DNA from: an uncultured Acidimicrobiia bacterium
GTDB lineage: Bacteria > Actinomycetota > Acidimicrobiia > Spongiisociales > UBA4744
Length of the DNA stretch: 64,000 bases
Reading direction: 5' to 3'
Assembly (NCBI GenBank): GCA_964383535.1
Contig: CAYLHS010000001.1
Location: 20,026-84,025, forward strand
Below, one piece after another: positions 1-64,000 of this stretch. Numbering within the stretch: the stretch's first letter is position 1; each line of letters starts with the position of its first letter. Below the pieces are notes generated by a model that was not told the origin of the DNA, did no database searches, and saw only the letters and a list, made by a program, of their open reading frames with translations. The translations under genes were made by a program, and so were the position numbers.

Positions 1-963
1 TTTGCCGTTCCTGGACTCGTCGACGCGCACGCCCACCTTGCTCTCGCGAGCCCGGCGGGTGGCGAAGCTCCGGAATACCAACGGATCACAGCAAGCGCGC
101 GTGCCCAACTCGACGCTGGGGTGCTGCTCGTTCGCGAGCCGGGGAGCCCCACCCGCGCCGCCCGCGATCTCGGCCCGGAGCAAGGACTCCCGAGAATCCA
201 GACGGCAGGACGATTCGTTGCCGGGGTCGGGCGCTACTTCCCAGGATTGGCACGTGAAGTCACACCCGACGAGTTGCCTGATGCAGCCGTCGACGAGTTC
301 CTATGGAGTAGCCATTGGGCGAAGGTTGTTGGCGACTTCTTCGACTCCGAAGGACGAATCGTGCCGGTATTCCCGCTCGAAGCACTGAAGGAAGCAGCCG
401 CGAGGGTTCACACCGCAGGTGGAAGGATCGCGATGCACTGCATGATGCCCGAGACCGTTGAACAGGCGATTGAAGCCGGCTTCGACAGCGTCGAACATGG
501 CACGGTCATGACGGCCGACCTCGTGAGAGCAATGGCGGAGCGCAACGTCACCTGGGTTCCGACCATGAGCATCGCACCCGTCGTCCGAGAGATGCTCGCC
601 TCAGATCCACACCTCGAAGAGGAGCCGGTGCTCTCCGGCCTCGACGTCCACCCAGGAATGGTGCGGCTGGCCGCCGAACTCGGTGTCCGGGTGCTCGCCG
701 GGACAGACGCAGGGATGGTGGCCCATGGCACGATCGGTACCGAAGTACGCCTCCTCGCCGCGGCCGGTCTCACATCCCGGGAGGCGCTGGGGGCGGCGTC
801 GTGGGAGGCCAGACGGTACCTCGGGCTCCCGCTCATCGAAGACGGTGCACCAGCGGACCTCGTCATCTACCCCGACGACCCGACACACGACCTGTCGGTG
901 CTTGCCCACCCGTCGTTGATCATGATCGACGGTCGAGTCATCCTTCCGCACTCACCTGGATAG
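1..963 (+). CDS. amidohydrolase family protein (5' partial, runs off window start)
   Basis: Frame 1 is open from nt 1 (FAVPGLVDAHAHLALAS...), carrying the metal-binding HxH motif typical of the amidohydrolase superfamily; the C-terminal part has AGTDAG...DLVIYPDDP. The ORF track shows only 121..963 because that is the first Met. Confidence 0.7.
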   Translation, partial: FAVPGLVDAHAHLALASPAGGEAPEYQRITASARAQLDAGVLLVREPGSPTRAARDLGPEQGLPRIQTAGRFVAGVGRYFPGLAREVTPDELPDAAVDEFLWSSHWAKVVGDFFDSEGRIVPVFPLEALKEAAARVHTAGGRIAMHCMMPETVEQAIEAGFDSVEHGTVMTADLVRAMAERNVTWVPTMSIAPVVREMLASDPHLEEEPVLSGLDVHPGMVRLAAELGVRVLAGTDAGMVAHGTIGTEVRLLAAAGLTSREALGAASWEARRYLGLPLIEDGAPADLVIYPDDPTHDLSVLAHPSLIMIDGRVILPHSPG

Positions 964-1025
964 TCAGTCCCTCCTCGGTATGCTCGGCACAGGTTTGGCG
1001 CGAAGCAATCCGGGAGGGAGCAGAA

Positions 1026-1392
1026 GTGAACCATGTGCACGTCGCCAAGGGGTCCGGCATCACCGATGCGGACGCGGCCGGTGGGGTCAGTCGCCGGACC
1101 GCTGTCGACGAACCCACGCTCTGGGCAGGGATTTCGACGGTACCGGCAGGTGCCTCCACCGGGTGGCATCACCACGGAACCAACACCACCGGTGTTCTCC
1201 ATGCTGTCGGGCACACTGACGGTTGAACATGGAGACGACGAATCCTCTGAAGCGACGACGGGGGACTTCGTGGTAGTTCCGGCAGGTGTCGAGCACAGAG
1301 AAATCGTCAGCAGCAATGTTGACGTTCGGGCGGTTGTCATGCGTTTCGGCGACGGCGAAGGACCGCTGGTCGTCGACGTGGACAGGGGATGA
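1026..1392 (+). pseudogene. cupin-domain protein with apparent +1 frameshift near 1195-1200
   Basis: A GTG at 1026 sits 5 nt after a GGGAGGGAG ribosome-binding site. Frame 0 encodes cupin motif 1 (GASTGWHHHGTNTTG) then stops at 1226. Frame +1 continues with cupin motif 2 (VFSMLSGTLTVEHGDDE...GDFVVVPAGVEHREI) to 1392. The total length, 367 nt, is not a multiple of 3. Confidence 0.4.
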
Positions 1393-1400
1393 CAGGGGCA

Positions 1401-1838
1401 CTAGCTGCGGGTCAGGTGCTTGACACCGAACGGAACGAGCCGGTCGTCCTCGCGTGAGAACTGCTTGATGCTCCACCCGTCACCCTCTGGAATCACGTCG
1501 GTCACGAACTCGCCTTGACGGTAGGGGAACGCGAATCGGACGCCCCCGTCCTCCAAAGGGGATCCCGGCCCCGGAGTTGAGTATGCCGCTCCGAACGTGT
1601 CGAAGAGAAACATCATCAGATGTCCCTGTTCCGCGGGATCCCATCCGATGAACGCGAAGGCCTCGTACGGTGTGTCCGTCAAGGGGGTAACGGTCGACGG
1701 CAGATAGTGCATCCTGAGGTAGGCGCCACCGAGCACCCATTCGACCTTCACCTCCTGTACGAGGCGTTTGCCGAGAATCTCGCCCTCGAGATGCCAGTCG
1801 CCAACAAGGCCGTCGAGTGTGCGCACTGGAAAACCCAT
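1401..1838 (-). CDS. hypothetical protein (DUF1579-like beta-barrel; family assignment is from memory only)
   Basis: A 145-aa ORF with coding-like composition, W/G-rich (GDWHLEGE...WVLGGAYL), and no overlap with other strong calls. Confidence 0.4.
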   Translation of the reverse strand: MGFPVRTLDGLVGDWHLEGEILGKRLVQEVKVEWVLGGAYLRMHYLPSTVTPLTDTPYEAFAFIGWDPAEQGHLMMFLFDTFGAAYSTPGPGSPLEDGGVRFAFPYRQGEFVTDVIPEGDGWSIKQFSREDDRLVPFGVKHLTRS

Positions 1839-1871
1839 GGGACGTATTGTCTCACGTAGCTGGCCGACGGC

Positions 1872-2030
1872 CTACGAGTCGGGGAGTGATGCGCCGATGA
1901 GATCGATGCCGATCTGGTCGACATCGTTGTAGTTGTTGGTCAACGCGACCACGTCGGCCTGCGGCCGTGCGAAGAAATCGAGGAAACAGCGGTACCCGCC
2001 CGTGGCTTCGTGGGTTTCCACCATTTCAAG
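1872..2030 (-). pseudogene. C-terminal remnant of a serine-hydrolase/beta-lactamase-family gene
   Basis: The last ~50 codons of ORF 1872..2327 (GGYRCFLDFFARPQADVVALTNNYNDVDQIGIDLIGASLPDS) align with the C-terminus of the full-length gene at 4030..5196 (GGYWCYVGFLQDKQVGVVVLTNTFHSVDQIGLDLLAKS). The upstream part of this ORF has no such similarity. Confidence 0.4.
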
Positions 2031-2238
2031 CGGCCAGATGACACCGCGTGTCCTCGTCCTCGAAGCATCGCCAGGTGCGCCTTCGTCCTTGCGATCCGGC
2101 GTAACTCGCCCAGCACATCGCCACCGTTGCCGGCCAGAGCGTTGACGACCGCGTCGGCCGCTCGCTCGCGGCGCCTCGCGGCGGATCAGCGCCCGGGAGG
2201 TATGATCTCCGCCGAAGAACGAGCCAGAGGACAGGGAC

Positions 2239-2841
2239 ATGAGGGCTCGAATGGTCGTGTGGCTGATCTGCCTCGCGCCATTCCTCGTCGGCTGCACGAA
2301 CCGCGGGGTTGAGCGAACCGTGCCCACCCAGCAGAACGACGTCTCATACTTCCCGATCGAGACTGCCGTCGACCTGGCCCGGATGTCGTCCGCGGTGGTG
2401 GTTGGCGAGTTCGAACGGGTCGAGAGCGACGTCTGGGTGGAACCTACGGACGCCGAGGATCAATCGGGTCCAGTGACCGAGTACGACGGTTGGGTGTTTC
2501 GCCCGGTCGAATGGGTCAAGGGAGGCGGTGACGACGAGATCGTGATGGTCCTTCCCTCCGCTGTACGTGATGCCGAGAGCGGCGAGACCATGTCTCGTTT
2601 CAGCCTCGACAGCTACCCGGCCTTCGACGTTGGGCAGCGCTTCGTGCTGTTCCTCGCTCGAGTCGGAGAAACCGGCTTCTGGGTGCCCACCGCCGGACCC
2701 CTCGGGGTCGCTGAAATCACAGTCGCGGGGACGCTACGTCTGTCATCTGGCACCGACCTGTCAGGCGACAGGCCGCTCGAGGAGTACCAGGGGCACGACG
2801 TGGCCGAGCTGATCGACGCAGTCCGGGACTCCGAGCGCTGA
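2239..2841 (+). CDS. hypothetical lipoprotein
   Basis: N-terminal signal peptide with a lipobox (LAPFLVGC, Cys +1); alternative start at the Met of MVVWLICLAP; no recognisable catalytic motif. Confidence 0.5.
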   Translation: MRARMVVWLICLAPFLVGCTNRGVERTVPTQQNDVSYFPIETAVDLARMSSAVVVGEFERVESDVWVEPTDAEDQSGPVTEYDGWVFRPVEWVKGGGDDEIVMVLPSAVRDAESGETMSRFSLDSYPAFDVGQRFVLFLARVGETGFWVPTAGPLGVAEITVAGTLRLSSGTDLSGDRPLEEYQGHDVAELIDAVRDSER

Positions 2842-3101
2842 TCGCCCGCGGGACTACTCACGCGTGTCGGCTGGTCAGATCACCTGGGACGTTGTGCGTT
2901 GAGATGCTGCGGTTCAGGTGGGGGAGTAGTCAAGGGGACCTCTGGTGAATGGTCATCCATGATCCGTGAGTGGATGGAGTGTCTTCCGGCTGGAACTGCC
3001 TGCAACGCTCCAGCCAGGCGAGTCCTGCAGACGCAGGAGCGGCGGTCCACCTTCGATCCTCCGGACGAATCCCGGATCTGGAGGGCGGCTAGCCTCGCCG
3101 G

Positions 3102-3857
3102 ATGCGATTCCGTGAGATCGACCGACACCTTCGGGAGGGTCTGGCCAGGTACGGGCGCGTCGAGGCCACGCTCTTCGACAGTCCGGGTACGACGATCGCC
3201 CCGGTCGAAGACAGGGAGAGAACCAGCCGAGCGTCGGCCTACCTGGTCGGTGCTCACACCATCATCTACTGCGATTCCGCGGTCGCCGACACCGTCCGGT
3301 TGCTGGCGGATCCCGCCAGGTCGTTGCCACCGTCGGAGCTCAGAGGCTGGGCGACAGGGCACGGCTACGAATTCGAAGGCGGCGGCTGGATCCACCTTGT
3401 AGACGCGTCGATGATGAGGCCACCAGACCTTCCTGAGGGCACGACCCCGATTGTGCTCGACGCTGACGATCCCGACGACCGGGCGCTCATCGCCGACTTG
3501 GTGGATGCAGTCGGACCCGACGACGCGGACGAGGCGGATGTGAATCTCGACAACCTCGACCCGTTCATCCTGGCGCTCGTCGATCAACAGGGCAGGATCG
3601 GTGCCTACGCCAGCGAACGGCCCTTCGAGTACGGAGAGAGCTTCGCCGACATTGCCGTTCTCACCCGTCCGGAGATGCGCGCGCAAGGGTGGGGGAGCGC
3701 CGCCGTGTCGACACTGTGCGAACAGATCTTCGACCGAGGTCGGCTGCCGCTGTACCGCTGCAATTGGGAGAACTCGGGTTCACGCCGTCTCGCACTGTCG
3801 CTCGGATTCGTCGAAACGGTCACGCTCGCCGCAATGCACCTGCACGTTCGGCCCTGA
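3102..3857 (+). CDS. GNAT-family N-acetyltransferase (tentative)
   Basis: The C-terminal half has GNAT-like acetyl-CoA binding-region spacing (RAQGWGSAAVSTLCEQIFDRGRLPLYRCNWENSGSRRLALSLGF). Confidence 0.45.
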   Translation: MRFREIDRHLREGLARYGRVEATLFDSPGTTIAPVEDRERTSRASAYLVGAHTIIYCDSAVADTVRLLADPARSLPPSELRGWATGHGYEFEGGGWIHLVDASMMRPPDLPEGTTPIVLDADDPDDRALIADLVDAVGPDDADEADVNLDNLDPFILALVDQQGRIGAYASERPFEYGESFADIAVLTRPEMRAQGWGSAAVSTLCEQIFDRGRLPLYRCNWENSGSRRLALSLGFVETVTLAAMHLHVRP

Positions 3858-3903
3858 ACAGCCGGCACGCTCCAACGAGTAGGTTCGTGTCAGGAGGACA
3901 CAC

Positions 3904-4017
3904 ATGGAGTCACGCAACATCAACCCCTGGCTCTTGGTCCTGATGTCGATCGCCGTCGCCTGGATCGTTGCCCGAATCGCATTTGCCGCGACTCGGCATC
4001 AGACGGAGAACGGATAG
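3904..4017 (+). CDS. small hydrophobic peptide (37 aa), hypothetical
   Basis: ATG sits 5 nt after a strong AGGAGGA ribosome-binding site. Sequence MESRNINPWLLVLMSIAVAWIVARIAFAATRHQTENG* gives one predicted TM helix. Not in the ORF track because it is under 60 aa. Confidence 0.3.
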   Translation: MESRNINPWLLVLMSIAVAWIVARIAFAATRHQTENG

Positions 4018-4029
4018 CTCAATCTCGAG

Positions 4030-5196
4030 CTACGACTTCGCGAGCAGGTCGAGGCCGATCTGATCGACGCTGTGAAAGGTGTTGGTGAGAACAACGACTC
4101 CGACCTGTTTGTCCTGGAGGAACCCCACGTAGCACCAGTACCCGCCGGTGGCACCGTGGTCCTCGACGACCTCCCCGTAGCTTCGATGGTGGATGTGCCA
4201 GCCAAGGCCGACACCGTAGATGTCGTCCGCTTGGTGGAAGCGCTGGTGAGTGAGCTGCATCGCGTCGAAGAGGTCCGACTCCTGGAGGCCGAGATTCGCC
4301 GCCAGGTAGGTGAGGAGATCGCGCACCGTGCTCCTCAGCTCGCCCGCCCCTGCGAGCGTCGGGTTGTCCCACAGCGGAAAGACCACCTTGTCGCGATACC
4401 CGAGTGCGAGGCGGCTCTCCATGTCTGAAGTCAGGGTCGCCCGTGTGTCCGGCATTCCGAGCACATCGGTAATTCTGGAGATCACGAGATCCTCGTAGCT
4501 CATCCCGCTGTGCAGCTCGAGGATGTGTCCCAGCACGCCCATCCCGAAGTTCGAGTACTGGTACTCCGACCCGGGTGCGGTCGACAGCTCCACGGTTCCG
4601 AGCTCCTCGTACATCTGATCGAACGTGTAGTCGGCGTACGGCCTCAGCTCATCGGCGGGGTTCAGGTTGCTGGGCAGGTTCGGCAACCCAGACGTGTGCG
4701 TGGCGAGATCCACGAGCGTGATCGAGCGACCCTCGTACGTGGGCACGTCGACGTCGGCGGGGAGATACTCCTCGATCGGATCGGAGAGCGCCAACTCGTT
4801 GTGCTGCACCATGTCGGCGAGAAGGATTCCCGTGAACGATTTGCCAGTGGAGCCGATCTCGAAGACCGTATCCTCGTCGAGTGGACGACCCCCTTCCAAG
4901 CTCGAGGCGCCGTACGCGAAGACGTCTTGTCCGCAGGGACCGACGACACCCATGACGATGCCCACGTTCGCCTCTATATCGACATACGAGCGGACTTCGT
5001 CTTTGATCGACTCCGGGATGCCGCACGGGGCAGCAGCCGTGGTGCTGGTTGTCGCGGGGGCGTTGGTCGTCGTGGAGGCGCTGGTTGTCGGAAGAACGGT
5101 TGTCGACGGGCTGTTCGTCGTCGTGTCGGCCGTCGATGGCGTGCACGACGCGAGGAACAGAGTCGTTGCCAGAGCGAGTCGCACTGCCGGTCGCAT
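4030..5196 (-). CDS. serine hydrolase / class C beta-lactamase-family lipoprotein
   Basis: Start reset to the Met of MRPAVRLALATTLFLASC (lipobox), which sits 10 nt after a GAGAGGGA ribosome-binding site. A Thr/Ser-rich linker follows, then the SxxK motif GSTGKSF. The 494-aa ORF-track version has a compositionally odd N-terminal extension. Confidence 0.75.
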   Translation of the reverse strand: MRPAVRLALATTLFLASCTPSTADTTTNSPSTTVLPTTSASTTTNAPATTSTTAAAPCGIPESIKDEVRSYVDIEANVGIVMGVVGPCGQDVFAYGASSLEGGRPLDEDTVFEIGSTGKSFTGILLADMVQHNELALSDPIEEYLPADVDVPTYEGRSITLVDLATHTSGLPNLPSNLNPADELRPYADYTFDQMYEELGTVELSTAPGSEYQYSNFGMGVLGHILELHSGMSYEDLVISRITDVLGMPDTRATLTSDMESRLALGYRDKVVFPLWDNPTLAGAGELRSTVRDLLTYLAANLGLQESDLFDAMQLTHQRFHQADDIYGVGLGWHIHHRSYGEVVEDHGATGGYWCYVGFLQDKQVGVVVLTNTFHSVDQIGLDLLAKS

Positions 5197-5433
5197 GAGC
5201 CAATCGTATCCCTCTCGCTGACGGGCTACATGATCCGAGAGTGAACGACAACACCATGAGAACACCTGCTGCCGTGTATTCATCGCCGTTCCTTGTCTTG
5301 ACCGATGATCGAGGTGCCACCGCCAGTGCGACGGCGCGTGCGCTGTTCCGACGGCGTGTTTGGCGACCGAGCCGTGTCTCCCGGGCAAGGGACCCACATG
5401 GGCGGATATCCTCGAAGACGACAAGGAGGCGGA

Positions 5434-6849
5434 ATGGAGCAGACACCGGTGCGTGTCGCCGGCACACGAATCACTACCGATCAGTCCATCGAGGTCCGGA
5501 ATCCCTACTCGCACGAGGTCATCGGGCTCGTTCCAGCATGTGGCGCCGCCACCGTGACAACCGCCTGCGAAGCGGCCGCGATGACACTCGCACGCGACGA
5601 CTTCCCTCAGTATCGGAGAGCGGAAGTCCTCGAGAATGCAGCCCGACTCGTCTCCGAACGAATCGACGAGTTCGGTCGCACAATTGCACTCGAGGCCGGC
5701 AAACCGATTCGCACCGCCCGTGCCGAGGCGGCCCGTTGCGTCGACACGCTCACGTTTTCGGCTGCGGAAGCAAGGAAGCTCACCGGCGAGATGATCCCGA
5801 TGGACGCCTCCCGGTCAGGGTACGGGCGTCTCGCGTTCGCGCTACGGGTACCGATCGGCGTGGTCGCGGCGATCACACCGTTCAATTTCCCCTTGAACCT
5901 GGTCGCCCACAAACTCGCGCCTGCGATCGCCGCCGGCTGTCCCGTCGTCCTCAAGCCTGCATCGTCGACACCGTTCTCGTCGATCATGCTGGTCGAGTTG
6001 CTGATCGAAGCCGGTATGCCGGCCGACTGGATATCGATCGTGACCGGTTCCGGCAAGGAAGTCGGTGAGCCGCTGATCACCAACCCGATTCCGGCGCTGG
6101 TCACATTCACGGGAAGCCCCGCCGTGGGATGGCACATCCCGGCACAGGCCCCACGCAAGAAGATCTCACTCGAACTCGGCTCGAACTCGCCACTGATCGT
6201 CGAACCGGATGCAGATCTGGATCTCGTCGCCTCGAAGGTGCGGGTTGCGGGATTCTCGTACGCAGGTCAGAGCTGCATCTCGACCCAACGGGTCCTCGTG
6301 CACGAGTCCGTCCATGACCGGTTCGTCGAGATGCTCGCCGAAGCGATCGGAACACTCGTTGTCGGTGACCCCCTCGACGAGACGACCGACGTGGGACCAC
6401 TGATCTCGCCCGAAGAGACACAGCGGGTCCTCGGCTGGATCGACGCGGCGGTCGCCGACGGTGCCACCGTCGTGGCCGGCGGCGTACTGGAAGACGGCCT
6501 GCTCATGCCCACGCTCGTGGACAACGTCCCCCTCGATGTCGACCTCTGCGCAAAGGAGGTGTTCGGCCCCGTCGTGGCGATACTTTCCTACTCGACGTTC
6601 GACGAGGCCCTCGAGATCGCCGACATGGGCGACTACGGCCTCCACGCAGGGATCTTCACAACGGACCTGCATAAGGCGCTCAAAGCCGCACGGACGCTCC
6701 ACTTCGGTGGCGTCCTGATCAACGAGGTGCCCACCTATCGAGCCGACCAGCAACCGTACGGAGGTGTCAAGGACTCGGGGAACACTCGAGAAGGACCGGC
6801 CTACGCAGTACACGAGATGACGCAACTCCGCTTCATCCATCTCGGCTAG
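5434..6849 (+). CDS. NAD(P)-dependent aldehyde dehydrogenase (succinate-semialdehyde DH-like)
   Basis: ATG follows an AAGGAGG ribosome-binding site. ALDH hallmarks: ITPFNFP, catalytic Glu in LELGSNSP, catalytic Cys in GQSCIS. Confidence 0.85.
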   Translation: MEQTPVRVAGTRITTDQSIEVRNPYSHEVIGLVPACGAATVTTACEAAAMTLARDDFPQYRRAEVLENAARLVSERIDEFGRTIALEAGKPIRTARAEAARCVDTLTFSAAEARKLTGEMIPMDASRSGYGRLAFALRVPIGVVAAITPFNFPLNLVAHKLAPAIAAGCPVVLKPASSTPFSSIMLVELLIEAGMPADWISIVTGSGKEVGEPLITNPIPALVTFTGSPAVGWHIPAQAPRKKISLELGSNSPLIVEPDADLDLVASKVRVAGFSYAGQSCISTQRVLVHESVHDRFVEMLAEAIGTLVVGDPLDETTDVGPLISPEETQRVLGWIDAAVADGATVVAGGVLEDGLLMPTLVDNVPLDVDLCAKEVFGPVVAILSYSTFDEALEIADMGDYGLHAGIFTTDLHKALKAARTLHFGGVLINEVPTYRADQQPYGGVKDSGNTREGPAYAVHEMTQLRFIHLG

Positions 6850-6860
6850 GAGGCAGCGCG

Positions 6861-8120
6861 ATGAGTACACGACTCTCCCCACTCCTCACCCAGGCGACCG
6901 GGGTGACGGCGGTCAGAGGTGAGGGCGTCTACCTGTACGACGCCGATGGCAGGCGATATCTCGACTTCACTTCAGGGATTGGGGTGACCAATACCGGTCA
7001 TTGCCATCCAGCGGTGGTCGAGGCCGCCCAACGTCAGGCAGGGGAGCTGATCCATGGGCAGTACACAACCGTGCTGCACCCTGCGCTCCTCGAGCTGACG
7101 GAACGTCTGGGGGACGTCCTCCCGGCCGAGCTCGACTCTCTGTTCTTCACGTCGGCGGGAACCGAAGCCGTTGAGGCGGCGACCAGACTCGCCAAGCAGA
7201 CGACGGGACGAACGAATCTCATCGTCTTTCAGGGTTCCTTTCATGGACGGACCACTGCCGCCCTGTCGATGACCACCTCCAAGGCGGCCTACCGGGCAGG
7301 CCTCCAGCCACTCATGGCGGGGGTATTCGTTGCGCCATTCCCCTACGCGTACCGGTACGGCTGGGACGAGGAGACGACCACCGCGTTCACGCTCAGGGAA
7401 CTCGACTACCTGTTTGCCACCCAGTCGGCGCCGCGAGAGACAGCAGCCATATTCGTCGAGCCCGTCCTCGGCGAAGGGGGCTATGTGCCGGCGACGCCGG
7501 GCTTCCTGGAAGGTCTTCGGGAGCGCTGTGACCGTCACGGCATCCTGCTCGTGATCGACGAGGTCCAGAGCGGCTTTGGCCGCACCGGACGCTTCTGGGG
7601 TCACGAGCACTACGACGTCCGCCCCGACGTGCTGGTTACGGCCAAGGGACTGGCTTCCGGATTCCCGCTGTCCGCGATCGCCGCATCCACAGAGCTGATG
7701 GAGCGTGCGTGGGCCGGCTCGCAGGGCGGCACGTACGGAGGAAACGCCGTCGCCTGTGCGGCGGCTGTCGCGACCCTCGACGTCATCCAGAAGGAGGGAC
7801 TGGTCGAGAACGCCGACACTCTCGGAGCGCACCTCATGACGGCGCTCGGCGGGCTCCAGCAACGCTACCCGGTGATCGGTGACGTGCGAGGCAAGGGGCT
7901 GATGGTGGCCACGGAGTTCTCGACCGGCGGCGAACCCGACTCGAGCCGCGCGAAGCAGGTACAGAAGGCCGTGGAACAGCGGGGCCTTCTGATGCTGACA
8001 TGTGGGCCGCTCGGCAATGTGATCCGGTGGATTCCACCTCTCATTGTGACGAGCGAGCAGATCGACCATGCATTGGGGCTCTTCGAGGAGGCCCTCGCCG
8101 AGACCGCAAAGGAGACCTGA
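6861..8120 (+). CDS. class III (omega) aminotransferase, 4-aminobutyrate aminotransferase-like
   Basis: DEVQSGFGRTG motif and PLP lysine in TAKGLASG; lies immediately downstream of the ALDH. Confidence 0.85.
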   Translation: MSTRLSPLLTQATGVTAVRGEGVYLYDADGRRYLDFTSGIGVTNTGHCHPAVVEAAQRQAGELIHGQYTTVLHPALLELTERLGDVLPAELDSLFFTSAGTEAVEAATRLAKQTTGRTNLIVFQGSFHGRTTAALSMTTSKAAYRAGLQPLMAGVFVAPFPYAYRYGWDEETTTAFTLRELDYLFATQSAPRETAAIFVEPVLGEGGYVPATPGFLEGLRERCDRHGILLVIDEVQSGFGRTGRFWGHEHYDVRPDVLVTAKGLASGFPLSAIAASTELMERAWAGSQGGTYGGNAVACAAAVATLDVIQKEGLVENADTLGAHLMTALGGLQQRYPVIGDVRGKGLMVATEFSTGGEPDSSRAKQVQKAVEQRGLLMLTCGPLGNVIRWIPPLIVTSEQIDHALGLFEEALAETAKET

Positions 8121-9553
8121 TGAACTGGGGTATGTGGATTGATGGCCGCTGGGAGAAGGGTGCCGATGCAGCGACCAGCCGGCTGGAGAACCCGGCGACT
8201 GGAGAAGCCACGGAGGAAGTGGTCGAAGCGGGCCAGGTGGACGTGGACAAGGCGGTAAGCGCGGCGTCGCGCGCATTTTCGAGCTGGAGGCGGCTGAGTC
8301 CCGCGGAGCGATCGGAGATGATCTACCGGCTCGCGCAGCTCCTCGACCAACGCGCCGACGAGTTCGCACGCGTCGAGACCGAAGACACCGGCAAGCCATA
8401 CCCCTCGATGAGTCTCGAAGGTGACGTGGCGTTCTCTGTCGACAACCTGAAGTTCTTCGCCGGTGCCGCCCGAAGCTGGGTGGGCACCGCCGCCGGGGAC
8501 TTCATGGAGGGCTACACCTCGTTGCTGCGACGCGAGCCTGTCGGCGTGGTCGGACAGATCACACCATGGAACTACCCCCTCAACATGGGCGTTTGGAAGA
8601 TCGGTCCCGCGCTCGCGGCAGGCTGCACGATCGTGTTGAAACCGGCGCCGACGACGCCCCGTACCACGCTCATGCTCGCCGAATTGTCCAAGGAGGCAGG
8701 GTTCCCGGATGGTGTGCTCAACGTCGTGACCGGGGGAGCGGCTGCCGGACAGGCGATCGTTGAGCATCCGGGTATTCGGATGGTGTCACTCACAGGGTCG
8801 ACAGCGACCGGCAGAAAGGTGATGGAAACCGCCGCCAAGACGCTCAAGCGAGTCCACCTCGAGCTCGGCGGCAAAGCGCCCTTGGTGGTGTTCGATGATG
8901 CCGACCTGGACGGTCTCGCAGCCGGCGCAACCGAAGGGGCAACCGCCAACTCGGGCCAGGACTGCACAGCGGCGACGCGCGTCTACGTCGAGCGCAGCCA
9001 GTACGACGCCGCAGTCGAGATGATCGTCGAGGCAATGAGCGGCGTGAAAGTGGGCGACCCGTACGACGCTGACGTCGCCATGGGGCCGCTCATTTCACAC
9101 GCGCAGCGTGTACGTGTGGCCGGGTTCGTTCGGCGAGCGGTGGCCGCGGGAGCTCGGGTGGTGCTCGGCGGTGATGTACCCGCCGGTCTCGACCGGGGCT
9201 ACTTCTTCTCTCCCACCGTCATCACCGACGCGGATCAACACTCGGAGATCGTCCAGAGCGAGATCTTCGGACCGGTGCTCGTCGTGCTGCCCTTCGACAC
9301 CGAGGAAGAGGCGATCCGGCTGAGCAACGACGTCACCTATGGGCTCGCCGCGTCCGTGTGGACAAAGGACATCGCGAGAGCGATGCGCGTGTCAGCCGCA
9401 CTCGACTTCGGCACCGTCTGGATCAACGACCATCTCCCGGTCACCTCGGAGTTCCCGCATGGCGGGTTCAAGGAGTCGGGCTTCGGGAAGGACCTCAGCG
9501 AGGAGGCGGTGCTCGACTACACGGTGTCGAAGCACGTGATGATCAAGACGTAG
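8120..9553 (+). CDS. aldehyde dehydrogenase (aminobutyraldehyde/betaine-aldehyde DH-like)
   Basis: Start MNWGMWIDGRW overlaps the upstream stop by 1 nt (TGATG) after an AAGGAG ribosome-binding site; ELGGKAP and GQDCTA motifs. Confidence 0.85.
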   Translation: MNWGMWIDGRWEKGADAATSRLENPATGEATEEVVEAGQVDVDKAVSAASRAFSSWRRLSPAERSEMIYRLAQLLDQRADEFARVETEDTGKPYPSMSLEGDVAFSVDNLKFFAGAARSWVGTAAGDFMEGYTSLLRREPVGVVGQITPWNYPLNMGVWKIGPALAAGCTIVLKPAPTTPRTTLMLAELSKEAGFPDGVLNVVTGGAAAGQAIVEHPGIRMVSLTGSTATGRKVMETAAKTLKRVHLELGGKAPLVVFDDADLDGLAAGATEGATANSGQDCTAATRVYVERSQYDAAVEMIVEAMSGVKVGDPYDADVAMGPLISHAQRVRVAGFVRRAVAAGARVVLGGDVPAGLDRGYFFSPTVITDADQHSEIVQSEIFGPVLVVLPFDTEEEAIRLSNDVTYGLAASVWTKDIARAMRVSAALDFGTVWINDHLPVTSEFPHGGFKESGFGKDLSEEAVLDYTVSKHVMIKT

Positions 9554-9643
9554 GGTCCGTTCCACGGCTACATCGGCTGCGTCGGTGGGAACAGCCCCCT
9601 CCGGCGTCGGCCTTCAGCCTCGCGAGGGGAGGAAATGGCCGCC

Positions 9644-11131
9644 CTACGTGTTCTGGGGAAACCCCAGATCGACGCCACGATTGATCGGGTCACTCCACCG
9701 GGTGATCACGACCTTCGGACGCGTGTAGAAGTGAATGCCCTCCGGGCCGTAGATCGCATGGTCCCCGAACAAGGATTCCTTCCAACCACCGAACGAGTAG
9801 AAGCTCAGCGGCACCGGAATCGGCACGTTCACACCGACCATGCCGACCTGGATCTCCGTCTGGAAGGTGCGGGCAGCACCACCATCGTTGGTGAACACGG
9901 CGGTGCCGTTGCCCCACGGGTTGTCGTTCACGAGACGGATCGCATCTTCGAACGTCTCGGTACGTACGACCGACAGCACGGGACCGAAGATCTCGTCTTG
10001 GTAGATCGTCATGTCGGGGCTCACGTGATCAAAGAGGGTGGGCCCGACGAAAAAGCCTTCCTCGTGGTCGGCAACGTGGATCCCGCGGCCGTCGGCGAGC
10101 AAGGTCGCACCTTCCTCGACGCCCGTGTCGATGTAGCCGACCACCCGGTCCCGGTGCTGGGGTGTGACCAGCGGCCCCATATCCGACTCGGGATCGAGAC
10201 CCGGACCTACCTTCAGGCCCGCAATGCGCGCCTGAATCCTCGGCAGCACCTCGTCCGCTGCATCCCCGACCAGTACGAGAACCGAGATCGCCATGCAGCG
10301 CTCACCGGCCGATCCGAACCCGGCTGAGACGGCGGCGTCGGCAGCGAGGTCCATATCGGCGTCGGGCAAGACGACCATGTGGTTCTTGGCGCCCGCCAGC
10401 GCCTGCACACGCTTGCCTGAGGCCGTGGCGGTCTGATGAACGTAGCGCGCTATCGGGGTAGAACCGACGAAGCTGACTGCTCTGACATCGGGGTGTGTGA
10501 GCAAGCGGTCCACCGCGATCTTGTCGCCATGGACCACATTGAACACTCCCGGCGGCAACCCTGCCTCGGTGAAGAACTCGGCGAGCATGAGCGAGACCGA
10601 CGGATCCTTCTCCGACGGTTTGAGGACGAATGTGTTGCCCGTGGCGACGGCCACCGGGTACATCCACATGGGGACCATCGCCGGGAAATTGAACGGGGTG
10701 ATGCCTGCGACGACGCCGAGTGGTTGGCGGACAGTCAACGTGTCGACGTTGCGGGATACGTTTTCCGAGAAGTCGCCCTTGAGGAGGTGGGGAACACCGC
10801 ACGCGAACTCAACGACCTCCAGGCCCCGAGCCACCTCACCCTGTGCATCGGCGAACGTCTTGCCATGCTGTCGGGAGACCGTCCGTGCGAGATCGTCCGC
10901 GTGGCGGGAGAGGAGCTCCCGATACGCGAACAAGATGCGTGTTCTCGTCGTGAGCGAAGAATCGTGCCACTCGTCGAATGCCTCCAACGAGTTTGCGACA
11001 GCATCGTCGACATCTCCGACGGTCGCGAAACCGACCTGGTCGACCACCTGTCCGGTGGATGGGTCATAGATGCTCCCGGCGGACACGGGGTGTCTCTCGT
11101 GCGGTTTGCCACCGATCCAATGTGTGATCAC
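9644..11131 (-). CDS. mmsA: CoA-acylating methylmalonate/malonate-semialdehyde dehydrogenase
   Basis: GTG start preceded by a GGAGGA ribosome-binding site; N-term MITHWIGGK and active site GERCMA are typical of MMSDH-type ALDHs. Confidence 0.75.
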   Translation of the reverse strand: MITHWIGGKPHERHPVSAGSIYDPSTGQVVDQVGFATVGDVDDAVANSLEAFDEWHDSSLTTRTRILFAYRELLSRHADDLARTVSRQHGKTFADAQGEVARGLEVVEFACGVPHLLKGDFSENVSRNVDTLTVRQPLGVVAGITPFNFPAMVPMWMYPVAVATGNTFVLKPSEKDPSVSLMLAEFFTEAGLPPGVFNVVHGDKIAVDRLLTHPDVRAVSFVGSTPIARYVHQTATASGKRVQALAGAKNHMVVLPDADMDLAADAAVSAGFGSAGERCMAISVLVLVGDAADEVLPRIQARIAGLKVGPGLDPESDMGPLVTPQHRDRVVGYIDTGVEEGATLLADGRGIHVADHEEGFFVGPTLFDHVSPDMTIYQDEIFGPVLSVVRTETFEDAIRLVNDNPWGNGTAVFTNDGGAARTFQTEIQVGMVGVNVPIPVPLSFYSFGGWKESLFGDHAIYGPEGIHFYTRPKVVITRWSDPINRGVDLGFPQNT

Positions 11132-11159
11132 CGTGTTCCTCCGTTTCGCTCCAGACTAT

Positions 11160-12428
11160 TCACCGACCGAACCGGTCGAGTAGACGGAACCCCCAGGCCG
11201 CGAGCGGCAAGAACCACGGACGACTCCGGTAGTACCACCGTGTCGGATGGGGTATCTCGGCGAACGGACTCGACGCCAGGTCACCGGTCATCATCGCCGC
11301 GACGTCGATGCCGAGGTAGGTGCCGAGCGCCACGCCGTGGCCGCCGTAGCCCATTGCGTACCAGATGCCGTCATTCCTCCCGATGTGAGGAAGCAGATCG
11401 AAGGTGGCGGCGAGCTTCCCGCCCCAGCTGTGCGTGATCCCGTAGGGCTCGAGCCGGGGGAAGATCTCGAGCAGTCTGCGATGGAGATCCCGTCCGCTGT
11501 CATGGAGGTCGAGATCCGGCCTGAGGTTGCGCCGTCCCCCGATGAGGATCCGATCGTCCGGTGTACGGCGGATGTAGTTGAGGAACCGGCGGGCCGTCCA
11601 CAGCATGTGACCCCCAGGGATCAGCTCCTTCGCGAGATGTCCCGGAAGTGGCTCGGTGACGATCGAGTAGCTGCCGATCGGGACCACGCCACGGCGGATG
11701 TTCGGGAACAGCGACCCGGTGTAGCCGTTGGTCGCCACCAGCACCCGCCCCGCTTCGAGAGAGTCTCGACTGGTGACGATTCGATAGCCGGAGCCGGCTT
11801 TGTGAACGCCGGTCACCTCCGCGTGCTCCGTGATGGTTGCTCCTGCGCGTATCGCGGCGCGGGCCAGCCCGAACGTGTAGCGGGCGGGGTGCAGACCTCC
11901 GCTCACCGCGTCGGTGAGGGCAATCGAGAACAGGTCACTGCTCACCACCTTCCGGACGTCCGTGCCGGTCGATACCTCCATCGGGAAGCCGAGATGCTCG
12001 GTGCTCCATCGAGCGTCAGCGGACAGGTGCTCGATATCACGTCGGGTGAATCCGAGCTCGGCTGCACCGTACCTCGCGAAGGCACAATCGATGTCTTCGG
12101 ATCGGACGACGTCCTCGACTCTCTGGATGGCATCGATCGAAGCCTGCCAGAGCCTGAGACCCAGGTCGCCGTACTGGCGGAGAAGCGGCTCGACCGGGGG
12201 CTTGACCCCGTGGATGGTCATGCCGGCATTCATCCCGCTCGCTCCATCGCCAACGGTCTGAGCGTCGAGAACGGCGGTCGTGAGCCCGGCACGAGCCAGG
12301 ACCCTTGCAGCATTGAGACCCGTTATCCCGGCACCGATCACGGCAACGTCGACCGTGGCCGGAGGGTCGGTCGTCGGGAGGGTTTCGGAGTAGTCGTCGG
12401 TCCAGAAAGGAACGGTGCGAACGTCCAT
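11160..12428 (-). CDS. FAD-dependent oxidoreductase (DadA/PuuB-like amine or amino-acid oxidase)
   Basis: Start reset to MDVRTVPFW...; Rossmann FAD motif VAVIGAGITGLNAARVLA; lies upstream of and co-directional with mmsA. Confidence 0.65.
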   Translation of the reverse strand: MDVRTVPFWTDDYSETLPTTDPPATVDVAVIGAGITGLNAARVLARAGLTTAVLDAQTVGDGASGMNAGMTIHGVKPPVEPLLRQYGDLGLRLWQASIDAIQRVEDVVRSEDIDCAFARYGAAELGFTRRDIEHLSADARWSTEHLGFPMEVSTGTDVRKVVSSDLFSIALTDAVSGGLHPARYTFGLARAAIRAGATITEHAEVTGVHKAGSGYRIVTSRDSLEAGRVLVATNGYTGSLFPNIRRGVVPIGSYSIVTEPLPGHLAKELIPGGHMLWTARRFLNYIRRTPDDRILIGGRRNLRPDLDLHDSGRDLHRRLLEIFPRLEPYGITHSWGGKLAATFDLLPHIGRNDGIWYAMGYGGHGVALGTYLGIDVAAMMTGDLASSPFAEIPHPTRWYYRSRPWFLPLAAWGFRLLDRFGR

Positions 12429-12508
12429 GGCCGGAACGCTACTCAATTTCCTCGCACCGCACCGACCAGGCCGTCGGTCGCTGACTAACGTGCAATTGGG
12501 AGGACCGA

Positions 12509-14125
12509 ATGGCGGATCTGATACTGCGAGGCGGAACCATCTACACGATGGACGCAGCGCGGAGTCGGGGGACGTCCGTACTGATTCGTGATGGGCGAAT
12601 CCACGCCATCGGCCATCGTGACGCGTTCGGCCAAGGCCCCTCCACCGAGGTGATAGACCTCCACGGACGATTCGTCGTGCCGGGTTTCCAGGACGCCCAC
12701 ATTCACCCACCTTCGGGTGGTCTGGGACTCATGCGCTGCAACATGCACGACGACAAGACGAGGGAGGAGCATCTCGAGACGATCGGACGCTACGCCGCCG
12801 CGCATCCCGAGGAGGCGTGGATTCTGGGCGGCGGCTGGGCGATGGACGCGTTTCCCGGCGGCACACCAACACGCGAAGAACTCGACGCCATCATCCCCGA
12901 TCGGCCCGTGTTCCTCGTCAACAGGGATGGGCATGGAGCGTGGGTGAACTCGGTCGCACTCAAGCTCGCGGGAGTGGACCGGTCCACCCCCGATCCGGTC
13001 GACGGACGGATCGAACGCGATGCGTTGGGTGAGCCGGCCGGCACCCTCCAGGAGGGAGCGATGGAGCTGGTGTATCGAGTCCTTCCCGGAGACACCGAGG
13101 AAACGTACCTACGAGGCCTGAAGGTGGCGCAGGAGTATCTCCTGTCGCTCGGGATCACGGCATGGCAGGACGCCGAGGTGACTCCCCACACCGAGATCGC
13201 GTATCGGCGGCTCGCCGGCGAGGGCGAGCTCCACGCACACGTGGTCGGCGCCCTCTGGTGGGAACGTTCCGAAGGCGAGGAGCAGATCGAGAGACTCATC
13301 GAGCGCCGCTCAGAGGGGTTCGCTCCCGGGTTTCGACCGACAAGCGTCAAGATGATGCTCGACGGCGTGTTCGAGAACTTCACGGCTTCGATGATCGACC
13401 CTTATCTCGACGCAGCCGGTGCCTCTAGTGGCAACACCGGCATCGACTTCATCGATCGCGAGATGCTTCGACGGTACGTGACGATCCTGGACGCCGAGGG
13501 CTTTCAAGTCCACTTCCACGCCATTGGCGATAGTGCAGTCAGAAGCGCGCTCGACGCAGTCGAGTCGGCCCGCCGCGCCAACGGCTGGAACGACCACCGG
13601 CATCACATCTCACACATCCAGGTGGTCCACCCCGACGACATCCCACGCTTCCGCAGACTCGGTGTGATCGCCAACGGGCAACCGTTCTGGGCGTGCATGG
13701 ACGGGTACCAGAGCGAGCTGACGATCCCGTTCCTCGGCCCCGACAGAAGTGCAGGCCAGTACCCCTTCGGGTCGCTGCTCCGCAATGGGGCATCCCTGGC
13801 GTTTGGCAGCGACTGGTCGGTCTCGACGCCTGACCCGCTCCTGGAGATCGAAACGGCCGTCACGCGAATCTCGCCCGATGATCGAACCATGCCGGTGTTC
13901 TATCCCGATGAACGCATCGGGCTGCACGAAGCACTCGCGGCGTTCACGATCGGATCGGCCTACGCCAACCACCTCGAGGACCGGACCGGATCGATCGAGC
14001 CCGGGAAGCTCGCCGACCTCGTCGTCCTCGACAGGGACCCTTTCGAAGCGGAACCCATCGGCGAGACGAGAGTCGACCTCACCATGATCGAAGGCAAGAT
14101 CGTCTACACACGGGAGGGCTCATGA
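12509..14125 (+). CDS. amidohydrolase-3 family metal-dependent hydrolase
   Basis: GGGAGGA ribosome-binding site; N-term ILRGGTIYTMD...VVPGFQDAHIHP (HxH metal ligands); 538 aa. Confidence 0.7.
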   Translation: MADLILRGGTIYTMDAARSRGTSVLIRDGRIHAIGHRDAFGQGPSTEVIDLHGRFVVPGFQDAHIHPPSGGLGLMRCNMHDDKTREEHLETIGRYAAAHPEEAWILGGGWAMDAFPGGTPTREELDAIIPDRPVFLVNRDGHGAWVNSVALKLAGVDRSTPDPVDGRIERDALGEPAGTLQEGAMELVYRVLPGDTEETYLRGLKVAQEYLLSLGITAWQDAEVTPHTEIAYRRLAGEGELHAHVVGALWWERSEGEEQIERLIERRSEGFAPGFRPTSVKMMLDGVFENFTASMIDPYLDAAGASSGNTGIDFIDREMLRRYVTILDAEGFQVHFHAIGDSAVRSALDAVESARRANGWNDHRHHISHIQVVHPDDIPRFRRLGVIANGQPFWACMDGYQSELTIPFLGPDRSAGQYPFGSLLRNGASLAFGSDWSVSTPDPLLEIETAVTRISPDDRTMPVFYPDERIGLHEALAAFTIGSAYANHLEDRTGSIEPGKLADLVVLDRDPFEAEPIGETRVDLTMIEGKIVYTREGS

Positions 14126-14141
14126 AGCGGCGGGGGCCAAG

Positions 14142-15209
14142 GTGACGTCGGCAGCGGTGGAGCTGTCGGGGATCTCCAAGCGTTTCGGTGACGTGGAGGC
14201 GGTCAAGGATCTGGATCTCGCCATCGGTGATGGAGAGTTCTTCTCCCTGTTGGGACCATCAGGGTGTGGCAAGACCACGACGCTGCGCATGATCGCAGGT
14301 CTCGAGTTCCCCACCGAGGGGAGCATCCGCGTGTTCGGCGAGGAGATGGGTCTTCGACCTCCGAACAAGCGCCCCATCAACACGGTGTTCCAGTCATACG
14401 CCCTCTTCCCTCACATGACGGTTGCTGAGAACATCGGGTTCGGGCTCGAGATGCGCGGCGTCGAGCGTTCGGAGATCGACGGCAGGGTGAACGAGGCGGT
14501 GCAGCTCGTGCGTCTCGGCGGCATGGAACGGCGCAAACCGACTCAGCTCTCCGGCGGTCAGCAGCAGAGGGTGGCGCTTGCGCGTGCGCTGGTGAACCGT
14601 CCGAAGGTGCTGCTGCTCGACGAGCCGCTCGGCGCGCTCGACCTGAAACTCCGCCAGGCGATGCAGACAGAGTTGAAGGATCTTCAGGAGCGGGTCGGCA
14701 TCTCGTTCGTCTACGTCACCCACGACCAGGAGGAAGCGTTGACGATGTCCGATCGGATCGGCGTCATGAACGAGGGACTTCTCCTCCAGGTCGGCTCGCC
14801 GGAGCAGATCTACGAACACCCAGGGACGAGGTTCGTTGCGGACTTCATCGGAGAGACGGCGTTCGTCGATGGTGTCGTCGCGGAATCTGGTGTGGTGCGT
14901 CTGCCGAACGGGAGCACCGTCCGGACTCGCACCGACGTTCCTTCGGGCACTGCGGTGACGCTGGCTCTGCGTCCCGAACGGCTGTACCTCGCACCCTCCG
15001 ACGAGCCGGCACCTGCGTCGGTCAATCAGATCGAAGGGACCGTGCGCCGTCGCGTGTACCTGGGGAACGCCAACTTCTACGAGGTCGACGTCGGCTTCGA
15101 CACACTGAAGGTTCGGCTCGAGAACACCATCAGCGCCGCGACCTACGCACCCGGCGATGCGGTGGTCGTGCAGTGGCAGCCCGGATCGTCGAAGGCCCTG
15201 TCGGAATGA
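14142..15209 (+). CDS. potA: spermidine/putrescine ABC transporter ATP-binding protein
   Basis: Walker A GPSGCGKTT, ABC signature LSGGQQQRV, Walker B LLLDEPLGALD, and a C-terminal TOBE-like domain. Confidence 0.8.
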   Translation: MTSAAVELSGISKRFGDVEAVKDLDLAIGDGEFFSLLGPSGCGKTTTLRMIAGLEFPTEGSIRVFGEEMGLRPPNKRPINTVFQSYALFPHMTVAENIGFGLEMRGVERSEIDGRVNEAVQLVRLGGMERRKPTQLSGGQQQRVALARALVNRPKVLLLDEPLGALDLKLRQAMQTELKDLQERVGISFVYVTHDQEEALTMSDRIGVMNEGLLLQVGSPEQIYEHPGTRFVADFIGETAFVDGVVAESGVVRLPNGSTVRTRTDVPSGTAVTLALRPERLYLAPSDEPAPASVNQIEGTVRRRVYLGNANFYEVDVGFDTLKVRLENTISAATYAPGDAVVVQWQPGSSKALSE

Positions 15210-16090
15210 ACACGGAAGTGACGCCCGCCTCGCCCGATCTCGAACGGGCCGCGGAACGAGCGGAACGTCGAAGAGGCTTCCGGCTCGGACTACCCGGGTT
15301 CGTCTACCTGGTGATCTTCTTCGCGGTTCCTCTCGCGATGGTGTTCGTGTACTCCTTCGCGACGCGCAGCTCGACAGGCAAGACCCTGCTCCAGGACTGG
15401 AACCTCAACTCGTACGAAAGGCTCGCCGACCCGCTGGTGAGGCAGATCGCCTGGCGATCTCTTTGGTTGGCGCTCCTGGCCACCGTCATCTGCCTGATCC
15501 TCGCCTACCCGTTCGCCTACTTCATCGCGACCAGGCGGCCGGCCGTGCGCAACGCGCTCCTCGTTCTCGTGATGATCCCGTTCTGGTCGAACTTCCTGGT
15601 CAGGACGTACGCCTGGAGGGTGCTGTTGGGTTCCGACGGTCCAGTCTCACAGCTGACACAACTCCTCGGACTGGGTGACACTCGCATCCTGTTCACGCCA
15701 CTCGCCATCCTGATCGGTCTCGTGTATGGGTTCCTGCCGTTCATGGTGCTTCCGCTGTACGCGGCGATCGAGCGGATCGACTGGAGCCTCGTCGAAGCGG
15801 CGCGCGACCTCTACGCGAGCGGATGGCAAGCCTTCCGCAACGTCACGTTGCCGCTGAGCCGCCCAGGGGTGATCGCCGGATCCATCCTCGTGTTCATCCC
15901 GAGCCTGGGTGCGTACGTGACGCCGGAAATCCTCGGCGGAGCAAAGACGACGCTTCTGGGAAGCTACATCGTCCAGCAGTTCCTCGCCGCCCGGAACTGG
16001 CCGTTCGGATCGGCGCTCTCGTTCGCGGTCATGGCGGTCATGCTTGTGGCGACCCTCATCTACTTCAGAGAAGGAGGGCGGACACTGTGA
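15206..16090 (+). CDS. potB: spermidine/putrescine ABC transporter permease
   Basis: ATGA overlap with the potA stop; six predicted TM helices; EAA-like loop. Confidence 0.75.
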   Translation: MNTEVTPASPDLERAAERAERRRGFRLGLPGFVYLVIFFAVPLAMVFVYSFATRSSTGKTLLQDWNLNSYERLADPLVRQIAWRSLWLALLATVICLILAYPFAYFIATRRPAVRNALLVLVMIPFWSNFLVRTYAWRVLLGSDGPVSQLTQLLGLGDTRILFTPLAILIGLVYGFLPFMVLPLYAAIERIDWSLVEAARDLYASGWQAFRNVTLPLSRPGVIAGSILVFIPSLGAYVTPEILGGAKTTLLGSYIVQQFLAARNWPFGSALSFAVMAVMLVATLIYFREGGRTL

Positions 16091-16941
16091 ACTCCGGGAC
16101 CAGACCGAAGGGTCTCGTCGATCGACTCCTTGCCGCCAACTCCTGGATCGTCTACGCGTTCTTCTACGCCCCGATCTTCGTGCTGGTCTTCTTCTCCTTC
16201 AACGACAACCGCAACGTGGGCGTGTGGACGCATGCCAGCTTCCGTTGGTATGGGGAACTCGCCCAGAGCCAGGACATCATCCGATCCCTCAAGAACTCGC
16301 TGATCGTGGCCGCCGTATCCACCATCGTGTCGACCGTGATCGGCACCGCCGCAGCACTCTCGATGGAACGGTTCCGTTACCGGGGTCAGCGTACGTACGA
16401 CGCCCTGCTGTACCTGCCGATCATCATCCCCGATGTGACGATGGCAGTGATGATGCTGCTCTTCTTCGTCCAGGCGTTCGGGATCCTGAACGGCGCGTTC
16501 GGAACACGGATCGAACTCGGGCTGGGATCCATCTCTCTTGCCCACATTGCATTCAATATCTCGTTCGTCGCGGTGGTGGTGCGCGCGCGTCTGGCCCAAA
16601 TGGACTCGAGTCTGGAAGAGGCGGCACGCGACCTGTACGCGAGCCGCTGGCAGACCTTCAGGAAGGTGACCCTTCCGTTGATCATGCCGGGGGTGGCAGG
16701 CGGCGCACTCCTGGCACTCACCATGTCGCTCGACGACGTGGTGGTCACCAGCTTCGTGACGGGTCCAGGGTCGACGACACTGCCCGTATACGTGTTCGGC
16801 CTGGTGAAGAGGGGTGTGACGCCGCTGGTCAATGCCGTATCGACGCTCATGCTGGTAGCGTCGATGTTGTTGGTCGCAGGCTCGCTCTTTTTCCAGAGGA
16901 GTAGATCGACCAGTCATGGAGGAGGGACTGTTGAAACCTAG
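16087..16941 (+). CDS. potC: spermidine/putrescine ABC transporter permease
   Basis: GTGA overlap with the potB stop; EEAARDLYASRWQTFRKVTLP is a near-repeat of the corresponding PotB loop. Confidence 0.75.
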   Translation: MNSGTRPKGLVDRLLAANSWIVYAFFYAPIFVLVFFSFNDNRNVGVWTHASFRWYGELAQSQDIIRSLKNSLIVAAVSTIVSTVIGTAAALSMERFRYRGQRTYDALLYLPIIIPDVTMAVMMLLFFVQAFGILNGAFGTRIELGLGSISLAHIAFNISFVAVVVRARLAQMDSSLEEAARDLYASRWQTFRKVTLPLIMPGVAGGALLALTMSLDDVVVTSFVTGPGSTTLPVYVFGLVKRGVTPLVNAVSTLMLVASMLLVAGSLFFQRSRSTSHGGGTVET

Positions 16942-18061
16942 AACCACAATCATGACCGCCCTGCTGGTGGTGCTGCTCATGGTGATGATGTCGGCATGCA
17001 GCAGTACGGCCGAAACCACAACTACGGAGGCGGCACAGACGACGACCACCGCCGCAGAAGCGATGGGATGTTCGCCTGATCAAGTGGACGGAGACTTGAA
17101 CTTCTACAACTGGTCGGACTACATCGACCCGGACCTGATCTCCGCATTCCAAGATCAGTACGGCGTCACGGTCACCCAGGACTTCTATGAGTCGAACGAG
17201 GAGATGCTTGCCAAGATCCAAGCCGGTGTGCACTACGACTTGATCGTCCCATCCGACTACATGGTCGGGATCATGGTCGACGACGGCGATCTGATGAAGC
17301 TCGACAAGGCTGCGCTGACGAACCTGGGCAACCTGGATCCCGAGTTCACCGCCATGCCGTTCGATCCGACGGGCGACTATTCGGTGCCGTACCAGTGGGG
17401 TACGACAGGGCTCGGCGTCGATCTGGCGGTCGTCGGCGAGGATCACCCCTACTCGTGGGGGATCATCTTCGACCCTGCGATGAATCAGGGCCATCAGGTG
17501 TCCATGCTCAACGATGCCCGCGAAACGATGGGGGCGGCCCTCAAGTACCTGGGCTACTCCTTGAACAGCACGAGCCTCGACGAGCTTCAGCAGGCGGCCG
17601 ACCTCATCAAGTCGGCTAAGGACGTCATCGTCACGTTCGATTCGGACAACTACGACGAGAACCTGGTCAACGGTGAGGTGTCGATTTCGCACGGGTACAA
17701 CGGGAACTTCTTCACCGCGTTCGACGCCGCCGACAATCCGGACCAGTTCGAGTACTTCATGCCCGAGGAGGGCGGCACGATCTGGGTGGACAACATGGCG
17801 ATCCCCGCCAATGTCGACCATCCGTGCACGGCGCTCACGTTCATCAACTTCCTACTGGACGCCCAGAACGGAGCACAACTGACGAACTACAACTACTACG
17901 CGAGCCCGAACGCGGCGGCCAAGCAGTACATCAATCCCGAGATCCTCTCGGACACTGCTGTGTACCCGGACGAGGCGACGATGAAGCGCCTCGAGTTCAT
18001 CGAGGACACGGGCGACTTCGAGATCAACTACACGGACTACTTCAATCAGGCAAAGAGCTGA
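16916..18061 (+). CDS. potD: spermidine/putrescine ABC transporter substrate-binding lipoprotein
   Basis: Signal peptide with lipobox MMSAC; PotD/PotF-like periplasmic binding fold. The true start may be a TTG a few codons downstream of the GGAGGAGG ribosome-binding site. Confidence 0.7.
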   Translation: MEEGLLKPRTTIMTALLVVLLMVMMSACSSTAETTTTEAAQTTTTAAEAMGCSPDQVDGDLNFYNWSDYIDPDLISAFQDQYGVTVTQDFYESNEEMLAKIQAGVHYDLIVPSDYMVGIMVDDGDLMKLDKAALTNLGNLDPEFTAMPFDPTGDYSVPYQWGTTGLGVDLAVVGEDHPYSWGIIFDPAMNQGHQVSMLNDARETMGAALKYLGYSLNSTSLDELQQAADLIKSAKDVIVTFDSDNYDENLVNGEVSISHGYNGNFFTAFDAADNPDQFEYFMPEEGGTIWVDNMAIPANVDHPCTALTFINFLLDAQNGAQLTNYNYYASPNAAAKQYINPEILSDTAVYPDEATMKRLEFIEDTGDFEINYTDYFNQAKS

Positions 18062-18065
18062 TCGA

Positions 18066-18096
18066 GTGAAGGGGGTGGCTCCGCCACCCCCTTCAC
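18066..18096. terminator. GC-rich perfect hairpin between convergent potD and an ALDH gene (candidate bidirectional terminator)
   Basis: GTGAAGGGGGTGG-ctccg-CCACCCCCTTCAC: a 13-bp perfect stem with a 5-nt loop in the 31-nt gap between convergent genes; no U-tract. Confidence 0.45.
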
Positions 18097-19532
18097 CGCA
18101 CGTTGTCGAGGTCCAGCACCACGGTCTGAAGGTCGGTGAACTCCTCGATTCGACCTCGGCCCCAGCCGGTCTCGGTTCCAGCGGCACCGCCGAAGGGTTG
18201 GAACGTCTCCCAGAAGTCCGTCGAGTCGTTCACCACGACCGTCCCGGAGCGAACTCTGTCCGCATACCAGAACGCCTTCGACAGGCTCGAAGTGAACACG
18301 GCCGCCTGGAGACCGAGATTCGATCGATTGGCGATGGCCACGGCCTCTTCGTCGTCGCGAACGGTGATGATCGGCAGCACCGGCCCGAACGACTCCTCGG
18401 AGAACAGGGAGCTTTCCGGAGAGACGCCGTCGACGACGGTGAAGTGGTAGTAGAGATCTGTGGGGAAGCCTTCCGCCCGCCCGCCGCCGACGAGGACATC
18501 GGCGCCGCGGGCCATCGCGTCTGCGATCTGCCGATCCATCTTCGCCGCCGTCGGCTCGTTGTTGAGGGGCCCCATCGTGGTAGCCGAATCGAACGGATCT
18601 CCAAGACGCACGGCATCCGCTGCCTTGAGGGCCAGTGCGACGAATTCCTCGTGGACATCGTCGAGCACGATCACGCGTTCGGTCGCGCAGCACACCTGCC
18701 CGGCGTTGTAGTACGCCCCGTAGACGGCGAGCGACGCCGCAGCATCCAGGTTGGCGTCGCCGGTCACGATCGTAGGGCCGTTGCCCGACATCTCCATGAT
18801 CGAACGCTTGATGCCCATCGAAGAGATGATCTTCTTGCCGGTTGCCGTCGAACCGGTGAAACCCACGGCGTCGACTCCGCCGGAGGAGACGAGCTGCGCT
18901 CCGATCGACGGTCCACCGGGGATGATCGACACGGCCCCTTTCGGAACACCCGCCTCGTCGAAGGCCTCCGCCAACTTGAGGAGGGACCAGGATGTGAACT
19001 CCGGTGGTTTCACGATGAGTGCGTTACCGGTTGCGAGTCCGGGGCCGACATACTCGAGGGGGATCGTGACAGGGAAGTTCCATGGCGTGATCACGGCCCA
19101 GACACCGATCGGGCGTCTGAATGTGAACATGCGCTTGCTTCGTGACGACGTCGGGATGACCTCACCACCGAGACGCTTGGCGTCCTCGGCCGCATTCAAG
19201 AAGTACTGGTTGGCTTCCTGAATGTCCTCGAGGGACTCGGCGTGGAACGGCTTGCCCTGCTCCAGAGTCTGGATCCGGGCGATCTCGTCCACCATCGGCT
19301 CGATCGCTGCTGCGATGCGCGTGCACAGATCGGCTCGCTCGAACGCCGACCAATGGCGCATCTCGTCGGTCGCCTCACGCGCTGCCCGCACCGCCACGTC
19401 GAGATCGGCACGCGATGCGAGCGGTACGTTCGCGATGTGTTCGCCCGTCACGGGACTGTACAACTCATGCACCTGCTCGCCGGTTCCCTCGGTCCACTCG
19501 CCGGCGAGGTAGAGCTTCAAATCCTGCGCCAT
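18093..19532 (-). CDS. aldehyde dehydrogenase
   Basis: Start reset to MAQDLKLYLAGEW, with a GGAGG ribosome-binding site 7 nt upstream; ALDH motifs ELGGKDP-like and GQVCCA. Confidence 0.85.
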   Translation of the reverse strand: MAQDLKLYLAGEWTEGTGEQVHELYSPVTGEHIANVPLASRADLDVAVRAAREATDEMRHWSAFERADLCTRIAAAIEPMVDEIARIQTLEQGKPFHAESLEDIQEANQYFLNAAEDAKRLGGEVIPTSSRSKRMFTFRRPIGVWAVITPWNFPVTIPLEYVGPGLATGNALIVKPPEFTSWSLLKLAEAFDEAGVPKGAVSIIPGGPSIGAQLVSSGGVDAVGFTGSTATGKKIISSMGIKRSIMEMSGNGPTIVTGDANLDAAASLAVYGAYYNAGQVCCATERVIVLDDVHEEFVALALKAADAVRLGDPFDSATTMGPLNNEPTAAKMDRQIADAMARGADVLVGGGRAEGFPTDLYYHFTVVDGVSPESSLFSEESFGPVLPIITVRDDEEAVAIANRSNLGLQAAVFTSSLSKAFWYADRVRSGTVVVNDSTDFWETFQPFGGAAGTETGWGRGRIEEFTDLQTVVLDLDNVR

Positions 19533-19597
19533 GACGCTGCCTCCTTCGTGCAAACCATGCTAGGGACGGTCGCCGTGCCGGGTTCGCGCCGGGTAGC

Positions 19598-21082
19598 ATG
19601 GCGGGTGGTGAGAATGTGGCGGACCGCCTCCAACTGATAGACGGATCATTCGAAGCCGGAGCCGCTTCTCCATTGCCTGTCGTCGATCCGGCGACAGGCA
19701 GAACGATCGACCAGGTTTCGACCGCCTCTCGCGACCAGGTCGACCGCGCGGTCACATCCGCGAGGCGGGCACAGGCGCTCTGGTGGAGCGCCACCCAGCA
19801 GGAACGAAGCGACGCGATGCACGCCGTCGCCGCCGAGATCAGAAGACGAACCGACGACATCGCCGACATCGTCACGAGGGAGACCGGACGCCCCTACTCG
19901 AGGAATCTCCTCTATGTGGACATGATCGCCAATCTCTTCAGACAGTACGGAGAGCTTGCGCGTGTCCACGGCGGACGGGTGGCCCCCTCCAACGACCCGG
20001 GGCAGCTCTCACTCGTCCTTCGGGTTCCCTACGGCGTCGTCGCAACCCTCGTTCCCTGGAACTACCCGCTGTTGCTGCTCGCATTCAAGGTCGCACCGGC
20101 CCTCGCAACCGGCAACACGGTCGTCATCAAGCCGGCGTCGGAGACGGTCCTGACGACGCTCGTTCTCGCCGAGGTGTTCCAAGCGACGACTCCTCCAGGT
20201 GTCGTCAATGTCGTCGCCGGCAGAGGGTCGACGGTCGGGGAGCAACTCGTGTCGCATCCTGGAACCGACATGGTGGCCTTCACCGGTTCCACCGAGGTGG
20301 GCGTCCGCATCGGAGAAGTGTGCGCCCGCATGACCAAGCCCGCTCACCTCGAACTCGGCGGGAAGGACCCGGCCATCGTGTTTGGAGACACGGACCCGGA
20401 GCTGGCCGCCAGAGCCGTCGTGTGGGCGGCGTTCCTGAACGCAGGTCAAGTGTGCACGTCCACCGAGCGTGTCTACGTCCACGACAGCCTCTACGACAGC
20501 TTCCTGGAGGCCGTCGTCGAGACCACCGCGGGGCTACGCGTGGGTGATCCGTTCGATTCGATGACCCAGATAGGTCCGATGCGCAACGAGTCCGCACGAA
20601 TGAAAGTGCTCGAGCAGCTGAAGGACGCGGAACAGGCCGGAGCGAAGATCGTGGTGGGAGGAGACGTCCCCAAGGGGTCGACCGGCTTCTACCTGCGCCC
20701 GACGGTCGTCGTCGACGTCACCCACGACATGTCGCTCATGCAGGAGGAGACGTTCGGACCCGTGCTTCCCATCATGCGCTTCAGAGAACCCGACGAAGCG
20801 TTCGCCCTTGCCGCCGACACACCGTACGGGCTCGGGGCGAGTATTTACACTCAGGATGCCGGTCTCGTGGGACGCGCCTACGAGCAACTCCAGGTCGGAA
20901 CGGTCTGGGTGAACGATCCAGTCGTCGACAATCTCGCCGCCCCGTTCGGAGGTATGCGAGCCTCAGGGAACGCCAGGGAGCTGGGCTTGGAGGGTATGGA
21001 GGCGTTTACCGCTGCCCGGCATGTTCACTGGAACCTCGATCTGCAAGCCAAGCCCTGGTGGTACGGAAAGGACAACTCATGA
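19598..21082 (+). CDS. aldehyde dehydrogenase
   Basis: LELGGKDP and GQVCTS motifs; divergent from the previous ALDH. Confidence 0.85.
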   Translation: MAGGENVADRLQLIDGSFEAGAASPLPVVDPATGRTIDQVSTASRDQVDRAVTSARRAQALWWSATQQERSDAMHAVAAEIRRRTDDIADIVTRETGRPYSRNLLYVDMIANLFRQYGELARVHGGRVAPSNDPGQLSLVLRVPYGVVATLVPWNYPLLLLAFKVAPALATGNTVVIKPASETVLTTLVLAEVFQATTPPGVVNVVAGRGSTVGEQLVSHPGTDMVAFTGSTEVGVRIGEVCARMTKPAHLELGGKDPAIVFGDTDPELAARAVVWAAFLNAGQVCTSTERVYVHDSLYDSFLEAVVETTAGLRVGDPFDSMTQIGPMRNESARMKVLEQLKDAEQAGAKIVVGGDVPKGSTGFYLRPTVVVDVTHDMSLMQEETFGPVLPIMRFREPDEAFALAADTPYGLGASIYTQDAGLVGRAYEQLQVGTVWVNDPVVDNLAAPFGGMRASGNARELGLEGMEAFTAARHVHWNLDLQAKPWWYGKDNS

Positions 21083-22386
21083 GTCTGCAAGGTGAGAAGA
21101 CCGCCGCCTGGTTCGCACGGGCACGTGCGAATCTCGTGAACGGTGTGTCGAGCGGCTTTCGCTACTGGGGTGAGGACGACTCGCTCGTCATCGACCATGG
21201 TGAGGGAGCCTACGTCGTCGACATGGACGGCCGGCGCTATGTCGACTACCAATGTGGATTCGGCCCGATCGTTCTGGGCCACGGGTATCCAGCTGTTGCC
21301 GCTGCCGTCGCCGACGCAGCAGCGTCCGGGACGACGTTCGCAATGACCTCGCGTCGGGAGGTCGAGGCGGCCGAGAAGTTCCGTGCCGCGGTGCCGTGGG
21401 TGGAGGCCCTCAGATTCACGAACACGGGAACGGAAGCAACGATGCACGCGGTTCGACTGGCCAGAGGTTTCACTGGTCGTGACCTCATCTTGAAGTTCGA
21501 GGGTCAGTACCACGGCGTCCACGACTATGTGATGTTCTCGACGGCGAGTGCACCGCCTTCGGCACTTGGATCCCGATACCGTCCGATTCCGGTCCAGAGT
21601 TCGTCCGGCATCCCGGACGCGATTCGCTCGACGATCAGGACGCTTCCGTTCAACGATCTGGAGGCGGTACAGAGGTTGTTCCGGGACATCGGTCACAGGA
21701 TCGCGGCGATCATCGTCGAGCCGATGCTCGGCAATGCATTCGGCATCATGCCCCAAGAGGGCTACCTGCAAGGGTTGAGAGACGTTTGCGACGAATACGG
21801 CTCGGTCCTGATCTTCGATGAAGTGAAAACCGGTTTCAGGGTGGCACTGGGAGGAGCCCAGGAACTCTTCGGAGTCACGCCCGACCTCGGGACGTATGCA
21901 AAAGCGATGGGCAACGGGTTCCCTGTCGCCGCGATCGCCGGTCGCGGAGAGGTGATCTGGGGATGGGCGAAGGGTGGTATTGCTCAGGCGGGCACGTACT
22001 CGGGCAACGGTGTTGCCGCTGCGGCCGCCGCGGCGACCATCGACGTTCTGTCGACGGGTGAACCATACGAACGGATGCACAAGTCCGGCACCGCACTCAT
22101 GCAAGGCCTGAAGACAATCTGTGCCGACAAGGGCGTACCGGCCCACATCGTCGGAGTGCCTGCCATGTTCTCGGTCTTCTTCGGGGATGAGTCCCCGAAG
22201 GACTTCAGGGATGCATCCAATCACGACGAGGACCTCTACGCGACGGTCGTGCGCGGCATGATCCAGCGGGGAGTGATGCCCGTCGACGACGCGAAGGAAC
22301 CATGGTTCCTGTGCGCCGCGCACGGAGACGAGGAAGTAGCCGTATCGCTGACCGCCTTCGAAGAGGCGCTCGGCGAGGCGATCTAA
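21079..22386 (+). CDS. class III aminotransferase (GSA-aminomutase-like fold)
   Basis: ATGA overlap with the upstream ALDH stop; DEVKTGFRV and PLP lysine in YAKAMGNGFP. Confidence 0.8.
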   Translation: MSLQGEKTAAWFARARANLVNGVSSGFRYWGEDDSLVIDHGEGAYVVDMDGRRYVDYQCGFGPIVLGHGYPAVAAAVADAAASGTTFAMTSRREVEAAEKFRAAVPWVEALRFTNTGTEATMHAVRLARGFTGRDLILKFEGQYHGVHDYVMFSTASAPPSALGSRYRPIPVQSSSGIPDAIRSTIRTLPFNDLEAVQRLFRDIGHRIAAIIVEPMLGNAFGIMPQEGYLQGLRDVCDEYGSVLIFDEVKTGFRVALGGAQELFGVTPDLGTYAKAMGNGFPVAAIAGRGEVIWGWAKGGIAQAGTYSGNGVAAAAAAATIDVLSTGEPYERMHKSGTALMQGLKTICADKGVPAHIVGVPAMFSVFFGDESPKDFRDASNHDEDLYATVVRGMIQRGVMPVDDAKEPWFLCAAHGDEEVAVSLTAFEEALGEAI

Positions 22387-22395
22387 GGAGACATC

Positions 22396-23550
22396 ATGCA
22401 CATTGCGCTTCTCGGCGCAGGCATCATCGGCCGTGTCGTCGCCGGCGATCTGGCGACCTGGAACACCCCCGATGAGGTGACCATCGGCGATCTGGACGGT
22501 GAACGGGCGTCTCTCGTTGCCAAGGAACTCGGGTTCGACCATATGCCCGTCGACGTCGCGGACGAACCGTCACTCGACGCCTTCCTCGAGGGAACGGACG
22601 TCGTCATCAACGCCGCCCAATACGGAGTCAACCTCGCGGTGATGGAGGGAGCCCTCCGTGCGGGCGCCCACTATCTCGACCTTGGCGGGCTCTTCCACAC
22701 GACCCGCAAGCAGTTGCTGCTGGACAACCGGTTTCGCGAAGCCGGCCTGACGGCGGTGCTCGGTATCGGATCGTGCCCAGGGATAGCGAACGTGCACGCC
22801 GGTGACCTGGCGACGCGGATGGACACCGTCCGGTCGGTGAAGATCTACAACGGCGCGACCGTCGATCCGTCGGACACGCTCAAATGGCCGTACTCGCTGT
22901 GGACGATTTTCGACGAGATAACCGAGCGGCCGATGGTGTTCCGAGAAGGCGCGTTCGTCGACGTGGAACCCCTGTCCGAAGAGGAGATGTTCCCGTTCAG
23001 GGAACCGATCGGAAATGCCAAGACTCACCTGTCGCTGCACTCGGAGGTGGCCACCATCCCGGTGAGCCTCGCCGGCAAGGGCATCGAGGCATGCGAGTTC
23101 AAGATCCGGTTCTTCGGTTTCAGTGAAGGAGCTCTCCGCAAACTGCAGTTCCTCGCCTCACTCGGGCTCGCATCGAAAGAACCACGCCCGGACGGGACGG
23201 TCCCTCGCAAGCTGCTCGTCGACCTGCTCGAAGAACTGCGACCTGAGCCTCCCAAACACCCCGGATTCAAGGACATCGCGACGGTCGCCGAGGGCACCCG
23301 AGACGGAGCACCGATCACGCTGCGCATCGACTCGACGGCATGGCCGTCGAAGGAACTGGGTGTGGCCGGAGGAACGATGGTGGTGGCGTCACCGGCGGCC
23401 ATCGTCGGAAGATGGCTCGCGAGTGGCGAACTCTCACACCCAGGCGTCCATCCACCGGAGACGTCGATACCACCGCAGCCGTTCTACGAAGCGCTCGCAG
23501 TGCGGGGAGTGGCGACGACACTCCAGGAGACGACGACACTGGCCGGCTAG
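22396..23550 (+). CDS. saccharopine-dehydrogenase-like NAD(P)-binding oxidoreductase
   Basis: N-terminal Rossmann MHIALLGAGIIGRVVAGDL followed by a domain typical of saccharopine/carboxynorspermidine dehydrogenase-family proteins. Confidence 0.6.
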   Translation: MHIALLGAGIIGRVVAGDLATWNTPDEVTIGDLDGERASLVAKELGFDHMPVDVADEPSLDAFLEGTDVVINAAQYGVNLAVMEGALRAGAHYLDLGGLFHTTRKQLLLDNRFREAGLTAVLGIGSCPGIANVHAGDLATRMDTVRSVKIYNGATVDPSDTLKWPYSLWTIFDEITERPMVFREGAFVDVEPLSEEEMFPFREPIGNAKTHLSLHSEVATIPVSLAGKGIEACEFKIRFFGFSEGALRKLQFLASLGLASKEPRPDGTVPRKLLVDLLEELRPEPPKHPGFKDIATVAEGTRDGAPITLRIDSTAWPSKELGVAGGTMVVASPAAIVGRWLASGELSHPGVHPPETSIPPQPFYEALAVRGVATTLQETTTLAG

Positions 23551-23651
23551 AGGCTCGCTGTTTCTTCCTCCAGGAGCGGAGCGACGTTGGGAGAGTTGGT
23601 CGAGGCGTAGCCGAGGAGCGCGGGGGCGGCTCCCATCAACGCCGGGTACGC

Positions 23652-24911
23652 CTAGGGCCCGAGCTTGGCTGTCGGTTGCGCTGCTGCCTCGCCCTCGATC
23701 GCGCCGATCCGCTCGAGGCCCCGGTACGCGAGGGCCGCCGCGAGCAGAGTCGCAACTCCACCGAGCCCGAGTCCATAGCGCGGCCCAATGTGCTCACCGA
23801 TCCACCCAACGATCGGACCGCCGATGGGAGTCGAACCCAGGAACGCGACGGCCCACAGTCCCATGACCCTTCCTCGCATTTCCGACGTGGACCGGAGTTG
23901 AAGGGTCGCGTTGCCCAGCGCAAGGAAACTGATACTCGCCGCGCCGACCACCGCCATCGCCGCGTACTCGATCGCCAAGGTAGGAGCGAATGACGCCAAC
24001 ACCTGGGTCGCGCCGAAGAGGGCGCCTGTTCTGGCCAACGCGACCGCCGGCCGCGCTTTTCTCGATGCCGTGAACAGACCACCGGCCACGGCGCCCCCAC
24101 CCATGAAGGCGGTCATCGATGCGAAGGTACCTGCGTCACCGCCGAACGTGAACTTGGCGACGAGGGGGAGGATGACCTGAAACTCGTAGGCAAGCATCCC
24201 CACGACCGCCATCATGAGCAGCGGCGTTCGCAGCGCCGGTGTCGACCAGACGTACCTGAGCCCCTCACGCAGCTGTCCGGCCTTTCTGCTCTGGGGTGGC
24301 ACGGAGTGGAGTTCGTCATGGTGCATCAGCACCAGGGCCGCGAGAACGGCCAGATAGGTGCTCGCGTTCACGAGGAAACAGGGGCCGAGTCCGACGGTCA
24401 CGATGAGCACACCGGCCGCAGCGGGGCCGAGGACGCGAGCAAGGTTCACGAGTACCGAGTTGAGGCTGACGGCACTTGTGAGCTTCCCACGTCCGACCAT
24501 CTCCAATACGAACGTCTGACGCGTCGGGTTGTCGATGCTTGCGACGAGCCCCAGAGCGCCGGCAAGCGCGTATACCATCCAGAGCTGCACGATGTGTGTG
24601 ATCACGAGAATGCCGAGGATTGCTGCGAGGACAGCTGCGAGGCCCTGGGTGACAAACAGGAGACGCCTCTTGTCGAATCTGTCGGCGATGACTCCGCCCA
24701 GCGGAGCAAGGAAGAGCAGCGGGAGAAACTGAACCGCAGTGACAAGGCCGATCGCCGTCCCGCTTCCGGTCAGCTCGAGCACCAGCCACGACTGCGCGAT
24801 GCGTTGCATCCACGTACCGGAGACCGAAAGCGTCTGGCCGATGAAGTAGAGACGGAAGTTGCGGACGGCCAGGGGAGAGAACGCCCGGGACGCCCATGCC
24901 GGTGCGGTCAT
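23652..24911 (-). CDS. MFS transporter
   Basis: Twelve predicted TM helices; MFS-like loop motifs. Confidence 0.8.
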   Translation of the reverse strand: MTAPAWASRAFSPLAVRNFRLYFIGQTLSVSGTWMQRIAQSWLVLELTGSGTAIGLVTAVQFLPLLFLAPLGGVIADRFDKRRLLFVTQGLAAVLAAILGILVITHIVQLWMVYALAGALGLVASIDNPTRQTFVLEMVGRGKLTSAVSLNSVLVNLARVLGPAAAGVLIVTVGLGPCFLVNASTYLAVLAALVLMHHDELHSVPPQSRKAGQLREGLRYVWSTPALRTPLLMMAVVGMLAYEFQVILPLVAKFTFGGDAGTFASMTAFMGGGAVAGGLFTASRKARPAVALARTGALFGATQVLASFAPTLAIEYAAMAVVGAASISFLALGNATLQLRSTSEMRGRVMGLWAVAFLGSTPIGGPIVGWIGEHIGPRYGLGLGGVATLLAAALAYRGLERIGAIEGEAAAQPTAKLGP

Positions 24912-25330
24912 GCGTCCTCGGTGATTCTCTCGAGAAGATCGATCGCTTGGGTGAGGGTCAGAATCTCATCGTCGGCCAGCGTTGACAGGCGTGTCGTGAG
25001 AAAGGCCGTGCGCTTCGCCCTGATCGCTGCGAGGAGATCGAGCGCCCGTTGGGTGATCGAAACCACGGTTGAACGAGCATCGTGCGGATTCGCGTGGCGT
25101 GTGACGAGTCTGCGCTCTTCGAGCCGGCCGACGATGCCGGTCATCGACGGGGGAGAGACGCGCTCGATCGCGGCGAGGTCGGTCATGCGGAGCGGACCTT
25201 CCCGATCGAGGGTCGCGAGGGCCGAACGCTGTGAGGGTGTCAGGTCTCCCAGCGATTCCTGGCGGAGACGTCGAGCAAGTCTGCCGACGGAGAGTCGGAG
25301 TGCGACCGCCGTTTGCTGTCGATCGGGCAT
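24908..25330 (-). CDS. MarR-family transcriptional regulator
   Basis: 140 aa with a winged-HTH core (LTPSQRSALATLDREGPLRMTDLA); ATGA-type overlap with the downstream MFS gene. Confidence 0.8.
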   Translation of the reverse strand: MPDRQQTAVALRLSVGRLARRLRQESLGDLTPSQRSALATLDREGPLRMTDLAAIERVSPPSMTGIVGRLEERRLVTRHANPHDARSTVVSITQRALDLLAAIRAKRTAFLTTRLSTLADDEILTLTQAIDLLERITEDA

Positions 25331-25351
25331 GGGCTTCTCCGGAAGGTGTTG

Positions 25352-25364
25352 TTAGCCATGCTAA
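25352..25364. promoter_or_regulatory. inverted repeat TTAGC-cat-GCTAA just upstream of the marR start (candidate MarR operator)
   Basis: 5-bp arms with a 3-nt spacer, 22 bp upstream of the marR start codon in the marR/korA divergent region. Confidence 0.3.
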
Positions 25365-25422
25365 TGAACCCGGGGGAGAGGGCGAATTGAACCTGCTCTT
25401 TCCGGCACTACGCTTCCAGGTG

Positions 25423-26523
25423 ATGACGGCCTACGAGTTCACGGACGGGGCAACAGCGATCGTTCGTGGTGCCCTGGACGCAGGGTGCGACTTCTTCGCC
25501 GGATACCCGATCACCCCAGCGTCGCAGATCCTCATGATGATGATGGCGGAACTGCCAAAGGCGGGTGGTATCGCGATGCAGGGAGAAGACGAGATCGCCT
25601 CGATCGGGATGTGCATCGGGGCCACGATGACGGGTGCCCGGTCGATGACCGCAACATCCGGCCCGGGCATCAGCCTCTATTCGGAGAACATCGGCATGGC
25701 CATCATGGGTGAGGTGCCGCTCGTCATTGTCGATGTGCAGCGCCTTGGCCCGAGTACCGGTGGGGCGACGACCGCGGCCCAGGGTGACGTCCAGTTCGTT
25801 CGGTGGGGAACCGCGGGCGGCTACCCGATCATCGCGCTCGCCCCTTCGACAATCGCCGAGTGCTACACGTTGACGATGAGAGCATTCGACCTGTCGGAGC
25901 GATTCCGATGTCCGGTCTTCGTGCTGACCGACAAGGAACTCAACCTGACCCGCAACACGGTTGCCTCGGAGGACTACGTCAGAGTGCCCGTCCGGGAAAG
26001 ACAGGTCACCCAAGAAGGGGCTCCGTATCGGTTCGGGGGGAACGCGACCCCGATGGAGCTGTATGGAACCGAGGTCGTCCGGTTCACCGGATCCACCCAC
26101 GACGAAGAGGCCTTCATCACCAAGGACCCTGCCGTCGTAGGGCGGCTGAACGAGCACCTTCGAGACAAGATTCTGTCGCATCGCAACGAGATCGAGTTGC
26201 TCGACATCGACCGAGATCCACGAGCGACAACGGTGTTCGTCTCGTATGGAATCACCGCCGGCGCCATGCGAGAGGCGGTCTCCCTGGCGAGAGCGAGAGG
26301 CTCGCACGTTTCCTCGGTCACCGTGCAGAGCCTCTGGCCGTTCCCCGAGAAGGGCCTGCTCGATGCCTTCGAGGGCATCGAGCGTGTGGTAGTCGCCGAA
26401 CTCAATCCCGGACTCTATGTGCGGGAGATCGAGCGTATCGCGGGGAGTCGACAGGTCATGGGCCTCCAGCGGATCGACGGTGAATTGATCTCCCCTGTGC
26501 AGTTCCTGGAGTTTCTGCCGTGA
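25423..26523 (+). CDS. 2-oxoacid:ferredoxin oxidoreductase alpha subunit (KorA/PorA-like)
   Basis: MTAYEFTDGATAIVRGALDAGCDFFAGYPITPAS... matches the alpha-subunit N-terminus; an alternative TTG start at 25387 follows a GGGGGAGAGGG ribosome-binding site. Confidence 0.75.
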   Translation: MTAYEFTDGATAIVRGALDAGCDFFAGYPITPASQILMMMMAELPKAGGIAMQGEDEIASIGMCIGATMTGARSMTATSGPGISLYSENIGMAIMGEVPLVIVDVQRLGPSTGGATTAAQGDVQFVRWGTAGGYPIIALAPSTIAECYTLTMRAFDLSERFRCPVFVLTDKELNLTRNTVASEDYVRVPVRERQVTQEGAPYRFGGNATPMELYGTEVVRFTGSTHDEEAFITKDPAVVGRLNEHLRDKILSHRNEIELLDIDRDPRATTVFVSYGITAGAMREAVSLARARGSHVSSVTVQSLWPFPEKGLLDAFEGIERVVVAELNPGLYVREIERIAGSRQVMGLQRIDGELISPVQFLEFLP

Positions 26524-27830
26524 CCGTCGAGACCTACCGCAACGAGAGCGCATATCCCTTCTGCCCCGGGTGTGGGCACGGGTCGATCCTCGACGCGCTC
26601 GACGAAGCACTGGTCAGCCAGCAGATCGACCCGGCCAAGCTCGTGATCGTCAGCGACATCGGGTGCTCCGGCTTGTCGGACCAGTACTTCGGGACGAGCG
26701 CATTCCATGGGTTGCATGGCCGCAGTCTCACCTACGCGACGGGCATCAAGCTGGCACGACCGGACTTGCACGTCGTGGTCATCATGGGCGATGGTGGGAC
26801 CGGGATCGGCGGCGCGCATCTGCTGAACGCGGCCCGCCGCAACATCGGGCTCACGCTGCTCATATTCAACAACATGAACTACGGCATGACCGGGGGGCAG
26901 CACTCGACCACGACGCCGGCCGGGGCGATCACTTCGACCACCCCCGCCGGCAACCTGGAACACCCCCTGGACATCTGCTCCACCGTCGGCGTGAACGGAG
27001 CTGCGTATGTGTACCGTGGCACCAACTTCGACAAGGACCTACCCGAGCGGATCGTCGAGGGAATGCAGACACCCGGCTTCGCTCTGCTGGACATCTGGGA
27101 CCTGTGCACCGCGTACTTCGTGCCGAACAACACCTTTGGGAAGCGATCGCTCATCGCCGCGCAAGAAGAGCTCGGCCTTGCCTCGGGCGTCTTGTACCGG
27201 CGCGAGGTCGACGAGTACGCGTCTGCGTATCGGGCCGCGGCGGAGCGACTCAGAGGTTCCACGCCGCTGAGGGTCCGAACCCTGGTTCCGGAGTCGACGT
27301 CCCCGCTGGATCGGGCCGTGAACATCATGGTGGCCGGTTCGGCCGGAGGAAAGGTGAGGTCCGCTGCTCGGATGATCGCTGAGGCAGCCATCAGATCCGA
27401 CCTGTACGCAGCGCAGCGCGACGACTATCCGATCACCGTGAAGACGGGTCACTCGGTTTCCCAGATCGTCCTGAGCCCCCGCGCCATCGACTTTCTCGGA
27501 ATGGACAGGCCCGACGTGATCGTCGTCCTCAGCGAGGAAGGCCGACGCAAGGCATCTCGGTACTTGCCGGAGATGAAGGGGCCGGTGTTCGTCGTGCCCG
27601 AGTTCGCCGACCTGAACACGAGCGGGACGGTCAGCGTGTTCGACCCGAGGTCGGCGCCCGAGCGCGTCGGGAAGTCGGAACTCGCGCTCGCCATGCTGTC
27701 AGGCGCAGTTGTCCACGAGGGACTGCTCGACGCGGATGTACTCCGGAAGGCGGTCAGTGCGTACCCGGCGTTCGCTGAGAAGAACCTCGCCGCGATCGAG
27801 GCAGGACTCTCGATGGCGGGAGTGAACTAG
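26520..27830 (+). CDS. 2-oxoacid:ferredoxin oxidoreductase beta subunit (TPP-binding) with a C-terminal gamma-like extension
   Basis: GTGA overlap with the korA stop; CPGCGHG and the TPP motif GDGGTGIGGAHLLNAARRNIGLTLLIFNNMNYGMTGGQ. About 150 extra C-terminal residues (MVAGSAGGKV...) resemble the gamma subunit. Confidence 0.75.
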   Translation: MTVETYRNESAYPFCPGCGHGSILDALDEALVSQQIDPAKLVIVSDIGCSGLSDQYFGTSAFHGLHGRSLTYATGIKLARPDLHVVVIMGDGGTGIGGAHLLNAARRNIGLTLLIFNNMNYGMTGGQHSTTTPAGAITSTTPAGNLEHPLDICSTVGVNGAAYVYRGTNFDKDLPERIVEGMQTPGFALLDIWDLCTAYFVPNNTFGKRSLIAAQEELGLASGVLYRREVDEYASAYRAAAERLRGSTPLRVRTLVPESTSPLDRAVNIMVAGSAGGKVRSAARMIAEAAIRSDLYAAQRDDYPITVKTGHSVSQIVLSPRAIDFLGMDRPDVIVVLSEEGRRKASRYLPEMKGPVFVVPEFADLNTSGTVSVFDPRSAPERVGKSELALAMLSGAVVHEGLLDADVLRKAVSAYPAFAEKNLAAIEAGLSMAGVN

Positions 27831-27928
27831 GACTCGCGGGACGACTCCTGGCCCGTATCTCGTATCGTGCACCTCGTACCCGTCGGCAGGGCGCAAGAAC
27901 GCCTTCGGCCTCCGTCAGGACGGGGCTG

Positions 27929-29557
27929 TCAGGTTGGGAGCCTGGATTCAACCGTCGCGGTGATCTCGGCGGCCAGTGTGCGACACGTGTCGAGGGCAGC
28001 GGCGCGCCGCTGCTCCAAATCGTCGTGCCCTTCCAGAGACGACATGTTGATGCGTACGTTCAAAGAGGCCCCTTCGGCAGCTGCGAGAGCGCACAGACCG
28101 GCGACGCCGGCGTCCGTCACGGCGCTCTGGCTGCCACCGGAGGCCACACTCCGAGCGATGGTGAGAAGCTCTACGCAGGACTCGATCACCTCCAGCGGCA
28201 CGATCGTTGCACCGACCGTCGCGTCTGCGATGGCGGCGGGTCGATCCGGGTCGGCGCGGGAGATCCGGAACGCCGCCATCAGCGCGTTGAACGACTCGGT
28301 GTCCCGATCGACAGCCTGGAGAAGCCGATCCTTCAGCTCCTGGGCTTTGCACCCGGCGGCCTCCATCTCGGGAGTATGGCTCTTGCCGTAGGTGAGGGCT
28401 GCAACCATGGACGACAGCGACGCCGAAAGCGCTGCCACGAGCGCCGCGGTGCTTCCCCCGCCGGGAGTGGGGGTGCCCGCCGATAGGGAGTCGGCGAAGT
28501 CGAGGACCGGCATGGTGACGAGTCCCGACGGGGCCCCTCGGTACCGGTACTCGATGACCTTCTGGGCGGGGTCGAATGGGGCAACGTCGCTCAGGCCCAG
28601 GCTCATCGCGGCGATGTGCATGCGTTCCGGCTCGGGAACGCCGGTAGTCGCGCCACGGGCCCGGAGATAGTGATCCGCCGCTTCGAGCAGCGAGTCTCGT
28701 GGCACCAGCCCGACGATCTCGCTTCCAGTGACTCGTAGACCGAGACGCGCAGCCTCCTCGCAGGCCGCGTCGAACACGGCATGAAGCGGTGTCACGGACA
28801 GGTTGGTGAGGTTGAAGGAAACCTGGGCTCGGCCGTACTCCTCGATGTACCAGCCGACGCCGCGAAGCTCCGTGAATCTTCCCGGCACCCGAACGGCGGT
28901 GCCTGTCGCGTCCCGAACGGTCTTGCCGTGTTCGTCCTTCTTGACTCTGCCGCTCTCACGGAGTGCCGCGGCGATCTGGTTGGCGACCGAACGGTCCCGG
29001 GTATTCAGGTTCACGTTGTAGGCGATGAGGAAGTTGCGTGCGCCAACAGCCGTTGCACCCGACCGGGCATTGAACTCCCTGGGTCCGAAGTCCGGTGCAT
29101 CGTGCCGTTCGGGGAGGCCCTCATACTCACCTCGCCGCACATCCGCGAGAGAGCGCCGCTGGGGGATGGTTGCCGCCTCGCCGTAGAGGAACACGGGGAT
29201 GGCCAGTTCATCGCCGACCCTTGCTGCGACTCTTCGAGCCAGGTCGATGCAGTCCTGCATCGATGTCCCCTCGAGTGGTACGAACGGGCAGACGTCGGTC
29301 GCGCCCATTCGCGGATGTTCCCCGTGGTGAAAGCGCATGTCGATCAGGTCGGCAGCGTGTGCGATCGCCCGAAACGCCGCCTCTTCCACGGCAGGAATCT
29401 CACCGGCGAACGTCAGAACAGTGCGGTTCGTGTCGGATCCCGGATCGACGTCCAGCAACGCGACGCCGGCTACGTCGGAGATCGCGGCGGCGATCGCGTC
29501 GATCACGGCACGGTCACGGCCCTCACTGAAGTTGGGTACACACTCGACGAGCTTCAT
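27929..29557 (-). CDS. bifunctional glutamate formimidoyltransferase / formiminotetrahydrofolate cyclodeaminase
   Basis: Start reset to MKLVECVPNFSEGRD (classic formiminotransferase N-terminus), preceded by a GGAGGTG ribosome-binding site; the C-terminal ~200 aa are cyclodeaminase-like. Confidence 0.75.
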   Translation of the reverse strand: MKLVECVPNFSEGRDRAVIDAIAAAISDVAGVALLDVDPGSDTNRTVLTFAGEIPAVEEAAFRAIAHAADLIDMRFHHGEHPRMGATDVCPFVPLEGTSMQDCIDLARRVAARVGDELAIPVFLYGEAATIPQRRSLADVRRGEYEGLPERHDAPDFGPREFNARSGATAVGARNFLIAYNVNLNTRDRSVANQIAAALRESGRVKKDEHGKTVRDATGTAVRVPGRFTELRGVGWYIEEYGRAQVSFNLTNLSVTPLHAVFDAACEEAARLGLRVTGSEIVGLVPRDSLLEAADHYLRARGATTGVPEPERMHIAAMSLGLSDVAPFDPAQKVIEYRYRGAPSGLVTMPVLDFADSLSAGTPTPGGGSTAALVAALSASLSSMVAALTYGKSHTPEMEAAGCKAQELKDRLLQAVDRDTESFNALMAAFRISRADPDRPAAIADATVGATIVPLEVIESCVELLTIARSVASGGSQSAVTDAGVAGLCALAAAEGASLNVRINMSSLEGHDDLEQRRAAALDTCRTLAAEITATVESRLPT

Positions 29558-29778
29558 TGCACCTCCAATTCGAGGAGAGTCTCGAGCGGCTCGCGTCCCA
29601 GAGCGTGTGACACCATCGATTCCTCCCACTCCCTGAAGCGTTCCTCGCAGACAGCCGAGCAAAACTCTGAACCTCGACGCCTCGGGCCACCGTCCCACAG
29701 ACATGTCTGATGGAGACCCCGCAGCCACGCGGGATCGTAGAGCGGATACCGGCCCAAGGGGTCGAACGCGGTCTGCAT
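29554..29778 (-). CDS. hypothetical small protein (74 aa) translationally coupled to the formimidoyltransferase gene
   Basis: ATG is preceded by a GAGGAGAAG ribosome-binding site; its stop overlaps the downstream ATG (ATGA). The longer ORF-track version (29554..29898) would collide with the divergent zinc-ribbon ORF. Confidence 0.35.
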   Translation of the reverse strand: MQTAFDPLGRYPLYDPAWLRGLHQTCLWDGGPRRRGSEFCSAVCEERFREWEESMVSHALGREPLETLLELEVQ

Positions 29779-29879
29779 CTTCTCCTCGCTGCTCGCCCCA
29801 AGGGTAGAAGGGTTGGTGAATGGTTGGAGAAGGCGAAAGACTTCAGAAGCGTGCAAAGGTGGCCGATGCCACTCACTGA

Positions 29880-30059
29880 ATGGAACGAGGGCTGACATTC
29901 AAGTGCACCCGCTGCCGTGCGGCCCCTGCGGTGGTGAAGAAGGGCCGCAAGACGTTTCTTTGTCCCCGCTGCGCGTCCGACCTCATGTGGCACGACATGG
30001 TCGACTCAGTCACAGAAGCGTTCGTCGAGGATGAGACACCAGAGGTCGGATCGGTATAG
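29880..30059 (+). CDS. zinc-ribbon small protein (59 aa), hypothetical
   Basis: MERGLTFKCTRCRAAPAVVKKGRKTFLCPRCASDLMWHDM...: CxxC-x15-CxxC with high GC3. Absent from the ORF track (under 60 aa); a 2-TM ORF follows 9 nt later. Confidence 0.35.
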   Translation: MERGLTFKCTRCRAAPAVVKKGRKTFLCPRCASDLMWHDMVDSVTEAFVEDETPEVGSV

Positions 30060-30068
30060 CCTCTGGGC

Positions 30069-30389
30069 GTGTACCGACGAACCGGCATCGTGCTCCTACT
30101 TCTCGGGGTCGCCTTTTCCGTGTTGCTGCTTTGGCTGCCTGTCCGCTACTTCACCGGGTACCAGGTCGGAAAGGAGCAGGTCAGCAGAATCTATCTGCCG
30201 TGTGGCTCGGCGATCGGCATCGCTGCCGACCAATTCGATCCTGCGATAAGGACGCCTGGGGAAAGGATCGAGTGCATCAAACGGGCTCGGTCCCGCATCC
30301 TCTACGTCGTGTTCGTGGGGCCACTCCTGCTTCTCGGACTGTACGGGGTCTTTCGCGGGCCCTACCCACACCGCAAGCTCGGAGAGTAG
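30069..30389 (+). CDS. small membrane protein (2 predicted TM helices), hypothetical
   Basis: MYRRTGIVLLLLGVAFSVLLLWLP...YVVFVGPLLLLGLYGVF; positively charged N-terminus; starts directly after the zinc-ribbon ORF. Confidence 0.4.
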   Translation: MYRRTGIVLLLLGVAFSVLLLWLPVRYFTGYQVGKEQVSRIYLPCGSAIGIAADQFDPAIRTPGERIECIKRARSRILYVVFVGPLLLLGLYGVFRGPYPHRKLGE

Positions 30390-30673
30390 GCACGAGGGGG
30401 CCCTGGTATCCGAAGGAGGCCCCAGTACGCGTGCTGGGTCTGAGCAGCGGGCTCTGGGAAGAGCTGCGACTGCCTTCACGCTGGAGATAGCTCTCCCCAT
30501 CCTCGGGAGGCACCTGTACCGCAAGGGTCTCATCCGCACAGTCCGCTCCGATGGCCAACCGACAGCTCAGAGGCGAGGCCGGGGTGGCAGCTTCGAATTC
30601 ACGGCCGCAATGGAAGCGAACCTTGGGGACGAGTGACAGTATCCTCGCACCGCGTTCGAGGACAGGGCGCGTC

Positions 30674-31576
30674 CTAGTGCTCGGCCCTCGAAGCCAAGAA
30701 GGCTCCACACACCACCATGGCAGTGCCGACGATGGACAACCCCGCGACATGCTCGCCGTGGAGGAGGACGCCCAGGAGGATCGCCACGACCGGCAGGAAG
30801 TAGATGGCGATCGATGCCCTCGTGGCGCCCACCCGTCCCGCGAGTACGGACATCGCCAGTTGTGCGACACCTGTGCCGAATACGCCGAGCGCGGCAACCG
30901 CAGCGAACGGCCCCCATGCGAATGTCGCTCCGGAGAGCTGGGTGAGTCCGATCGGAACGACGATCACGATGGCGGCGAGCTGGGCCCGAAAGACGACCGG
31001 GAAGGCCCCGTACTGCTGCTGGAGTGGCACCGCCAGGTTGACGGCGAGTCCATAGGAGATCGTCGCAGCGAGAACCATGAGCGTGCCCCGCACGACCGAG
31101 GCACCGCCCCCGACGGTCGGGAGACTGACTGCCACGATGCCAGCGAGACCAAGCAGCAACCCAACCATCTGAGGCCGGCCCGGACTGCGTCGAAGGAGGA
31201 AGGCGGCGACCAGCGCCGAGAAGATCGGCATCGAACCGTTCAGCATCCCGGCCAGCGAAGAGGAGATCCACTGCTCTGCGATCGGGAACATCAACATGGG
31301 AAACGCCATCCACACCACACCGAGGAGCGCAATTCGCGGCAGGTCGGCGCGATTCACGCGGTGCCGTGACGCGGGAACCATCGCAAGGGTGGCTGCGCCG
31401 ATCAGGAGGCGCAACGAGGTGACGACGGGGGGTGGAAACGCCTCGAGACCGAGGGCGATCAGCAGAAACGACGATCCCCAAATGAGGGAGATGCCGCCGA
31501 GGAGACCCCAGTCTGCGACCGAATAGGCAGCGCGTGTAGTGCCGGGGGCGGTGGACAAGAGATTCGGACGCCGCAT
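30674..31576 (-). CDS. EamA/DMT-family transporter
   Basis: Start reset to MRRPNLL...; ten TM helices with the duplicated EamA domain pattern. Confidence 0.7.
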   Translation of the reverse strand: MRRPNLLSTAPGTTRAAYSVADWGLLGGISLIWGSSFLLIALGLEAFPPPVVTSLRLLIGAATLAMVPASRHRVNRADLPRIALLGVVWMAFPMLMFPIAEQWISSSLAGMLNGSMPIFSALVAAFLLRRSPGRPQMVGLLLGLAGIVAVSLPTVGGGASVVRGTLMVLAATISYGLAVNLAVPLQQQYGAFPVVFRAQLAAIVIVVPIGLTQLSGATFAWGPFAAVAALGVFGTGVAQLAMSVLAGRVGATRASIAIYFLPVVAILLGVLLHGEHVAGLSIVGTAMVVCGAFLASRAEH

Positions 31577-31705
31577 CGACGAGAGGCTAGCGGTCTGTCC
31601 ATCAACGTCTGGGGGCGGCCAGATGCCAGCGCGTGCAGCAGACTTGCCATCTGGGTTCTGCCGGTTGACCATCACCGATCTCGCGGGAACGGCACCGGAC
31701 CTGCG

Positions 31706-32935
31706 TCAGTATTCGGGGGTGTTCTGTGCCTTCCACACGACCGTGAATGCGAGGTAGATGGCGAACACGACGATCAGGATCGGTCCAATCCGGACGATCT
31801 TCAGCAGCCCGATCCGGTCGGCGAGCGCTGTTCCGAAGAGCGCTCCGAACGGGACGGTGCTCCAAGCCAGGCTCCTGCTCGCGGCGCTGACCCGGCCGAG
31901 AAGATGTGGGGGCGTGTAGAGCTGTCGCATGGTCAGCAGGCTCACGTTGGTCCACACCAGACCGGTGAACGCGACCGCCAGCACGCTGGTCACGATGAGG
32001 AGATTCCTCGACCATGTCAGACCGAAAATGCCGACGCCAAGGACGGCGAATCCGAGCACATAGCTGCGTCCGAGACCGACCCGATCTATGAGCTTCGACG
32101 CGCTGATGGCACCGATGATGCCTCCTGCACCCATCCCGACGAAGAAAATGCCGAGCTTGGCCGGGTCGTTGGTCCCCAGAATCTCCGCGCCGATGAGGAC
32201 GAGCGTGGCCTCGATGAACCCACCGGTGATGAAGTTGGCGAGTCCGCCCCCAAGTGTCGTGAGGCGAATTCGTGGCTCGTGCCAGAGGTGCTGCCACCCC
32301 TCCTTGAGTGTCTCGACGAAGTCGCCATTCCTCTCGAGGGTCCGCGGCGGAACACGGGCCAGGAGTGTGAACGAGGCTGCCGAAACGAGAAACGTCAGTC
32401 CGTTGAACGCGAATGCCGAGGGGAAGCCCGCCTCTTTGATGATGACCCCGCCGATCAGGGGGCCAATGAGGAACGCCGCCTGCTGCGACAGGGACAGTCG
32501 ACTGTTCGCTCGGGCCAGGGACGTGCCGGCAGCGAGGGAAGGGATGAACGCCTGAAGTGACGCGTTGAAGGAGGCCGCGAGACTCCCCGAGATGAAGGCG
32601 AGTGCAAACAGGCCAACGGTGGTGATTCCTGAGGTGCGAGAGACGATCGCCAGGACGATGAACGCCGCGGCCCTGAGCAGTTCGTTGAGGACGAGCAAAG
32701 GACGCAGCCGGTACCGGTCGAGCAGAGTGCCGCCGAGGAAACCGAAGATCAGCGTCGGGATGTTCTCTGCAGCCGAAAGGAGCCCGAAGTCGAACGCGCG
32801 CACCGTGAGCGATGTGAGGAAGTACGGAACGGTGAAGTAGGCGACGTAGTCGCCGAGCAGCGAGACCGATTGTCCCACCCATACGACGGAGAAGTTGCGG
32901 AGGGGGCGCGCGCGTCGGTGGGTGCCGTGGCTCAC
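31706..32935 (-). CDS. MFS transporter
   Basis: Twelve TM helices; NFSVVWVGQSVSLLGD N-terminus typical of MFS-family transporters. Confidence 0.75.
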   Translation of the reverse strand: MSHGTHRRARPLRNFSVVWVGQSVSLLGDYVAYFTVPYFLTSLTVRAFDFGLLSAAENIPTLIFGFLGGTLLDRYRLRPLLVLNELLRAAAFIVLAIVSRTSGITTVGLFALAFISGSLAASFNASLQAFIPSLAAGTSLARANSRLSLSQQAAFLIGPLIGGVIIKEAGFPSAFAFNGLTFLVSAASFTLLARVPPRTLERNGDFVETLKEGWQHLWHEPRIRLTTLGGGLANFITGGFIEATLVLIGAEILGTNDPAKLGIFFVGMGAGGIIGAISASKLIDRVGLGRSYVLGFAVLGVGIFGLTWSRNLLIVTSVLAVAFTGLVWTNVSLLTMRQLYTPPHLLGRVSAASRSLAWSTVPFGALFGTALADRIGLLKIVRIGPILIVVFAIYLAFTVVWKAQNTPEY

Positions 32936-33032
32936 GGCGGGTAGCCTAGCGGTGCACTGGCAGGGATTTCATAGTGACACGCCCGGACGAATTCGCTGAT
33001 GTGTCGTGCGCTCGGGTAGCCTCCATTGTGTC

Positions 33033-33326
33033 ATGGGTGATCTACGGGAGCTGCCGGAGCAGGTCAGTGAGCTGATCGATCTCTCCAAGGAGTACCTGCG
33101 CCAGGAAACCATCGAGCCGGCAAAGAGACTCGGACGCGTGTTCGGGATGGGGTTCGCCGCCTCGGTGTTGTTTTCGCTAGGAGCGGTGCTCCTGTCGGTC
33201 GCAGGAATGCGGATCCTGGTTCGAGTTCTGCCGGAAGGCGAGCTGTGGAGCGCGCTCGGTGTGTTCATCTCGTTCATCGTGCTTGCAGGAGCGGCCGGTC
33301 TGATCATGTGGAGGGCAAATCGCTGA
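33033..33326 (+). CDS. holin-X-like small membrane protein (phage-holin-3_6-like; family assignment is from memory)
   Basis: N-terminal amphipathic segment (LRELPEQVSELIDLSKEYLRQE) followed by two TM helices; alternative GTG start at 33006. Confidence 0.4.
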   Translation: MGDLRELPEQVSELIDLSKEYLRQETIEPAKRLGRVFGMGFAASVLFSLGAVLLSVAGMRILVRVLPEGELWSALGVFISFIVLAGAAGLIMWRANR

Positions 33327-33517
33327 TGGTGGAGCGCGCCGACATCGAAGCCAAGGCACGTGAGATCGAGCAATCGCTCATGGAGACGAAGGAAAGCGTT
33401 CAGGACAAGAGCGTGCTCATCGCGCTCGCCGTGATCGCGGTCGTCGGCATTGCCTTCTTGATCGGAAGACGTCGAGGCAAACAGGCCAGGGCAATCGTGA
33501 AGGTCTACAGGTCCTGA
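33326..33517 (+). CDS. DUF3618-like small protein (coiled-coil + C-terminal TM anchor + RRRGK)
   Basis: ATG overlaps the upstream stop (TGATG); MVERADIEAKAREIEQSLMETKES...LIALAVIAVVGIAFLIGRRRGKQ. Confidence 0.4.
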   Translation: MVERADIEAKAREIEQSLMETKESVQDKSVLIALAVIAVVGIAFLIGRRRGKQARAIVKVYRS

Positions 33518-33849
33518 CCTTCGAATCCAATACGGATCGTTTCGCCGGGTTTCAAGCGACGCTGGTAGACGACGCGGGAAGGTCGGGGAGTGCGGAGGAA
33601 CCGGAACGCCAGTAGCGCCGCTCCCACCAGTACCAGCGTGGCGTCACCGGTTCGCAAGCCCCGAAACAGGCTCTTGACTGCGGATCCGCCGAGCTGCATG
33701 TGACCAGGCTAGCCGCGGGGAAGGAGCCAGAAAGCGCGTAAAGTACCTGCCATGCGGAACGAAACGATGAAGAAGGTCATTGTCTGGGTCATCGTCCTCG
33801 GAATGGTGCTCTCTCTCGCCCTGGGCGTCTTGGCCCTGGTGTTCTCGTC

Positions 33850-34044
33850 ATGAACGTCATCCTTCGACATCCCCGGCGAGAGGTGGCGGTCGATGCCCCG
33901 ATCAGCGTCGATCGGATGCTGAAGGCACTAGACATCGTGCCGGAGACGGTGCTGGTGATCCGAGGAGCGGACCTTCTGACTCGAGACGCAATGCTCGAAC
34001 CCGACGACACGGTCGAGGTGCGTCCTGTCATCTCGGGGGGCTGA
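33850..34044 (+). CDS. ThiS/MoaD-fold sulfur-carrier protein with C-terminal Gly-Gly (TtuB/CysO-like)
   Basis: 64 aa ending ...TVEVRPVISGG*; stop overlaps the start of the PP-loop thiolase gene (ATGA). Confidence 0.6.
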   Translation: MNVILRHPRREVAVDAPISVDRMLKALDIVPETVLVIRGADLLTRDAMLEPDDTVEVRPVISGG

Positions 34045-34931
34045 TGCGCTGCCGGGTCTGCAAGGAGAAGGCCGCGATCGAGGTACGACGCCACAACGCC
34101 GCGTTCTGTCGCGACCACTTCATCGAGCACGTGGTACGGCAGGTGGAGCGGACCATCCATGACTTCGACATGTTCGATCGCTCGGATCGCTTGCTCATCG
34201 GGGTGTCGGGCGGGAAGGACAGCCTGGCGATCTGGGATATTCTGCACCGGCTCGGCTATCGATGTGAGGGCGTCTATCTCGACCTCGGCATTGACGGCTA
34301 CTCGGCCGACAGTCGCACCTTCATCGAACGCTTCGTGAAGGAACGAGACTTGATCCTTCGGGTCGTCGACCTCCGTGAACGATACGGCTTCACGATTCCC
34401 CAGGCGGCGGAGTCGACGAGACGAAATCCGTGCTCTGCATGCGGCCTCTCCAAGCGGTACATCCTCAACGAGGAGGCGCTGACGGGCGGCTATGACGCCC
34501 TCGTGATGGGCCACAATCTCGATGATGAAGCGGCGACTCTGTTCTCGAACGTGCTCAATTGGAACACCGAGTACCTGGCCCGGCAGAAGGCAGTCCTTCC
34601 CGCTTCCGGTGGTCTGGTCAAGAAGGTGAAACCTCTAGTCCGAGTCGCGGAGAGAGAAACCGCGGCGTATGCCGTTCTCTCGGGCATCGATTACGAAGTC
34701 GACGAGTGCCCGCTGGTTGCCGGCAACACCGTCAACAGGATGAAGGAATGGATGGCGCTGCTCGAACACAAGTCGCCAGGTGTCACCCAGCACTTCCTTG
34801 GTGGCTTCTACAACCTGGACACTTTCCACACCCCGACCCCGGATCTGCATTCGTGCGAGTCCTGCGGACGGCCGACGACTGCGACGATCTGCGCCTTCTG
34901 CCGGCTGCAAGAGCGATCGGTTCGACGATGA
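34044..34931 (+). CDS. TtuA/NcsA-family PP-loop tRNA thiolase (2-thiouridine-54-type)
   Basis: N-terminal zinc finger CRVCKEK...AAFCRDH, PP-loop SGGKDS, central CSAC and C-terminal CESCGR...CAFC cysteine clusters. Confidence 0.7.
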   Translation: MRCRVCKEKAAIEVRRHNAAFCRDHFIEHVVRQVERTIHDFDMFDRSDRLLIGVSGGKDSLAIWDILHRLGYRCEGVYLDLGIDGYSADSRTFIERFVKERDLILRVVDLRERYGFTIPQAAESTRRNPCSACGLSKRYILNEEALTGGYDALVMGHNLDDEAATLFSNVLNWNTEYLARQKAVLPASGGLVKKVKPLVRVAERETAAYAVLSGIDYEVDECPLVAGNTVNRMKEWMALLEHKSPGVTQHFLGGFYNLDTFHTPTPDLHSCESCGRPTTATICAFCRLQERSVRR

Positions 34932-35698
34932 CGTTCACTTCGGGCGACCACTGCCTACTGGTGGATCTCCGGGGACGCAGATATCTGGTCACGCTCAAGG
35001 AAGGGGGTGAGTTCCATTCCCATCTCGGCGCCCTCCCACACGATGACGTGATCGGGGTCCAGGAGGGAACGCTGATCGCAACCACGACTGGCAGCCGGCT
35101 GCTGGCCATTCGCCCGCGGTACGTCGACTATGTCCTCAAGATGCGACGCGGAGCCCAGGTCGTGTACCCCAAGGACGTCGGACCGATCCTCGTCTACGGA
35201 GACATCGGTCCAGGCGAAACGGTGCTCGAGGCGGGTACCGGTTCCGGCGCGCTCACGATCGCTCTGGTGAGGGCGGTGGGCGCCACCGGGAAGGTGATCA
35301 GTGTCGAAACACGCGAAGACCACGCGGCGCACGCCCGCAGAACCATCGACGCGTTCTTCGGGGCCCTCCCGGTCAACCTGGACCTGCGAATCGGGTCGAT
35401 AGAAGACGTCGGAGCGTCCGTGTCGCCAACCCGAATGGTGCTCGATCTGCCCGAACCCTGGCATGTGGCCGAGGGCGGCGGTGGTCTACAGCCCGGGGGC
35501 GTATTCGTCGCCTACCTACCGACCGTTCCGCAAGTTCAGACGCTGGTCGAGACGATGCGGGCGACGGGGGCGTACCAGATGATCGAGACGTTCGAGACCC
35601 TCCATCGGTCCTGGAACATCGAAGGAAGGTCGGTGCGACCCGATCACCGTATGGTTGGCCACACCGGGTTCATCGTTGTCGGTCGTCGAACACGTTGA
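34928..35698 (+). CDS. trmI: tRNA (adenine58-N1)-methyltransferase
   Basis: ATGA overlap with the upstream stop; SAM motif VLEAGTGSGALT; architecture as in M. tuberculosis Rv2118c, which also neighbours the mpa locus. Confidence 0.8.
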   Translation: MTFTSGDHCLLVDLRGRRYLVTLKEGGEFHSHLGALPHDDVIGVQEGTLIATTTGSRLLAIRPRYVDYVLKMRRGAQVVYPKDVGPILVYGDIGPGETVLEAGTGSGALTIALVRAVGATGKVISVETREDHAAHARRTIDAFFGALPVNLDLRIGSIEDVGASVSPTRMVLDLPEPWHVAEGGGGLQPGGVFVAYLPTVPQVQTLVETMRATGAYQMIETFETLHRSWNIEGRSVRPDHRMVGHTGFIVVGRRTR

Positions 35699-35714
35699 GG
35701 GGACCCAATGGTCG

Positions 35715-35960
35715 TCAGGGTTCGATGAAGATGCACTCGCCGGGGCACTCCTCCGCCGACTCGATCACCATCTCCTCTTGCCCATCTGGCACCACGGCCA
35801 GCCCCTGAGCCCCTTCGGGGTTGCCCTCGGATGCGGCGAAGATCTTGTCGCCCTCCTTGACGTAGGCCAGACCGTCGTCCAGTAGGACGAAGACATCGGG
35901 TGCGATCTCCTCGCAGAGGCCGTCGCCCGTGCAGAGATCTTGGTCGATCCAAACCTTCAT
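35715..35960 (-). CDS. small ferredoxin (single Fe-S cluster, actinobacterial 7-kDa type)
   Basis: Start reset to MKVWIDQDLCTGDGLCEE...CPGECIFIE, with a GGAGA ribosome-binding site 10 nt upstream. Confidence 0.7.
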   Translation of the reverse strand: MKVWIDQDLCTGDGLCEEIAPDVFVLLDDGLAYVKEGDKIFAASEGNPEGAQGLAVVPDGQEEMVIESAEECPGECIFIEP

Positions 35961-36061
35961 TGTGCGAGAGTCTCCTTCGTGGATACGGGGCATGATACCC
36001 ATGTTCTGAGTTGGTGTGACTCCATCGCCAAGCACGCGCCGGTCGTATACTTCGCGAGGTC

Positions 36062-37756
36062 ATGAGCGACGAGGCCCGGCTCCAAGCAACGATTGCCGAA
36101 CTCGAGTCGCAGGTCGAGCACCTGCGAACGGGCGCAGAACACGCGCGATCTCTCGAGCGGCAGCTGTCCGATGTTCGTGTTCAGCTCGACGACACCGTCG
36201 CCAGAAACGCCAGACTCACCTCGGTGCTGACGGAAGCCCGAGAGCAGCTCGCGCTCCTGCGTGAGGAGATCGAGAAGCTCTCGGCACCGCCCAACCAATT
36301 CGGCACCGTTGTGCAGGTGAATCAGGACGGCACCGTCGACGTCATGAACAGCGGCAGGAAGCTTCGAGTCACGGCGCACCCATCGATCGAAGTGAAGCAA
36401 CTCGCACGTGGTCAAGACGTGCTCTTGAACGAAGCGATGAACATCGTGGACGTACGGCAGTTCGCGCAGGCGGGTGAGGTCGTCATCGTCAAGGAGGGCC
36501 TGGAGGCGGGACGGCTTCTCGTGCTCGGACGTGGAGACGAAGAACGGGTGGTCGAGATTGCCGAACCGCTCGAAAACGAGTCACTGCGTGCCGGTGACGC
36601 GGTTCGTCTCGATGGGAGAACCGGACTCGTTTTCGAGAAGCTGAACCGCCCAGAGATCCAAGAGCTGATCCTCGAGGAAGTCCCCGACGTCACGTATGAG
36701 CAGGTGGGAGGGCTTCGCAGTCAGATCGAAGCCATCCGAGACGCGGTCGAGCTTCCCTACGTTCACAAAGAGCTCTTCGAGCAGTACGGGCTCGAAGCTC
36801 CGAAGGGTGTGCTGCTGTACGGCCCGCCCGGCTGCGGCAAGACACTCATCGCGAAAGCGGTGGCAAACAGCCTGGCCACGGCCGTCACCGAGCGGACGGG
36901 GCGAGCGGACGTCAAGTCCTACTTCCTGAACGTCAAAGGTCCCGAGTTGCTCAACAAGTACGTGGGTGAGACGGAGCGGCAGATCCGCTTGATCTTCTCC
37001 AGAGCCAAGGAGAAATCCGATCAGGGAGTGCCCGTCATCGTGTTCTTCGATGAGATGGACTCGCTGTTCCGAACGAGGGGAACCGGCGTCTCCTCCGATA
37101 TGGAGTCGACAGTGGTTCCTCAGCTGCTGTCCGAACTCGACGGCGTCGAGAGCCTCAAGAACGTCATCGTGATCGGCGCATCGAACCGCGAAGACCTGAT
37201 CGACCCTGCGATCCTTCGGCCAGGTCGTCTCGACGTGAAGATCAAGATCGACCGCCCGGACGAGGAATCAGCCCGGCAGATCTTCCGCATCTACTTGGGA
37301 GACGTGCCGATAGACGCGAGCGAAGTGGAGGCCTCGCGAGGCGACCGGGATGCCGTGGTGACGTCGATGATCCAACGTACCGTCGAGCGAATGTACTCGA
37401 CGGACGACGAGAACAAGTTCCTCGAGGTGACCTACGCCAACGGAGACAGAGAGCTGCTGTACTTCAAGGACTTCTCGAGCGGGGCGATGATCCAGAACAT
37501 CGTCAGCCGAGCGAAGAAGGAAGCGATCAAGCGCGAAATCGATGGTGGCGGCCGAGGTGTCCGAACGGAGGACCTCATGGAGGCGATCCGAAGCGAGTTC
37601 ACCGAACACGAGGACCTCCCCAACACGACGAACCCGGACGACTGGGCGAAGGTGTCAGGCAAGAAGGGCGAGCGCATCGTGTACGTACGGACGTTGGTGC
37701 GTGGCGAGGACAAGTCGAAGAAGATCGAAGCCGTCACAACCGGCCAGTACCTCTGA
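36062..37756 (+). CDS. arc: proteasome-associated AAA ATPase ARC/Mpa
   Basis: N-terminal coiled coil, OB domains, Walker A GPPGCGKT, and the C-terminal GQYL proteasome-docking motif. Confidence 0.9.
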
Positions 37757-37763
37757 GGTTCCC

Positions 37764-39248
37764 ATGAGTTCCGGCCGCAATAGCGAGGATCTCGCGGTAC
37801 TTGGCACCGAAACCGAGTTCGGCATCACCATCGAGGGGCGAACCCAGGACAGTGCGGTGCTCTCGTCAGGGTTGGTCGTCCAATCTTCGCCGGACGGTGT
37901 TCCCGTGCGGTGGTCGCTCACAGAAGAATCGCCCGGCCGGGATGCCCGGGGAAGGCGGTACACGGTCCCCGTGGATGCTGATCCGGAAGCGCTCAACGCG
38001 TTGCTTCCGAACGGGGCCCGGCTCTACGTAGACCACGCCCACCCCGAGTACTCGACACCTGAGTGCTTGGGTGCACGCCAGGCCGCCCTGTACGACAAAG
38101 CAGGCGAGTTGGCCCTCGCGCGTGCCGCCCGCAACACGCAGCGTCTCCTCCCGTCGGGAGAGAGGGTGTCGATCTACAAGAACAACAGCGACGGCAAGGG
38201 CAACTCGTACGGCGCTCACGAGAACTACCTGGTCGACCGATCGGTACCGTTCTCGGACATCATCGACTACCTCACGACATTCCTCGTGACCCGCCAGATC
38301 TTCACTGGCTCCGGAAAGGTCGGCTCAGAGAATGGCCGGCCTACGGTCCCGTACCAGATCAGTCAACGAGCCGACTTCTTCGAAACGCGCGTCGGACTCG
38401 AGACGACGATTCGCCGTCCGATCATCAACACCCGCGACGAACCGCACAGCGACCCAGATCGGTTCCGCAGGCTCCACGTGATCATCGGAGACGCGAATCG
38501 CTCCGAACCTCAAGTCTTTCTCAAGCTCGGAGCGACGGCACTGATGCTTGCCGCCATCCAAGATGGAGCGCTTCCCGACAGGCTGGAACTCGACGATCCC
38601 GTCTCGGCCACATGGGAGGTCAGCCACGACCGTGGATTGAGCCACCGGCTTCGACTTGCCGACGGGTCGTCGGCGACCGCTCTCGAGCTTCAGTGGCAGT
38701 ACCTCGACTGGCTGAGCAAGTACGCAGAAGCCGGGTCCAGGCCGGACGAGGGAGCGCTCGATGTGTGGCGAGGAGTCCTCGAGGACTTGGAGATCGACCC
38801 CCTACGCACCGCAGACCGTCTCGACTGGACGGCCAAACTGCGCATCATGGAGGCCTACCAAGCGCGCGAGGGCATAGGGTGGGATCATGCAAGGGTCCGC
38901 GCACTCGACCTGCAATACCACGACGTGGACCCTGCCAAGGGTCTCTACGACCGCCTCGTGGCAAGAGGATCCATCGAGCGGCTCTTCGACGACCACCAGG
39001 TCGCGATGGCACTGGAGGAACCGCCAGGCGAAACGAGGGCGTATTTTCGTGGCAGGTGTGTGCGGAAATTCGGATCCTCCATCATGTCCGCCAACTGGGA
39101 TTCGCTGGTCTTCGACACGGGTGAAACCACATACAAGCGAGTGCCTATGATGGATCCCCTGAGAGGCGACGCCGATCGAGTGGCCGATGTGATCGATACA
39201 TCGGAGGACGTCATGTCGCTGATCGAAGCACTAGGAAGCGAACAATGA
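37764..39248 (+). CDS. dop: Pup deamidase/depupylase
   Basis: GTETEFG N-terminus, carboxylate-amine ligase fold with the Dop-specific insertion; 494 aa; stop overlaps the pup ATG. Confidence 0.9.
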   Translation: MSSGRNSEDLAVLGTETEFGITIEGRTQDSAVLSSGLVVQSSPDGVPVRWSLTEESPGRDARGRRYTVPVDADPEALNALLPNGARLYVDHAHPEYSTPECLGARQAALYDKAGELALARAARNTQRLLPSGERVSIYKNNSDGKGNSYGAHENYLVDRSVPFSDIIDYLTTFLVTRQIFTGSGKVGSENGRPTVPYQISQRADFFETRVGLETTIRRPIINTRDEPHSDPDRFRRLHVIIGDANRSEPQVFLKLGATALMLAAIQDGALPDRLELDDPVSATWEVSHDRGLSHRLRLADGSSATALELQWQYLDWLSKYAEAGSRPDEGALDVWRGVLEDLEIDPLRTADRLDWTAKLRIMEAYQAREGIGWDHARVRALDLQYHDVDPAKGLYDRLVARGSIERLFDDHQVAMALEEPPGETRAYFRGRCVRKFGSSIMSANWDSLVFDTGETTYKRVPMMDPLRGDADRVADVIDTSEDVMSLIEALGSEQ

Positions 39249-39424
39249 AAGAACAGACCCGCAAGCCTCATCCCGAGGAAGAACAACCTCCTGAGCAGGA
39301 CATCCCGGCGGCGCCTCAGGCCGACACCGGCGACCTGGACGATCTCCTCGACGAGATCGACGACGTTCTGGAAGAGAACGCAGAGGAGTTCGTCAGGAAC
39401 TACGTACAGAAGGGCGGAGAGTGA
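39245..39424 (+). CDS. pup: prokaryotic ubiquitin-like protein Pup (C-terminal GGE)
   Basis: 59 aa: MKEQTRKPHPEEEQPP...DDLLDEIDDVLEENAEEFVRNYVQKGGE*; ATGA overlap with the dop stop and GTGA overlap with the prcB start. Not in the ORF track (under 60 aa). Confidence 0.85.
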   Translation: MKEQTRKPHPEEEQPPEQDIPAAPQADTGDLDDLLDEIDDVLEENAEEFVRNYVQKGGE

Positions 39425-40182
39425 TCGAACGTCCGACCTCGAGTTTCACCGATCTCCTCCAATCGCTCGGGCTGGAACCCAAGTGGAGCATCCCGGACGG
39501 TAGCGGGGCGCTGGAGGCGCCAATCGCGACGACGGTCCTGGCCCTGAGGTTCGCCGACGGTGTGGTGATGGTGGGCGACCGTCAGGCGACCGAAGGACAC
39601 CTCGTAGCCCACAGAACCATCCGGAAGGTGTTCGAGGCGGATCGATTCTCGGCTGTGGCGATCTCAGGGACGGCGGGCATCGCCGTCGATCTCGTTCGTC
39701 TCTTCCAGACAGAACTCGAGCACTATGAGAAGCTCGAAGGCACGAGGCTCAGCCTGGACGGCAAGGCGACCTACCTCGGCCGCATGGTTCGACAGCAACT
39801 TCCCCTCGTCTTCCAAGGTCTTGTCGTGGTTCCATTGTTTGCCGGCTACGACGAAAGCGACAAGATTGGCCGGCTCTATACGTTCGACGTCGTCGGCGGC
39901 CGGTACGAGGAACGTGAGTATGGCGCGACCGGCTCGGGGTCAAGGGACGCGAAAGCGTATCTGCGCTCGGCGTATGCACCTGAGCTCGACGAAGCCGGCG
40001 CACTCGAGGTCGGGGTGCGAGCACTCGTCGCCGCCGCGCAGGTCGATACGGCGACCGGTGGACCGGACCTGGCTCGAGGGATCCTTCCGAATGTGGTGAC
40101 CGTGACCGAACGAGGATTCGAGGAAATCGATGAGGACGTCGTGGGCGATCTCGCGTCTGCGGCATTGGAGACAATCAGATGA
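39421..40182 (+). CDS. prcB: 20S proteasome beta subunit
   Basis: Propeptide then catalytic Thr in ...APIATTVLALRFADGVVMVGDRQAT. Confidence 0.9.
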   Translation: MIERPTSSFTDLLQSLGLEPKWSIPDGSGALEAPIATTVLALRFADGVVMVGDRQATEGHLVAHRTIRKVFEADRFSAVAISGTAGIAVDLVRLFQTELEHYEKLEGTRLSLDGKATYLGRMVRQQLPLVFQGLVVVPLFAGYDESDKIGRLYTFDVVGGRYEEREYGATGSGSRDAKAYLRSAYAPELDEAGALEVGVRALVAAAQVDTATGGPDLARGILPNVVTVTERGFEEIDEDVVGDLASAALETIR

Positions 40183-40853
40183 GTGTCCCCTTCTACGTTC
40201 CGCCTGAGCAACTCGTGAAGGACCGCGCCGAGTTCGCGCGCAAGGGAATCGCGCGTGGCCGCTCGATCGTTGCGATCGAGTACGACCAGGGGATCCTGAT
40301 CTTCGCTGAGAACCCGAGCGACACACTGCACAAGATCAGCGAGATCTATGACAGAGTGGCATTCGCAGGGGTCGGGAAATTCAACGAGTTCGAGAGTCTT
40401 CGAGTTGCCGGAACACGCCACGCCGACCTTCGTGGCTACCTCTACAGCAGGTTCGATGTGAGCGCGAAAACACTGGCAAACGCGTTTTCCCAGACGCTTG
40501 GCAACATCTTCACCCACGAAGTCAAACCGTACGAGGTGGAGATCCTCGTTGCGGAACTCGGCATCAACGGCGACCCGAACCATCTCTACCGTGTCACATA
40601 TGACGGAACCCTGTCCGACGAGCGGTACGTGTGCGCGATCGGCGGGCAATTCGAGGCCCTCGACGAGTCGCTGCGCGGTGCGTCCTTCGCCCCGAAGCCC
40701 CTCGCGGTGACTATTCGCCGGGTCGCTGAGGTCTTCGGCCAGGTCCTTGACCGGGAGGTCGACGGTTGGGAGGCCGCGGTGCTGGACGGTACGAAACACC
40801 GTCGGGTGTTCCGGCGGCTCTCGGACACCGACGTGGACGCCGCGCTCTCCTGA
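40179..40853 (+). CDS. prcA: 20S proteasome alpha subunit
   Basis: Start overlaps the prcB stop; alpha-subunit fold (YDRVAFAGVGKFNEFE...). Confidence 0.9.
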   Translation: MSVPFYVPPEQLVKDRAEFARKGIARGRSIVAIEYDQGILIFAENPSDTLHKISEIYDRVAFAGVGKFNEFESLRVAGTRHADLRGYLYSRFDVSAKTLANAFSQTLGNIFTHEVKPYEVEILVAELGINGDPNHLYRVTYDGTLSDERYVCAIGGQFEALDESLRGASFAPKPLAVTIRRVAEVFGQVLDREVDGWEAAVLDGTKHRRVFRRLSDTDVDAALS

Positions 40854-40871
40854 CCGGCGTACCCTGAGTCG

Positions 40872-42227
40872 ATGCAGCGCCGCATCTATGGACTCGAAAC
40901 CGAATACGGGGTCACGTGCACTCTCCGAGGGCAGCGGAGGCTGAGTCCCGATGAGGCCGCCCGCTACCTGTTCCGCAGAGTGGTGAGCTGGGGCAGATCC
41001 TCGAACGTGTTCCTCGAGAACGGCGCCCGGCTGTACCTCGATGTCGGAAGTCATCCCGAGTACGCGACACCGGAGTGCGACACCATCGGAGATCTCGTCG
41101 CAGCGGACAAGGCGGGTGAGCGGGTCCTGCACGAACTCGTCGGCGAAGCCCAGGCACGGCTTGGAGAAGAAGGAATCTCCGGAGAGATCTACCTGTTCAA
41201 GAACAACACCGACTCGGCAGGCAACTCGTACGGCTGTCATGAGAACTACCTCGTCAGAAGGGAAGCGAACTTCGCAGCGACCATCGACGCGCTTCTCCCG
41301 TTTCTGGTGACACGACAGATCTACACAGGTGCGGGGAAGCTGCTCCGGACCGCGCGGGGCGTTCGGTTCACGATCTCCCAGCGCGCCGAGCACGTCTGGG
41401 AGGGGGTGTCGTCCGCAACGACGCGCAGCCGCCCGATCGTCAACACGCGGGACGAACCCCACGCTGATGCCGCCATATTCCGACGACTGCACGTGATCGC
41501 AGGCGACTCGAACATGTCGGAACAGGTCACCTACACGAAAGTCGGTGTGGTGGGCGCGCTCCTCCAGATGCTCGAAGCCGGCAAGACGTTCAGAGCGCTG
41601 GATCTCGAGAATCCGATCAGGGCCATCAGAGAGATCAGCGCGGACCCGACATGCAGACGGCGTGTGCGCCTGGCAAACGGCCGTGAACTGTCTGCACTCG
41701 ACATCCAATGGGAGTACCTCGACGAGGTATCCCGATACGGCAGGCTCCATGGATTCCCCCCGTCGATCGAGGCCGCGGTCCGATACTGGGAACAGATGCT
41801 CGTCGGCATCGAAAAGGACCCGATGTCGCTCGCCGACCAACTCGACTGGGCGGCGAAGTGGAGCCTGATCGAGGCATACCGGAGCCGCCACGAGCTCTCG
41901 CTGTCGAATCCGAAGCTCGCAATGATGGATCTCGCCTACCACGACATCGATCCGGATCGTGGCCTCTATCACCTCTTGCTGCGCGCCGGGCGCATGCGTC
42001 GAGCAGTTGACGACGAGGCGATCCAACGCTTCACACTGGAACCTCCGACGACCACTCGAGCGAGACTGCGCGGGAGTTTCATCAAGGCAGCAAAGGCTGC
42101 CGGGCGTGACTTCACTGTGGACTGGGTCCATCTGAAGCTCAACGATCAAGCAAAACGCACGATCCTCTGCAAGGACCCGTTCGTACACACGGACAGGCGG
42201 GTGGAGAGACTGATCGAAGGCCTTTGA
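40872..42227 (+). CDS. pafA: Pup-protein ligase
   Basis: [17 protein letters not shown]...[32 protein letters not shown] is near-identical in pattern to mycobacterial PafA. Confidence 0.9.
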
Positions 42228-42273
42228 CGAGGTACTTCAAAGGGGGGCGGGGTACCCCTACAGTTGCCAGGGC

Positions 42274-43182
42274 ATGCGACGCGTCATCGAACGGCTCTTG
42301 AATCTGCTCGCCTTCCTGCTCACTGCGGAACGGCCTGTCACTGCCGAGGAGATTCGGGTGACGGTGGCCGGATACGCGAACGAGTCCGACGAGGCGTTCC
42401 ACAGGATGTTCGAGCGGGACAAGGCGCTGCTTCGACGAATGGGCATACCCCTCGAGCTCAGAGCGACCGATGGCTGGGAGGTCGAGTACGGGTACGCGCT
42501 GCAGCCAGACGAGTATCAGCTCCCAGACCCGGATCTCAACGACGAAGAACGCGCAGCGTTGTGGCTTGCAGCTCAGGTCGTGCGCCTTGGGGGACAACCC
42601 GCGGGACCGGACGCCCTGCTCAAACTCGGAGGGTTGACAATGGCGGGGGGAGGCGAGCCATTGGCCGCCGATCTCGGGCTGGAGACCGGCGACCTGGAGA
42701 CCGCGTTTCACGCCGCGACCGAACGAAGAGAGTTGTCGTTCGACTACCACGGTCGAACCCGGACGGTGCAGCCCATGGGCATCCTCCACCAGCGGGGGCA
42801 CTGGTACCTCGTTGCTTTTGAAGCGGGCGTACAACGGTCTTTCAGAGTCGACAAGGCCGCGCGGCTGGTCCTGGGTGAGCGGGCCGGGGCCTTCACTCGG
42901 CCAAAGGGGTTCCGTCTGCGCGACGCCGTGCCGGTCGAGCCGTGGGCGATCGGTGAGGCGGACGTCGTCGCCAGGGTGCTGTTCGATCCCGACGCGGCAT
43001 GGTGGGCCAGACGCCAACTCACCGGTGGGGTCACCGAGCTCGACGACGGCTCACTCGAGGCCACAGTCACCGTTGCAAACCCCGACGCGTTCATCGGGTG
43101 GTTGTTGAGCTTCGAAGACAAGGCCGAGATCGTCGAGCCTCCGGAACTTCGGGCAATGCTCATCGAACGAGTACGCCAATGA
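42274..43182 (+). CDS. pafB: WYL-domain transcriptional regulator
   Basis: HTH + WYL architecture immediately after pafA. Confidence 0.8.
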   Translation: MRRVIERLLNLLAFLLTAERPVTAEEIRVTVAGYANESDEAFHRMFERDKALLRRMGIPLELRATDGWEVEYGYALQPDEYQLPDPDLNDEERAALWLAAQVVRLGGQPAGPDALLKLGGLTMAGGGEPLAADLGLETGDLETAFHAATERRELSFDYHGRTRTVQPMGILHQRGHWYLVAFEAGVQRSFRVDKAARLVLGERAGAFTRPKGFRLRDAVPVEPWAIGEADVVARVLFDPDAAWWARRQLTGGVTELDDGSLEATVTVANPDAFIGWLLSFEDKAEIVEPPELRAMLIERVRQ

Positions 43183-44096
43183 GCCGGACGGCGCAACGCC
43201 TGACGCGGATCCTCTCGATGGTCCCATGGGTGATCGCTCATCCGGGAGCGACCGTCACCGGCGTGTGCGAACGGTTCGGCTACACGAAAGACGAATTGAT
43301 CGCCGACCTCAACCTGGTGTTCGTCTGCGGACTGCCCGGGTACGGGCCCGGCGACCTGATGGTGGCATACGTCGAGGACGACGAAGTCGTCATCGACATG
43401 GCCGACTACTTCTCGCGAGCATTGCGGCTCAGTATGTCGGAAGCACTCGCTCTGCTCGCCGCGGCAGAAACCCTCATGGCGACCGATCAGGCGCCGCCCG
43501 CCCTCAGGAGCGCGGTGGTGAAGCTCACCCGGGTGCTCGGCATCGAGTCCGACGAGACGATCGCGATCGAGATCGACAGCGAGAGTTCGATCGTCACGAC
43601 ACTGCGCTCCGCCGCCGCGGAGGGACGCGTCGTCGACCTGACCTACACATCACTCTCCAAGGGAGAGACCACCAGACGGCTGATCGAGCCCTGGTCGGTC
43701 TTCACCACGCTGGGAAACTGGTATGTGTCCGCCTACTGCAGGACGGCACGGGCAGAGCGCGTGTTTCGCATGGATCGGATCCGCTCGGTCGAAGCGACGG
43801 GGGAGCGTTTCGCTCCCAATCCGGACCCACCTGCACCCGTGGTCCGATACACCCCGTCCGAGGACGACGTGCAGGCCACCATTCGCCTCGGACCGCGTGC
43901 CGCCTGGGTCGCCGACTACTACCCGGTCGACGTGATCGACACGGATCCTCTCACCGTCCGTTTCTCAACATCGGATGCCGGTGTCGCCGCCAGGCTGCTG
44001 GTACGACTGGGAGGTGACGCCGTCCTCGTGAAGGGCCCCGAAGTCCGCGAGGCGACGGCCTCACTGCGAAAACGCATCCTCACTAGATACGTGTGA
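43179..44096 (+). CDS. pafC: WYL-domain transcriptional regulator
   Basis: ATGA overlap with the pafB stop; start reset to MSRTAQRLTRILSMVPW. Confidence 0.8.
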   Translation: MSRTAQRLTRILSMVPWVIAHPGATVTGVCERFGYTKDELIADLNLVFVCGLPGYGPGDLMVAYVEDDEVVIDMADYFSRALRLSMSEALALLAAAETLMATDQAPPALRSAVVKLTRVLGIESDETIAIEIDSESSIVTTLRSAAAEGRVVDLTYTSLSKGETTRRLIEPWSVFTTLGNWYVSAYCRTARAERVFRMDRIRSVEATGERFAPNPDPPAPVVRYTPSEDDVQATIRLGPRAAWVADYYPVDVIDTDPLTVRFSTSDAGVAARLLVRLGGDAVLVKGPEVREATASLRKRILTRYV

Positions 44097-44172
44097 CCAT
44101 TTCGCATTAGTCACTACAGGGCGCAGCCGGCTGGACCGATACACGTGTCATGAACGGTGAGCGGAGCGCCGA

Positions 44173-44466
44173 ATGACCACTATCAAGACGACGTGCCAAC
44201 ACTGCGGTGACATCGAACTGCACCCCGACGATCTTGCACTCGAGCTGGACCCGACGGGTGACCAGGGGAGCTACCTCTTTGTGTGTCCCGAATGTGGAGA
44301 TTTGCAGCGACGCCCGGCAAACAACCGGGTCGTCAACGTCCTGCTCGCAACCGGCGTCAGCTACGACGTGATCGTGCCGGAGCCCGGACCAATCACCGAC
44401 GAGGAGATCTCCCGATTCGTCGACGCCCTCGACCGGGAAGAAGAGTTCTGGAGGATGCTCGCCTAG
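44173..44466 (+). CDS. zinc-ribbon protein (CxxC-x29-CxxC), hypothetical, between pafC and tatA
   Basis: MTTIKTTCQHCGDIELHPDD...FVCPECGDLQRRPANNRV...: 97 aa with an acidic C-terminus; a GAGCGGAG ribosome-binding site lies upstream. Confidence 0.5.
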   Translation: MTTIKTTCQHCGDIELHPDDLALELDPTGDQGSYLFVCPECGDLQRRPANNRVVNVLLATGVSYDVIVPEPGPITDEEISRFVDALDREEEFWRMLA

Positions 44467-44504
44467 TGACGCTTGGGCGGCCCCATCCCTAACATGAGAG
44501 CCTT

Positions 44505-44789
44505 GTGCTCTTCGATGTCAGCCCTTCCGAACTGATCGTCATCCTTCTCGTTGCCTTGATCGTGTTCGGACCGAAACGACTGCCCGAGATGGCCAGGAAA
44601 CTCTCGTCGATCGTACGCGAGATCCAGGGCGCCGCCGGCGAGCTGCAGCGTGGACTCGAAAAAGAAGTCCGGGAACTGACCGACCCGATCAGGGAAGCCA
44701 CGAAACCACTGCGGGAGCTGTCTGCTGCACCGGACACAGACGCTCAGGACCACTCCACGTCCGGGGACACACCTCCCGAAGATGAGTGA
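44505..44789 (+). CDS. tatA: twin-arginine translocase subunit TatA/E
   Basis: GTG start; a single TM helix ending in the hinge FGPKRLPE, then an amphipathic helix. Confidence 0.8.
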   Translation: MLFDVSPSELIVILLVALIVFGPKRLPEMARKLSSIVREIQGAAGELQRGLEKEVRELTDPIREATKPLRELSAAPDTDAQDHSTSGDTPPEDE

Positions 44790-45495
44790 GGACACGCCGC
44801 GTTCGGTCGTCGAGCATCTGGAGGAGCTTCGCTGGCGGCTCGTGAAGAGCGCAGTCGCCATCGCGATCGGGGCGATCGTCGCATTCATCTTCCGTGCGTG
44901 GATCTTCGACGCCCTGGCCCGGCCGTATCACCTCGCGCTCCCGGGGCAGGACCTGAACCAGTTCGAGGTGACCGAAGGGTTCTCAGTCGCGATGCGGCTG
45001 TCCATGTTCGGCGGACTCTTCCTCGCAAGCCCCGTCCTCTTCTATCAGGTGTGGGCATACATCAACCCCGCACTCACCAAGCGGGAGCGGAAGTGGACGG
45101 TTCCAATCATCTCGGCGCTCGTTCTGCTGTTCTCGGCCGGCGTCGCGTTCGGTTACTACATCCTCCCGCGAGGGCTGGTATTCCTCCTGGGGATTCAACC
45201 GGGGCTCAACGCGGTGATCGGGGCATCGGACTACTTCGGCCTCGCGCTGCGATTCTTGCTGGTCTTCGGTCTCGCCTTCGAGTTCCCCGTATTCATCTTC
45301 GCTGCGGCTGCCGCGGGCCTGGTCTCGTCTGAGAAACTCGGACAGGGGCGTCGCTGGGCCGTTCTGATCATCGTCATCGTCGGCGCGGTCGTGACCCCGA
45401 CAGGCGACCCCTTGACGCTCACTGCCCTCTCTGTTCCGCTCTACCTGTTGTACGAGGCGACCATCTGGGTCGTCAAGCTCGCCCTTCACAAATGA
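44782..45495 (+). CDS. tatC: twin-arginine translocase subunit TatC
   Basis: Six TM helices; LEELRWRL N-terminal motif. Confidence 0.85.
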   Translation: MSEDTPRSVVEHLEELRWRLVKSAVAIAIGAIVAFIFRAWIFDALARPYHLALPGQDLNQFEVTEGFSVAMRLSMFGGLFLASPVLFYQVWAYINPALTKRERKWTVPIISALVLLFSAGVAFGYYILPRGLVFLLGIQPGLNAVIGASDYFGLALRFLLVFGLAFEFPVFIFAAAAAGLVSSEKLGQGRRWAVLIIVIVGAVVTPTGDPLTLTALSVPLYLLYEATIWVVKLALHK

Positions 45496-47897
45496 CCGGG
45501 TTCGAGCTGGATCCCTTTCAGCGAGAGGCATCTCGCGCCATCGCATCGGGCGAATCGGTCGTTGTCACCGCCCCGACGGGCTCTGGAAAGACGCTCGTTG
45601 CGGAGTTCGCGATCCAGGGAGCGCTGGAACGCAAACGGAAGGCGTTCTACACCACACCCCTGAAGGCGCTCTCCAACCAGAAGTTCAACGATTTCGGCCG
45701 CCTGTACCCGGACGTCGGGCTGCTCACGGGCGACAACACGATCAACGGCAGCGCATCGCTTGTCGTGATGACGACGGAGGTGCTGAGGAACATGATCTAT
45801 GCGAGTTCGTCGGCCCTGGATGATCTCGACGTCGTGGTCCTCGACGAGGTGCACTACCTTCAGGATCCGGCCAGGGGAGCGGTTTGGGAGGAGATCATCG
45901 TCCACGCGCCACCTGGCGTGCAACTGGTCTGTCTCTCTGCGACCGTGTCCAATGCAGACGAGTTCGCCGCGTGGGTACGAAGCCGTAGAGGCCCAACGAG
46001 ACTCATCCAAGAAGATCGCCGCCCGGTACCCCTGGTGAACCTGTACGCCCTGAAAGACCGATGGGACGATGAAGTGCTCCTCGAGCGCATGTTCGCCGAA
46101 GCGGCACCACACCGGAGTATCGAATCCCGGGTCAGCGGCAGAAGGGCGGGACGGTACACAACCCCTCGGCGGAACGAGACCATCTCGGCGTTGGCGGCGA
46201 GGGAGATGCTACCCACCATCTACTTCATCTTCTCGAGAGCCGGTTGCGACGACGCGGCCCGGCGGCTCGTCCAGGCCGGAGCCCGTTTCACCAACCCGAC
46301 CGAGATCGAAGAGATACGAGCCGTAGCCGAGCGTCACACGGCCCATCTCGACCCTAGGGATCTCGTGGCGCTCGGCTACGACGAATGGGTGTACGGGCTC
46401 GAAGCGGGAATCGCGCCACATCACGCGGGCATGGTTCCTGCATTCAAAGAAGTGGTCGAAGAGCTGTTCGCTCGTGGGCTCGTGAAGGTGGTCTTTGCCA
46501 CCGAAACCCTGTCGCTCGGCATCAACATGCCCGCTCGGACCGTCGTCCTCGAAAGCTTGAGCAGATTCACGGGGGAGACGCACGAGCTTCTCCGTCCCGG
46601 TGACTACACGCAGCTGACCGGGCGTGCTGGGAGGAGGGGAATCGACGAGGTGGGATACGGTGTGGTGCTTCACTCGAGGTACGTACCGTTCGCCAGAGTC
46701 GCCGAACTCGCGCGTGCGGGATCACATGCGCTCTCGTCGAGTTTCCGTCCGTCCTACAACATGGCCGTCAATCTCATCGCGAACTATCCGCGCAAACGTG
46801 CCGAGCAGCTCCTCGGCGCGTCCTTCGGTCAGTACCTCGCGTCGAAGGGGATCGCATCGAAGCGGCGGCTCCTCACACGTCAAGTGCGGGAACTCGGTGA
46901 CCTTCGTGCAAAGGCGACGTGTGAGCGAGGGGACGTAGGCGAGTACGTGCGGCAGTTGCCGCACGCGGGCTCCTTCGATGTAGGGGATATCCTCGAAACC
47001 GTCGGAGGTCGCGGCATCGTCGTGAAACGTCGGCACGGGAAACGAGTCGAACTGGTGATGGTGATGGAGGATGGCCGGCTCTCGACATTGACGCCTCGCG
47101 TCTTTCGCGGCGCGCAGAAGATCGGCTGGATGGCTGTCGAGGATGCTCGCAGGATGACGACTGACGGCTCGTACAGGCGCCACGTGGGTCGTCGGATCGC
47201 TTCGGCCGTACGGCAACATCCGGTCGCCTCATGTCCCGACCGCGCCACCCACGTCGCCTCGTACCAGCGGCTGGCGAAGCTCGAACGAAGGATCGACCGC
47301 CTTCGCGAGGAACTCGAGCGAACGAGCGGTGGCCTGATCGACGAACTCGACCGAATCCTCACACTCCTGGGTGCGTTGGGCTACGTGAACGGATGGTCCC
47401 TCAGCGAGCAGGGTGAAAGGCTCAGATCGATCTACTCGGACACAGACCTGCTGCTCTGCGAAGCGATTCGAAACGGGCTGCTCGACGATCTCGAACCGGC
47501 CGAGATGGCATCACTGATCTCGATGACGGTGTACGAGGCCCGGCGGGCCGAGTCGGCAGTGCAAGAGTGGCCGACATTCAGCCTGTCGAGCCGAGGAGAG
47601 CGGCTGGAGTCGTTGTGGGAAGTGCTCGTCGATCGCGAGCAATCCCTGCGGCTGCCAAGATCACGCCCTCCGGAGAGGGGCTTCGTGGATGCCGCCTACC
47701 GGTGGGCATCTGGTGCCGATCTCGACGAACTGCCGGGCGTCACCGACGCGGGGGACTTCGTGCGAACGTCGCGCCAGCTACTCGACGTGCTGCGCCAGGT
47801 GCGCGACGCGATTCCCGCGTACAGAATCCCAATCAGTGAAGCAATCGGTGCGATCGATCGGGGCGTGGTGGCGGCCCCCCGGTACGAACATGAGTGA
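45492..47897 (+). CDS. helY: Ski2-like DEAD/DEAH-box RNA helicase
   Basis: Walker A APTGSGKT, DEVH box, SAT; 801 aa; positioned after tatC as in mycobacteria. Confidence 0.85.
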   Translation: MTGFELDPFQREASRAIASGESVVVTAPTGSGKTLVAEFAIQGALERKRKAFYTTPLKALSNQKFNDFGRLYPDVGLLTGDNTINGSASLVVMTTEVLRNMIYASSSALDDLDVVVLDEVHYLQDPARGAVWEEIIVHAPPGVQLVCLSATVSNADEFAAWVRSRRGPTRLIQEDRRPVPLVNLYALKDRWDDEVLLERMFAEAAPHRSIESRVSGRRAGRYTTPRRNETISALAAREMLPTIYFIFSRAGCDDAARRLVQAGARFTNPTEIEEIRAVAERHTAHLDPRDLVALGYDEWVYGLEAGIAPHHAGMVPAFKEVVEELFARGLVKVVFATETLSLGINMPARTVVLESLSRFTGETHELLRPGDYTQLTGRAGRRGIDEVGYGVVLHSRYVPFARVAELARAGSHALSSSFRPSYNMAVNLIANYPRKRAEQLLGASFGQYLASKGIASKRRLLTRQVRELGDLRAKATCERGDVGEYVRQLPHAGSFDVGDILETVGGRGIVVKRRHGKRVELVMVMEDGRLSTLTPRVFRGAQKIGWMAVEDARRMTTDGSYRRHVGRRIASAVRQHPVASCPDRATHVASYQRLAKLERRIDRLREELERTSGGLIDELDRILTLLGALGYVNGWSLSEQGERLRSIYSDTDLLLCEAIRNGLLDDLEPAEMASLISMTVYEARRAESAVQEWPTFSLSSRGERLESLWEVLVDREQSLRLPRSRPPERGFVDAAYRWASGADLDELPGVTDAGDFVRTSRQLLDVLRQVRDAIPAYRIPISEAIGAIDRGVVAAPRYEHE

Positions 47898-48783
47898 GTG
47901 GCTCGTCCTCGTCAACCCTCTCGCCGGAAGAGGAAGGCACGCCGCTCGACGGACACGCCGGGCCCTCGAGGTGCACGGAATCTCGGCGGACGTTCGAGTG
48001 CCCACGACACCATCGGCGATGCGGGAAGCTGTCGACGCCGGTGTCGCCGAAGGGCGGACACATTTCGTTGCGGTTGGTGGTGATGGAACCGCCAATCTCA
48101 TGGCCGACCAGCTGCTCGACCACGCGTGGTCGACGCCACCGGTGCTCGGGCTTCTCCCCGGAGGGTCCGGCTCGGACCTCGCCAGATCGTTCGACATCCC
48201 TCAGCACATCGAGGGCGCGGTGGCGGCGCTGCATGGCGACGCTACGTCCACGGTGGACGTAGGGGTGCTGGAGGGTCGGTGGGGATCGAGACGGTTTGTG
48301 AATTGCGCCGAGTCGGGCCTCACGGCCGCCGTCCTCCATCGCTCGCTCGGGCTGCCCAGGTGGCTGGGATCGGTCAAGTACCACCTCGCTCTCGGACTCG
48401 TGTACCCGAAGGTGCGGCTCGCCACCATGACGGTTCGCGCGGGCGAGCACGAGTTCCAGGGGAGTTCGCTTCTCGCAGTGTTCGCCAACGCCCGGTACTT
48501 CGCAGGTGGTTGGAACATCGCTCCGGACGCCTCTGTGTCGGACGGACAGTTCGACATCCAGGTGTTCGAGGCAACGAAACGGGACATTCCACGCCTGTGG
48601 TGGCTCGCGAAGTCGGGCGCCCATGTGGGCGAGCCGGGCGTTCATCACTTCGCTGCCGAGACCTTCACGGTGGAGGTTTCGGATGGGTGGCCGGTAGAGG
48701 CCGACGGGGAGTACTTCGGTGAGGGATCGATGCGAGGCACCATTCTTCGATCTGCCCTTTCGATCAAGATCCCTGACTCGTAG
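47890..48783 (+). CDS. diacylglycerol-kinase-family lipid kinase (YegS/DagK-like)
   Basis: Start MSEWLVLVNP overlaps the helY 3' end by 8 nt; DAGKc motif GGDGT. Confidence 0.75.
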   Translation: MSEWLVLVNPLAGRGRHAARRTRRALEVHGISADVRVPTTPSAMREAVDAGVAEGRTHFVAVGGDGTANLMADQLLDHAWSTPPVLGLLPGGSGSDLARSFDIPQHIEGAVAALHGDATSTVDVGVLEGRWGSRRFVNCAESGLTAAVLHRSLGLPRWLGSVKYHLALGLVYPKVRLATMTVRAGEHEFQGSSLLAVFANARYFAGGWNIAPDASVSDGQFDIQVFEATKRDIPRLWWLAKSGAHVGEPGVHHFAAETFTVEVSDGWPVEADGEYFGEGSMRGTILRSALSIKIPDS

Positions 48784-48838
48784 AAAGCTCTTCGCAAACG
48801 TTTCACCACACTTCGACAGGAGTGGTTATACTCTCGCC

Positions 48839-48857
48839 GCCCCTCCGGCGGAGGGGC
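48839..48857. other. GC-rich hairpin (GCCCCTCC-ggc-GGAGGGGC) between dagK-like gene and the acidic Cys4 protein gene
   Basis: 8-bp perfect GC stem with a 3-nt loop, 55 nt after the upstream stop and 30 nt before the next start codon; no U-tract. Confidence 0.35.
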
Positions 48858-48886
48858 AGGGTGATTCCGGAGACAGGGAACTCGAG

Positions 48887-49408
48887 ATGGATCGCGACAC
48901 CTTCGACGGCGTAGACGACGAACTCGAATACGAGGACGTCGACGCACCGGACGACCTCGATGACCTCGACGAAGAGGGCTCTGACGACATCGACGCGTTC
49001 GCAGATACAGAGGACGATGAAGACGACGCAGCCGGCCTGGACTTGGATAGTCTGGGACTCGATCTCGAAGAAGGCTTCGGCGAAGCGAGTACCAGCAGCG
49101 TCGACGAAGACGACGACGAAGACGACGACGAAGGCGACGAGGACGACGCGGCGGCCGAGGAGAACGAGGAAGCCCTGGAAGAACTCGAAGCGGAGGAGCT
49201 CGAACTGCTCGAGGACGAGGTCGCCGAAACGCTTCTCCTCGATGAAGCGGCGGAACTCCGGGCCATCCGGCGAGCCGAACTCACACTCGACACAGACGCC
49301 GAGAGCATCCGGGGAGACGAGTTCGTGTGCCAGTCGTGTTTCTTGGTCAAGCGCACGAGCCAGCTCGCCAACAAGCGCAGGCTAATCTGCAAAGACTGTG
49401 CCGGTTGA
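48887..49408 (+). CDS. highly acidic protein with C-terminal Cys4 motif (DUF4193-like; family assignment is from memory)
   Basis: GGAGACAGGGA ribosome-binding site; about 120 aa of D/E-rich low complexity, then FVCQSCFLVKRTSQLANKRRLICKDCAG*. Confidence 0.5.
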   Translation: MDRDTFDGVDDELEYEDVDAPDDLDDLDEEGSDDIDAFADTEDDEDDAAGLDLDSLGLDLEEGFGEASTSSVDEDDDEDDDEGDEDDAAAEENEEALEELEAEELELLEDEVAETLLLDEAAELRAIRRAELTLDTDAESIRGDEFVCQSCFLVKRTSQLANKRRLICKDCAG

Positions 49409-50120
49409 TCCCTCGTCTGTCACCGTTGTCATACCGACGTACAACGAGCGGGAGAATCTCGAATCAGTCGTGACCGCGGTGACCCGGTTCGGGTATCGCG
49501 TGCTGATCGTAGATGACAACTCTCCCGACGGTACCGGCAACGTTGCCGATGGACTGGCCTCAACGAGTGAACTCGTACGGGTCCTCCACAGGACCACCAA
49601 GCAAGGTCTCGGGTCTGCCTACGCGGAAGGATTCCAGCAGGGAATGGACGCGGGTGCCGACATTCTGTGTGAGATGGACGCGGACTTCTCCCACGACCCC
49701 GCCGCGCTTCCTCTCCTCATGAACGCAATCGAACGGGGCGCTGACCTGGCCATCGGAAGCAGATACGTCGATGGGGGTTCGACACCCGATTGGCCCCTTC
49801 ACCGCCGGGTGCTTTCGAAGGGAGCAAACGCCTACGCGAAGCTGATGCTTCGGCTGCCCGTGAAAGATGCAACGGCCGGATTCAGGGCGTTCCGAAGGGA
49901 GGCTTTGACTCGTCTCCATCCCGAGACGTGTCTCGCCGCGGGGTACGCCTTCCAGGTCGAAATGGCTTGGCGGGCGGTGCGAGAGGGCTTGCGGATACGC
50001 GAGGTGCCGATCGCGTTTCGGGACCGAGCGGCAGGGAAGTCGAAAATGGGTCTGCCCGTCGTGCTCGAAGCCATGTGGCTGGTCACCAAGTGGGGGGTAA
50101 CCAGGAGGGAGCAACGGTGA
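49398..50120 (+). CDS. polyprenol-phosphate mannosyltransferase (GT2, Ppm1/Dpm1-like)
   Basis: GTG start; VVIPTYNERENL...DDNSPDGT...DADFSHDP GT2 motifs. Confidence 0.75.
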   Translation: MPVDPSSVTVVIPTYNERENLESVVTAVTRFGYRVLIVDDNSPDGTGNVADGLASTSELVRVLHRTTKQGLGSAYAEGFQQGMDAGADILCEMDADFSHDPAALPLLMNAIERGADLAIGSRYVDGGSTPDWPLHRRVLSKGANAYAKLMLRLPVKDATAGFRAFRREALTRLHPETCLAAGYAFQVEMAWRAVREGLRIREVPIAFRDRAAGKSKMGLPVVLEAMWLVTKWGVTRREQR

Positions 50121-50554
50121 CCTGCCCATCATCGAGGTTCGCGACGGTTGAGGATGTGCCTGAGCTGGTCCGCCTCTACCGACTCCTCGACGAGGAGATG
50201 GCGGCGTTACGCCCCGCCTGGTCCGTGACGGAAGGGTTGCCCGAGCCCATCGATCGTGCACTCGACTCGAGACTCGAAGGTTGCGTCGTCGGTCTGTTCG
50301 ACGGCGTACCGGTCGGGTTCCTCGTGGCCGACCTTGCTGCGCCCATCTGTGGAATCGAGATCGTGTTCACGCACCCGGAAGCCAGGGGAGTAGGAGTGGG
50401 GGAGGCCATGGTGCGCTTGCTGATATCCGAAGCGAGGACCCGGGGGGTCACGTCTTTCGATGTTGCAGTGTTGCCCGGGCACCGCGCCGCGAAGAACTTC
50501 TTTGAAGGGGAAGGCTTCAAAGCGCGACTGATCATCATGCACCGCGATGAATGA
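50117..50554 (+). CDS. GNAT-family N-acetyltransferase
   Basis: GTGA overlap with the upstream stop; acetyl-CoA binding loop RGVGVGEAMV. Confidence 0.6.
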   Translation: MTCPSSRFATVEDVPELVRLYRLLDEEMAALRPAWSVTEGLPEPIDRALDSRLEGCVVGLFDGVPVGFLVADLAAPICGIEIVFTHPEARGVGVGEAMVRLLISEARTRGVTSFDVAVLPGHRAAKNFFEGEGFKARLIIMHRDE

Positions 50555-50960
50555 CCGTCGTCCGATCCCGGGCGTGGGCGCCGTCGTCGTTCGTGAGGAA
50601 TCGTTGCTGCTGATCCGGCGCGGCAGAGGAGCGAATGAGGGCCTGTGGGCGGTGCCTGGAGGCAAAGTCGAGTACGGAGAGACGCTGAGAGAGGCCGTGG
50701 CTCGGGAGACGCTCGAGGAGACAGGCTATGTCGTTTTCGTGGGGGACATCGCATGGGCCGGCGAGGCAATTGGACCTGGTGATCCGCCGGATTGGCACTA
50801 CACCCTGATCGACTTCTACGCGAAGGTGATCGGAGGGGAACTCGCGGCCGGCGACGATGCCACTGCCGCCGAGTGGGTGCCATTGCCGGCCGTGCTGCTA
50901 CGCCCCGTGACGCCGACCATGGTCGATCTCATGCATGTGCTTGATCGTCGAAGCACCTGA
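50547..50960 (+). CDS. NUDIX hydrolase
   Basis: Nudix box GGKVEYGETLREAVARETLEETG. Confidence 0.7.
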   Translation: MNDRRPIPGVGAVVVREESLLLIRRGRGANEGLWAVPGGKVEYGETLREAVARETLEETGYVVFVGDIAWAGEAIGPGDPPDWHYTLIDFYAKVIGGELAAGDDATAAEWVPLPAVLLRPVTPTMVDLMHVLDRRST

Positions 50961-52056
50961 CGACCAGGCCGGCGAGGGGCTTCGGCATGAACAGAGTCGT
51001 CTTCCGGGGGAAGCGCAATCGACGATCCGCGGCCTCAGACACTGCGTCGTCAGGAACGGCGGCCATCAACATCACGGCGCCTCCCGGGTAGTCGCTGAGT
51101 CGACGGAGGAGTCGATCAGGGTCCCCATGGAACTCGGCGTCGATTTCCTGCACTCCCAGGAGCGGGTAGAGCAGCTCGCGAGCGATCGAAGTACTCGCAC
51201 GCCGCCAAGGCCGTGGAAGGCGTTGCAGAGCGTCGATTGTCGGAGTGAGGTGCCACGACCCGGATTGGCGGACGACAGTGATGGTTCCGGGTTCCGTCGG
51301 AACGTTCGCCTCGCCCGGGCGAACGTCGAAGTTGTCTACGGGCGGTGTCCAGGGCAGGCGAGGGAAGAATCGGTGAATCGGTCGGATGTCGAGACCGCTT
51401 CCCTCTGTTGGCGCAACGAATGCCATGATCGAGTCCCATGGACCCGGAACCCCTCGAGAGGCCTGGACTTCCAGCGCGGCGGTGTAGCGGTGGTGACCGT
51501 CGGCGATCGCCAAAGGGTGCGCGTCGACAGCCGCACCGATGTTCGGATCGGTCAAGTCGTATACGGCGTGGCGGACGCCCTCACGTTCGACGGTCCAGCG
51601 AGGGCGCCCTGTGGGGCGTAACAGGTCAGCCAGTACCCGAGAAGGCGACAGCGCGATGATCAGGTCGAGGTTGGCACCCGTCGCGTCGAGAAGCCGGCGC
51701 CGGTCCGTACCGGTGTGCCTCATCGTCTCCTCATGCGCGAGAACCCGAGGTCCGAATTCCTCGACACTCATCGCTCCGATGACGCCGCGGGCTTCCCTCG
51801 CCGACCCGTCCGTCGCGCGAAACTGCATAGCGTACAGGTAGAAGCGGGCCGAAGGATCGGTCCGAAGCACGCCGGAACTCCTCCAGCTCGAGAGCAACCG
51901 AGCGGCCTCTTCGTGGGACTCGGGGAGGAGGAGGCGGGCGATGTTGTGAGGTGACGATTCCCGAAACCGGGCGACATCGTCGATCATGTCGTACGGCGGG
52001 CTCGTCGAGGCGGCCGCGTCATCAGAGAAGTAGGTGCCTCGGAAGGGTGTGAACAT
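50929..52056 (-). CDS. DUF1015-family protein (tentative)
   Basis: Start reset to MFTPFRGTYF; PPYDMI and ADGHHRY motifs recalled as conserved in DUF1015. Confidence 0.5.
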   Translation of the reverse strand: MFTPFRGTYFSDDAAASTSPPYDMIDDVARFRESSPHNIARLLLPESHEEAARLLSSWRSSGVLRTDPSARFYLYAMQFRATDGSAREARGVIGAMSVEEFGPRVLAHEETMRHTGTDRRRLLDATGANLDLIIALSPSRVLADLLRPTGRPRWTVEREGVRHAVYDLTDPNIGAAVDAHPLAIADGHHRYTAALEVQASRGVPGPWDSIMAFVAPTEGSGLDIRPIHRFFPRLPWTPPVDNFDVRPGEANVPTEPGTITVVRQSGSWHLTPTIDALQRLPRPWRRASTSIARELLYPLLGVQEIDAEFHGDPDRLLRRLSDYPGGAVMLMAAVPDDAVSEAADRRLRFPRKTTLFMPKPLAGLVVRCFDDQAHA

Positions 52057-52852
52057 GTCCGAAGTTGTAGCGGGTGAGCGAAGGCAAGGCAATGTCGTCT
52101 GCGACCTCGACGGGGTGATCTACCGTGGATCGACACCCATCGAAGGGGCAGCCGACGCGCTCCGGCGGCTGGAGTCCAAAGGATTCACGATCTTGTTCGT
52201 GACCAACAACTCGACCGCCACCGTGGAGGCGACGGCGAGGAGAATCACCGAGATCAGCGGATACGAGGCGTCTGTCGACCAAATCATCGGGTCGGCAGAG
52301 GCCGCTGCCTCGATGCTCGAGTCGGAGAGGCCGCGCACCATGGTCGTCGGTGGGGACGGGATCGTCCAAGCGCTCTCGAAGAGGTCGATTCCGGTCACCG
52401 AGGACTCTTCGGTCGCGCACGCTGTCGTCGTGGGACTCGACAGGGAGTTCACGTACCAGAAACTCGACGACGCTGCCACCGCGATCCGGAACGGAGCCCG
52501 ATTCATCGCGACCAACACCGACATCACGTTTCCTGGTGCGGGAGGCATCCACCCCGGCGCCGGTGCGATCGTGGCCGCGATCGAGGCCGCTTCAGGCGTG
52601 CGGCCACTCGTCGCAGGCAAGCCTCATTTGCCGATCCGGACGCTCATCAGAAAGCGCCTCAAAGCGGGGCCCGTGTGGGTCGTTGGTGATCGGCCCGAGA
52701 CGGACCTCGCGATGGCAAGGGCCGAACGATGGCATGCAGCCCTCGTGCTCACTGGGATCGCAACCTCGAAAAAGGATGTCGGCAAGGGTCTCGAACCCGA
52801 CGTGATCGTCGAGTCGATCGTCAACCTGCCTGAGAGAATCGACCCGGCGTGA
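52055..52852 (+). CDS. HAD-IIA family hydrolase
   Basis: Motif I CDLDGVIY; GGAAGGG ribosome-binding site 7 nt upstream of the ATG; the ORF-track start at 52034 is a GTG. Confidence 0.7.
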   Translation: MSEVVAGERRQGNVVCDLDGVIYRGSTPIEGAADALRRLESKGFTILFVTNNSTATVEATARRITEISGYEASVDQIIGSAEAAASMLESERPRTMVVGGDGIVQALSKRSIPVTEDSSVAHAVVVGLDREFTYQKLDDAATAIRNGARFIATNTDITFPGAGGIHPGAGAIVAAIEAASGVRPLVAGKPHLPIRTLIRKRLKAGPVWVVGDRPETDLAMARAERWHAALVLTGIATSKKDVGKGLEPDVIVESIVNLPERIDPA

Positions 52853-53558
52853 GGCGACGGCGGTGTGCGAGAAGCGCAGGCCGTAGCAGCGCCGCAACCA
52901 CCGCCCCGAACAGGAACCCCCCGATGTGCGCCTGCCAGGCGACGCCCGTTCCGCTCACGAAGAACTGGCCGACGAGCCAGACGCCGAGGAACAGCGCAGC
53001 GGGAAGCGCGATGGGAATGAAGAACAGGATCGGGAACACAGAGACGATCCTCGCCCGTGGGTACAGAACCAGATACGCGCCCATCACACCTGCAATCGCG
53101 CCAGAAGCGCCGATGAGCGGTGTGACGGCGTCAGGTGCCGATAGTACGAACGCCGCGGTTGCTACGACACCTGAAAGGAGATAGAAGACCAGATACCCGA
53201 GCTTTCCGAACGCGTCCTCGACATTGTTGCCGAAGATCCACAACACCCACAAGTTGCCGGCGAGGTGCCAGAAGCTCGCGTGCAGGAACATGGACGCGAT
53301 GACGCTCTCCCATATGTTCTTTTTCGGAAACAGCGGGGGAGGGTTCGAGACGTCCGAGCAGCCGTTGATGTCTCCATGATCGAGCAGCGCCCCTGACGAC
53401 AGCTCGCACGGGATTGCAGCATGTGCGAGATCGAACTCGTATGCTGCCTGTTCGGTGTGGGGTTGCACGAAGAAGAACACGAACGTGGCCACACCGATGA
53501 TCAGCCATGTGATCAACGGTCGGGTGACACCCGGATTCGCGTCGCGGATCGGAATCAA
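52821..53558 (-). CDS. rhomboid-family intramembrane serine protease
   Basis: Core with GASGAIAG (catalytic Ser) and a downstream His within TM helices. Start reset to a TTG 6 nt after an AGGAGCGG ribosome-binding site, because the ORF-track N-terminal extension (to 54029) is low-complexity and overlaps tlyA on the other strand. Confidence 0.6.
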   Translation of the reverse strand: MIPIRDANPGVTRPLITWLIIGVATFVFFFVQPHTEQAAYEFDLAHAAIPCELSSGALLDHGDINGCSDVSNPPPLFPKKNIWESVIASMFLHASFWHLAGNLWVLWIFGNNVEDAFGKLGYLVFYLLSGVVATAAFVLSAPDAVTPLIGASGAIAGVMGAYLVLYPRARIVSVFPILFFIPIALPAALFLGVWLVGQFFVSGTGVAWQAHIGGFLFGAVVAALLRPALLAHRRRLTPGRFSQAG

Positions 53559-53750
53559 ATGACCGCTCCTGTGGTGGTGGCCTGTGATAATGCCCGCGAT
53601 GGATGATACGCATGTGGCTCGGCTTCTGGCCGAACTCTCGGAGGCTGACCCTGCGGATGCAGCGGAGATCGCCGAACGTCTGGCCGAGTGGCTCGCGAGC
53701 CGCCTCGAGATGGATGAGGAGCCGTCCGCCTGACGCGCCGACGCCTCGAC

Positions 53751-54551
53751 ATGGAGCTGGTCCGAAGGGGGCTGGCCGAGAGCCGATCCGCCGCGAAGGA
53801 CCTCATCGCGCGCGGACGTGTCTCGGTTGGAGGTATCCCCGCAGGCAAGGCGAACACGCTGGTCGACGACCAGGTGTCGATCTCGCTCAGGGACTCCGGA
53901 CGACGCTTCGTGTCGCGCGGAGGTGAGAAACTCGCGGGTGCCCTCGAGGTCTTTCCGCTCCAGGTCGAAGGGGCGCACTGCCTCGATGCGGGCGCATCCA
54001 CCGGGGGATTCACCGATTGCCTCCTTCAAGCTGGTGCGGCATCCGTCACGGCGGTTGACGTCGGGTACGGGCAGCTCGCGTGGCGTCTACAGACTGACGC
54101 TCGTGTTCGTGTGATCGAACGCACGAACATCCGATATGCCGAGCCGGCGATCCTCGGGGCACCTTTCGACGTCGTTGTCGCGGATCTGTCGTTCATCTCG
54201 CTGTGCACCGTCGTGCCGGTCCTCGCTGCATGTGGCGCGCCGGGAGCCGACTACATCTTCCTTGTGAAGCCTCAGTTCGAGGCAGGTCGGGACCGAGTCG
54301 GCAGGGGAGGGATCGTCCGCGAGGCCGAGGTGCGTCTTCGCACGGTCGACAAGGTGGTTCGATGCGCAGCAGGTGCGGGACTCGGCACGATGGGCCTCAT
54401 GCGGTCACCGCTCGAGGGTACGGATGGGAACATCGAGTTTCTGCTCTGGGCACGGTGTGGAGAGGGCACAGTCCGCAGCACCCCGGCGGATGTGGACGAG
54501 GGGGTATCGTACGTTCCGGATCCAGGGCATGATGAGCCGTCAGGTGGTTGA
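53751..54551 (+). CDS. tlyA: TlyA-family rRNA 2'-O-methyltransferase (hemolysin A homolog)
   Basis: S4-like N-terminus ELVRRGLAESRSAAKDLI, FtsJ-like MTase domain; upstream in-frame codons encode ...LTRRRLD without a canonical start. Confidence 0.8.
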   Translation: MELVRRGLAESRSAAKDLIARGRVSVGGIPAGKANTLVDDQVSISLRDSGRRFVSRGGEKLAGALEVFPLQVEGAHCLDAGASTGGFTDCLLQAGAASVTAVDVGYGQLAWRLQTDARVRVIERTNIRYAEPAILGAPFDVVVADLSFISLCTVVPVLAACGAPGADYIFLVKPQFEAGRDRVGRGGIVREAEVRLRTVDKVVRCAAGAGLGTMGLMRSPLEGTDGNIEFLLWARCGEGTVRSTPADVDEGVSYVPDPGHDEPSGG

Positions 54552-54555
54552 GCAC

Positions 54556-55356
54556 GTGAGAATCGCACTGGTTGTGCACGAAGAACGCCCACAGGCGGGC
54601 GTTGTCGCGAAACGCCTTCGAGAAGGATGCCGTCTGCGTGGAATCGAGATCGTCGAGGAAGCCGATGACATCGATGCCGTGGTAGCCGTCGGAGGCGACG
54701 GAACGGTGCTGTGGGCGGGTCGCATCGCGCTCCGAGCCGGGGCGGCTCTCCTCGGCGTCAACGTTGGGCGAAAGGGCTTCCTCGCAGACGTCGAACCCGG
54801 ACAGCTGGACGAGGCGCTGGACGTACTGGCGTCCGGCGGCTGGCAGGAATCGTCCAGGATGACCATCCAGGCCAGCATGAACGGCTCACCCCCCATTGAA
54901 GGGATCAATGACGTCGTCGTCGAGAAGACCGAGGGCCACTCGATCATCTCCATCGAAGTCGACGTCGACGGGGAGCGTTTCATCGACTACCACGCCGACG
55001 GACTCGTATTCGCCACCCCGAGTGGGTCGACGGCCTACAACCTCTCCGCGGGCGGCCCCCTCGTCGCTCCCGAAGTCGAGGCACTCATCATCTCGCCGGT
55101 TGCGGCGCACTCGCTCTTCTCAAAGAGCCTGCTTCTCCGTCCCGATGCCAAGCTCCGATGCACGCTGGTCGCGGAGAGGCCGGCGGCTGTCAGCGTCGAC
55201 GGGCGATCCCTCGGCACGGCCGGCACAGGCGACGTGATCACGATCGAGCGTGGAGCGCGTCCGGTGCGGTTCATCGAGGTGTCCGGGACGTCGTTCCCGA
55301 CCCGGATCAAGGAGAAGTTCCACCTCAACGAGGACCGAAGGTCGGTGGGTGGCTGA
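54556..55356 (+). CDS. nadK: NAD+ kinase
   Basis: GTG follows an AGGTGG ribosome-binding site (alternative ATG at 54529); GGDGT motif; conserved tlyA-ppnK-recN order. Confidence 0.8.
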   Translation: MRIALVVHEERPQAGVVAKRLREGCRLRGIEIVEEADDIDAVVAVGGDGTVLWAGRIALRAGAALLGVNVGRKGFLADVEPGQLDEALDVLASGGWQESSRMTIQASMNGSPPIEGINDVVVEKTEGHSIISIEVDVDGERFIDYHADGLVFATPSGSTAYNLSAGGPLVAPEVEALIISPVAAHSLFSKSLLLRPDAKLRCTLVAERPAAVSVDGRSLGTAGTGDVITIERGARPVRFIEVSGTSFPTRIKEKFHLNEDRRSVGG

Positions 55357-55358
55357 AC

Positions 55359-56945
55359 GTGCTCGATGAACTGAGGGTCAGGAACCTCGGCATCCTCGAG
55401 GACGTCCGGATCGAGCCGGGAGAAGGTCTCACCGTGCTGAGTGGAGAGACGGGGGCCGGCAAGACCATGCTGCTAGGCGCGTTGAGACTCCTCACCGGCC
55501 AGCGGGCACCGTCGGATGCAATCGGCCCGCACGGTGACAGCGCGCTCGTGGAAGGGCGTCTGATCTTCGAGGAGACCGAAATGGTGCTCACCCGCAGGAT
55601 CGGCGGCCGAGGGAGTCACGCCTATCTGAACGGGGAAATGGTGCCGAACCGTGTCCTCGATGAGCGGACCGAGAGCCTGATCGAAATCGTCGGGCAGGAC
55701 GATCGCTTCCAGCTGCTGAAGCCTTCCGCGCTGCGCGCGCTGGTGGACAGTGCCCTGGATGACGCCGCTGCGACCACGCGGTACCGGAAGGCGTGGGCCG
55801 AGGTTCGGGGACTCGAGGAGCGCCTGGCGCTCCTCGGAGGTGACAGAGGGGCCCTGGAACGCGAGCGGGACATCCTGCGCTACCAGCTTCAGGACATCAG
55901 GTCGGCCGGCTTCGAGCAGGGGGACGACGAGGTCCTCATGGGCCGGGCGGCCCGCCTTCGAAGCGCCGGGGAGCTGACCGAGCGGCTCGATCGTGCCCGC
56001 GGGGCCCTCGATACGGTTCTCGAAGCCTCGGGCGATGTCATTGAGGAGCTCAGAGCCGTTGCACGGGTCGACCCGAGCAGCCTCCACCTCGTCGAAGCGG
56101 CCGACACGCTCGGGGTCCTCACGGCAGAGCTGGCTCGTCTCGTTCGCGAAGTGGCAGAGTCCGTGGATCACGATCCGGGAACGCTCGAGGAGGTGGAGTT
56201 GCGCCTCGGGCGTCTGGCCGAGCTTCGTCGGAAGTACGGCGCCACTCTCGAGCAGGTACTCGAGTTCGCGGTTGGGGTGGAGGCACGCCTACAGGAACTC
56301 GTGGTGCTGCTGGATCATGCCGACACGCTGGGAGCCGATCTCGACGTGGCGCGAGCGGAGCTCGACACGGCCGGGAGGGGACTCCTCGAAGCACGGCGAG
56401 CGGCCGCCGCGCTGATCGAGGCGGACTCCGTGAAGGAGCTCGCGGACCTGGGACTCGGCGGTGCTCGTCTCGCCATCTCGGTTGAACCGTCCGTTCCCGG
56501 CCCGGAGGGAGCGGACACCGTCAGGGTGGCCTTCTCCTCCGATTCCCGCCTGACAGCCGGACCCCTTGAGCGCATTGCGTCTGGAGGCGAGCTCAGCCGG
56601 GTGGTTCTCGCCCTCCGATTGGCGAGCCATGCGGGCGATGCGCCGATTCTGGCATTCGACGAGATCGATGCGGGTGTCGGCGGGGAGACGGCACTCGTGC
56701 TCGGACGCAAGCTCGCGAGACTTGCCGCGGGACGCCAGGTACTGTGCGTCACGCATCTTCCTCAGGTTGCAGCGTTCGCGGATCGCCACCTCGTTGTCAC
56801 CCGTGCGGGCACCTCCGCGCTCGTCGAGCAGGTCGACGGCGAAGCCCGGCTGCGGGAGCTCTCGCGAATGCTCGCGGGGTTGCCCGAGTCCGTTCAAGGG
56901 CGACTTCACGCGCAGGAGCTCCTCGCGGCGGCCAACATCGAGTGA
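55359..56945 (+). CDS. recN: DNA repair protein RecN
   Basis: GTG start after a GGTGGGTGG ribosome-binding site; Walker A GETGAGKT; SMC-like coiled coil. Confidence 0.85.
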   Translation: MLDELRVRNLGILEDVRIEPGEGLTVLSGETGAGKTMLLGALRLLTGQRAPSDAIGPHGDSALVEGRLIFEETEMVLTRRIGGRGSHAYLNGEMVPNRVLDERTESLIEIVGQDDRFQLLKPSALRALVDSALDDAAATTRYRKAWAEVRGLEERLALLGGDRGALERERDILRYQLQDIRSAGFEQGDDEVLMGRAARLRSAGELTERLDRARGALDTVLEASGDVIEELRAVARVDPSSLHLVEAADTLGVLTAELARLVREVAESVDHDPGTLEEVELRLGRLAELRRKYGATLEQVLEFAVGVEARLQELVVLLDHADTLGADLDVARAELDTAGRGLLEARRAAAALIEADSVKELADLGLGGARLAISVEPSVPGPEGADTVRVAFSSDSRLTAGPLERIASGGELSRVVLALRLASHAGDAPILAFDEIDAGVGGETALVLGRKLARLAAGRQVLCVTHLPQVAAFADRHLVVTRAGTSALVEQVDGEARLRELSRMLAGLPESVQGRLHAQELLAAANIE

Positions 56946-56980
56946 GATGCTCGATGGTTCGCTCGGGGCTGCTACGCTGA

Positions 56981-59159
<2,179 letters not shown>

Positions 59160-59163
<4 letters not shown>

Positions 59164-60287
59164 TCATTGGAGTCCCCAAGGAGATCAAGCCGGGCGAGCA
59201 TCGCGTAGCCATCACCCCGGTCGGTGTGCGCGAGCTGGCCAATCGCGGCCATCGTGTCGTGATCGAGATGGAGGCAGGGGAGGGCTCGACCATTCACGAC
59301 GAGGAGTACGCGCTCCAGGGAGCCGAGATCCTGCCTTCTCCCGAGGCCGTCTTCGAGACGGCCGACATGGTCCTCAAGGTCAAGGAGCCACAGCCGCCGG
59401 AGGTGGCCATGCTCCGCAGCGGACAGGTGCTCTTCACCTATCTCCATCTCGCCGCCCATCCCGAGTTGACCAACGCGATGCTCCAACGTGATGCAGTCGG
59501 GATAGCCTACGAGACGGTGGAGCTTCCCAGCGGGGCGCTCCCGCTCCTTGCCCCCATGTCGGAAGTTGCCGGGAGGATGGGAACTCAGGCCGGCGCCTAC
59601 TTCCTCGAGAAGGCGCACGGGGGGAGAGGCATCCTCCTCGGAGGTGTACCCGGTGTCATGCCGGCGAAGGTGGTCGTGATCGGCGCTGGAATGGCCGGTG
59701 CCAATGCGGCCATGATGGCTGCAGGCCTCGGAGCTCAAGTCGTGGTCCTCGACACGGACGCCCGCAAGTTGCAGGCGCTCGACGCCATCTACCGTGGCAG
59801 GATCCTGACGTTGTCCTCGAATCTGCTCACGATAGAAGAGCAGGTCCAGGAGGCGGATCTGGTCATCGGGGCCGTGCTGCTTCCCGGCGCATCCGCCCCC
59901 AAGCTGGTCACCGAGGCCACCGTGAAGGAAATGAAGCGGGGATCGGTGCTGGTCGACATCGCGATCGATCAGGGCGGATGCTTCGAGACGAGCAGGGAAA
60001 CGACGCATCAGGACCCGACCTACCTACTGCACGAGGTGGTTCACTACGCAGTCGGCAACATCCCGGGAGCGGTTCCGCACACGTCGACCTACGCGCTCAC
60101 CAACGCGACGCTTCCGTATGCCCTGGCACTCGCGGACAACGGTGTCGCCGGTGCAACCGAACTCCACCCCGAGCTGCTTCTCGGATTGAACGTGATCGGC
60201 GACCACGTCGTTCACAGAGCTGTCGCCCAGAGCCTTGGGCTGCCCTACACGAACCCGACGGAGCTCCTGTCCCGGCTGCCCAAGTGA
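59160..60287 (+). CDS. ald: alanine dehydrogenase
   Basis: [21 protein letters not shown]-terminus and NAD Rossmann [13 protein letters not shown]; about 375 aa. Confidence 0.8.
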
Positions 60288-61165
60288 CGACCGAAGAAGA
60301 GATAGGCGAGTACCTCTCGTCGCTTGCCGTCGAGCGAGGGCTCGCGTCGAATACGGTCGCCGCATACCGGCGTGACCTCGGGCAATACGCGGCTTTCCTG
60401 AAAGGGCGTGAACCGACCACCGGGCTGGTGGTCGAGTATGTGGCCACGCTGCACGGCTCGGCGCTCGCCCCATCCACCGTCGCACGCAAGATCGCGTCGC
60501 TCCGGGGTCTTCATCGATTCCTCGTCGGGGAGGGGCTCACGAGCAGCGACCCGACCACGCTGATCGAGACGCCTCGGCTTCCCCGCCGCCTCCCGAAGGC
60601 CCTGAGCGTCGAGGAAGTGTTCCGACTTCTCGATACTCCGGACCCTGCGACTCCGCTCGGACGTCGAGACAGCGCCCTCCTCGAGTTCATGTATGCAACC
60701 GGAGCCCGAGTCGCTGAGACGGTCGGACTGGACCTCGATGCCATTGATCTGGTGGAGCGAACGGCGATCGTGACCGGCAAAGGCTCTCACCAGCGGATCG
60801 TGCCGGTCGGGGCACATGCCGTTTCTGCCATCGAACGCTACCTTCCAGACAGGATGCGACTGAAGGGAAGCAGTCCCGATCCAGGAGCGCTGTTCTTGAG
60901 CTCACGTGGACGACGCCTGAGTCGCCAGGGGGTCTGGGTGATCGTGAAGCGTCATGCCCTCAGAGCGGACATCGACAGGGATCGGATCTCACCACATGTC
61001 CTCAGACACTCGGCGGCGACCCACATGGTGGAGGGAGGGGCCGACCTCAGAACCGTCCAGGAGATGCTGGGACACGCTAGTATCTCGACCACACAGGCGT
61101 ACACCAAGGTGTCGCCCCAGCACCTCTACGAGGTGTACGTTTTGTCCCATCCGCGGAGCAGGTGA
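60284..61165 (+). CDS. xerD: tyrosine site-specific recombinase XerD
   Basis: GTGA overlap with the upstream stop; R..HxxR..Y catalytic pattern (HVLRHSAATHM ... Y in TQAYTKV). Confidence 0.8.
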   Translation: MTTEEEIGEYLSSLAVERGLASNTVAAYRRDLGQYAAFLKGREPTTGLVVEYVATLHGSALAPSTVARKIASLRGLHRFLVGEGLTSSDPTTLIETPRLPRRLPKALSVEEVFRLLDTPDPATPLGRRDSALLEFMYATGARVAETVGLDLDAIDLVERTAIVTGKGSHQRIVPVGAHAVSAIERYLPDRMRLKGSSPDPGALFLSSRGRRLSRQGVWVIVKRHALRADIDRDRISPHVLRHSAATHMVEGGADLRTVQEMLGHASISTTQAYTKVSPQHLYEVYVLSHPRSR

Positions 61166-61172
61166 GCGAACA

Positions 61173-61505
61173 ATGGACTCCATCCGTTCAGCACTCGAAT
61201 CCGAGCGCGAGGAACTCGTCCGACAGCTCGATGAGTTCGGCGCGACCGATCAGGGAAACCTGGGTTCGGACGTTCAATTCCCGGGCTCGTTCGCCGACGC
61301 GGGTGCCGCAGCGGCAGAACGAAGCGAGGTGATCGGCCTCGTACAGAGCCTGGCCCGAAGGGTCAGAATGGTTGACCGTGCCCTCGCAAAGATCGAAGAA
61401 GGCACCTATGGGGTATGCGACCGCTGCGGAAAGCCAATTTCCAGCGCGCGCCTCGAAGCACGACCTGAGTCGGTGTTGTGCCTCGAGTGCAAGTCGCGCT
61501 CTTGA
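61173..61505 (+). CDS. TraR/DksA-family C4 zinc-finger protein
   Basis: AGGTGAG ribosome-binding site; C-terminal CDRCGKPI...CLEC. Confidence 0.6.
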   Translation: MDSIRSALESEREELVRQLDEFGATDQGNLGSDVQFPGSFADAGAAAAERSEVIGLVQSLARRVRMVDRALAKIEEGTYGVCDRCGKPISSARLEARPESVLCLECKSRS

Positions 61506-62110
61506 GCAACCTCGCCCAGAACCTCCTGTTCATCGCTGTCCTCTTTCCATCGGTGATCCTGCACGAGGTATCACACGGGTGGGTGGCCGAACGGTTCGGT
61601 GATACGACTGCTCGAAGGGCGGGACGCATCACCCTGAATCCACTGGTGCACATCGATCCCGTGGGCACCGTGCTGGTACCGGCCGTCCTTGCATTCACGG
61701 GGGCGCCGGTGTTCGGATGGGCCAAGCCGGTACCGGTCGTGCCTGCACATCTTCACCGTCCCACCCGGGACATGGCGTTGGTGGGGATCGCCGGCCCGAT
61801 CACGAACGCCACACTCGCCCTCATCGCCGGCAAGGTGGTCCTGCCGTTCACATCGGGAACTGTCGAGCAAGTCATCTGGTACTTCGCCTATGTGAACGTC
61901 GTGCTGGCCGTGTTCAACCTCCTCCCGGTTCCTCCGCTCGATGGAAGCCGCCTTCTGCCCCTTGCGCTCGGACCACGAGGGAAACGCGTGTGGTCGTCGA
62001 TCGAGCCGTTCGGTCTGCTCATCGTGTTCGCCCTCTTGTGGATTCCTCAGTTCTCGGTCGTTCTCTCGGTTCCGATTCGGGCGCTTGCCGCGTTCGTGGG
62101 CCTGACATGA
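61478..62110 (+). CDS. site-2 protease (M50) family membrane metalloprotease
   Basis: HEVSH zinc motif within a TM helix; LDG motif further on. Confidence 0.65.
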   Translation: MPRVQVALLSNLAQNLLFIAVLFPSVILHEVSHGWVAERFGDTTARRAGRITLNPLVHIDPVGTVLVPAVLAFTGAPVFGWAKPVPVVPAHLHRPTRDMALVGIAGPITNATLALIAGKVVLPFTSGTVEQVIWYFAYVNVVLAVFNLLPVPPLDGSRLLPLALGPRGKRVWSSIEPFGLLIVFALLWIPQFSVVLSVPIRALAAFVGLT

Positions 62111-62607
62111 GCCGGTTGGGAGGCTGGTCACACCTCGCTCGGAGGTTCTTGGAGGTCCTCCGCGCCATGCCGCTGACCGAGGCACAGCGGAGTGAGGCTC
62201 GGTTGCTTCTTCGTTCCGACGGGGAAGCTGCGCTGTTCTTTGCCCAACCTCCCGCGGACCAACAGCACGGGCTCGCCGCGGCCCGCCACGCTCCACTTGG
62301 GCTTCGTCGTGCCGCGCTGCTCCATGACATCGGAAAGCAGATGTCGGGACTCGGGGTATGGGGACGGTCACTCGCGAGCGCTGCGGCGAAGCTGCACATT
62401 CCGGTACGAGGTCGGTTCGCTCAGTACCTCGCGCACGGCCCCATCGGGGCAGAGATGCTGGAGGCAGTAGGAGTCGAACAGGTCATCGTCGACTACGCCA
62501 GGTGCCACCATGCCGAAAGGCCGAAGAGCATCTCCCCTGAGGATTGGGCGCTTCTGGTGGAAGCGGATCGAAAAGCACGTCCGAACACCGGTTCCCCAAT
62601 ACGATGA
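62107..62607 (+). CDS. HD-domain protein
   Basis: ATGA overlap with the upstream stop; HDIGK motif. Confidence 0.55.
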   Translation: MSRLGGWSHLARRFLEVLRAMPLTEAQRSEARLLLRSDGEAALFFAQPPADQQHGLAAARHAPLGLRRAALLHDIGKQMSGLGVWGRSLASAAAKLHIPVRGRFAQYLAHGPIGAEMLEAVGVEQVIVDYARCHHAERPKSISPEDWALLVEADRKARPNTGSPIR

Positions 62608-63383
62608 TGCCTACCGTGAGGACGCACGAAGTCAAGACAGCCGTGTTCGAAGGTCCGCTGGATCTGCTGCTCCAGCTGATCACGAGTCACCAGCTCGAGA
62701 TCACCGCAGTCAGTCTCGTGGATCTGGTCGACGAGTACCTGGTGGTCATCGGTGAGATGGAGCGCTTGGACCTGGAAGTCACCAGCGAGTTCGTGCTGAT
62801 CGCGTCGACGCTCATCCAGCTCAAGGCTCGCCGTCTTCTCCCTACGTCGGATGGGTACGACCTCGATGAGGAGCTGGAGCTCATCGAAGAGCGAGACCGC
62901 CTCCTCTCTCGGCTCCTCGCGTGCGTGACATTCAAAGATGTCGCTGCGGTGATCGCCCACAGGATGGAGCAGTCAGACCGGTTCATGTCGCGGCCGTGGG
63001 GTGTCGACTTCGTTCTGCCCCTCCAGCCGGACACGCTCCCGCCAATCGATGCGAGCAGGCTGGCACACCTAGCGACAGAGCTGTTCGAGTTGGCACGGGT
63101 CGAGCCCGACCTCGACCATCTCGACCTCGACCTGCCGTCGGTCGCCGACGCCATGGCCGATCTTCGCAAACGCGTCACTGAGGAAGCGGAGGCGGACTTC
63201 TCTGACCTCGTTGCCCACACGGAGCGGCCGGTGGAGGTGATCGCCTACTTCCTCGCATTGCTGGAACTCGCCCGGTGGGGGGTGGTCGAAGCCACGCAAA
63301 ACGGCTGGCTGGCCGAGATTCGCGTGAGGGCGGCGGTCGTGGATCTGACGATCGCAAGCGAGTGGGGTGAGAGTCGTGAGTGA
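62604..63383 (+). CDS. scpA: segregation and condensation protein A
   Basis: FEGPLDLLLQLI kleisin N-terminal motif. Confidence 0.8.
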   Translation: MMPTVRTHEVKTAVFEGPLDLLLQLITSHQLEITAVSLVDLVDEYLVVIGEMERLDLEVTSEFVLIASTLIQLKARRLLPTSDGYDLDEELELIEERDRLLSRLLACVTFKDVAAVIAHRMEQSDRFMSRPWGVDFVLPLQPDTLPPIDASRLAHLATELFELARVEPDLDHLDLDLPSVADAMADLRKRVTEEAEADFSDLVAHTERPVEVIAYFLALLELARWGVVEATQNGWLAEIRVRAAVVDLTIASEWGESRE

Positions 63384-63939
63384 TGCCGAGCTCGTTCGCA
63401 CGATCGAGGCGATTCTCTTTGTCGCAGAAGTGCCCGTGTCCAGAGAGCATCTCGCAGAGGTGCTGGAGGTAGGAATCGACGATGCAGGTCGTGGGGTAGA
63501 CCTGCTCCGAGCCTCTCTCGATGAGCGAGGCTCAGGGCTCCTCGTCCGGGAGACAGGCGGGGGTTGGCGCCTGTACACGCGACCGGAGACCCGCCCGTAC
63601 CTCGAACGGCTCGCCACCTCGGAGTCATCCGCACGCCTTTCGAGTGCCGCGATGGAGGTGCTGTCGATCATCGCCTACCAGCAGCCCGTGTCCAAGGGGC
63701 AGATCGCCGAGATCCGCGGTGTCGACTCGGGCTCTGCGGTGCGGACACTCGAGCGAAGAGGACTCATCCAAGAGCGCGAGCGGCTCTCCACACCCGGAAA
63801 CCCCGCCCTCTACGAGACATCCCGCCTGTTTCTCGAGAAGGTGGGCATCAATTCGCTCACCGAGCTCCCACCGCTCGCAGATCACGTGCCTCCATCGGCG
63901 GTCGTGGAATCGCTCGAGGAGAGCTTCCGCCCAGAATGA
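63367..63939 (+). CDS. scpB: segregation and condensation protein B
   Basis: ELVRTIEAILFVAEVPVS and ScpB winged-helix repeats. Confidence 0.8.
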   Translation: MRVVSDAELVRTIEAILFVAEVPVSREHLAEVLEVGIDDAGRGVDLLRASLDERGSGLLVRETGGGWRLYTRPETRPYLERLATSESSARLSSAAMEVLSIIAYQQPVSKGQIAEIRGVDSGSAVRTLERRGLIQERERLSTPGNPALYETSRLFLEKVGINSLTELPPLADHVPPSAVVESLEESFRPE

Positions 63940-64000
63940 TCGAGCGCCTCCAGAAGCTCATCGCGCACTCAGGGCTCACCTCACGCCGAGGCGCCGAGGA
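63936..64000 (+). CDS. pseudouridine synthase (RluB/RsuA-type, S4 domain), 3' partial
   Basis: ATGA overlap with the scpB stop; MIERLQKLIAHSGLTSRRGAE is the S4-domain start; runs off the window. Confidence 0.6.
   Translation, partial: MIERLQKLIAHSGLTSRRGAE

Follow-up and report, generated by a model that had tools for sequence, protein, structure and literature searches.

The gene between pafC and tatA, here called X, encodes a small acidic zinc-ribbon protein and carries a promoter motif of its own. Sequence comparison strongly supports the assignment of this promoter, by both sequence and spacing, to the sigma-28 (FliA/WhiG) class. The linkage of X to tatA, compared across related loci, is tighter than that to pafC, which is likewise strongly supported at the sequence level. 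We tentatively place X at the head of the Tat gene string rather than in the Pup-proteasome operon. The features of the locus within the window, meaning the whole 64-kb stretch of DNA that was analyzed, are listed in Table 1.

Table 1. Features of the X locus (window coordinates; strand given as +, or as a point where none applies).
Feature	Position	Strand	Basis
pafB (WYL + WCX), 4-nt overlap with pafC	42274..43182	+	Pfam, ORF coordinates
pafC (HTH_PafC + WYL + WCX), 76 nt 5' of X	43179..44096	+	Pfam
Imperfect inverted repeat, overlaps pafC stop, abuts -35-like element	44093..44114	.	Sequence
-35-like element CTACAG (clade consensus CTWCAG)	44114..44119	+	Logo, exact-motif count
-10-like element ACCGATAC (consensus GCCGATA), sigma-28/WhiG type	44135..44142	+	Logo, enrichment, clade-2 conservation
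Shine-Dalgarno GGAG, 6 nt 5' of X ATG	44163..44166	+	Sequence; GCGGAG kept across loci
X CDS, 97-aa acidic C4 zinc-ribbon protein (metal ligation predicted), unnamed family	44173..44466	+	ORF, homologues, purifying selection, AF2
First predicted metal knuckle, C8-Q-H-C11 then G12 (CxxCG)	44194..44205	+	C8/C11/G12 invariant in alignments A1, A2, A3 and A5
Second predicted metal knuckle, C38-P-E-C41 (CPxC)	44284..44295	+	C38/P39/C41 (near-)invariant in all alignments
Predicted C-terminal amphipathic acidic helix, residues 76-96 (PIT-EEI--F--AL)	44398..44460	+	AF2 helix
tatA/B-family gene, 38 nt 3' of X	44505..44789	+	Pfam TatA_B_E, NCBIfam
tatC, 8-nt overlap with tatA	44782..45495	+	Pfam TatC, coordinates
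helY-type Ski2-like helicase, 4-nt overlap with tatC	45492..47897	+	Pfam DEAD, Helicase_C, DSHCT
Diacylglycerol-kinase-like gene dagK (DAGK_cat + YegS_C), 8-nt overlap with helY	47890..48783	+	Pfam, ORF coordinates

The 97-aa open reading frame reported by the initial annotation between pafC and tatA is present at 44173-44466 and translates from an ATG start as MTTIKTTCQHCGDIELHPDDLALELDPTGDQGSYLFVCPECGDLQRRPANNRVVNVLLATGVSYDVIVPEPGPITDEEISRFVDALDREEEFWRMLA. Its own ribosome-binding site and its acidic tail were also found as described, the latter with 8 D/E against 3 K/R in the last 27 residues. The two CxxC pairs stand, but the x29 spacing given for them, the sole error of observation, does not: the cysteines lie at positions 8, 11, 38 and 41, so that the arrangement is CxxC-x26-CxxC. 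The whole protein has a pI of 4.21, and the family is acidic as well (median pI 4.5; 94% of members below 5.5).

Homology searches returned 261 homologues at E<=1e-3 with identities of up to 91%, nearly all of them 95-100 aa long and beginning with MTTIKTTC. Gene calls for the identical protein exist on 10 public contigs, and the GC3 of X (0.78) resembles that of the neighboring genes. In comparisons with the closest relatives, most codon changes leave the amino acid unaltered, with 26 synonymous and 5 non-synonymous ones relative to locus L001. Judged by this conservation, X is a genuine gene under purifying selection. The initial annotation had allowed for a spurious ORF, a reading that conservation has already refuted. 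The probability that X is spurious, or that its start was wrongly called, is negligible: the small size of the protein is the only point in its favor, and against it stand hundreds of full-length homologues with a conserved start, the synonymous bias, the conservation of both ribosome-binding site and promoter motif 5' of X, and a confident AF2 model.

By profile search, the family comprises 1,222 clusters at 50% identity. Its carriers, named here after NCBI record titles (for Egibacter, the NCBI name only), include Acidimicrobiia with Acidimicrobiales, Egibacter rhizosphaerae, and unclassified Actinomycetota MAGs, and in all of them X has the same neighborhood, with pafBC on one side and tatAC-helY on the other. 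These comparisons strongly support a large, unnamed family whose carriers were seen only outside the mycobacterial type. The distribution does not support the proposal of a lineage-specific insertion; with at least equal probability, X is ancestral and has disappeared from the mycobacterial type.

For X, 10 distant members, and all 47 members of alignment A2, the curated Pfam and NCBIfam collections gave sub-threshold, generic zinc-ribbon matches only. The best Pfam match of X scored 15.6 bits (cut-off 33.2), with DUF6510 at 14.7 bits (cut-off 26.4) and NCBIfam HVO_0649 at 20.6 (cut-off 70). Weak DUF6510 matches, covering most of the N-terminal domain with a best E-value of 7e-5, were found in 20 of 47 family members. 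A PDB sequence profile search with X returned no significant match (best E 0.07). A likeness to RPA12/TFIIS ribbons was rejected at E-values of 0.2-0.3 in the PDB profile search, and X has neither a significant profile match to TFIIS/RPA12-type C-terminal zinc ribbons nor their RSADE acidic hairpin between the knuckles.

Two independent AF2 models within the family, with pLDDT values of 83.8 (X) and 86.8, have identical topology and place the CxxC pairs between strands b1/b2 and b4/b5, the two-knuckle arrangement of rubredoxin-type sites. The structure and profile check suggested for the protein gave a zinc-ribbon-like model; it led to neither a curated family nor a solved fold. The knuckles appear to be of the C4 zinc-ribbon type, with predicted ligation of Zn (or Fe). 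More specifically, the models suggest an N-terminal C4 (CxxCG...CPxC) beta domain with a helix cap, followed by a short linker and, at the C-terminus, an amphipathic acidic helix. Residues P73, I74, T75, E78 and F82 of the helix region are invariant in clade 1, and the counterpart in other clades reads P-LT-DDLLDFH-LL--DDWF. A [KR]-P-A-[DNE] loop is conserved as well, and this loop or the C-terminal helix would probably form any interface with a partner. X is soluble, with no hydrophobic or transmembrane segment.

Among small zinc-ribbon families, DUF6510, DUF7560, HVO_2753-like proteins and HVO_0649 are likewise stand-alone proteins of about 100 aa with two CxxC motifs on beta hairpins. However, their models lack the helix cap, linker and C-terminal helix (PIT-EEI / LT-DDLLDFH) of X, none of these families has a known function, and X matches all of them below the curated cut-offs. 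PA2021 (PDB 1ywy) and PH/PTB-like beta-sandwich-plus-helix domains resemble X at twilight-zone scores and 11-12% identity, but do not share its metal site, and PA2021 is itself uncharacterized. Apparent fusions of X to a PafC-like WYL segment, to TatA-like, YbeY-like and other sequences (P0164, P0200, P0254, P0259, P0268), collected by a Rosetta-stone approach and judged by sequence inspection, look frameshifted or chimeric and were left out of the evidence.

The order dop-pup-prcBA-pafABC-tatAC-helY-dagK-DUF4193 is kept around X throughout. The window has the order and orientation of the mycobacterial-type locus, dop-pup-prcB-prcA-pafA-pafB-pafC ... tatA-tatC-helY, to which it adds X and the sigma-28-type promoter motif at the pafC/tatA junction; some X lineages also encode a further small protein, the membrane protein Y, 5' of tatA. 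For M. tuberculosis, Rv2095c and Rv2094c are consecutive locus tags. The adjacency of pafC and tatA that had been claimed for the mycobacterial type agrees with the legend of a Rhodococcus locus, whose abbreviation list runs pafC (DNA-binding protein), tatA, tatC, hel and names no extra gene between pafC and tatA (PMC6498646). We found no paper that ties pafC, tatA and a zinc-ribbon gene together.

The spacer between pafC and X holds a motif at fixed spacing, CTWCAG-N15-RCCGAT(A). In the window, N15 separates CTACAG from ACCGATAC (44114-44142), and the -10-like element ends 30 nt 5' of the X ATG. Logo positions -21 to -16, which make up the -35-like element, carry 0.9-1.6 bits at fixed spacing, and the C, G and A of the -10-like element do not vary among the 81 sequences of an alignment that was anchored on this CGA. 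Because of this anchoring, the independent support for the -10-like element comes from its enrichment over background. A loose form of the motif was found in 124 of 150 distinct X upstream regions against a background of 0.014 per 100 nt, and a strict form in 101 of the 150 against 0.0012. The exact full motif has 2 matches in the window, with 0.05 expected; it occurs as a single copy per locus, always 5' of X, in 51 of 90 loci (80 of the 90 from clade 1). Distant clades carry T(A/C)AAG-N14/15-GCCGA(T/A) 5' of X, in clade 2 as TAAAG/TCAAG-N14/15-GCCGAT. The motif is retained within the 3' end of pafC in L088, where X starts 1 nt past the pafC stop, and it persists where X adjoins neither pafC nor tatA (L103, L104).

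Regulon membership has been defined by a -35 element that reads T(A/C)AA or CTCA and that a spacer of about 16 nt separates from a -10 element GCCGA(T/A)A with a central CGA, at most 200 nt from the start codon (PMC12871210). The corresponding consensus sequences are T(A/C)AA-N16-GCCGATAA for WhiG2 and CTCA-N16-17-GCCGAACT for WhiG1 (PMC12871210; PMC8325347). The sequence at 44114-44142 shows these promoter features, and the X motif matches the predicted and validated promoters of sigma-28/WhiG (FliA-family) factors from Actinomycetota in its -35 element, spacer of about 16 nt, -10 element, and invariant CGA. The text of the two studies does not mention zinc, tatA, Acidimicrobi- or Nitriliruptor-, and the X lineages apparently lie outside their analysis. 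Predicted WhiG targets are mostly regulators and signaling proteins (PMC12871210), and sensor kinases on the opposite strand next to X bear divergent sigma-28-like motifs.

The imperfect inverted repeat GTGACCATT-tcgc-ATTAGTCAC at the pafC stop was considered as a possible terminator or operator. Different palindromes, e.g. GGACTATT-N4-AATAGTCC, occupy this site in other clades. The repeat, for which the anchoring was imperfect, is present in several clades with differing sequences and is not universal. An Rfam scan of 43800-44800 found no RNA family, and the conserved spacer is therefore not a known riboswitch or leader. A small zinc-finger ORF lies at 29880-30059 of the window. A second small ORF (59 aa) had no relatives in metagenome contigs and is not recorded as a called gene.

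To which of its neighbors X belongs can be judged from how often each junction is kept. In clade 1 (species-level Acidimicrobiia), pafC lies within 600 nt 5' of X in 72 of 77 loci and tatA within 800 nt 3' of X in 67 of 72, which bears out a conserved position between the two genes. In clade 2, 29 of the 49 evaluable loci keep the pafC-X junction; in the other 20 it is interrupted, often by genes on the opposite strand. The X-tatA junction is kept in 50 of 55. Over all loci, tatA follows within 800 nt in 117 of 127 (92%), compared with 101 of 126 for pafC-X. X is therefore Tat-linked by context, co-directional with and adjacent to tatA/tatC. In several loci other genes intervene between pafC and X, frequently on the opposite strand, and nine X loci have no pafBC in the 1.5-6 kb of available upstream sequence.

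In the window, neither a terminator scan nor hairpin analysis revealed a terminator-like hairpin in the 38-nt gap between X and tatA, and a scan of 42-46 kb for the sigma-70 consensus and for terminators found no sigma-70-like site and no terminator around X. The string of overlapping genes that starts 38 nt past X ends with dagK. Since the gap is free of hairpins and the downstream genes overlap, X would head a unit X-tatA-tatC-helY-dagK, in which it is probably promoter-proximal, and the Pup-proteasome/pafBC string would stop before X. Against such a unit, a strong hairpin follows X in about 21% of loci, terminator-like in L090, L106, L108 and L112, so that X is probably monocistronic in these lineages. 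Furthermore, nfeD-band7 lies between X and tatA in Egibacter and L089, and tatA is missing 3' of X in L025, L039, L042, L057, L103-L105, L125 and L135.

Because the spacer motif matches the consensus, the linkage to tatA is tighter, and the RecA-NDp motif of the PafBC regulon is absent, X looks like a gene of a sigma-28 programme. We consider it possible, if well short of settled, that X is a small acidic zinc-ribbon protein with its own sigma-28-type promoter, linked to tatA, that heads the Tat string and binds a partner. The linkage data make the Tat machinery the best-fitting partner. The weakest part of this proposal is that X would work through a protein partner, not by binding nucleic acid or a substrate, and would serve as a cytoplasmic accessory or regulator of the Tat machinery, deployed under a sigma-28-type programme. 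The tie to Tat would be one of gene context rather than of experiment or homology: Pfam and sequence inspection found no TatA_B_E or TatC homology, no similarity to TatA, TatB or TatC, and no transmembrane helix in X. As the whole pafBC-tatAC-helY arrangement forms a long-standing synteny block, X may also owe its position to inheritance rather than to function.

A further reading, which we regard as somewhat unlikely, is that X has a function unrelated to its neighbors or to sigma-28 logic, such as metal or redox binding, and is kept in an unusually stable synteny block. The conserved gene order around X would fit, as would the rubredoxin-like CxxCG/CPxC knuckles with their weak rubrerythrin-like and rubredoxin-type matches, and the lack of any informative homology or fold. 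On the other hand, the promoter class is conserved over the sampled clades and the tatA adjacency survives many rearrangements, and a regulated, context-linked use of X is therefore favored. An unlikely alternative holds that X regulates the sigma-28/WhiG circuit, for example as an anti-sigma-like or feedback factor expressed from a promoter of the very sigma factor that it would control, its position between pafBC and tatAC being inherited synteny. The promoter is indeed the most invariant companion of X, even in L103 and L104, and is kept where X seems to have its own terminator; the opposite-strand sensor kinases with their divergent motifs also fit predicted WhiG targets (PMC12871210). However, a target of a sigma factor need not be its regulator, and the 92% tatA adjacency would be left unexplained. 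A small acidic protein that combines Cys pairs for Zn with a C-terminal helix on a linker is a common design among sigma-binding proteins such as RsrA, CsfB/Gin and FlgM. X has this build, with predicted Zn-binding by its Cys pairs and a helix on a flexible linker, but its likeness to RsrA-type ZAS proteins, CsfB/Gin and FlgM, as small, acidic, cytoplasmic proteins with Cys pairs and an alternative-sigma promoter, is functional only, with no match in sequence or fold. The HxxxCxxC of ZAS-type anti-sigma factors is absent from X, neither a zf-HC2-type domain nor FlgM is among its Pfam matches, and its predicted fold is beta-rich, without the helical domain of known anti-sigma factors. A more specific version is very improbable: in early-branching Actinomycetota, X would supply the missing post-translational control over a factor of the sigma-28 family, as a zinc-ribbon protein that is expressed from a sigma-28-type promoter and binds the sigma factor, with its activity or level coupled to the neighboring Tat genes. 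If true, it would amount to a FlgM-like "export or assembly checkpoint" made of different parts, and could help explain the stability of the pafBC-tatAC junction.

The initial annotation had suggested a possible role for X as an accessory to PafBC regulation or to the proteasome, encoded within the Pup-proteasome operon. We find it decidedly doubtful that X modulates the WYL-domain activator or activator turnover. The position of pafC directly 5' of X in most evaluable loci, the 1-nt distance in L088, and loci in which X remains beside pafC with tatAC displaced or missing (Egibacter, L025, L042, L057, L085, L089) would support such a role, and an acidic protein could in principle mimic DNA or serve as an anti-activator against a DNA/ssDNA-binding regulator. 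Against it, X is preceded by a conserved sigma-28/WhiG-type promoter motif of its own rather than being continuous with the paf operon, although read-through from pafC is possible. The RecA-NDp motif TGTCRGTG-N8-TANNNT is absent near X, with 10 window-wide matches (2 mismatches) against 14 expected, at or below chance. The pafC-X junction is the most frequently broken one, and nine loci have X without pafBC in the available upstream sequence. Finally, proteasome-docking proteins end in GQYL/HbYX and Pup-type proteins in GGQ/E; by inspection, the C-terminus of X has none of these ends. Thus, neither the insertion of X into the Pup-proteasome operon nor its assignment to PafBC or the proteasome is borne out by the locus comparison.

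Even if X is an ordinary small protein, the correction of its annotation is useful, as the gene is genuine and has a predicted promoter of its own, and is not an operon insertion. Its family of small zinc-ribbon proteins is large, with no name and no solved relative, and Egibacter rhizosphaerae, as a cultured carrier, makes direct tests possible. The pafABC-tatAC-helY block is a well-conserved yet unexplained synteny of Actinomycetota. In several early-branching lineages, X and its predicted promoter would mark a boundary at which the Pup-proteasome/pafBC string gives way to the Tat/helY string. Studies of WhiG/FliA-family factors seek targets beyond Streptomyces, and the X lineages are absent from the two cited here (PMC12871210; PMC8325347). 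X is a candidate core target of these factors across very different lineages.

The 97-aa zinc-ribbon gene between pafC and tatA (X) is a real gene. Its ORF is flanked by Pfam-confirmed neighbours and has its own ribosome-binding site, as the initial annotation proposed. The two CxxC pairs described there are also present, but the cysteines at positions 8, 11, 38 and 41 give a spacing of x26 instead of x29; the acidic tail is borne out (8 D/E within the final 27 residues), with acidity along the whole protein (pI 4.21; 19 D/E vs 7 K/R). A word-indexed search returned 261 homologues at E<=1e-3 with up to 91% identity, nearly all 95-100 aa long with the N-terminus MTTIKTTC in common, and a profile search covering 1.84 billion cluster representatives yielded 1,222 clusters at E<=1e-3, of which 233 reach E<=1e-10. 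Codon differences to the nearest relatives are mostly synonymous (synonymous:non-synonymous 26:5, 26:6, 28:9 and 34:10), GC3 (0.78) is similar to that of the adjoining genes, and an identical protein has been called as a gene on 10 public contigs. Given these homologues, clusters and codon differences, a spurious ORF, a possibility raised alongside the initial annotation, has a negligible probability and is excluded.

Features of the window and of homologous loci (L-numbers)
Feature	Position	Strand	Basis or remark
second exact CTWCAG-N15-RCCGAT	29841-29867	+	only other exact match in window
59-aa ORF	29880-30059	+	12 nt 3' of second exact motif
106-aa putative two-TM membrane ORF	30069-30389	+	starts 10 nt after 59-aa ORF
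pafA	40872-42227		Pfam
pafB	42274-43182		Pfam WYL+WCX
pafC	43179-44096		Pfam HTH_PafC+WYL+WCX
-35-like CTACAG	44114-44119	+	upstream alignment of X
-10-like ACCGATAC	44135-44142	+	upstream alignment of X
Shine-Dalgarno GGAG	44163-44166	+	6 nt 5' of X ATG
X CDS	44173-44466	+	ATG start, 97 aa, ORF call
TatA/B-family gene	44505-44789		Pfam
tatC	44782-45495		Pfam
helY-type helicase	45492-47897		Pfam
DAGK-like gene	47890-48783		Pfam
DUF4193 gene	48719-49408	+	Pfam
Y, small membrane protein	L085 10019-10300; L086 7361-7681; L087 7367-7633
Y, small membrane protein	L088 7402-7629; L089 5556-5792; L090 5196-5465
divergent sigma-28-like motif	L095, L097-L100, L103, L104, L133, L143, L144, L152	minus

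Positions I4, C8, C11, G12, Y34, F36, C38, P39 and C41, together with A49, L57, G61 and V62, are nearly or fully invariant in all sub-families, and the conservation pattern comprises two knuckles, CxxCG and CPxC, along with a [KR]-P-A-[DNE] turn and a hydrophobic helix. At the C-terminus, the window's clade carries the motif PIT-EEI--F--AL, and other clades have P-LT-DDLLDFH-LL--DDWF. Two independent AlphaFold2 models, of X (30 sequences, pLDDT 83.8) and of a member 35% identical to it (68 sequences, pLDDT 86.8), share an identical topology. Both consist of five predicted strands with the two knuckles (4-49), then a helix (51-60) and a sixth strand; one or two amphipathic C-terminal helices come after a linker of lower confidence. 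Pfam and NCBIfam scans of X and distant members gave only sub-threshold generic zinc-ribbon matches, the longest-reaching being the uncharacterised DUF6510, matched below its cut-off by 20 of 47 members (best E 7e-5). A profile search of PDB sequences found no significant match (RPA12 C-terminal ribbons, E 0.2-0.3), Foldseek reached a best E of 0.036, and Rfam had no match over window positions 43800-44800. P0093, a homologue extended by 10 aa at its N-terminus, bears the precomputed Pfam accession PF28055.1, which was not returned by our local Pfam scan of it and is on no other listed homologue. The family has a median pI of 4.5, with 94% of members below 5.5; this acidity would speak for protein binding and against nucleic-acid binding.

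One genome per GTDB species was scanned, and 251 stretches encode a relative. The best 80 of these are all Acidimicrobiia MAGs (clade 1). Among their evaluable loci, 72 of 77 have pafC no more than 600 nt before X (median gap 87 nt, minimum ~71 nt), and 67 of 72 have tatA no more than 800 nt after it (median gap 113 nt). The gene order is preserved in distant sub-families (clade 2), which were sampled via look-ups and through 80 loci from a metagenome scan, their carriers being labelled by NCBI record names. Acidimicrobiales have pafBC, an S26 peptidase, an opposite-strand gene, X, tatA, tatC and helY; Egibacter rhizosphaerae has a fused pafBC, X, nfeD, band-7, a 93-aa membrane protein, tatA and tatC, an arrangement repeated on one metagenome contig; unclassified Actinomycetota have pafBC, opposite-strand sensor kinases, X, a small membrane protein (Y), tatA, tatC and helY. 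Placement kept over Acidimicrobiia, Egibacter and unclassified Actinomycetota therefore contradicts the lineage-specific insertion initially proposed, and gene order points to X as a long-standing member of the synteny block in the non-mycobacterial lineages sampled. X is absent from the mycobacterial-type locus; Rv2095c and Rv2094c of M. tuberculosis are consecutive. A Rhodococcus locus legend, in its abbreviation list, gives pafC, then tatA and tatC (PMC6498646).

In the distant sub-families, tatA adjoins X in 50 of 55 loci, while pafC adjoins it in 29 of 49, is farther off in 11 and is unseen in 9. Pooled linkage is 117/127 for X-tatA vs 101/126 for pafC-X. Egibacter X adjoins pafC while tatAC is displaced, and a few loci (L104, L162) have neither neighbour. 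The pafC-X pair is kept with tatAC missing from the locus in L025, L042 and L057 (Acidimicrobiia/Acidimicrobiaceae), where helY directly follows. On the single contig of L039, X (339-629, +) is convergent with pafC (719-1633, -) and pafB (1648-2559, -) rather than co-directional, a local inversion or assembly artefact. In several lineages, Y (75-106 aa; an N-terminal TM helix, then a charged helix) immediately precedes tatA, and it remains beside that gene when nfeD-band7 intervenes after X; no Pfam family was found for Y, and it is absent from the window.

Alignment of the 100 nt upstream of X (81 sequences) revealed three conserved blocks at fixed spacing: CT[T/A]CAG; [G/A]CCGAT[A] exactly 15 nt on, whose C, G and A are invariant by construction of the anchor; and, 36-48 nt past it, the start codon preceded by GCGGAG. 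The 64-kb window contains two exact matches to CTWCAG-N15-RCCGAT vs 0.05 expected. Of 90 loci examined for this exact motif (80 of them clade 1), 51 have it exactly once, always on the plus strand and immediately 5' of X. Distant clades carry CTAAAG, CTCAAG, GTCAAG or TTCAAG at the -35 place, then N14-15 and GCCGAT(A/G) or GCCGAA at the -10 place, with a perfect TAAA-N15-GCCGATAC/A in L086, L095-L101 and L133, among others. In L088, X begins 1 nt past pafC and the motif lies within the pafC coding sequence. Among 150 distinct upstream regions, a loose motif (T[ACT][AC]A-N15/16-[GA][CT]CGA[TAC]) is present in 124 vs a background of 0.014 per 100 nt, and a strict one in 101 vs 0.0012 per 100 nt.

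This motif matches the sigma-28 (FliA/SigD/WhiG) promoter class, whose published consensus is TAAA at -35 and GCCGATAA at -10 (PMC8325347); Actinomycetota consensuses are T(A/C)AA-N16-GCCGATAA for WhiG2 and CTCA-N16-17-GCCGAACT for WhiG1, in which the central CGA is the best-conserved part (PMC12871210). Sigma dependence and the start site are predicted from the sequence alone. Neither paper mentions X, and zinc, tatA, Acidimicrobi- and Nitriliruptor- were not found in the preprint text of PMC12871210. The RecA-NDp motif (PafBC type) was not found near X.

Clade-2 opposite-strand genes between pafC and X, encoding PAS/GAF sensor histidine kinases and a GAF-like protein, have their own sigma-28-like motifs (TCAA/TAAA-N15/16-GCCGAT, ~100-290 nt upstream of X). 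Because these diverge from the X promoter, the spacer in such lineages appears to be a bidirectional sigma-28-type promoter region. The second exact motif in the window precedes a 59-aa ORF (MERGLTFKCTRCRAAPAVVKKGRKTFLCPRCASDLMWHDMVDSVTEAFVEDETPEVGSV) with CxxC-x15-CxxC and an acidic tail, which passes Pfam zf-FPG_IleRS (28.0 bits, cut-off 21.3); the search for relatives retrieved none, and the ORF is absent from the recorded gene calls. This site and the kinase motifs lend side support to the promoter reading of X.

In the window, dop-pup-prcB-prcA overlap by 4 nt at each junction, prcA-pafA and pafA-pafB are separated by 18 and 46 nt, and pafB/pafC overlap by 4 nt. The 76-nt pafC-X spacer contains the promoter motif, the 38-nt X-tatA gap is without a hairpin, and tatA/tatC, tatC/helY and helY/dagK overlap by 8, 4 and 8 nt. 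On the simplest reading, the sigma-28-type promoter would serve X-tatA-tatC-helY-dagK. This arrangement is not shared by all loci: a strong hairpin immediately follows X in ~21% of them; it is terminator-like in L090, L106, L108 and L112, and X is therefore probably monocistronic there. The first 70 nt past the X stop in these four hold long GC-rich hairpins, some with T runs (fold z-scores down to -5), of a kind that the window's clade lacks.

An inverted repeat (window 44093-44114) overlaps or follows the pafC stop and abuts the -35-like element. It has counterparts at this position in L007-L016, L020 (GGACTATT-N4-AATAGTCC) and L036/L047/L067 (TAGGGTCG..CGACCTA); the arms vary by clade yet remain palindromic, and the repeat may serve as an operator or form a hairpin at the end of the pafBC transcript. 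Nearly all clade-1 loci have a DUF4193 gene ~5 kb past X; in the window its product has a C-terminal CxxC...CxxC (FVCQSCFL...LICKDCAG) and an unusually long poly-acidic, D/E-rich N-terminal extension of ~140 residues. A 770-aa ORF (39876-42188, -), antisense to prcB (3' part), prcA and pafA, was rejected as a high-GC shadow ORF (GC3 only 0.66).

The companions of X descend in constancy from promoter class through tatA to pafC. The accessory of PafBC or the proteasome suggested initially would draw on pafC, the last of these, and we regard it as improbable. A regulator of the sigma circuit, independent of its neighbours, would draw on the promoter class and is rather unlikely as set against the linkage to tatA. 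That the function is unrelated and X merely kept by synteny is a doubtful possibility, which the preserved gene order would accommodate.

Because of this order of constancy, we tentatively put first the reading that X belongs to a sigma-28 programme and is coupled in function to the Tat genes; its descriptive parts are well supported, and its Tat part is only contextual. The zinc-ribbon fold class, the locus and the promoter class were already known; the novelty lies in the X family, in its constant position where pafBC meets tatAC in several lineages, and in the sigma-28-type promoter of X. On the first-ranked reading, the X protein would act as a partner-binding adaptor.
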